Under the pieces are notes generated by a model. It worked only from the letters and a program-made list of their open reading frames with translations, made no database searches and was not told the origin of the DNA. Made by a program: the position numbers and the translations under genes. Positions 1-32,000 of a stretch of DNA of 32,000 bases are shown here, piece by piece (positions within the stretch are counted from its first letter, which is position 1; the number at the start of each line of letters is the position of its first letter). The DNA comes from Acaryochloris marina MBIC11017 (lineage in GTDB: Bacteria > Cyanobacteriota > Cyanobacteriia > Thermosynechococcales > Thermosynechococcaceae): contig NC_009925.1 in assembly GCF_000018105.1 (NCBI RefSeq), positions 5,970,001 through 6,002,000 on the forward strand, read 5' to 3'.

Positions 1-3000
1 CAAACAGCCCAGGTTGCCCAAAGTAAAGAAGTCTCCCTTCCAACAGCATCTCCACCTTCGAGTCAAAAACCAGTTATCTCTGCTCAACCCAACCAGGAAC
101 CGCAAGTATCTAGCACTCAACCTAACAAATCCCAATCCGTTTCAATCCAAACTTCGCTGGAAGCCATAGCTCAAAGCAATAAGGAGGTAGCCACTAAATC
201 ATCCCAACAAGGGACTGACACCTCAACGGACTTACCTAATAGTCAACCTATCGAATCTCAATCCATTTCTCAAACTTCACTGGAGACCACAGCTCACAGC
301 GAGCAGGTTAGTACTAAACCATCCCAACAAGGGACTAACAGCAACACAGCTAAACCAGCTAGTGAGACTATCCAGTCATCTCCAATTCCCCCTATCGATC
401 TGCAACCTAGCAACTCACAGCTTTCCCTCACAAATTCCAAAGAAGACGCTAACCCAAGTAGCTCAACTGATAGCAGCTCTTCAACTGAGACACCCATAAC
501 ATCTAGCTCTCCCACCATACCTAGGGGGAAATCAATAGAAACAACACCTATTGAACAAGTCGCCCAAGCATCTCCTCAGCAATCTCTAGGTGAGAAGCCT
601 TTATTGATTGAGAATTCCGAGACACCAAACTCAACAGCCCAGAGTAGCGAGAGTCAAACAGATACAACTGTTATTCAAAAAATAGAAAGTTCGGCAGCTC
701 AGCAATCTTCTACTGACCACCCGCATACATCGAAGATAGAAACGAACCAAACTAGTCCGACTAGTCCCTCTTCCTCATCAAATGAAACTCCCCCTACATC
801 CAGCACTACCCAAAAAACTGATGAGGATGCGGCACGGGCAACCGTTATTCAAAGAGCAGACGAACCATCTCCCGAGGCATCCACTAAAACAACTTCAAAA
901 CAACAGATTAAAAAAAACAAACAGAAAAAGATTCCCTTACAAGCGCAGCTATCGCGCATGGGGAAACGAGCTAAACAGGATATTCATAAAGTTGGGATTC
1001 AGCTCAAGCAGGCATCTCATTCATTCCCCACTGGTCAATCTAGAGCCAAAACAAAAGGGTTGCAGAAATCCACTAGTGATTCTCCCCAACCGTCAAATCC
1101 TCCATCTATCCAAACCAAATCATCTCCCGACTCAAAGCAATCACCCTCTGAAGTACCTTTAGTCCAAAGTGAAGCCGAGGCTATAGAACAAGTTTCTCCT
1201 CAGGAATCTGTCAGGGAAGAGGCTTTACTAGAGAAAACTGAGATTGCTAACCATGAACAGAATTCTCTAACGGTTCAAGCAGCCCCTGAGTCTAAAGACT
1301 CACCCCAAAAGCATCCTCATGCTACTCCAGCGACCTCTGAACCGACGATTGAACCGACGATCGATCAAGACATACAATCTGACTCAGTCACAGATCTCCA
1401 AAAGAAGTCTGAGTCGGCCTCAGATTTTACAATTACTGGACAGCATCGAAATAATTCTGAATCTTCAACACCCGAGGTTAGTGTTAATCAGCTAAAGACG
1501 ACTTCATCGCCTAGTGCTACTTCAAGTGCTGGGACTGAAACTTCCCGACTAAAAACAAAGAAGTGGGGACAATTACCAGCACACCCCCTAAAACGGCTGA
1601 CCCATCTCAGTCAGCAGGTCATGGACACGGTTAGTCGTCAACTTGAACCTCATCCGAATGAAGAGTTCAATCCATTTCAAAGGCAAGAGCAGAATTTACC
1701 TAAAAACTCAAACCAGAAGCGTGAAGATCAGACCATTAGCCCTGCCTCACTTCACAGATCTGTAAATGGAGATCCCCAACCCTTACAAGATAGTGGTAGT
1801 GAAAATAAATCCGCAGCAACGTCCATTCAATCAGACATTCAAGCGAAGTCCTATTTACCCAATGCAAGTCTAGACACCGCTAGTCTATCAAAGCCTGAAC
1901 TTAGTTCAGATGAACAAGCGCATCTCAACAGTCAAACAGATTACCTCACCGATGTAAGTGCTGAAGAGCATCGCCAAACTCAAGAATTACCCACTGTACA
2001 AAAAGCTGAAGACTCACAATCCTCAAGCCCTCCACCTCCCCAGTCTGCGCAAGTAGACTTTCCTACCTCGAACAGTATTGAGACCACCTCCCCCGCAGGA
2101 GGGGATAGCTCAGCATCAGTCGTTGAGTCACAAACTAATACCCCTATACCTGAATGGCAATTAATTCAGAATCAGCTTGCGGATCGGATCACAAATCTGG
2201 GTTCAGAAATTAGACAGAGGGTTGACCGGTCGATACTCAAACAAAGTTCAAGGAGAAAATTACCTCAACCCACGCAAATCAAGGAAACTGACTCAGCTCA
2301 AATAACAACATCATCTGAAGTTGCGCAGACAGATCAACCACTCAATTCTGCAGTATCTGAGCTGAATGGAGAAAATATTCAAGCCACTACTGAGTCTATT
2401 GCAGACCCAGTTAAAGGCATTGAACAACCATCACTGACTGCTACAGAGCAGCTAGCCTCTACATCTGACGCTGTGACAGAAAGTCCTGTGCAAACAGAAT
2501 CAAGTTCCGTTGTTGTGCCTTCCCAAAAAGATATCAGTCATCCGCAAGCGTTCACGATTGAGCCGTCCATTCAATCTCGCTCTGTAGATAAAGCAAAGAC
2601 TTCTAAGCCACAACAGGATTCAGAACAAAACAATCCAGCTTTGCTCCATGAAAACGAGGACACAATACAGAGGGATAGCGCTGAGACAAGCTCAAGCAGC
2701 TCAGAGCAGCCCATCACCAATGTATCGAGCCAAAGTTCAGCAAACTTTGGTACTGCAATACCAGAAGCGTCTCAAAGTCGAGATCGCAACCGTCCTTTCA
2801 ATTCCCCTATTTCAAAGTTACGTACAACCATTGTCCAGCAATTAACCAACCTAAAACCTAAAAAAACTAAGCCAAAAACTAAGGCAAAGAAACAAAAATC
2901 AGTTTCGTCTCCCGCAAAAATGTCTAGGGAGACTACAGAAACCGATTCGACGACGAGCCTGAACTTGCAGGCTAAACAAGAGGAAACCGCGCAATCAACA

Positions 3001-6000
3001 GAACACCCCAATTCTCCAGAACACCCAAACGTTACTCCAAGTGACGCGGCAGAACAAGCGGTCTCGACTACAAGTATTAGTGACGCTATTCAACGTCAAG
3101 ATATTGCGCCTCAGCAATCATCACCACTTGACCGTTCTGATGTTCCAATCCCTCAATCCAAGACTTCTCCACCTTCAGGATCGCTTCCTCTTCCACAAGA
3201 TGAAGGATCTATACATGGCGAAATAGACGCAAATGAACCCCCAGGAGGTTCGGGTACAAACGAAACAGATGCTAATCCCAACAACATACTCCAGCGTGAA
3301 ACAGAACAAGAGAAATCTCAACCCGAGCGACCTGAAGCTCAAACCCAACCCTTACAGGTTCAAAATGTTTTAGACACAGAATCACCTCTTTCAGACCGTC
3401 CACCTATTCGCGAAATTGCTATTCAAACTAAGGTTGAGCAGCAATCGGCAACTAACCAACCTCAATTTCCCACTAGTCCAACTTCATCTATCCAGCAATC
3501 TAGCCAAACACAGGGGAATCTTTCCAGCGAGAGTAACCAAAGCAACCTGAAAGAGAGTTCAGAGGCAGTTACAGAAGCTGATACCTCAGAAACTTCTAGT
3601 CAAAATTTGGATGGCCCTATTGTCCAAACATCCCAAATTAAGGAACAAGTCGACAACCAACCGAATGGTACTTCCCCAACAATTCAAGCCCAAGAGGACC
3701 AAGGCGGAGCGGCAGTATCCGAACAAAGCTTTTCTGTCTCAAGCCCCCATGTACCCATACCCAATTCTGACAATTCAGCTATAGATTCCACTCTGAATTC
3801 CAAGAATCTCGAATCTCAGGGACATCAAGCCCCACAGGCTCCCAGCAAAAGCAGTGATGCTAGCGGCAAAACGACTACTACAGACGGTATTATTCAACGA
3901 AAGATTGAAGCTCACATTGATAGCGATCAGCCATTCTTTACCCCAAAAGAGGATTCCAGTACCGCCAGCAAGCCGTTAAATGACCAGTCTATAAGCTCAG
4001 AAACTTCTATTCCAGGAAAGACTTCTGCTCAAATAGAGCCCCATACAGAACCATCAAATCTAGAACTAAAGCAAGCATCTACCGTTCCAATTCAATCCGT
4101 TGAAATTTCTGTTATCCAGCCCGCAACGGAGCCACAACTTCAGAAAGACAACCTTGGGCAATCGTTTGATAATTGCGATCGCACCCCAGAATCACCTCTA
4201 GAGCCTGGAGATAAGCTTACAATCCAGCCAACCCCAGAAATCCAACCTATAGAGCAACCCGACCAACAGCAAGCTGTCCCTAATCGCGACTCAGAAACGG
4301 CTCCAACTACTGATGCATCGCTTACAAATGACATACCGAAAGCGACTACAGGGCCTGCCCTACAAGCATCCAGTATCGAGCCGTCCCCCGATCCTAGTAT
4401 CGCTCCTAATGATATTTCAGCAACGTCAGAAATCATCCAGCCAAAACATCAATCCCATATTGGTTCAGAGCTAAAGACCGACCCTGACTTATCTACCGGC
4501 CAGATTCAAGCTAATTCCACTCTCTTGGCTGAATCCAGTAATACTGATACCCCAACACCAGATTTACAAAAACATCCAACTGATAATCTGGGTGAATCCC
4601 CACCCGAAAATGTAGAGCGCATCCAGTCTCAACCAGACCAGAACGAGTCTTCCCACCGTCGGATCATAGAGATTCCAGCTCAACGTCCTGACGGCAATAT
4701 TGAAAAAGCTAACTTATCCGATCAAGATATCGCATCCAGTTCATCCCTGGAACTTAACGAAAATCAAAGCCTGCAAAGAAGTTCAGAGGCCAACTCTTCT
4801 TTGCCAGAGAGGAATTTTGACCCTGCCAATCCCAAACCCTCTTCCAACATTGCTGAACAATCTGAGATTTCAGCACTTCCTCAAGCTGATTCATCCCCCC
4901 AAAAAGTAGAGCATATCCAGCCTCAACTGGACCAGATTGATTCTCCCCACCGTCGGATTATAGAGATCCCAGCTCAACGTCCTGACGAAAATCTCGCAAA
5001 TGATAATTTACACCCTAAGGATAGTGCGTCCAGCTCATCCTCGGACCTCCACGAAGACCCGATCCTTCAAAGGACTGTAGAGATCAACTCTTCTTTGGTA
5101 GAGACAGATCTTGACCGTACCAATAGAGACATCTCCTCAACGATTGGAGAAACATCTGAGGTTGCAGAACTTTCTGCAAAACCTGATTCAAAGCTGCAGC
5201 ATTCAGAAGCAGATACCTCCTCTCTCGCTTCAGTTCAGCCATTATCAACGCCTCCCCTTAAGTCCACGATCCAGCGCCAAGCTCAAGCAGAAGATACCCT
5301 CAACTCGCCTCCTCAACCGATAGATCCGGTAGATGCTCAGCCTGGTTCAGCAGATTCTCTACAACGCCGAGTTATTGAGATAGCAGCTCAATCGCCTGAG
5401 CCCAGACAACCAGAAGGGAATTCCCCAGACCTAACCGTTGCCCAGTTGTTGGCAACGGGCCAGTCGCCTTCTCCCTTGTCCAACATTGCGGACAATTTCG
5501 TTTCTCCGAAATTCATCAGCAATCTATTACCTTCCAGTCAACCAAATCGTAAACATCATTCTCAGAAACTACGGGATTTTCAAAATCCGAATGCACCATT
5601 ACAACGTAAAGATGATGATGAAACAGGACGGTCTGGCGAGGGCTATGAGATAAATACGGAGGATGCGATCGCACCCACAATCCAACCGTCAAACAACCCA
5701 ACACTCCCCTCCAACTGGTCCAGTATCGAAGACCTATTCACAACCCAGCCATCCGTCATCCAACCTAAAGCAGAGAAACCCACTGCAACCCCTGAAGACA
5801 CTTCAGATTTTGTCCTCACCCCCACAGGAATTTACCCAGAAAAGCAAGTCCCAAGGAAAACAGTATTTGCCCAACGAACGGCTCAACCCTTACAAAAGTC
5901 TCCAACTACTGCTCCCCCAGTTTCATCCACGCCCCAAACGACAGAAGTGGTGATGCGTCAATTCCAAACTGAAAAGTTAACTGAACCTGAAGTAGATGAG

Positions 6001-6108
6001 CAAAGTTTCGAAATCCTAGCAAGAGAGATCTATCACGTCCTCCGACAGCGCCTAGAAGTGGAGCGAGAGAGACATGGAGGGTATCAATCTGGTCGTTTAC
6101 CGTGGTGA
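1..6108 (+). CDS. Giant low-complexity Ser/Thr/Pro/Gln/Glu-rich protein, 5'-partial (at least 2035 aa), with a short C-terminal amphipathic helix. It occupies the tape-measure position of a contractile-injection / phage-tail-like module.
   Basis: I translated frame 1 by hand from base 1 and found no stop until TGA at 6106-6108. The ORF-track start at 604 is only a TTG, and the first in-frame ATG is codon 118 of that ORF, so the true start is upstream of the window. The other same-strand frames and the antisense frames are broken into short ORFs. The gene lies 29 nt upstream of the Afp7-like gene on the same strand. The C-terminus reads EVDEQSFEILAREIYHVLRQRLEVERERHGGYQSGRLPW. Confidence 0.8.
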   Translation, partial: QTAQVAQSKEVSLPTASPPSSQKPVISAQPNQEPQVSSTQPNKSQSVSIQTSLEAIAQSNKEVATKSSQQGTDTSTDLPNSQPIESQSISQTSLETTAHSEQVSTKPSQQGTNSNTAKPASETIQSSPIPPIDLQPSNSQLSLTNSKEDANPSSSTDSSSSTETPITSSSPTIPRGKSIETTPIEQVAQASPQQSLGEKPLLIENSETPNSTAQSSESQTDTTVIQKIESSAAQQSSTDHPHTSKIETNQTSPTSPSSSSNETPPTSSTTQKTDEDAARATVIQRADEPSPEASTKTTSKQQIKKNKQKKIPLQAQLSRMGKRAKQDIHKVGIQLKQASHSFPTGQSRAKTKGLQKSTSDSPQPSNPPSIQTKSSPDSKQSPSEVPLVQSEAEAIEQVSPQESVREEALLEKTEIANHEQNSLTVQAAPESKDSPQKHPHATPATSEPTIEPTIDQDIQSDSVTDLQKKSESASDFTITGQHRNNSESSTPEVSVNQLKTTSSPSATSSAGTETSRLKTKKWGQLPAHPLKRLTHLSQQVMDTVSRQLEPHPNEEFNPFQRQEQNLPKNSNQKREDQTISPASLHRSVNGDPQPLQDSGSENKSAATSIQSDIQAKSYLPNASLDTASLSKPELSSDEQAHLNSQTDYLTDVSAEEHRQTQELPTVQKAEDSQSSSPPPPQSAQVDFPTSNSIETTSPAGGDSSASVVESQTNTPIPEWQLIQNQLADRITNLGSEIRQRVDRSILKQSSRRKLPQPTQIKETDSAQITTSSEVAQTDQPLNSAVSELNGENIQATTESIADPVKGIEQPSLTATEQLASTSDAVTESPVQTESSSVVVPSQKDISHPQAFTIEPSIQSRSVDKAKTSKPQQDSEQNNPALLHENEDTIQRDSAETSSSSSEQPITNVSSQSSANFGTAIPEASQSRDRNRPFNSPISKLRTTIVQQLTNLKPKKTKPKTKAKKQKSVSSPAKMSRETTETDSTTSLNLQAKQEETAQSTEHPNSPEHPNVTPSDAAEQAVSTTSISDAIQRQDIAPQQSSPLDRSDVPIPQSKTSPPSGSLPLPQDEGSIHGEIDANEPPGGSGTNETDANPNNILQRETEQEKSQPERPEAQTQPLQVQNVLDTESPLSDRPPIREIAIQTKVEQQSATNQPQFPTSPTSSIQQSSQTQGNLSSESNQSNLKESSEAVTEADTSETSSQNLDGPIVQTSQIKEQVDNQPNGTSPTIQAQEDQGGAAVSEQSFSVSSPHVPIPNSDNSAIDSTLNSKNLESQGHQAPQAPSKSSDASGKTTTTDGIIQRKIEAHIDSDQPFFTPKEDSSTASKPLNDQSISSETSIPGKTSAQIEPHTEPSNLELKQASTVPIQSVEISVIQPATEPQLQKDNLGQSFDNCDRTPESPLEPGDKLTIQPTPEIQPIEQPDQQQAVPNRDSETAPTTDASLTNDIPKATTGPALQASSIEPSPDPSIAPNDISATSEIIQPKHQSHIGSELKTDPDLSTGQIQANSTLLAESSNTDTPTPDLQKHPTDNLGESPPENVERIQSQPDQNESSHRRIIEIPAQRPDGNIEKANLSDQDIASSSSLELNENQSLQRSSEANSSLPERNFDPANPKPSSNIAEQSEISALPQADSSPQKVEHIQPQLDQIDSPHRRIIEIPAQRPDENLANDNLHPKDSASSSSSDLHEDPILQRTVEINSSLVETDLDRTNRDISSTIGETSEVAELSAKPDSKLQHSEADTSSLASVQPLSTPPLKSTIQRQAQAEDTLNSPPQPIDPVDAQPGSADSLQRRVIEIAAQSPEPRQPEGNSPDLTVAQLLATGQSPSPLSNIADNFVSPKFISNLLPSSQPNRKHHSQKLRDFQNPNAPLQRKDDDETGRSGEGYEINTEDAIAPTIQPSNNPTLPSNWSSIEDLFTTQPSVIQPKAEKPTATPEDTSDFVLTPTGIYPEKQVPRKTVFAQRTAQPLQKSPTTAPPVSSTPQTTEVVMRQFQTEKLTEPEVDEQSFEILAREIYHVLRQRLEVERERHGGYQSGRLPW
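133..381 (+). repeat. Two tandem, diverged copies of a unit of about 126 nt (42 aa) inside the giant ORF
   Basis: Unit 1 starts at 133 (QSVSIQTSLEAIAQSNKEVATKSSQQGTDTS...). Unit 2 starts at 259 (QSISQTSLETTAHSEQVSTKPSQQGTNSN...). Shared strings include caaacttc(g/a)ctgga and aaa(t/c)catcccaacaagggact. Confidence 0.7.
4175..4182. repeat. HIP1 palindrome GCGATCGC
   Basis: Exact match read in sequence. Confidence 0.9.
4612..5199 (+). repeat. Two tandem copies of a 294-nt (98 aa) module inside the giant ORF. A third partial copy of its core motif lies at 5362-5400.
   Basis: Module A starts at 4612 (VERIQSQPDQNESSHRRIIEIPAQRPDGN...SLQRSSEANSSL). Module B starts at 4906 (VEHIQPQLDQIDSPHRRIIEIPAQRPDEN...ILQRTVEINSSL). 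The core HRRIIEIPAQRPD occurs at 4654-4692 and 4948-4986. The variant QRRVIEIAAQSPE occurs at 5362-5400. Confidence 0.8.
5665..5672. repeat. HIP1 palindrome GCGATCGC
   Basis: Exact match read in sequence. Confidence 0.9.
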
Positions 6109-6137
6109 ATTTTATATGAAGAGGTTGAATATAAACC

Positions 6138-6713
6138 ATGACCTATAGTGGCTCTCGCAGTAATAATAGTGCCGTTGCTTCAGGTAAGTTAGCGAAGGCA
6201 ACCTTAGTCCACCAACCCACGGACAAGAGTAAAGATATTGAATTTATGTTCAACCCCACAGAATTGGTCTTTCAGCAGTCGATGCGTCTAAATGAAAGCC
6301 AAGGGGCACGGACCGCTAAGGGATTACCCAAGGTCACCTTTGCCTATCCGGAAGCCTGCTCTCTGTCCTTGAGCAATATCTTGTTTGATACTTACGAGCA
6401 AGGAACCAGTGTGATTGATGCCTATATCAGCAAATTGATCAAAGCTTTGGATTTTGATGATAGTGGCGACGCTGCCAACAAACGACCGCCCATCTATATC
6501 TTCACTTGGGGAGACCAGCAATATCTACGCTGCTTTGTCGAGCAAATTACCTACAAACTCACTTTGTTTTTGCCGGATGGTACACCTGTCCAAGCCAGAG
6601 TCGATATGTCCCTAAAGGAAATTGACGAATCAAGCTTAGCAGGGGGAAGCCAGTCTGCCTCTCCCAATCGCTCCCAGGATAGTCGTTCCAGCCGAACAAC
6701 CTTTGGTCGCTAA
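6138..6713 (+). CDS. Contractile-injection-system tube-initiator-like protein (Afp7/Pvc7-type CIS tube N-terminal domain) without a LysM domain
   Basis: The motif pattern matches what I recall for Afp7-family proteins: KATL...IEFMFNPTEL, LFDTYEQGTSV, RPPIYIFTWGDQQYLRCFVEQITYKLTLFLPDGTPVQARVDMSLKE. No LysM-like segment is present. The last 30 aa or so are Ser/Arg-rich low complexity. The gene sits directly upstream of the VgrG gene. Confidence 0.75.
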   Translation: MTYSGSRSNNSAVASGKLAKATLVHQPTDKSKDIEFMFNPTELVFQQSMRLNESQGARTAKGLPKVTFAYPEACSLSLSNILFDTYEQGTSVIDAYISKLIKALDFDDSGDAANKRPPIYIFTWGDQQYLRCFVEQITYKLTLFLPDGTPVQARVDMSLKEIDESSLAGGSQSASPNRSQDSRSSRTTFGR

Positions 6714-6738
6714 AGTACTGAAATTAAGCTAACTGCCC

Positions 6739-8697
6739 ATGCCTGCAACCACCTATATTGCCGAGCCACTTTTAGAAATTGATGGCAAAAAAGCGTCCAA
6801 CGAGCTGATGGAAGATATTCTCCAGATTTCTGTGGAAGAAAGCTTGCACTTACCTGGCATGTTTATCCTGGTGATCAAGAACGACTACTTTTCTGGTCGA
6901 TCTGTTGATGCTCCCTGGCAATATGACGATCTCTTTCAGATTGGTAAAACCATCAAAATCGGCTTTAGCGGCAGTACCACTGAAGCCCAGGACTTTGACG
7001 AAGAGAATCAGGGCTATGTGCTGGATGGAGAAATCACCGGTATGGAGACGAACTTTACTGCGAGTTCTCAAGCCCCTATCGTGATTCGGGGCTACGACAC
7101 GTCCCACCGACTCCATCGAGGTCGCTACAATCGGTCCTTCCAGAATATGACCGACACGGATGTAGTCAAGAAAGTGATTGGAGAAGTCGGAATCCCCGCT
7201 GGCACCATCGATAATAGCGGGTCTCCCCATGACTATATTTTTCAAGAGAATCAGACCAATATGGAATTTCTACGGGAGCGGGCAGCCCGGAATGGGTTTG
7301 AACTCTATGTTCAAGACGGCAAGATGAATTTTAGGAAGCCCAAAGCCAATTCCAATATTTCCCTGACCTGGCTCAAGGATTTGCATAGCTTTAGAGTGCG
7401 GGTCACCAGTGCAGAACAGGTTAAAAGTGTTGAAGTAAGGGGTTGGGATTATGAACGGAAACAAGCCATCGTCTCCACTAAAAATGTTGAGAAACTGCTA
7501 ACCTCCACCGATCATGGCTCTGGCCAGAAACAAAGCACTGTTTTTAATGGCAAACCGACAACGCCCAAAATGATTGTGGTGGATCAGCCTGTCTTTAGTG
7601 CCAAGGAAGCCGATACCATTGCCCAGGCTCTTATTGATGAGCTGGGGGGAGAGTTTGTGGTGGCGGATGCCAGAGCTGAGGGCAATCCTGATTTGAGAAC
7701 GGGACAGGTGGTTCAACTCAAAGATATGGGGAAATACAGCGGCAAGTACTACATCACTGAAACACGCCATGTATTTCAAGATCGGGTTTATTCCACAGAG
7801 TTCAGCGTGCGGGGGTTACGGGGAGGAGATTTACTCTCAACCCTGGCTCCCTCTCAACGACTGCAGGCAGGCCAAACTCTGTTGGTCGGCAAAGTCACGA
7901 ATAACAAAGACCCAAAAGGTTGGGGAAGAGTCCGAGTCAAGTTTCCCACCTTGACGGAGGAGCATGAAAGTAACTGGGCCAGAGTCGTGGCCAGCGGAGC
8001 TGGAAAAGATCGGGGTTTTGACTGTTTACCCGAAGTGGATGATGAGGTGCTAGTGGGGTTTGAACATGGCGATATTCACCGTCCCTATATTGTGGGTGGG
8101 GTGTGGAATGGAAAGGATAGTCCCCCGGAGAAGGTGGAGAGTTCCATTGTCGATGGCAAGGTCAATCTCCGAACGGTGAAAACTCGCACGGGCCATACCC
8201 TCCAATTTGTAGAAGCAGATAAAGATGCCAAAAAGAAAGGCATTTACTTAGATACGGTGTATGGCCACCATTTGTATCTGAATGACAGCGAAAAGTTCGC
8301 GGAATTAAAAACAAAAGAGGGGCATTATGCTCGGCTAGATGATCAAGGCAAAAAGCTAGAAATAAAATCCAAGGGAGGTCATAAAGTCTTACTGGACGAT
8401 AATGGCTCCGCCAAAATCGATATGGTTTCGACGGGAGATATCAATGTTAAATCTGGGACCAGCGGCAGTTCGCGGAAGATTAGCCTGAATGCAGGGGAAA
8501 TCACCCTGACGGCAACGACCAAAATTACGTTAAAAGTGGGTAGCTCATCGATTGAACTCAGCAATTCTGGCGTCACGATTCAGGGGGTTCAGGCTGCCAT
8601 GAAAGGAACTGCCCAAACCAAAATTGATGGGGCTTTGGTGACCGTTCAAGCCTCTGGGGTGAATACCATCAAGGGCTCAATCGTAAAGATCAATTGA
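6739..8697 (+). CDS. vgrG: VgrG-type spike/hub protein (phage gpD-like N-terminus, gp5/baseplate-V OB fold, C-terminal beta-helix repeats); Afp8-equivalent
   Basis: The N-terminal 370 aa or so are gpD-like. The OB-fold signature is GKVTNNKDPKGWGRVRVKFPTL...ESNWARVV...PEVDDEVLVGFEHGDIHRPYIVGGVWNG. The C-terminus carries repetitive beta-helix segments (GHTLQFVE, GHHLYLND, GHYARLDD, GHKVLLDD, ITLTATTKITLKVGSSSIELS). Confidence 0.9.
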   Translation: MPATTYIAEPLLEIDGKKASNELMEDILQISVEESLHLPGMFILVIKNDYFSGRSVDAPWQYDDLFQIGKTIKIGFSGSTTEAQDFDEENQGYVLDGEITGMETNFTASSQAPIVIRGYDTSHRLHRGRYNRSFQNMTDTDVVKKVIGEVGIPAGTIDNSGSPHDYIFQENQTNMEFLRERAARNGFELYVQDGKMNFRKPKANSNISLTWLKDLHSFRVRVTSAEQVKSVEVRGWDYERKQAIVSTKNVEKLLTSTDHGSGQKQSTVFNGKPTTPKMIVVDQPVFSAKEADTIAQALIDELGGEFVVADARAEGNPDLRTGQVVQLKDMGKYSGKYYITETRHVFQDRVYSTEFSVRGLRGGDLLSTLAPSQRLQAGQTLLVGKVTNNKDPKGWGRVRVKFPTLTEEHESNWARVVASGAGKDRGFDCLPEVDDEVLVGFEHGDIHRPYIVGGVWNGKDSPPEKVESSIVDGKVNLRTVKTRTGHTLQFVEADKDAKKKGIYLDTVYGHHLYLNDSEKFAELKTKEGHYARLDDQGKKLEIKSKGGHKVLLDDNGSAKIDMVSTGDINVKSGTSGSSRKISLNAGEITLTATTKITLKVGSSSIELSNSGVTIQGVQAAMKGTAQTKIDGALVTVQASGVNTIKGSIVKIN

Positions 8698-8707
8698 TAG
8701 TGACAAG

Positions 8708-8713
8708 AAGGAG
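8708..8713 (+). promoter_or_regulatory. Shine-Dalgarno sequence AAGGAG for the DUF4280 gene
   Basis: AAGGAG lies 6 nt upstream of the ATG at 8720. Confidence 0.55.
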
Positions 8714-8719
8714 TAGTCA

Positions 8720-9112
8720 ATGGGACAACAAGTCGTCATGGGGGCGTCCTTACAATGTTCTTTTGGAGCAGCACCTAGTTCTTTAATTGTGATTCCCAAA
8801 GGACCACCAGTTCTGACGGGTGGCCCCGCTGCCGCAACTATTATGGACTATGCCCCCATTGCCAATATTCCACCGTTTGGCATGTGTTCTTCCCTGGCGA
8901 ACCCGACGGTCGCCTCGGCAACAGCCGCCGCAATGGGTGTTCTCACCCCGATGCCCTGTATCCCCGTTATTCCAGCCCCTTGGACACCGGGTTCACCAAC
9001 GGTGCTGATCAATAATTTTCCGGCATTAAACAATACATCTAAGTGCTTTTGTACTTGGGGAGGGGTAATTCAGATAACTTATCCAGGACAAGTTACCACT
9101 CAAATTCCTTGA
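8720..9112 (+). CDS. DUF4280 (PAAR-like) spike-tip protein
   Basis: Pattern recalled for DUF4280: GASLQCSFGAAPSSLIV, NIPPFGMCSS, PCIPV...PWTPGSPTVLINN, SKCFCTWGGVIQITYPGQ. The protein is 130 aa with no extension domain. It has a strong RBS and lies immediately downstream of vgrG. Confidence 0.8.
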   Translation: MGQQVVMGASLQCSFGAAPSSLIVIPKGPPVLTGGPAAATIMDYAPIANIPPFGMCSSLANPTVASATAAAMGVLTPMPCIPVIPAPWTPGSPTVLINNFPALNNTSKCFCTWGGVIQITYPGQVTTQIP

Positions 9113-9152
9113 GAAAACGGGGCTGTTAGGGTTGACATTAACAATCCCGAGA

Positions 9153-9335
9153 TTAATCGGACGCCGATTCCTGATCGGATGAGGGTTCCTTCTGTCGTCC
9201 TGCTTTGCGGGTGGATTCCTTAAGTAAAAATTCGATTTGAGCATTGACGCTGCGCAACTCATCCGCCGCCCAACGTTCGAGGGTGTCGTAAAGAGCCTGA
9301 TCAAGTCGTAATAAGAAGCGCTTCTTTTTGCTCAC
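9153..9335 (-). CDS. Arc-type ribbon-helix-helix DNA-binding protein
   Basis: The N-terminus [38 protein letters not shown] is the typical Arc/MetJ-type beta-strand plus two helices. The GTG start overlaps the SPFH stop codon (GTGA). Confidence 0.7.
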
Positions 9336-10219
9336 GTATACAGGGTTCCAGCATTAATGATCGGCTGTGTTGAACTTTCAGAAACCAGGGCCACCAGTAA
9401 GTTGTTTACCATAGCAGCTTTCCGTTCTTCATCCAGGTCTACCACCTGTTGCTCACTCAACCGATGCAGTGCCATTTCTACCATGCCTAAGGCACCTTCG
9501 ACGATTCGCTCTTTGGCTGCAATCACTGCGATCGCTTGTTGGCGACGAAGCATCGCTTGGGCAATTTCAGGGGCATAGGCCAGGTGAGTAATTCGAGTTT
9601 CGATAATATCAACCCCAGCAACGTCTAACCGACGCTGGACTTCCTGTTTAAGCAGGTCGGAAATTTGATCAGGATTCCCCCGCAAAGACTCCTGGGTATT
9701 GTCAAAAATATCGTAGGCATAGCGGTTGGCTAAACTCCGGAGGGCCGTCTCACTTTGAATCGCGACGAAGTCGCGGCAGCTTTCGACATCCAGGGTGGCC
9801 TTGGCTGAATCAATCACTCGCCAAACGACAACTGCTGCAATCTCAATCGGACTGCCCTGGGCATCATTGACCTTCAATCTTTCACTGTTGAAGTTGCGAA
9901 CCCGCAGGGAGACTGGGCGCTTACTGACGATGAAAGGAATGGTCCAGTAAAAACCTGGTTCACGGATACTGCCGATATATTTTCCTAGCAAAATTAATAC
10001 CCGAGCCTGATTCGGATCGACTAGGAAAAAACCACTAGCCAATATCCCTGCCATAGCAAATAATCCAGACCCTAGCCAGAGTTGTGGCCCTGCTAATGCT
10101 TTCTCAAATAGAACAAAGGGAAATAAATACCAACTACTGATCCCCAAAAACAATAAGAGAATGGGCAACACCCCAAACCCGTTAATTTTCCAAGCGGATG
10201 ATTCTTTCGTGGAATTCAT
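9332..10219 (-). CDS. SPFH / band-7 (stomatin-prohibitin-like) membrane protein
   Basis: Two N-terminal hydrophobic helices are followed by an SPFH core ([47 protein letters not shown]...[16 protein letters not shown]). Confidence 0.85.
9528..9535. repeat. HIP1 palindrome GCGATCGC
   Basis: Exact match read in sequence. Confidence 0.9.
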
Positions 10220-10240
10220 ATCTTTGTTTCCTTTGAATCC

Positions 10241-10270
10241 ATATCACTAAGATAGCAAAGTGATATCACT
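10241..10270. promoter_or_regulatory. Candidate operator: 12-bp perfect palindrome AGTGATATCACT (10259-10270) plus a direct copy of the half-site ATATCACT 22 nt away (10241-10248)
   Basis: Read directly from the sequence. It lies 22-51 nt upstream of the SPFH start codon (10219, minus strand). On the minus strand the palindrome falls between a weak -35-like ATGTCA and a -10-like TATCTT. Confidence 0.4.
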
Positions 10271-10359
10271 TTGACATTGCTGTTACCGTTTGTCATGGAA
10301 GGCCAAGTCTCGCTAACGTAAAGTAGCGATAACAGCAGTTTGGCGCTTGAAGGTGAGCA

Positions 10360-10719
10360 ATGAAAAAGATTGGAATGGGAGTGCTGGTGATCGGACTTGC
10401 GATCGCATGGCTACTACTAGCCGCACAACCCGCCACAGCTATATCCTGGGAACTCGCTGCAGAAACTGATCAAGGCCGAATTCGCCAATATTATGATCGC
10501 GATTCTATCCAACGAATAGGTTCAGAGGTCACGGTCCTCAGCTACTACCTCAATGAAGGTGAAACGCCGCCACGTATCGATTATGTAACTGCGTATGATT
10601 GCAACTCCAACCGATTTAAAGATGTAGAGGTTAACGGCCAAGTGACGAAAGAGGATTGGCATTTACTCATCGCAGATCCCCTTAATGAAGCGATTCGAGA
10701 TTTGGCTTGCGCTCAATAG
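10360..10719 (+). CDS. Small exported hypothetical protein
   Basis: The N-terminus MKKIGMGVLVIGLAIAWLLLAAQPATA is a signal peptide with an A-x-A cleavage motif. The mature part is about 90 aa with two Cys. Confidence 0.6.
   Translation: MKKIGMGVLVIGLAIAWLLLAAQPATAISWELAAETDQGRIRQYYDRDSIQRIGSEVTVLSYYLNEGETPPRIDYVTAYDCNSNRFKDVEVNGQVTKEDWHLLIADPLNEAIRDLACAQ
10399..10406. repeat. HIP1 palindrome GCGATCGC
   Basis: Exact match read in sequence. Confidence 0.9.
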
Positions 10720-10997
10720 TCAATGTTGGCTCCAACAGACTTTTCTTGCCGATAAATATAATTTTTTGTTTTCTATTCACGGAAATTAAGTGCGCCGATC
10801 CATCTAATCACTCGGCAGGGTCTATCTATCTCCAATCCACCTTGTCCAAATCAGTTAAAACCAAATTAGAGATTAGCTTTCAGGGATATTACTGATTTGC
10901 TTTATCAAAATTTCAATTAATTTAGATATAGGGGTAGAAAATTTAGAGCTTTCATTTCCCACTTCATAGGTGTCCTTTTTAAGAGCTCAATATCTTT

Positions 10998-11345
10998 ATG
11001 GTCACGATTGAAGATATCAAAGTTTTTTTCCAAAGGAATATCTCTCTATCTAGACAAACACCACAAGAGAGCTCCAGTAGGATTCCGATTATTGAGTCAT
11101 GGATAGGCTTAGAAAAAGCTGGAAGGCTGATTATCAAAGGTAGGCTTTATGGTCACCCCAAACATTCCGTTGGGGCTAAGATTATAACCTCAACTATTCA
11201 GGGATATTTTGCAGGTGCAGGGCACGTCTATGTCAAAACGCGAAATTCCCTCTATGAGTTGGGACAACCCTGCAATGAACTAGGGTTCCTAAAAGAAATT
11301 TCTGGTGACCAACATCCAGAACAAGTGACAATCTGGAATGAGTAA
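10998..11345 (+). CDS. Hypothetical protein
   Basis: It is the only ORF of useful length in this interval and has non-repetitive, globular-looking composition. I recognise no family. Confidence 0.4.
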   Translation: MVTIEDIKVFFQRNISLSRQTPQESSSRIPIIESWIGLEKAGRLIIKGRLYGHPKHSVGAKIITSTIQGYFAGAGHVYVKTRNSLYELGQPCNELGFLKEISGDQHPEQVTIWNE

Positions 11346-11405
11346 CATTCTTAGATTCTTAGAATGAAGACGGTTGTACGGCGCAAAAAAGACGAATGTT
11401 TACCG

Positions 11406-11990
11406 CTAACCTAATCTCATTCTGAACTCTTCGCTAAAAAAAGCGCCATCCCAGTTGTGAGCTGTTTTAATTTGCGAGACAGTTAGACCTTCGACCTTCC
11501 GGAGGACAGCCCGATGCAAATTCGCATTATATAAATTCGTTCCCAGTAGCTGTGCTCTTTGAAGATTGGCCTCACTTAAATCGGTTTCCATCAAGCTCGC
11601 TCCCATTAAATTAGATTTGGAGAGAATCGCTCTCCCCAGATCAACCCCATATAAATCAGCACCAGCTAAAGTCGCACTGTCTAGATTCGCTCCAAATAAT
11701 CTAGTCCAACACAAGTGGGCCCGACTCATATCGGCTCCATTCAATAGCCCGCCTAATAAATCCGTGTTGGCCAAATTGGCACATCGTAATTCTGCCCCAA
11801 TCAGAATAGTCCCGAGCAGATTAGCCCCACTCATATTTGCCATCTGGAGGTTAGCATTGCTCAGGTCAACTTCAACCCAGTTTGAGCTTGTCAAATTTGG
11901 AATCACATCAGGATACCTTTGTCGCCATTGGTTCCAGGATTGAACCCCTTTCTTTAACTCCGCGACATGTTCAGGATTCGCCATCATCAA
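11406..11990 (-). CDS. Pentapeptide-repeat protein
   Basis: There is a long run of A(D/N)LXX pentapeptides (ANLSGANLLGTILIGAELRCANLANTDLLGGLLNGADMSRAHL...). Confidence 0.85.
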   Translation of the reverse strand: MMMANPEHVAELKKGVQSWNQWRQRYPDVIPNLTSSNWVEVDLSNANLQMANMSGANLLGTILIGAELRCANLANTDLLGGLLNGADMSRAHLCWTRLFGANLDSATLAGADLYGVDLGRAILSKSNLMGASLMETDLSEANLQRAQLLGTNLYNANLHRAVLRKVEGLTVSQIKTAHNWDGAFFSEEFRMRLG

Positions 11991-12465
11991 GTCAAGAGTT
12001 ACATGGCCTTATGTGGTCACAATCTCCAGTAGCTCTTAAAGCGTACTGATCAGAAATACATTGGGAAAATCACTCTTAATCAAAGTAACCATTTGTCGAT
12101 ACTCGATTGAGGAGGGTAGCTTTAGCGTCCCAGACAGAATAGATTACTGACATGGGTTAAACTCCCGATCTTTAGATTTTCAAGATGAGGAAAAACTTAA
12201 TTCATTTCTACAGTTAATATTAATCAATTGAATTAGGGAGATTATTGTTGCAATATAACGATATTTTTGTCCGGTTGCAGAGTTAGCTCAATAAAAGGTA
12301 AATTCTCCCAAAAAGATCAGAGAAATTCATTGTAAATCGTCTATCTCGAATTCCAACACCCCTATCAATGAACCTTTACCTAACATACGTTTAATTTCCC
12401 CAACCCCTTTAAGGGCAAGATACTCAATAGTCTCTGGACTAACGATTGATTTAGATAACTACCCT

Positions 12466-13506
12466 ATGGCTACCCATGGCTCAGGAATAAATAGTCAAAC
12501 CCTCAAGGACAAAGCCATCGAACTGGGTTGCCACAAAGTTGGCCTTGTCAGTGTTGCTCAATGGCAGGACAAAGCGCAAGCCTTAACTCTCCCCTTACAA
12601 CAATGGCTCAACCAGGGATATCACGCCGATATGGCTTGGATGAATGATCCACGTCGACAAGACATTTACCAAGTTATGCCCGATGTCCGCTCCATCATCT
12701 GTTTAGGTATCAACTACTACACTCCCCACCAACGCCCATCAGGACAAGAGTATGCCAAAATCTCACGCTACGGTTGGGGCCGAGACTACCATCGTGTCGT
12801 GGGTCGCCGAATCAAAGCTTTAGCTCTGTGGATGCAAGCACAGGACCCGCGGATCCAAGTCCGCTACTACGTCGATACTGGTCCTGTCCAAGACAAAGTC
12901 TGGGCTGAACGAGCTGGTCTTGGCTGGATTGGTAAACACAGCAACCTGATTTCGCGGAACTATGGTTCCTGGCTTTTTCTAGGAGAAATTCTGACGAATA
13001 TAGACTTGGAACCGGATCGTCCCCACACTCAACATTGTGGTTCCTGTACCCGCTGCATTACAGCCTGCCCCACGGATGCGATTCGTGAACCTTTTGTCGT
13101 TGATGCGAATCGCTGTATTGCGTACCACACCATTGAGAATCGGGAGGCTGCACTGCCCGATGGAATTGCAGCGAATTTACAAGGCTGGGTTGCAGGGTGT
13201 GATATTTGCCAAGATGTATGTCCCTGGAATCAAAGATTTGCCCAAGAGACAGATATTTCTGACTTCCAGCCCTATCCCGAAAATGTTGCCCCGACACTAA
13301 CAGAGCTAGCAACCCTATCGGTATCAGAACGCGATCGCAGATTTAGAGCCTCTGCCCTCCGCCGCATCAAACTGGAAATGCTGCAGCGGAACGCCACAGC
13401 ATCTCTCAAAGCCAATGATCAAAAAGCTAAGCTAACTAAGACTCAGAACCACCTGCACGAGCCGCCGCCGCTTCCTCAGGATGAATCCCCAAGCGAGTCA
13501 GATTAA
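12466..13506 (+). CDS. queG: tRNA epoxyqueuosine(34) reductase
   Basis: Two ferredoxin-type clusters ([12 protein letters not shown] and [11 protein letters not shown]) and a conserved QueG core ([35 protein letters not shown]). Confidence 0.9.
13331..13338. repeat. HIP1 palindrome GCGATCGC
   Basis: Exact match read in sequence. Confidence 0.9.
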
Positions 13507-15586
13507 TGCGACCGCGATTGTCTAGCTCACGGATTTTAACCACCACTTCATCGCCAACGGTGACTTCATCTTCCACCTTGCCAACTCGATAGTCTGCCAA
13601 CTGAGAAATGTGAATCATGCCCTCCTTACTAGGCGCAATTTCCACAAAGGCCCCAATCGGAATAATCCGAGTCACTTTACCCAAGAAAACATCACCAGCT
13701 GCCAGCTTGCGTGTCATACCAGCAATAATCTGGCGAGCACGAGATGCAGCCTTCTCATCTACTGCTGAGATCGTAACGCGACCATCATCTTCGATATCAA
13801 TCTTAGCCCCCGTTTCCTCGGTAATCCCTTTAATGGTCTTACCGCCTGGACCAATAATCATGCCAATCTGTTCTGGATCGATCTTGATGGTCAATAGGCG
13901 AGGTGCATAGGGAGACATCGTTTCGCGAGGACTGTCAATTGTCGCCAGCATCTTATCCAAAATATGGAGTCGAGCGGGTTTCGCTTGATGAATCGCCTCA
14001 GCGATCACTTTCATCGATAAACCGGTGATTTTCATGTCCATTTGCAGGGCGGTAATGCCATCCGCAGTACCCGCTACCTTAAAGTCCATATCCCCCAAGA
14101 AATCTTCAATCCCTTGAATATCTGTGAGTACTCGAACTTCTTCCCCTTCCTTGATTAAGCCCATAGCGGCTCCACTCACTGGCTTAGCCAGGGGCACTCC
14201 CGCATCCATCAAGGACAAAGTGGATCCGCAAACTGACCCCATTGATGTAGACCCGTTAGAGGATAAGACTTCGGAAACGACTCGAAGAACGTAGGGGAAT
14301 TCTTCTTTACTAGGAAGCATCGGTAGTAAAGCTCTTTCAGCCAGAGCCCCATGCCCTACTTCCCGACGTCCAGGCGAGCGCATTGGTCGGGTTTCACCCA
14401 CAGAATAAGGCGGGAAATTATAGTGATGAAGGTAACGCTTTTGGCTATCAGGATGGAGATCATCCATTTCTTGAGCATCACCCGGTGTTCCCAAGGTCGC
14501 GATAGACAAAACCTGGGTTAAGCCACGGTTGAATAAGCCACTGCCGTGAACCCGCTGGGGGAGAACACCCACATTACAAGAAATAGGACGAACTTCATCT
14601 AACTTACGGCCATCCACTCGGACCTTATCTTCAACCACCTGGCGGCGCATTAAGGTTTTAGTAATACTCTTAAAAACCTTACCAATAGCTTTGGGGTTTT
14701 CTACTGCTGCCACCTGTACTGGATCTGTTTCCGGAAGCTCATCGATAGCAACTTTCACAGATTCCTTAATCTCATCTAAGGCAGCATCTCGAACATTTTT
14801 ATCCTTCTCAAACCGGGCTAGAACGTCTTTAACAGGGTCAGTTACGCGCTCTTGGACAAAATTCTCTAGGGTTGGATCCGTTTCTGGAGCAGCTTCTTCT
14901 ACCTGCTCAATCCCCAACTCAGCTATCAACTCTTTTTGAGCCTTAATGAGGTCACAAACCACCTCATACCCAAAATCGATGGCCTCGATCATGTCTTGCT
15001 CAGCCACTTCATTGGCCCCAGCTTCAACCATAATCACCCCATCCGGTGAACCAGCAACAACGAGATCTAGTTCCCCTTCAGAGATCTCCTCATAGGTGGG
15101 GTTAATAATAAAGTCATCCCCCACTAGGCCAACGCGCACGGCAGCCATGGGCCCTTTAAAAGGTATTTTGGCCAAGAGGGTGGCAACAGAAGCCCCCGTC
15201 ACGGCTAAGACGTCAGGGGGAACCTGCTCATCCATAGATATAGTGGTTGCCACAATTTGCAAATCATCCCGCAACCAATTCGGGAATAGGGGGCGCATGG
15301 GTCGGTCGATCAGGCGACAGGTTAAGGTTGCTTTCTCAGGGGGTCGACCTTCCCGTCGTAGAAAGCCCCCCGGCACACGACCGGCTGCATACAGTCTCTC
15401 CTCGTAATCTACGAGTAAAGGAAGAAAATCAATTCCTTCACGTCCTGACGATCTCGTCGCAGTGACTAGAACTGAAGTTTCACCAGATTCAATCAATACA
15501 CACCCACCGGCCTGCGGAGCGAAACGGCCGATAGTGAGTTTTATTTCTCGCCCGTCAACAGATATTGACTTAATAACTTCTGACAT
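13436..15586 (-). CDS. pnp: Polynucleotide phosphorylase
   Basis: 716 aa with two RNase PH domains, KH ([11 protein letters not shown]) and S1 ([15 protein letters not shown]) domains, and a canonical PNPase N-terminus. Confidence 0.97.
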
Positions 15587-15997
15587 TAAGTGACTTGTCC
15601 TTACTTATTGTTTTGTCCTTTTTTTTTCTGTGGCAATCCTAACATTGATAGAGAACCGCTTGCTTTGCAGAACAGCATTCAGAAATGTTGCTTATTGATT
15701 CCCATCTGACCTTTAAAAGGGATATCCATATGACAAGTTCACCCTGTAGCATGGGTATAGAAGATCACCACCTAGACTTATGACACTTAAGTTTGGGTGG
15801 GCCGTTTATGTTCATAACAATATTTTCAGATTGATGATGGCTCAAAAGACATATCCCAGTCATCTCTTCACCGCATCATCATGAAGCAAAGGTTGCGCCA
15901 ATATTGTCATCACATAAACGAGTTTAAAGGTGATATCTACCCCGTTTTTACCAGTGAATAGACCATACGTCTCCAAGGGAGTATTTGTAACTAAATT

Positions 15998-18900
15998 ATG
16001 GCGATCTTGCATGGTAGTTGGCGGCCAACCTCAGACTTTAAAGATGGGCAACCCTCAAACGCTGCATCTAAACCCAGTGATCAGCGGCTTTTAAATGGAA
16101 CATTGTTTATTTGGGCTGAAACTTGGCGCGGTACAACCGCCAAACAAAATCCAATTTCAGAAGAGACGTTGCCCCATCCTTTGGCCATGGATCCAAAGGA
16201 ATTGAGCCAGTTTCTACTAACGTTATCTGAGTCTCGACAACTATCCCTCACCCCCTCCCTGCAATCGGTTGTCAAATCCCCTCCCAAGCGAAAAAAATCC
16301 CGTTCGGCAAAAACTCGTGCTTCTAAAGAGTCCTCCAGTCCTACCTCTTGGAATTCCCAGACGGTTACATTGCCGGCCTATACCGAGGAAGAAAAGCTGA
16401 TTCCGTTACACTCATCTACCGTCTTAGACGAAGATGAGTCCTATGAACTATACCCTTTCGAAGTCCAAGGTTTAGAGCTTTCTCCGGATCAAACCTTAGA
16501 TTTTTTAGCCGGACTCCCCTTACACATCAATACTGACGAAGAAGATTTTCTAGGATCAGAGCTTCTTTTTTGGTGCCATTCCGTGCGTTGGGGACTGGAT
16601 TTACTCACTCGTTCTAAATTTATTCCCTCGATTCAGGCTCAAACAGACCAAACCTGCCACTTTTTCTGGCAACCCTTACTGGATAGCGCGACGGATCGAC
16701 AGCGATTTCAACAGTTCGTTAAAGGGATGCCTCAAGCTTGCCTGTTTTATCAGGCCATCGTTACTCAAGCTCCAGCAGTGGTCTTACCGACCAAAGCTGG
16801 ATATCTGCTTACAGATTTTTTAACTCACATCATCGATCATCAGGTTCGCCAAGGGATTGACGATGAGCTCATCACCTCCATGCAAAAGGCAGGGATTAAT
16901 TCAACGTTTAAGCAATGGTTACCGGCTTTTAGCTCATCTAACTCGCTTCTCAAAGAAACGAAAGAAAACTGTGGTACTTGGGTTGAGACCCTAAATCAGT
17001 GGTTGCGTCCCATCGAACAAAGCCTACAAGAACAGCAGTATCGCGCCTGCTTCAATTTACAACCCCCAACCAGTCATGGGGACTGGAAAGTAGAGTACTT
17101 TCTCCAAGCAACAGATGATCCAACTTTTCTGGTCACCGCAGAGGTGGTTTGGAATACGAATTCAGAACATATGGATTATTTAGGCCGTAAGGTTGAGCGC
17201 CCCCAAGAAACCTTGTTGCAGGGATTGGGATTGGCCTCCCGGGTTTACCCCTTGTTAGAAGAAAGCTTACAGGGAGCACGGCCGACAAAATTGAGCCTAT
17301 CTCCGACCCAAGCCTATGACTTTATCAAAGCAGCAGCATGGCGACTGGAAGATAGTGGGTTTGGAGTAATGCTTCCCCCCAGTTTGTCAGACCAAAATGC
17401 CATGGCAAATCGGCTGGGACTGCAAATTAAGGCGGCGGCTCAATCTCGCAATGACAGTGCCATTGGCTTGGACAGCTTATTGAATTTCCAGTGGGGGCTT
17501 GCCATTGGGGGACAAACCTTGTCCAAAGCCGAATTTGATCGGTTGGTTGCCCAAGAGTCTCCTTTAGTGGAAATTAACGGCGAATGGGTTGAATTTAGAC
17601 CTCAGGATGTGAAGGCAGCTCAGAACTTCTTTGCATCTCGCCAGAATAAAACTGGTTTGTCCCTTGAAGATGCCCTTCGCATCAGTACCGGAGATACCTT
17701 AACTATCGATAAACTGCCGGTGGTCAGTTTTGAAGCATCAGGATCCTTAGAAGCATTACTAACAACCCTAAACGGCAACCAAACCTTAACAGCCATCTCT
17801 GAACCACCTGGTTTTGAGGGGAGTTTACGTCCCTATCAAGCCAGAGGGGTAGGCTGGCTAACTTTCTTAGAGCAATGGGGCCTAGGCGCTTGTTTAGCGG
17901 ATGATATGGGTTTGGGGAAAACCGTACAGTTTATTGCCTATCTCTTGCACCTAAAAAATGAAGGTCGATTAACTGGGCCGATGTTACTCGTTTGTCCAAC
18001 CTCTGTGTTGGGAAATTGGGAGCGAGAGGTGCATCGATTCGGTCCAAAGTTAAAAGTCGTAGTGCACCACGGTTCAGGACGACCACAAGGAAAAACTTTC
18101 CTCAAGAAAATCAAACCCTTAGATTTAGTGATTACCAGTTACCCCCTGATCCATCGAGACGAAAAGACCTTGTCCGCCCTCACCTGGCAGGGAATTGTAT
18201 TGGATGAGGCTCAAAATATCAAAAATCCTGAGGCCAGGCAATCCCAGGCAGTCCGCAATCTGCAGGCCAAAGTGCGAATTGCCTTGACCGGTACCCCCTT
18301 AGAGAATCGCTTAACTGAGCTTTGGTCTATTCTTGACTTTTTGAATCCTGGCTATCTCGGACCTAAGCCCTTTTTCCAACGACGGTTTGCCACCCCTATT
18401 GAGCGATATGGTGATACAGCATCGTTGACAACATTGCGCTCCCTCGTCCAACCCTTCATTTTGCGCCGAACCAAAACAGACCGAGACATCATCCAAGACC
18501 TACCTGAGAAACAGGAAATGACTGTCTTTTGCAGCCTGACCCCAGAACAGGCCAAGCTCTACCAAACGACAGTTCAAGAATCTCTGGATGCAGTAGATGC
18601 TGCCAAAGGAATTCAGCGACGGGGCATTATTTTAGCCACATTGGTCAAACTTAAACAAATTTGCAATCATCCCGCCCAGTATTTACATGAAGAAACCTTA
18701 GATCTCGACCTTCAGCGTTCTGGCAAATTGAAGCGGCTGCAAGAAATGCTGGAAGAACTATTAGATGAAGGCGATCGGGCGTTGATTTTTACCCAATTTG
18801 CAGAGTTAGGCAAACTGCTCCAACAGTATTTACAAACTAAACTGCAGCGTGAAACCTTATTGCTCTATGGTGGCAGCAGCAAGAAGCAGCGAGAATCGAT

Positions 18901-19273
18901 GATTGATCGGTTCCAACATGATCCCCAGGGACCCCGAATCTTTATCTTGTCCTTAAAAGCAGGTGGTGTTGGTCTCAACCTCACCCGTGCCAACCATGTC
19001 TTTCATTTCGATCGCTGGTGGAATCCCGCCGTCGAGAATCAAGCCACTGACCGGGTTTTTCGGATTGGCCAAACTCGCAATGTTCAGGTGCATAAATTTG
19101 TCTGTACTGGCACCCTAGAAGAACGGATTCATGAACAGCTTGAAAGCAAAAAAGCGCTGGCAGAACAGGTTGTTGGTGCAGGAGAGAATTGGTTAACCGA
19201 GCTCGATACAGATCAACTTCGTAATTTGTTGTTACTAGACCGAAATGCCGTTATTGATGAAGAAGAAACATAG
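15998..19273 (+). CDS. SNF2-family helicase (long cyanobacterial form with an N-terminal SNF2-associated domain)
   Basis: N-terminus MAILHGSW. Motif I is LADDMGLGKT, motif II is DEAQNIKN, and the helicase C region contains GGVGLNLTRANHVFHFDRWWNPAVENQATDRVFRIGQ. Confidence 0.9.
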   Translation: MAILHGSWRPTSDFKDGQPSNAASKPSDQRLLNGTLFIWAETWRGTTAKQNPISEETLPHPLAMDPKELSQFLLTLSESRQLSLTPSLQSVVKSPPKRKKSRSAKTRASKESSSPTSWNSQTVTLPAYTEEEKLIPLHSSTVLDEDESYELYPFEVQGLELSPDQTLDFLAGLPLHINTDEEDFLGSELLFWCHSVRWGLDLLTRSKFIPSIQAQTDQTCHFFWQPLLDSATDRQRFQQFVKGMPQACLFYQAIVTQAPAVVLPTKAGYLLTDFLTHIIDHQVRQGIDDELITSMQKAGINSTFKQWLPAFSSSNSLLKETKENCGTWVETLNQWLRPIEQSLQEQQYRACFNLQPPTSHGDWKVEYFLQATDDPTFLVTAEVVWNTNSEHMDYLGRKVERPQETLLQGLGLASRVYPLLEESLQGARPTKLSLSPTQAYDFIKAAAWRLEDSGFGVMLPPSLSDQNAMANRLGLQIKAAAQSRNDSAIGLDSLLNFQWGLAIGGQTLSKAEFDRLVAQESPLVEINGEWVEFRPQDVKAAQNFFASRQNKTGLSLEDALRISTGDTLTIDKLPVVSFEASGSLEALLTTLNGNQTLTAISEPPGFEGSLRPYQARGVGWLTFLEQWGLGACLADDMGLGKTVQFIAYLLHLKNEGRLTGPMLLVCPTSVLGNWEREVHRFGPKLKVVVHHGSGRPQGKTFLKKIKPLDLVITSYPLIHRDEKTLSALTWQGIVLDEAQNIKNPEARQSQAVRNLQAKVRIALTGTPLENRLTELWSILDFLNPGYLGPKPFFQRRFATPIERYGDTASLTTLRSLVQPFILRRTKTDRDIIQDLPEKQEMTVFCSLTPEQAKLYQTTVQESLDAVDAAKGIQRRGIILATLVKLKQICNHPAQYLHEETLDLDLQRSGKLKRLQEMLEELLDEGDRALIFTQFAELGKLLQQYLQTKLQRETLLLYGGSSKKQRESMIDRFQHDPQGPRIFILSLKAGGVGLNLTRANHVFHFDRWWNPAVENQATDRVFRIGQTRNVQVHKFVCTGTLEERIHEQLESKKALAEQVVGAGENWLTELDTDQLRNLLLLDRNAVIDEEET

Positions 19274-19302
19274 TTCCACCTATCAATAACGGCATTTCGG
19301 TC
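19238..19302. repeat. Perfect 21-bp inverted repeat (stem-loop with a 23-nt loop) spanning the SNF2 stop codon. It may be a bidirectional terminator or an RNA-stability element.
   Basis: GACCGAAATGCCGTTATTGAT (19238-19258) is the exact reverse complement of ATCAATAACGGCATTTCGGTC (19282-19302). The TAG stop (19271-19273) sits in the loop. There is no flanking U-tract. Confidence 0.6.
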
Positions 19303-19326
19303 AATGCAGTGTAAGTCTAGATGTAT

Positions 19327-20928
19327 CTATACCGTCATCATCTGGGTTTGAGCTGTAATAATATCACCCACAACAGTCAGAGTATCGCCACTACTTAGGT
19401 TGGCGACCATCCGGTCTGAGCTAATTACATGGGTTGATAGTACCGTTGCTGTGCCCAGATCCATTTCATCTAAAACATCAAAATCCTCAAAAATAAAATG
19501 TTGTTGGAGAGTGTCCTCAACAACCTCATCTCCCAAGGTAAAGCGATCGTAGCCCTCACTTCCTTGCAAAGTAGCCTGAGAAGTACTGGCGACAAGGCTG
19601 TTGGGCAAGTCACTCCCTGTTAACCCATCTGGCTGCCACTGTCCACGAATCGCTCCAGCTGGAGAACCCACGGTATGAACATTCCAATACAACGGGATAT
19701 CCTCGCCAGCAGCCGAACCACGGATCGTATTCACAAAATCACTCAAGGGAATGAGAGCTGGATCAGACGTTTCCCAAATGCCTTGGAGGGTCACTGAGCC
19801 ATCTTCATTTCGAGAGATTATGAGGTCGTCATTATCCTGATCGTTAACCGCTAAATCTTCTAAGTCAATCAGAGCAAAAGCAAGGGGACCATTTTCTCCT
19901 CGAACCGCGTTATGGATATGGACTTTAGTCACATCATCGCTGGTATCAGAGGTAAAGGCAGTGCCATCACCAATAAACTGTCCAAAGTCTAAACCAAAGA
20001 CCGTAAGGGTATAACTTAAGGCATCACCAGCACTATTGAGTTGGAGCACCGATTGTCCCGAGGCTTCAGGATTATTGCTGGGTGTAACTTCTTGGCTTGT
20101 CGTTAACTCTGATGTTAGGCGGACAGGAGATTGCAATCCCCGCTCAATAAGTTGGCCCCGAATGGCCCCGGAAGGAGAGCCTTCAGTATGGACATTCCAA
20201 TACAAAGGAATGTCACCACCTCTAGCTACATTGCGAAAATCATCTACAAACTCGCTCAGGGAAATTAAGGCTGGATCTGTTAATTCCCATCGTCCGGTCA
20301 AGGTCACGGATCCATCCATATTTAGTTGGAACTGCAAATCATCGGCATCCTGATTATCGATGGTTGGATCGCTTAAATCGATGGGAGCGAAAGCTAAGGG
20401 GCCATTCTCACCTCTAATTGCATTATGGATATGAACTTTGGTCACGTCATCATTGGTATCCGCTGTAAAGGGGGTCCTATCCCCAATAAACCGGCCGAAA
20501 TCCAAACCAAAGACCGTTAATTGATAACTTAAGGCATCTCCATCAGGATTAAGTAGAAGGATAGAAGTTCCTCTGGCACCAGGGTTGTTGCTAGGGGTAA
20601 CTTCTTGGTTTGTAGTGAGGACAGAAGCTACCCGAACTTGAATACCTGTGATATCTTGCTGCTCTAGAGAAAGTGCAGGCACTATTGGGCTGCTAGCGGC
20701 TAATGGATTGGGAGGAACAGTACGACTATTGGCTACAACATTGATTTGTCTTTTTGTGCCCACTCCAGTCCCGCTTGCCGCAGTCACATCTACGTTATGG
20801 AGGGAAAAATCAAATGTGTCATCACTATTAGAAGAAGTAGATCTCCGATCGCCACTGTCCCTGAATATATCTAGGTCGGCATCAGGTTCCTCGGTTGTAA
20901 CCGGATATTTTCTTGTTGAGATAAACAT
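19327..20928 (-). CDS. Protein with two tandem CHRD domains and a possible type I secretion-like C-terminus
   Basis: CHRD signatures occur twice (EVTPSNNP...GDALSY.LTVFGLDFG.FIGD...DVTKVHIHNA(I/V)RGENGPLAF...IPLYWNVHT.GSP.GAIRGQ). There is no N-terminal signal peptide. The C-terminus DRFTLGD...FIFEDFDVLDEMDLG resembles a T1SS target-domain pattern. Confidence 0.8.
   Translation of the reverse strand: MFISTRKYPVTTEEPDADLDIFRDSGDRRSTSSNSDDTFDFSLHNVDVTAASGTGVGTKRQINVVANSRTVPPNPLAASSPIVPALSLEQQDITGIQVRVASVLTTNQEVTPSNNPGARGTSILLLNPDGDALSYQLTVFGLDFGRFIGDRTPFTADTNDDVTKVHIHNAIRGENGPLAFAPIDLSDPTIDNQDADDLQFQLNMDGSVTLTGRWELTDPALISLSEFVDDFRNVARGGDIPLYWNVHTEGSPSGAIRGQLIERGLQSPVRLTSELTTSQEVTPSNNPEASGQSVLQLNSAGDALSYTLTVFGLDFGQFIGDGTAFTSDTSDDVTKVHIHNAVRGENGPLAFALIDLEDLAVNDQDNDDLIISRNEDGSVTLQGIWETSDPALIPLSDFVNTIRGSAAGEDIPLYWNVHTVGSPAGAIRGQWQPDGLTGSDLPNSLVASTSQATLQGSEGYDRFTLGDEVVEDTLQQHFIFEDFDVLDEMDLGTATVLSTHVISSDRMVANLSSGDTLTVVGDIITAQTQMMTV
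19633..20637 (-). repeat. Internal tandem duplication of about 495 nt (two CHRD modules offset by 510 nt)
   Basis: Module 1 is aa 98-262 (20143-20637) and module 2 is aa 268-432 (19633-20127). They align over their full length with long identical peptide runs. Confidence 0.8.
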
Positions 20929-21222
20929 AAAATAACCTTCAAAAAAGAGTTTAGCGATGAAAATAATGCGAGATTAAACGGTCAATGGGGAAATCTTGAA
21001 ATAGTTAACTATAGGTATAAAAGCAAATGGATGCGATAAAGATCAAGCCAAACTGGCAGATATTTAACACAGAATTGATGATTTTCTAAAGCATGGATGC
21101 AAACTAATTCTATAGAGTTCGCATTCAGAACTTCTGGTGTGAGCTAACAGCTATCTGGTCACTTCAGATCTGCTTTTTATTATTTTTTAAAAATTAATGT
21201 TTTTCCCTTTACATCCAAGCGA

Positions 21223-22195
21223 TCAGGAAGGATTTTGTGGAAGCGTAAAGTATACATTTGTACCTTTACCCAGTTCTGACTCCACCCAAATGCGTCCATT
21301 ATGGCGTTCTAGGATTTTTTTGCAGGTTGCCAATCCCATCCCCGTCCCTGAGTAATCATCTGAATTAAGTCTTTGAAAGACTTCAAAGATCAACTCAACT
21401 TGGTCAGCATCTAGACCAATACCATTGTCATGAATACTAAACAGGTAGCTTTGAGTTTTATAGTTTTCCTGCTGATCATAGTTTCCAAAGGAAAGAAATC
21501 CAGTACTGCCTGTTTGCTCAGTCACATCTTGTGGTAGCAAATTCACTGAGATCTTAATGTCTGGTTTGTTATTAGGAGGCTGGAATTTCAAGGCATTTGT
21601 AATGAGGTGATAGAAGAGCTGCATCATTTGATTTCTATCTGCCATGACAGTGGGCAGGGCATCATGATGAATAACAGCAGATTGCTCAGTAATTTCCACC
21701 TGAAGATTATCGAGTACCATGGCCAAAATAGACTCGCATGCAATTTCCTCAATGGCCAACTCTTCATTGCCAACCCGAGCATAATCTAGTAAAGCATCAA
21801 TGAGCTTCTGCATGGTCCCACTGGTATCTCGCAAGCGCTTTAAATACTCGAACACTTTGGGATTCGTATTCGATTGACAGCATTGTTCGACTAGCCCGAT
21901 GGCGAATAGAAAACTTTGTAAAGGCTGCTTCAAATCATGGGACATCACATGGGCAAACTGCTCTAATTCTCGGTTAGACCGCATTAGCTCTTGATTCTGT
22001 CTGAGCAGTTTTCGCTGTTGGTTTTGCAGTTGAGTTCTTAGGCGACTAATGGTAATTTGATTTTCAATTCGCGCCAGTACTTCAGGTAATTCAAAAGGCT
22101 TAGTAATATAATCAACACCACCTAATTGAAACGCTCTAACTTTATCCATCGCTTCGTCTAGAGCGCTGATAAAAATTACTGGAATTTCACGGGTA
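21223..22195 (-). pseudogene. 3' fragment of an IS-disrupted response-regulator/histidine-kinase hybrid gene (end of REC, coiled coil, HisKA, HATPase_c)
   Basis: The frame is open upstream of the annotated Met and reads ...TREIPVIFISALDEAMDKVRAFQLGGVDYITKPF, which is the REC C-terminal half. The H-box is FAHVMSHDLKQPLQ, and the N/G boxes are HDNGIGLD and GTGMGLATCKKILERHNGRIWVES. Confidence 0.85.
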
Positions 22196-23337
22196 TACTG
22201 CGGACGACTTGTGACTTAACATTGTGGTAGAGAGATTTGGCACACTGGGAGTATCCCCGCACCTATCCTCCACTCCCATGATTAAAATTGATTTCACCGC
22301 AGAGGAAATCCAACAACTCAATTACGAACGCTATCATCACCCTCACCCACGGGTGCAGCGACGGATGGAAGTGCTCTACTTGAAGAGTCAAGGTCTTTCC
22401 CATACCCAGATCTGCCAGCTTTGTCAGATTAGTCGCCCCACTTTAGCCAAAACTCTTCGTCAGTATCAACAAGGAGGGATTGAAGGGCTGAAGACCCTTG
22501 AATATAAAGGTCAACCGAGTCTACTCAACGCTCATAGCGATAGTGTGAGAGCTTACTTTGAGCAACATCCTCCCCGCACCAGTGCAGAAGCTCAAGCGGT
22601 CATTGAGCAATTAACAGGCATCAAACGCAGTCCCACCCAAATCAAAGCCTTCCTCAAACGCATCGGTTGTCGTTATCGAAAAGTGGGGTATGTGCCGGGA
22701 AAGTCGAGTCTGCCCGAGAAAATTGAGGAGCAAGAGCAGTTTCGACACACTCGCCTTGAACCCTTATTAGAGGAAGCTCAACGCCAAGAGCGTCTTGTCT
22801 TTTTTGTGGATGCTGCTCACTTTGTTCACCGTGCTTATCTAGGGTTTGTCTGGTGCATCACTCGGATCTTCATCCCTTCTCCTTCTGGTCGCCAACGTTT
22901 CAATGTCCTGGGCGCGCTCGACGCTATCACCAAAGACCTAGTCAGCGTTACCAACCACACCTATATCAATTCTCACAGTATGTGCCTGTTACTGGCCAAG
23001 CTGGCGCTACTTGACCCAGTCATACCCATCAGCGTGATTTTAGACAATGCGCGATACCAGAAATGTCAGCTTGTAACGGACTTTGCCGAGATCGTCGATA
23101 TTGAGCTGGTCTATCTGCCCTCCTATTCACCCCATTTGAATTTGATTGAGCGACTCTGGCGTTTTGTACGCAAGGAATGTCTCTATTCAAAGTATTATGC
23201 TGATTTTCCCGCCTTCAAAGGGGCCATTCAACAGTGCATCGACCAGTGTAATGGAGAGCATAAGGCGAAACTCACCACCTTACTATCACTCAAGTTTCAG
23301 TCTTTTAAGAAAGTTAATATCTTAGCCGCCTAGAGTA
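22196..23337 (+). mobile_element. IS630-family insertion sequence (1142 bp) with TA target-site duplication
   Basis: TA occurs at 22194-22195 and at 23338-23339. The imperfect terminal inverted repeats are TACTGCGGACGACTTGTGACTTAAC (left) and TACTCTAGGCGGCTAAGATATTAAC (reverse complement of the right end). A single intact DDE transposase ORF is present. Removing the element plus one TA restores the host reading frame exactly. Confidence 0.85.
22278..23333 (+). CDS. IS630-family (DDE_3 / Tc1-mariner-like) transposase
   Basis: An N-terminal helix-turn-helix region is followed by DDE-type motifs FFVDAAHF, ILDNARYQK and LPSYSPHLNLIERLW. I take the ATG at 22278 (MIKIDFTAEE) as the start. The ORF track extends to a GTG at 22224. 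Confidence 0.85.
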   Translation: MIKIDFTAEEIQQLNYERYHHPHPRVQRRMEVLYLKSQGLSHTQICQLCQISRPTLAKTLRQYQQGGIEGLKTLEYKGQPSLLNAHSDSVRAYFEQHPPRTSAEAQAVIEQLTGIKRSPTQIKAFLKRIGCRYRKVGYVPGKSSLPEKIEEQEQFRHTRLEPLLEEAQRQERLVFFVDAAHFVHRAYLGFVWCITRIFIPSPSGRQRFNVLGALDAITKDLVSVTNHTYINSHSMCLLLAKLALLDPVIPISVILDNARYQKCQLVTDFAEIVDIELVYLPSYSPHLNLIERLWRFVRKECLYSKYYADFPAFKGAIQQCIDQCNGEHKAKLTTLLSLKFQSFKKVNILAA

Positions 23338-23581
23338 TAACGGGATCTGCCTTTAGATGTTCACACACCTCATAACCTGACATTTGAGGCATTTTAATAT
23401 CTAGCAATATTAAATCGGCACGAGTATTTTGTAATGTTGTCAAAGCCATAAGGCCACTGCGGGCACAGCGAACAGCGAACCCCTCTTCTGTCAGCATACT
23501 AGAGAGGATACGCAGGTTTTCTGCCGAATCATCAACGACCAAAATATTTGACTTTAGGGTCTTATTCGGCAAAGTTGTCAT
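23338..23581 (-). pseudogene. 5' fragment of the same IS-disrupted REC-histidine kinase gene (N-terminal half of the receiver domain)
   Basis: ILVVDDSAENLRIL...DLILLDIKMPQMSGYEVCEHLKADPV is the REC N-terminal half with the phospho-acceptor Asp. The frame runs into the IS end and stops after two IS-encoded codons. Confidence 0.85.
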
Positions 23582-24014
23582 TATTTCATTCGCAAAGTCG
23601 GGCTGAATTTAACAGAAATCTGACTAAATGGCAAAAGATCGTTAATTTTATTCCTAATAGTACAGGCTTTACATCTTAACCAAGTACTATTTCCGCAAAA
23701 TTTCAGATCCCTCTTTATCATTCAAGGATATTTTGACGATAATTTTAGCTATGGTTTATAGGATAACCCTATCGATTGATTCCGATAGAAATAGATAACC
23801 ATACTAAGAAGCAACAAAATACTTTCATCGTAGACATTAACTCTTTCAATCACTGGTTATAGATCCATCTCGTTCACTAGCTGGGTAGGTAGGGATATCC
23901 GAATCCCATACCATCGGTGATCTCACCTGCACTTACAGTATCTAAATGGCTGTTGAAAATGCGATATTTTAAGGGAAATGATGGAATTACTATTGATCGC
24001 CTGAACGGATACCA

Positions 24015-26021
24015 ATGACTATGCTGGAACAAGGCACAATTTCGATACATACCGAGAATATCTTCCCGATCATCAAAAAATGGCTCTATTCAGACCATGA
24101 GATTTTCTTGCGGGAACTGATTTCCAATGCAGTGGACGCCATGCAGAAAATGAAGATGGTGTCGATGGCAGGGGAATATTCCGGTGAAGTGGGGGAACCT
24201 GAGGTTGTAATCACCGTTGACAAGGATAACAAGCAGCTCACCATTACCGACAATGGCATCGGCATGACAGCTGATGAGGTCAAGCAATATATTACTCAGG
24301 TGGCCTTTTCCAGTGCAGAGGAATTTGTCGAGAAATATAAAGACAGTGGTGATCAGGCCATTATTGGCCATTTTGGCTTGGGCTTTTATTCGTCCTTTAT
24401 GGTGGCGCAAAAAGTTGAAATCGATACTCTGTCTTATAAAGAAGGGGCTGAAGCCGTTCATTGGTCCTGCGAAGGCAATACGGACTATCAGTTAGAGGCC
24501 TCAGAGTGGAATCAGCGAGGGACTAAGATTACCCTCACTTTGATGGAAGAGGAGATTGAATATGCCGAAGAGGCTCGCATCAAGTCTTTGGTAAAGACCT
24601 ACTGTGATTTCCTGCCTGTCCCCATCAAATTAGGGGATGAGCAAATTAACAAGCAAAAAGCACCTTGGAAAGAGTCTCCTAGCAATCTTACCGATGAAGA
24701 CTATCTGGAGTTTTATCGGTATCTATATCCCTTCCAGGAAGATCCTTTACTCTGGGTACATCTAAATACGGACTATCCGTTTATCGTCAATGGCATTCTC
24801 TACTTTCCGAAGCTGAAGCCAGATATTGATGTGACAAAAGGCCAAATAAAGCTGTTTTGCAATCAGGTATTTGTTAGCGACAATTGTGAAGAGGTGATTC
24901 CTCAGTTCCTGATGCCGCTCCAGGGCGTGATTGACAGTAGCGATATCCCTCTTAATGTCTCCCGTAGCTTTTTGCAGAATGATCGCACGGTCCGCCGGAT
25001 TGCGGATTATATTGCTAAGAAAGTGGGGGATCGCCTGAAAGCCCTCTATCGTGATGACCGGGATGCCTATATTCGCTGCTGGCAAGATGTGGGGACTTTC
25101 GTCAAATTCGGCTCCATCAATAACGATAAGTTCAAGAAACAAATCGAAGATATTTTGATTTATCGAACCACTGCTGAACTTGCTCCAGCCCCAGAGCCTA
25201 CGGCTGAACCTGCCATTGAAAATTCTGAAGATACAACGGATGATGCTTGGGCAGATTCTCCAACTGATGCCAAAGAAGAGGCTTCTGCTGCCTCCTCTGA
25301 ACCGCCCCATACGACGTTGAAAGAGTATCTGGAGCGCAATCAGGAGCGGCATGAGAACCAGGTTTACTACTGTACCGATGAGGTCAACCAAGCGACCTAT
25401 GTCTCCTTACTGAAAAATCAAGGATTGGAAGTACTGTTCCTGGATACTTTTATTGACACCCACTTTGTCCCGTTCCTAGAACGAGAATATACAGACGTGA
25501 AGTTTGCACGGGTGGATGCGGATTTGGATGAAACCCTTATTGATAAGGATCAAGCAGCCGAAATTGTCGATCCCACTACCAATCAAACGCGCAGTGAAAT
25601 TATCAAGGCCCTGTTTGAGAAATCTCTGGACAATTCTAATCTAACCATCCGCACCGAAGCGTTGAAGTCGGATACTCCTCAAGGGGCACCTCCGGCAATG
25701 GTGCTGTTACCGGAATCCGCTCGTCGGATGCAGGAGATGATGGCCATGATGCAGCAACAGAATATGCAGTTTCCTACTGAATATACGTTGCTAGTCAATA
25801 CCTCTCATCCACTGATTCAAAATCTGTTGACTCTGAGTCAGGGAGGAGTGGTCCAAGCGGATGGTCAATCTCCTGCAGGAGAATTAGCAAATCAAATTTG
25901 CCACCATGTCTATGATTTGGCTCTGATGGCTCAGAAAGGGTTTGATGCTGAGGGAATGCAAGCATTTACCGAGCGCTCTAACCAGGTGCTCACTCGGTTG
26001 ACTGAGTTAGCTGCGAAATAG
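24015..26021 (+). CDS. htpG: Hsp90-family molecular chaperone HtpG
   Basis: ENIFPIIKKWLYSDHEIFLRELISNAVDA, DNGIGMT, IGHFGLGFYSSFMVA and SDIPLNVSR are all HtpG/Hsp90 signatures. Confidence 0.95.
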   Translation: MTMLEQGTISIHTENIFPIIKKWLYSDHEIFLRELISNAVDAMQKMKMVSMAGEYSGEVGEPEVVITVDKDNKQLTITDNGIGMTADEVKQYITQVAFSSAEEFVEKYKDSGDQAIIGHFGLGFYSSFMVAQKVEIDTLSYKEGAEAVHWSCEGNTDYQLEASEWNQRGTKITLTLMEEEIEYAEEARIKSLVKTYCDFLPVPIKLGDEQINKQKAPWKESPSNLTDEDYLEFYRYLYPFQEDPLLWVHLNTDYPFIVNGILYFPKLKPDIDVTKGQIKLFCNQVFVSDNCEEVIPQFLMPLQGVIDSSDIPLNVSRSFLQNDRTVRRIADYIAKKVGDRLKALYRDDRDAYIRCWQDVGTFVKFGSINNDKFKKQIEDILIYRTTAELAPAPEPTAEPAIENSEDTTDDAWADSPTDAKEEASAASSEPPHTTLKEYLERNQERHENQVYYCTDEVNQATYVSLLKNQGLEVLFLDTFIDTHFVPFLEREYTDVKFARVDADLDETLIDKDQAAEIVDPTTNQTRSEIIKALFEKSLDNSNLTIRTEALKSDTPQGAPPAMVLLPESARRMQEMMAMMQQQNMQFPTEYTLLVNTSHPLIQNLLTLSQGGVVQADGQSPAGELANQICHHVYDLALMAQKGFDAEGMQAFTERSNQVLTRLTELAAK

Positions 26022-26064
26022 AGACCTTAAAACTTGGGGAAGCGCCCCTAAGCTTCAATATTTA

Positions 26065-26096
26065 TAGCCCGCTTAGTATCATTGCTGAGCGGGCTA
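26065..26096. terminator. Stem-loop between convergent htpG and the 2TM gene (12-bp stem including one G-U pair, 8-nt loop)
   Basis: TAGCCCGCTTAG (26065-26076) pairs with CTGAGCGGGCTA (26085-26096). The hairpin sits 44 nt after the htpG stop. No clear U-tract is present. Confidence 0.5.
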
Positions 26097-26143
26097 AGTG
26101 ATGGGGCAGATCAGGCGGAAGGGATAAGAGAGGCGTTACTGGA

Positions 26144-26683
26144 TTAGACACTCAACAATCGTCCCAGCCAGGTATCCACTTTCTTTTGAAACTGATGCTT
26201 GCGTTCCCATCTCCGAAAAGCCTTTTCGTAGGCTTCATCCCCAGTGTGATAGACATTCCAGGCATTCAGTCCTAAACGCAATCCCCAGATCAAGGCAATA
26301 TACAAAGACCATGGGGACGAGAATCCCATAAGGGTATTGATGAGGATGAGACTGGCATTTGCGATCGCATATCGTCCTGCTTTTTTTCGCAAGTTAGCGC
26401 GACGATACAAATTAAAGCTTTGGCGCTTCACTAATTCCCCTTGTTGGGTTTTGATACTTTGAGCAGCCTGCTCCAAGGTGATTTGGGGAATCGCTAGTTC
26501 TTCGGCAATTTCTAGAAGCTGCGCATGGGAAAATTCACCCTCATAGTCTTGTTGTGCGATCGCAAGGTTGAGGATTTGCTGAACTTGCTCTTGGCTGTAG
26601 GTCAATGTTGCTTTTGACGGTTCCGCTGCCATGCCCAATATCCAGTGTCTCAATCCTATTATGACAAACTTGCTGACCGACAC
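26144..26683 (-). CDS. 2TM-domain membrane protein
   Basis: The C-terminal RRANLRKKAGRYAIANASLILINTLMGFSSPWSLYIALIWGLRLGLNAWNVYH matches the pattern of two closely spaced TM helices. The maximal ORF starts at a GTG (26683); an ATG at 26632 (MAAEPSK...) is the more likely start. Confidence 0.65.
   Translation of the reverse strand: MSVSKFVIIGLRHWILGMAAEPSKATLTYSQEQVQQILNLAIAQQDYEGEFSHAQLLEIAEELAIPQITLEQAAQSIKTQQGELVKRQSFNLYRRANLRKKAGRYAIANASLILINTLMGFSSPWSLYIALIWGLRLGLNAWNVYHTGDEAYEKAFRRWERKHQFQKKVDTWLGRLLSV
26361..26368. repeat. HIP1 palindrome GCGATCGC
   Basis: Exact match read in sequence. Confidence 0.9.
26556..26563. repeat. HIP1 palindrome GCGATCGC
   Basis: Exact match read in sequence. 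Confidence 0.9.
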
Positions 26684-27099
26684 GGTTCGAAGGTTGTGGG
26701 GCTAGCCCTAATCTTTTTTAATTACAGCTTGTTATGGGGCATATCTACAGCTATGGCGAAGGCCACAAATAGCCGTATTGTCAGCTGTTTAGCCCTAAGC
26801 TGAGTCCATTCGGAACGGGTTCGGAAATTTCTACGTCCTTCCCCAAGCTTTGGTTCACATAGGTCCCAAAAAGATTTTTACCAGGAAATTCGATGAGATT
26901 TGTCTATCTGTCATCAGCCATTTTTGGTCCGTCGCCACCCTATGTCTATGGGGCAACCATTCAGAGCGGGGTTAACCGGAACTTCACAAATACATGAGAG
27001 GTTGAGCCCATAAGAGCTAACTCTCGATTCAACTTAGTCCCAGACAAAGAGAATTGAGGGTGGCTCTCCTTTAGACAAATAACACTTTAATGACTTGTT

Positions 27100-27441
27100 A
27101 TGGCTAGATATACTTGCTCAACAACCGTTTTACAGCCCTTAGATAACGTCTATTCAAAATTACAAACATTTTTAGATGGAAATGGCCTAGAAGTCTTATT
27201 TTTCCAAAAGGACTGTCTGATTGCTAGAGAGCACCCCGGACAAGTTGCCATTGCTAAACTCGTCACGATTGAAGTTGTGGTAGACAATGCCCTAGATTCC
27301 GCCAACGCCAAGCAGATGGATGTGGTTGTGACGAATGAAGAGTTGCCTTTCCACAGACAGAATCATTGCTTTGAGATTTTCAATCAGCTCAGCGAACTGC
27401 TCAATACGAATTGCTCAATATCTATTGAAGGCCCAAAGTAA
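27100..27441 (+). CDS. Hypothetical protein
   Basis: ATG-initiated 113-aa ORF with globular-looking composition. I recognise no family. Confidence 0.4.
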   Translation: MARYTCSTTVLQPLDNVYSKLQTFLDGNGLEVLFFQKDCLIAREHPGQVAIAKLVTIEVVVDNALDSANAKQMDVVVTNEELPFHRQNHCFEIFNQLSELLNTNCSISIEGPK

Positions 27442-27642
27442 CCACATCTGCGATAGATTGCCATCCGGCACCATGGTTCATGGAACTGTCCCTGACTCTT
27501 GCCGAATATTAGGCCAATCAACAATCCCCCTAAAATTTGTCTTATCTTTTCTGGCTAAAAATATAAATCCATACCCTAACCGTATCTTTGTAAAATCAAA
27601 GTCGATAATATTTTTAGTCCGCCTACAAAATTAAATCAAAAG

Positions 27643-28275
27643 ATGAGTCTAGATCATCCTCCCAGAATTTTATTTCTTTATGGTTCTTTGAGAGAGCGCT
27701 CTTACAGCCGTCTTCTAGCGGAAGAAGCATCACGAATTATTGAAGAGATGGGGGCAGAAGTGCGCTTTTTCAACCCTCGTGGGCTGCCGTTACATGGAGC
27801 TGAACCCGATACCCATCCCAAAGTTCAGGAATTGCTCACCCTGGTCCAATGGTCAGAGGGGCAGGTCTGGTCCAGCCCTGAACTCCACGGCAATATTTCT
27901 GGCTTGATGAAAACTCAAATTGACTGGATACCTCTAAAATTAGGAGCTGTTCGGCCCACCCAAGGCAAAACCCTTGCTGTGATGCAGGTTTCAGGCGGGT
28001 CCCAATCCTTTAATGCCGTGAATACCATGAGATTGCTGGGAAGATGGATGCGAATGTTCACCATTCCGAATCAATCCTCTGTCGCCAAGGCTTACCAGGA
28101 ATTTCACGAAGATGGCAGACTCAAAGATTCTGCCTATCGAGATCGGGTTGTTGATGTGATGGAAGAACTGTATCGGTTCACCCTGTTACTGCGCGACAAA
28201 GTGGATGAACTCACGGATCGCTACAGTGAACGCAAGGCACAGCAACAGATGGATATGTCAAAAGTACTAAAATAA
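27643..28275 (+). CDS. arsH: ArsH-type NADPH-dependent FMN reductase
   Basis: [71 protein letters not shown], and [23 protein letters not shown]. Confidence 0.85.
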
Positions 28276-28355
28276 TAGCCGGACTCTTTGATCTGCCTCA
28301 CCGCATTGCATAGGACTATAAACAAAAGGGGCAAAGGCGTCGGGCTCAGCTAATC

Positions 28356-28405
28356 AAAAAAATGCCAGATTGATCAATCCGCATGGGGTATCAACCTGGC
28401 ATTTT
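28356..28405. terminator. Bidirectional intrinsic terminator between convergent arsH and the Pro-rich protein gene
   Basis: AAAATGCCAG (28359-28368) is the exact reverse complement of CTGGCATTTT (28396-28405). The stem extends inward by five more pairs after one mismatch. A 7-nt A-run precedes it and a T-run follows, giving U-tracts on both strands. Confidence 0.65.
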
Positions 28406-28446
28406 AAGTTGGAACATTTACTCAAATCCAGCTCAATAGATGAGAG

Positions 28447-28857
28447 TTACCACAGTCCACGGACAGGTTGTGGGGCAACTTCTTCTGCTGGGGTTGTTGG
28501 GGTAACCGGCGCTGGATCGCTAGGGCCAGCAGGGGCAACATCACCTGTAGGAGCTGCAGGAGCTGGGCTGTCAGCACCACCAATCGCATCAGAACTTTCT
28601 TCCACTGTCGTGGGTGAGATAGTCTGGCCGCTATTGGGAGCCGCGGGTTCAGGAGTGGGGGCAGCTTCAGGGGCTCCGGGCGTTGGGGCAGCTTCAGGAG
28701 TGGGCGTGATTTCATCGGTTGCAGCTGGGGATTGATCCGGTTGAGGAATATCCTGGGATCTAACCAGCTGAGGAGACAGAATAGAGAAACTTGCCAAGCA
28801 ACCCACGGTGGCTGCGGATAAGACTATTCTTTGAATACTGGGAGCAAATTTAGTCAT
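28447..28857 (-). CDS. Exported Pro/Ala/Thr-rich low-complexity protein
   Basis: Signal-peptide-like N-terminus MTKFAPSIQRIVLSAATVGCLASFSIL. GAGG lies 8 nt upstream of the ATG. The body is PAPT-rich (TPTPEAAPTPGAPEAAPTPEPAAP). Confidence 0.55.
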   Translation of the reverse strand: MTKFAPSIQRIVLSAATVGCLASFSILSPQLVRSQDIPQPDQSPAATDEITPTPEAAPTPGAPEAAPTPEPAAPNSGQTISPTTVEESSDAIGGADSPAPAAPTGDVAPAGPSDPAPVTPTTPAEEVAPQPVRGLW

Positions 28858-28996
28858 TAAAAATGCCTCAAAGGTATAGGGAACGTTTGCCTAAAAAGAC
28901 GAAATTTTCAGAATTAAAGTTTCAAAGATTCTGACATACAATTTCTATCTTTTACCAAAAATTTACCCTTTTCTAGTAGTATTTAGAATTGGGATG

Positions 28997-31096
28997 TTAT
29001 GACAATTTTTCTATAGCCTCGATCATTTTCTGGTAATCCTTCGTCTTTCCTTGAACTTGGTAAATATCTGCAGCTTTTTGTAAGTCCTGGATCGCCTCTT
29101 GCTTCTTGCCGAGCTGGCCTTTTACCGTTCCACGGTTTTCATATGCTTTAGCGTAGGTTGAATCAATGTCAATGGCTTGGGTATAGTCAGCAATTGCGGC
29201 TTGTTTATTCCCCAAGGCTAATTGGGCAGTGCCCCGATTAGTATATGCTCTGGCATATTTGGGATCAACACGAATCGCTTGAGTATAATCGGCAATTGCT
29301 TTCTTCAAATTGCCGAGGTTAACATATGCAATTCCCCGATTATTGTAGGCTTGAGCATAGTTGGAGTTCAGGCGAATGACCTGGGAATAATCTGAGATCG
29401 CGGCCTTGGTATTGCCTAGATCTGACTGCACAATGCCGCGATTAAAGTACGCCTCATAATACTGAGCATCAATCTGTACTGCTTGGGAATAATCGGCGAT
29501 GGCCGCCTGTTTTTTCCCAACCTCAGAATAAATGGTTCCTCGATTGTTATAGGCCTGAACATGTTGAGGATTGAGGCGAATCGCTTCCGTAAAATCAGCA
29601 ATGGCAGCCAGTTTGTCCCCTAGCTCGCTGCGCACCAATCCTCGATTATTGTAAGCATCGACTGAGGTTGGCTTGAGGCGGATGGCGGTAGTGTAATGGG
29701 CGATGGCCCCTTTAAGATCATTGAGCCGACGTTTCGTAATCCCACTGTTAAAGTGGGCTTCTGCATTTTCAGGATCTTTCTGAATCGCAGCTGCATATTC
29801 ACGCAATGCCCGTTGATAGTCTCCTTGGGCAAACTTTTGATCCCCTTGTTGGAGATGACCTTGAACTTGCCGATTGACTTCGGCAACTGTGATCGCTTTG
29901 GGGGAAACGGCTGATTGTAGCCCTTGGGCCACGACATACCCGATTCCGCCCAGGAGTGTCAGGGTGAATAGGGCACTGCCAACAACCTTGCGACTCATGC
30001 GGGGAGACGAGTCTTTTTGAAGAGAAGTGGTATTGGATTGGGGTGCTAAATAAAAGATAAAGGGTTTGGACCGTCGGTCCACCGAAGATTCAACCACTTT
30101 TGTAGGGGGCAAAGACGCTTCCAGGGAACTCTGCACTTGCCCCGGTAACGGTAACGTCGAAGCTTTGGGGAGAGTCGTTGCTGTGGCGCTGGCCCCTGGA
30201 GTTGGGACCGTCCTGGATAACACTTTTAGGGCTGCTTCTGCCGATTGATAGCGGTTTGAGGCTTCTTTCTGTAAAAGCTGACTCAAAACCTGTCTTAGCA
30301 AGGGACTGAGGGGCTGGGAAACATAGGAATACCATGACTCTAGCCAACTGTACCCGAGTTCCGTTGCCAAAGTGGATGGAGAGGTTTGGCTTAATAGATA
30401 AAAACAGCTCGCGCCTAATCCGAACAAATCACCGCTAGGGGTGGCAATGCCTAATCGCATTTGCTCAAAAGGGGCAAAGCCAGGTGAACCTAAGACAGTT
30501 CCAGATAGCTCTTTCGCAGGATCAGGGATAGGTTTAGCAACGCCAAAATCGATCAGCACATATTTCCCAGTTCCAGGAATATGCATAATATTATCGGGCT
30601 TAATATCTCGATGAATAACGCCGCGTTCATGGATGTATTGCAGAACTGGAAGCAGATTAAGCAATATTTGCTCAATCTGTTCCCCAGAAAAAGGGCCCTG
30701 ATGCTCTAGGAGCTGCTTTAAATTTTTCCCTTCTATGTACTGCTGGATCAGATACAGACAGCCTTCGTCTTCAAAATAGCCCAGTAAAGCAGGGATTTGA
30801 GGGTGAGTCCCCAGTTGCTGGAGCTGTTGGGCTTCCCCTTCAAAGAGCTGAATGGCTTTTTGTTTCATCCAGGCATTGGTGGATTGGAAGGTGAGCTGCT
30901 TTACAACACAACGCTCATTCAGGTTATCCGTATCATGGGCCAGAAAAGTCCGGCCAAACCCCCCTTTCCCTAAAAGTTTGATAACTTTATAGCGGTTTCT
31001 GAGTAACGCGGATAGGGGTGCACCACATCGTTGGCAGTAGTGATCTCCATCGTGGTTTTGGGGCTGATTGCAGGTAGGGCTGAGGCAACAGATCAT
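28997..31096 (-). CDS. Ser/Thr protein kinase with an N-terminal Cys4 zinc ribbon, one TM helix and C-terminal TPR repeats
   Basis: CLSPTC...CQRC zinc ribbon; kinase motifs GKGGFGRT, HRDIKPDN, DFG and GSPGFAPFEQ; hydrophobic segment VVGSALFTLTLLGGIGYVVAQG; about eight 34-aa TPR units (AIADY.QAI...P....AYNNRG). Confidence 0.9.
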   Translation of the reverse strand: MICCLSPTCNQPQNHDGDHYCQRCGAPLSALLRNRYKVIKLLGKGGFGRTFLAHDTDNLNERCVVKQLTFQSTNAWMKQKAIQLFEGEAQQLQQLGTHPQIPALLGYFEDEGCLYLIQQYIEGKNLKQLLEHQGPFSGEQIEQILLNLLPVLQYIHERGVIHRDIKPDNIMHIPGTGKYVLIDFGVAKPIPDPAKELSGTVLGSPGFAPFEQMRLGIATPSGDLFGLGASCFYLLSQTSPSTLATELGYSWLESWYSYVSQPLSPLLRQVLSQLLQKEASNRYQSAEAALKVLSRTVPTPGASATATTLPKASTLPLPGQVQSSLEASLPPTKVVESSVDRRSKPFIFYLAPQSNTTSLQKDSSPRMSRKVVGSALFTLTLLGGIGYVVAQGLQSAVSPKAITVAEVNRQVQGHLQQGDQKFAQGDYQRALREYAAAIQKDPENAEAHFNSGITKRRLNDLKGAIAHYTTAIRLKPTSVDAYNNRGLVRSELGDKLAAIADFTEAIRLNPQHVQAYNNRGTIYSEVGKKQAAIADYSQAVQIDAQYYEAYFNRGIVQSDLGNTKAAISDYSQVIRLNSNYAQAYNNRGIAYVNLGNLKKAIADYTQAIRVDPKYARAYTNRGTAQLALGNKQAAIADYTQAIDIDSTYAKAYENRGTVKGQLGKKQEAIQDLQKAADIYQVQGKTKDYQKMIEAIEKLS

Positions 31097-31250
31097 GTTG
31101 CAACATCGAAAGTATGAGGAACCATACTCAATTCTAACTTTCTACTCATCCGGACCTTGTAGCCTAGGCACTGAATCCTTATTATTATGCATCTTATACA
31201 TGCCAGGCCTTCAGCATGGCTGGGGAAAGAAGGTGGCCTTGATCGCCACT

Positions 31251-32000
31251 TCACAAGCTCTTGGCTCTAAAATACTGTCTCGATAAGGTTTGATAGGATT
31301 GCGATCGCATCGCCAATACGGTCATCATCAATCCCACCAGTCCTGTCACCGTAAACAATAGGGCGATTCCCCGAGCCCGACCCGTTCCAAACCAGGGACC
31401 CAGGAGTTCGACCCCAGCCCCCGTGGTCATAAACGGAATAAACAGGAGCTGGGCAATAGGGCCCACCATAAATGCAGTCAAGGGGGAAGCCGCTTGCTCA
31501 ATACTTTGGGCAAAGCCAAACACCCGCCCCTGGCGCTCAAGGGGGATCACTGTTTGCAAGATGGTTTGTTCGGCCGCTTCCACCACAGGGGTTAGACACA
31601 GATACACAAAAGACCCCATCGCCAACAGTACAATTGATGCCTGAATGGTAAAAAAGATGGCCACTCCCCATATGCCTAGGTTGGCCAGAAATAGGGTTCG
31701 CAGGGGACTTTTCCCCAAGCCACAGCGAGCCACCCCAATCCCACCCACAATAAAGCCCAAGCTTAAAAATCCCCATAAAATCCCCCAAACCTGAACAGAT
31801 ACTAGGGATAGTCCATAGGCATCCATTAAAGACATAAAGACACCACCTAAAAAGTTGTTGATGGTATTGAAGAAAATTAAGGCGAATAGACCTGGGACAA
31901 GATAAATCGATCGAATCGTACCCCGAAGATCAACGTTTCGAGTTTCTGACTCAGTTTGCAGGATATTCTGCTCAGGTATGGGGATTGCTGCAAGTTGAAG
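31251..32000 (-). CDS. MFS-type transporter, partial (N-terminus outside the window)
   Basis: I extended the frame by hand beyond the ORF-track Met at 31835, and it stays open to base 32000 (...RSIYLVPGLFALIFFNTINNFLGGVFMSLMDAYGL...). It contains multiple hydrophobic helices. Confidence 0.75.
   Translation of the reverse strand, partial: LQLAAIPIPEQNILQTESETRNVDLRGTIRSIYLVPGLFALIFFNTINNFLGGVFMSLMDAYGLSLVSVQVWGILWGFLSLGFIVGGIGVARCGLGKSPLRTLFLANLGIWGVAIFFTIQASIVLLAMGSFVYLCLTPVVEAAEQTILQTVIPLERQGRVFGFAQSIEQAASPLTAFMVGPIAQLLFIPFMTTGAGVELLGPWFGTGRARGIALLFTVTGLVGLMMTVLAMRSQSYQTLSRQYFRAKSL
31301..31308. repeat. HIP1 palindrome GCGATCGC
   Basis: Exact match read in sequence. Confidence 0.9.

Follow-up and report, generated by a model that had tools for sequence, protein, structure and literature searches.

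The spike module of a probably split, co-regulated contractile injection system in the cyanobacterium Acaryochloris marina MBIC11017

A spike and tube-initiation operon without adjacent sheath or wedge genes

A group of contractile injection system (CIS) genes in Acaryochloris marina MBIC11017 is very probably the spike part of an ordinary lineage-II CIS whose genes are split over at least three chromosomal loci and regulated together. The gene identities, the operon structure, the lack of adjacent CIS genes, the purifying selection and the share of relatives broken at the same point are direct results of the present analysis; the other two loci and the co-regulation are taken from the literature, and the order of assembly and the role of the giant protein are inferred.

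The window, which is the whole stretch of 32,000 nucleotides analysed (NC_009925.1, positions 5,970,001 to 6,002,000), carries AM1_5909-5912, encoding a giant protein, an Afp7/Cis7-type initiator, a VgrG-related spike and a DUF4280 PAAR-like tip (Table 1). All four genes are on the + strand with intergenic spacings of 29, 25 and 22 nt, and the first and third of the three ORFs that follow the giant are preceded by GAGG and AAGGAG, respectively. An initial annotation of this DNA had proposed an operon of four genes. The spacings are confirmed, the operon is borne out by the monotonic 5'-to-3' gradient in published RNA-seq, and the four gene identities stand; the extent of the operon has to be revised, as there are two more genes upstream. 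The complete operon comprises six genes, AM1_5907-5912, in the order 73-aa protein, Cis5 tube adaptor, giant, Cis7 tube initiator, VgrG spike and DUF4280 tip, of which the window carries the distal four. Upstream of the window are the gene for the 73-aa protein, that for a 187-aa PF06841/CIS5-like adaptor, and the first 383 codons of the giant, which starts 1149 nt before the window, base 1 of the window falling at codon 384.

Beyond the 5' end of the operon are HU and aminotransferase genes, not sheath genes. A complete canonical CIS locus directly upstream, which the initial annotation had allowed for, is thus not present. The downstream boundary is formed by an SPFH/Band 7 gene, convergent as originally described, although it is a single gene and not an operon. 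In the remaining 23 kb of the window a domain search found housekeeping or unrelated genes and no other CIS genes, in agreement with the earlier statement that wedge, fibre, ATPase and cap genes are missing there. Sheath, bulk tube and wedge genes are absent from the window and from the 10 kb on each side of it.

Table 1. Features of the A. marina spike operon and its downstream boundary, in window coordinates.
Feature	Position	Strand	Evidence
AM1_5909, 3' 6.1 kb (codons 384-2418)	1..6108	+	frame 1 open from base 1; stop 6106-6108
Tandem duplication in AM1_5909	117..340	+	TRF: 123-nt unit, 1.8 copies, 78% matches
Tandem duplication in AM1_5909, about 290 nt (98 aa)	4593..5175	+	73% identity, spacing 294 nt
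Predicted C-terminal anchor helix of AM1_5909, FEILAREIYHVLRQRLEVERERHG, then ...SGRLPW	5998..6072	+	AF2
AM1_5910, Cis7/Afp7-type tube initiator	6138..6713	+	PF19266 CIS_tube, E 1.2e-18, residues 28-165
AM1_5911, VgrG-related spike	6739..8697	+	PF05954 Phage_GPD, PF04717 Phage_base_V, weakly PF10106
AM1_5912, DUF4280 PAAR-like spike tip, last operon gene	8720..9112	+	PF14107, E 1.3e-37
SPFH/Band 7 gene, convergent, downstream boundary, outside the system	9332..10219	-	PF01145, E 1.8e-26

Spike, tip and tube-initiation proteins

Profile searches place AM1_5910 and AM1_5912 in the Afp7-type and DUF4280 families, as had been proposed from the letters alone, and matches to PF19266, to Phage_GPD, Phage_base_V and VgrG_rel, and to PF14107 confirm the identities of all three small genes. 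In the PDB, AM1_5910 matches 8kea_P, a tube initiator (1.3e-9), 7aeb_M (7e-7), 9gtp_P (2.8e-6) and Afp7 6rao_G (1.9e-3), the matched proteins including the phage A-1(L) tube initiator, the AlgoCIS LysM protein and Afp7. These alignments are restricted to the tube domain of targets of 228-282 aa; the 191-aa AM1_5910 aligns over the tube domain alone, with no match to a LysM domain. Its orthologues in related cyanobacterial loci are likewise short (148-183 aa). Thus, the lack of LysM is a trait of the lineage and not a defect.

AM1_5911 has a gpD hub, a gp5 OB fold and a C-terminal beta-helix-like region, and it scores 366 bits against NCBIfam NF033848 VgrG_rel (cutoff 275). AM1_5912 is also IglG-like (1.9e-13), and shares 80-81% identity with the DUF4280 gene located between VgrG and gp25 in three Pseudanabaena loci. 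Upstream of the window, AM1_5908 (187 aa, PF06841) matches CIS5_fam (4e-21) better than CIS1_fam (1e-6), under the NCBIfam equivalog cutoff, and its structural-database matches are All3323/All3324, Alg1/Alg5 and Afp5. AM1_5907 (73 aa) has no relatives in PDB, Pfam, NCBIfam or PHROG. A type VI secretion (T6SS) island was rejected, the TssI models falling below their cutoffs (TIGR03361, 66.9 bits vs 186; TIGR01646, 86.5 vs 121.8). This, with the matches to CIS5_fam, CIS_tube and VgrG_rel, upholds the earlier view that the ancestry is that of an eCIS or phage rather than a T6SS.

The other two loci and their co-regulation

The phage-tail-like element of A. marina was given by Sarris et al. (2014) as AM1_6406-6403 plus AM1_0270-0276, and the other two loci are thus already known. 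The content of both is that of published annotation, in which AM1_0271 is a phage tail sheath (K06907) and AM1_6406 is GPW/gp25 (K06903) (mBio 2024). In the RNA-seq of the same study, AM1_0269-0274, AM1_0278, AM1_5907, AM1_6406 and AM1_6403 are among the top 35 far-red-induced genes of strain MU13. For MBIC11017, the log2(WL/FR) values of AM1_5907 to AM1_5912 are -2.55, -1.93, -1.42, -1.31, -0.90 and -0.62, AM1_5907 being the most strongly induced of the six; the values are -1.1 to -2.6 for AM1_0270-0278 and -1.5 to -2.3 for AM1_6403-6406. All three loci are therefore induced together in low far-red light in the published data; the regulon is not discussed there as a CIS. The LuxR-type regulator AM1_0267 is co-induced and would be a candidate for binding TTAGACCTYTT repeats.

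With sheath and wedge placed by published annotation at two other, co-induced loci, the term "incomplete" in the title of the initial annotation no longer applies. Of its three options, that of a split locus with the wedge elsewhere is supported, except that sheath and tube are not directly upstream but at the distant AM1_0270-0276. What looks like an incomplete injection system would probably be one third of a scattered, co-regulated one, and the regulon as a whole ranks with the genes that this chlorophyll-d cyanobacterium induces most in low far-red light.

Sequence searches for sheath and wedge genes gave no Acaryochloris match among those listed. A tblastn search of PLSDB plasmids with a concatenated sheath-N/gp25/J/P2_I/cap query gave other taxa only, among the matches listed. 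The best 80 loci in a scan of genome contigs with a J-protein alignment, all at least 57% identical, include none from Acaryochloris, and no Acaryochloris protein is among the best 120 in protein searches with Altericista J and Ancylothrix gp25. Neither the tCIS paper nor the 2026 tail-fibre catalogue mentions the genus in its supplements, and Geller et al. (2021) counted eCIS-positive Acaryochloris genomes as 0/2. This count fits a split locus that fails a clustering criterion, and also fits a missing core gene. Catalogues that demand clustered genes miss scattered systems.

Arrangement in related cyanobacteria

The canonical order, small protein-Cis5-giant-Cis7-VgrG-PAAR/DUF4280-gp25-J-P2_I, is found in Ancylothrix, Phormidesmis and Pseudanabaena, the wedge block of the relatives consisting of four genes, gp25-J-P2_I-p445. 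An AAA+ ATPase (Cis15) and a Pvc16-type cap (Cis16) are also present in related cyanobacterial loci. Among 60 informative related loci, the wedge directly follows the spike tip in 42 and is separated from it in 18, the break being at the same spike tip/wedge junction as in A. marina. The abrupt end after the spike tip, the conservation of which had been proposed as a check, thus recurs in other cyanobacteria. Oscillatoria nigro-viridis has a stand-alone wedge module on a plasmid. With about 30% of the related cyanobacterial loci interrupted here, the prevalence of CISs in cyanobacteria is probably underestimated.

Alternative interpretations

The operon could be an accessory (orphan) spike cassette that provides an alternative spike and lumen protein in trans to a complete CIS elsewhere with its own VgrG, Cis7 and PAAR. 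The module is indeed physically autonomous, with unrelated genes on both sides, and CIS-related loci can be multiple within one cyanobacterial genome, as in Rivularia with its two wedge loci (L053 and L075). However, the published lists of seven genes (AM1_0270-0276) and four genes (AM1_6403-6406) match a sheath module and a four-gene wedge, which leaves no room for a second spike set, and the loci of relatives have this cassette as their sole spike set, so that an accessory role is improbable. The orphan vgrG-PAAR islands of T6SSs are similar in that spike and tip are encoded apart from sheath and baseplate and require assembly in trans. The A. marina VgrG, however, fits VgrG_rel and not TssI, and the cassette adds Cis5, Cis7 and a gene at the tape-measure position, all lacking in T6SSs. 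Unlike the alternative sets of T6SS orphan islands, the A. marina cassette appears to be the only spike set.

That the operon is what is left, decaying and functionless, of a CIS or myophage tail after loss of wedge and sheath is highly improbable, although neither wedge nor sheath is found within 10 kb on either side, no eCIS was counted in the genus by Geller et al., and Cis7 has its best PDB match in a tube initiator from a cyanophage. All ORFs are intact, one of them running for 7.3 kb with no stop codon, the genes show regulated transcription, and the operon is kept in at least five Acaryochloris lineages. VgrG, DUF4280 and Cis5 are under strong purifying selection, with dN/dS of 0.00-0.08, similar to that of PNPase, over strains with dS up to 0.29; between strains, VgrG has 3 non-synonymous and 106 synonymous changes (dN/dS 0.01) and DUF4280 has 0 and 19. 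The initial argument against decay is thereby strengthened. Neither flank of the operon holds a capsid, portal, terminase or integrase gene nearby, and a prophage remnant was rejected on this absence and on the strong purifying selection. It is scarcely credible that the six proteins alone make a self-sufficient, non-contractile minimal needle. Spike, tip, two tube-family proteins and a long lumen-type protein are all present, but a bulk tube protein is not, the sole PF06841 gene scoring as a CIS5 adaptor and not as CIS1; moreover, the relatives all embed the same genes in a full CIS, and induction of the operon goes along with that of sheath and gp25 genes. The uncharacterised minimal assembly suggested in the initial annotation is therefore unsupported.

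Proposed assembly and comparison with known systems

In the favoured interpretation of one CIS split over at least three loci, AM1_5907-5912 would encode the complex that forms the central spike hub and initiates the inner tube in a lineage-II CIS (Streptomyces/cyanobacterial type), AM1_0269-0278 would provide the sheath and associated genes, and AM1_6403-6406 the wedge, with genes for gp25, a baseplate J-like and a P2-gpI-like protein and one further gene. The three loci are transcribed as one regulon induced in low far-red light. A VgrG trimer may be capped by DUF4280, and hexamers of Cis7 and then Cis5 may make the transition from threefold spike to sixfold tube. The giant would be anchored by its conserved C-terminal helix in or near the spike/initiator cavity, with its disordered chain in the tube lumen. 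Wedge proteins from the distant locus would assemble round this hub, and tube and sheath from the third locus would presumably polymerise last.

The hub gene set and order are those of lineage-II CISs (Streptomyces CIS-Sc type; cyanobacterial PLTS/eCIS of Sarris 2014 and Chen 2019). In a Streptomyces plasmid locus (L094) the order is small protein, 1020-aa low-complexity protein, Cis5, Cis7, VgrG, PAAR, gp25, J and P2_I, and the large protein ends in ...ELARRLL...LRTELRRGRDRTG..., similar to the C-terminus of the A. marina giant. Compared with this type, the A. marina cluster is divided among at least three loci far apart, Cis7 is without LysM, the tip is DUF4280 and not PAAR, and Cis5 precedes rather than follows the large protein, which has 2418 aa.

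In the Anabaena tCIS (PDB 7B5H/7B5I) and AlgoCIS (7AEB), the Cis8 (VgrG) spike carries Cis5 and Cis7 as its first two tube layers, PAAR-like Cis10 is the spike tip and the small Cis6 plugs the spike cavity. The matches of AM1_5908 to All3323/All3324 and Alg1/Alg5, and of AM1_5910 to Alg7, are in keeping with these systems. The Anabaena tCIS nevertheless belongs to a different lineage, its Cis7 being absent among the PDB matches of AM1_5910. All tCIS genes are in one cluster (all3313-3327), whereas those of A. marina are scattered, and the LysM domain by which tCIS Cis7 ties the tube to Cis9 and Cis12, also found on Afp7 and Alg7, is absent in A. marina.

A giant disordered protein at the tape-measure position

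Lineage II is described in the literature as lacking a typical Afp14 tape measure. Here, a disordered protein with conserved ends occupies the tape-measure position, together with a small protein that is like its C-terminus. This protein, AM1_5909, is an interesting, uncharacterised side issue. The 6.1-kb stop-free ORF initially reported is indeed open, but is only the distal part of an intact gene of 7.3 kb without a stop that begins upstream and encodes 2418 aa (2466-2476 aa in orthologues of other strains). The protein is Ser/Gln/Pro/Thr-rich (15.8% Ser, 10.5% Gln, 10.3% Pro). No Pfam match was found for the part in the window, the two ends have no match in NCBIfam, PHROGs, PDB or Pfam, and a profile of the C-terminal motif has none in the PDB. 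AM1_5909, giant and intrinsically disordered, belongs to an unnamed family in which both termini are conserved and the members range from 272 to about 2900 aa. Its gene position is common to about 40 relatives, with homologues of 272 aa in Ancylothrix, 1308 aa in Phormidesmis and 2531 aa in Pseudanabaena.

The "ruler" of the initial annotation is correct as to position (Cis5, giant, Cis7, VgrG), which was its sole basis, while the composition speaks against a helical tape measure. Like the genes for the tape measures T4 gp29, Afp14 and Alg14, that for AM1_5909 precedes the tube-initiator and hub genes, its termini are conserved, the middle varies in length, and internal duplication lengthens the gene. 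The 117..340 tandem duplication indicates that this lengthening is local, and that at 4593..5175 holds a repeated HRRIIEIPAQRPD block visible in the translation. In contrast, the giant has no sequence similarity to any named family searched, and its middle is disordered and not helical. Known eCIS tape measures are predicted to be helical, and Alg14 of AlgoCIS is a helical ruler, whereas the A. marina giant is proline-rich and disordered; with 10.3% Pro and no Pro-free stretch longer than 45 aa, its composition rules out a classical helical tape measure. Also unlike tape measures, its length varies tenfold among close relatives, and between strains dN/dS is about 0.6, with 70-76 gapped columns.

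Single-sequence AF2 prediction of the last 400 residues gave pLDDT below 50 for 287 of them, the sole confidently folded element being the C-terminal helix (fragment residues 365-389, pLDDT 80-91). The C-terminal motif is conserved in about 40 cyanobacterial loci and is nearly always at the C-terminus in 180 representative proteins of 53-2880 aa, and a Streptomyces CIS protein has a similar C-terminus. AM1_5907 looks like a free-standing copy of this predicted anchor helix, and could be a spike plug (Cis6 analogue) or a competitor of AM1_5909 for the same site. A hydrophobic-Gln-Arg/Lys motif occurs 18 times in the middle of AM1_5909 (3.1 expected) and 16 and 42 times in two relatives, and recurs in the N-terminal regions of DUF4157 cargo proteins in related loci. 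In AlgoCIS, the N-terminal region of cargo was shown to be a disordered, ATPase-dependent loading signal. From the motif excess, the sharing of the motif with DUF4157 cargo and the likeness of AM1_5907 to the anchor helix, it may tentatively be suggested, though with the balance against it, that the giant is a spike-anchored, disordered, cargo-like polypeptide filling the tube lumen, and not a helical ruler. If so, an expandable disordered protein, in place of a rigid ruler, would determine what the lumen of lineage-II CISs contains, and possibly how long the particle is. Length control and lumen loading in these systems become experimentally testable. One member of the giant family carries a glycosyl-hydrolase-like domain, a likeness to the many phage tape measures that carry lytic domains.

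The operon and its gene families

Profile searches uphold the families proposed in the initial annotation for the Cis7 (tube initiator), VgrG (spike) and DUF4280 (PAAR-like tip) genes of the contractile injection system (CIS), and the reading frames and gaps were also as claimed. Gaps of 29, 25 and 22 nt separate the giant gene, Cis7, VgrG and DUF4280, with GAGG 5' of Cis7 and AAGGAG 5' of DUF4280. Among solved tube initiators, the Cis7 product matches that of Anabaena phage A-1(L) (8KEA chain P, E 1.3e-9), and it also matches the AlgoCIS LysM protein (7e-7) and Afp7 (1.9e-3). VgrG passes NCBIfam VgrG_rel (366 bits, cutoff 275) and falls far under the cutoffs of the T6SS TssI models. The whole operon, read from contigs with the same Cis7 protein, is AM1_5907, AM1_5908, giant, Cis7, VgrG and DUF4280. 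The stop codon of AM1_5907 (73 aa) overlaps the start codon of AM1_5908 (187 aa, PF06841), for which the CIS5 adaptor model (4e-21) beats the CIS1 tube model (1e-6). The giant has 2418 aa in MBIC11017, with codon 384 at window base 1; other strains encode 2466-2476 aa.

Features of the CIS operon and its surroundings (window coordinates; L001 is an MBIC11017 contig reaching upstream of the window)
Feature	Position	Strand	Basis
Giant AM1_5909, in-window 3' part	frame 1 open from base 1, stop 6106-6108	+	ORF reading
AM1_5910 Cis7	6138-6713	+	PF19266 CIS_tube, E 1.2e-18
AM1_5911 VgrG	6739-8697	+	Phage_GPD + Phage_base_V
AM1_5912 DUF4280	8720-9112	+	DUF4280 E 1.3e-37; IglG-like
92-aa ORF	9026-9304	-	TTG start
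IS630-family transposase	22224-23333		DDE_3 + HTH
TTAGACCTYTT x3	L001:1719-1805		direct, within 87 nt

Upstream of the operon, HU and aminotransferase genes lie on the opposite strand, and in the window and the contigs extending it neither side of the operon is adjoined by a sheath or wedge gene (gp25, baseplate J-like or P2 gpI-like). By profile search, the genes in the remaining 23 kb of the window carry no CIS domain (SPFH, pentapeptide, QueG, PNPase, SNF2 helicase, CHRD, histidine kinase, IS630-type transposase, HtpG, 2TM, FMN reductase and Ser/Thr kinase-TPR genes). The transposase, between histidine kinase and HtpG and 13 kb from the operon, is the sole mobile-element gene within the window. 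What had been taken for an SPFH operon is a single gene, since no assembly calls the companion 92-aa ORF between SPFH and DUF4280 (87-nt overlap with the DUF4280 3' end), which is probably spurious.

Scattered loci induced together

Sarris et al. 2014 placed the A. marina phage-tail-like element at two loci, AM1_6406-6403 and AM1_0270-0276; AM1_5907-5912 is missing from their list. The gene content of these loci is taken here from published annotation. The word 'contractile' appears nowhere in an RNA-seq study published on A. marina (mBio 2024). Its top 35 genes induced in low far-red versus high white light in strain MU13 include AM1_0269-0274 and AM1_0278 (AM1_0271 is annotated as phage tail sheath), AM1_6406 (phage baseplate assembly), AM1_6403, and AM1_5907, the first gene of the operon. 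In MBIC11017, log2(WL/FR) in the same study is -2.60, -1.70, -2.17, -2.09, -1.62, -1.92, -1.12, -1.31 and -1.92 for AM1_0270 to 0278, -1.47, -1.63, -1.47 and -2.29 for AM1_6403 to 6406, and -2.55, -1.93, -1.42, -1.31, -0.90 and -0.62 for AM1_5907 to 5912, a steady drop that matches the expectation for one promoter upstream of AM1_5907.

The module had been read as incomplete, with a split locus and an uncharacterised minimal assembly among the options. With further parts annotated at two distant loci and induced together with AM1_5907-5912 in far-red light, it is not incomplete; the split locus is the option that agrees with the published parts, and the minimal assembly is unsupported. AM1_5907-5912 belongs to a CIS of lineage II whose genes are scattered. 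Geller et al. 2021 scored 0/2 Acaryochloris genomes as eCIS-positive, as expected for a scattered system when clustering is the criterion. Parts of the system were already catalogued in 2014, and published data show its co-regulation; real potential for novelty lies only in the tape-measure-position family and its small paralogue.

Counted from the start of AM1_5907, the TTAGACCTYTT repeats are 113-199 nt upstream, which puts them ~2.1 kb ahead of window base 1, and 52 kb of sequence holds no further copy. Every Acaryochloris strain examined conserves the two outer copies, and some have a degenerate middle copy. They are a candidate operator of a far-red/low-light regulon, possibly for the LuxR-type regulator AM1_0267; in published MU13 expression data, orthologues of AM1_0267 and of AM1_2240 (sensor kinase) are co-induced with the CIS genes. 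Between the cap genes of the Phormidesmis CIS cluster there is a gene pair (L010:1206-2999) for a histidine kinase and a response regulator of the LuxR type. Such a pair is a candidate dedicated regulator.

A recurrent breakpoint

Ancylothrix, Phormidesmis and a Pseudanabaena plasmid share one gene order: small protein, Cis5, large protein, Cis7, VgrG, PAAR, gp25, J, P2_I and a ~450-aa protein. A J-protein alignment scan (one genome per species; other components placed by tblastn) gave at least 80 cyanobacterial wedge loci, of which 60 among the matches listed had sufficient upstream sequence to be judged. Among these, VgrG lies upstream on the same strand in 42/60, is missing from the whole locus in 17/60 (all with 9 kb or more of sequence upstream), and belongs to an inverted spike module in 1/60. 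As to whether the four-gene set ends after DUF4280 in other cyanobacteria, the break from the wedge therefore recurs, and the majority retain the junction. In Altericista, sheath, tube, small protein and Cis5 diverge from gp25-J-P2_I, with VgrG not nearby; in Gloeothece PCC 7424 the order is scrambled differently; and in Oscillatoria nigro-viridis the wedge module is alone on a plasmid. From these counts and scattered examples, breaks recur at the junction of spike tip and gp25, and Acaryochloris shows one such layout among many. Nor is it unique in having DUF4280 instead of PAAR: in three Pseudanabaena loci, VgrG and gp25 flank a DUF4280 that is 80-81% identical.

On the 74-kb Oscillatoria plasmid (pOSC7112.04, L012:15977-19905), gp25-J-P2_I has two ATPases, YbjN-domain proteins and DUF4157 toxins around it, and the stretch shown contains no VgrG. 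Separate transfer of CIS modules on plasmids is apparently possible. Ancylothrix (L007:6836-7045), Pseudanabaena (L013:1636-1845) and Gloeothece (L008:9274-9483) have a Nif11-like leader-peptide gene (~69 aa) upstream of the small-protein/Cis5 genes, a few kb away at most; in two of the three a ~800-aa PBP-like protein follows it. Acaryochloris is without it.

Selection between strains

Between MBIC11017 and one diverged strain, dN/dS is 0.01 for VgrG (3 non-synonymous, 106 synonymous), 0.00 for DUF4280 (0 and 19) and 0.08 for Cis5 (3 and 11), with PNPase as yardstick at 0.00 (1 and 92). The giant evolves fast (0.57-0.61, 70-76 gapped columns) and is still open across 7.3 kb. A decaying remnant is thus ruled out; the initial annotation, too, had argued against one. 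The Cis7 gene is nucleotide-identical in three strains (the window, L002 and L003), and yet between the same contigs dS is 0.29 for the adjacent VgrG and 0.22 for DUF4280. From this comparison, recombination may recently have replaced the tract; picking contigs by identical Cis7 protein introduces a bias that alone does not explain zero synonymous changes.

The giant protein and its small paralogue

The giant is rich in Ser (15.8%), Gln (10.5%), Pro (10.3%) and Thr (9%), with 17% hydrophobic residues and a longest Pro-free stretch of 45 aa. Pfam has no match for its in-window part, NCBIfam and PHROGs have none for its two ends, and the PDB has none for a profile of its C-terminal motif. AlphaFold, run on the single sequence of the last 400 residues, gives pLDDT <50 for 287 of them, and the one confident element is a C-terminal helix (80-91). 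Homologues have in common one motif at the N-terminus (LGIQNPLL...LGQ...LSPLGAVSL) and one at the C-terminus (LExLAREIYxRLRQRLEIERERxGxYSGRLPW). Their middles are unrelated and their lengths differ (272 aa in Ancylothrix/Laspinema, ~1000-1700 in many Nostocales, 1308 in Phormidesmis, 2531 in Pseudanabaena). The last 110 residues, searched against 1.84 billion representative proteins, retrieved 180 (53-2880 aa), the named ones cyanobacterial, and in nearly all the match runs to the C-terminus. Tandem duplications (a 123-nt unit at 117-340, a ~290-nt unit at 4593-5175) indicate, at sequence level, that the gene lengthens in this way. Published accounts describe lineage II as without a typical Afp14 tape measure, and among eCIS tape measures the characterised one, Alg14, is a helical ruler; the giant family is at the tape-measure position, yet is no classical ruler. 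One member (P0407, Anthocerotibacter panamensis, 1874 aa) has a GHL10 glycosyl-hydrolase-like domain (175-337) plus the C-terminal anchor, recalling the lytic domains of phage tape measure proteins. A Streptomyces CIS locus has, in the equivalent cluster region, a 1020-aa Ala/Pro/Gly-rich protein with a similar C-terminal motif.

The small protein upstream of Cis5 is conserved in ~25 loci and matches the giant's C-terminal motif in profile-profile comparison (probability 88%, E 3e-6, 32 columns). It may represent the giant's anchor as a stand-alone copy and, by analogy, be a functional counterpart of the tCIS Cis6 spike plug. Hydrophobic-Gln-Arg/Lys triplets are in several-fold excess over shuffles in the Acaryochloris giant (18 versus 3.1 ± 1.7) and the large proteins of Phormidesmis (16 versus 2.1 ± 1.4) and Pseudanabaena (42 versus 2.6 ± 1.6), the observed count being reached by 0/2000 shuffles in each. 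Such triplets also occur in the N-terminal regions of most sampled DUF4157 cargo proteins of related loci; in AlgoCIS, the cargo N-terminal region is a disordered loading sequence dependent on an AAA+ ATPase.
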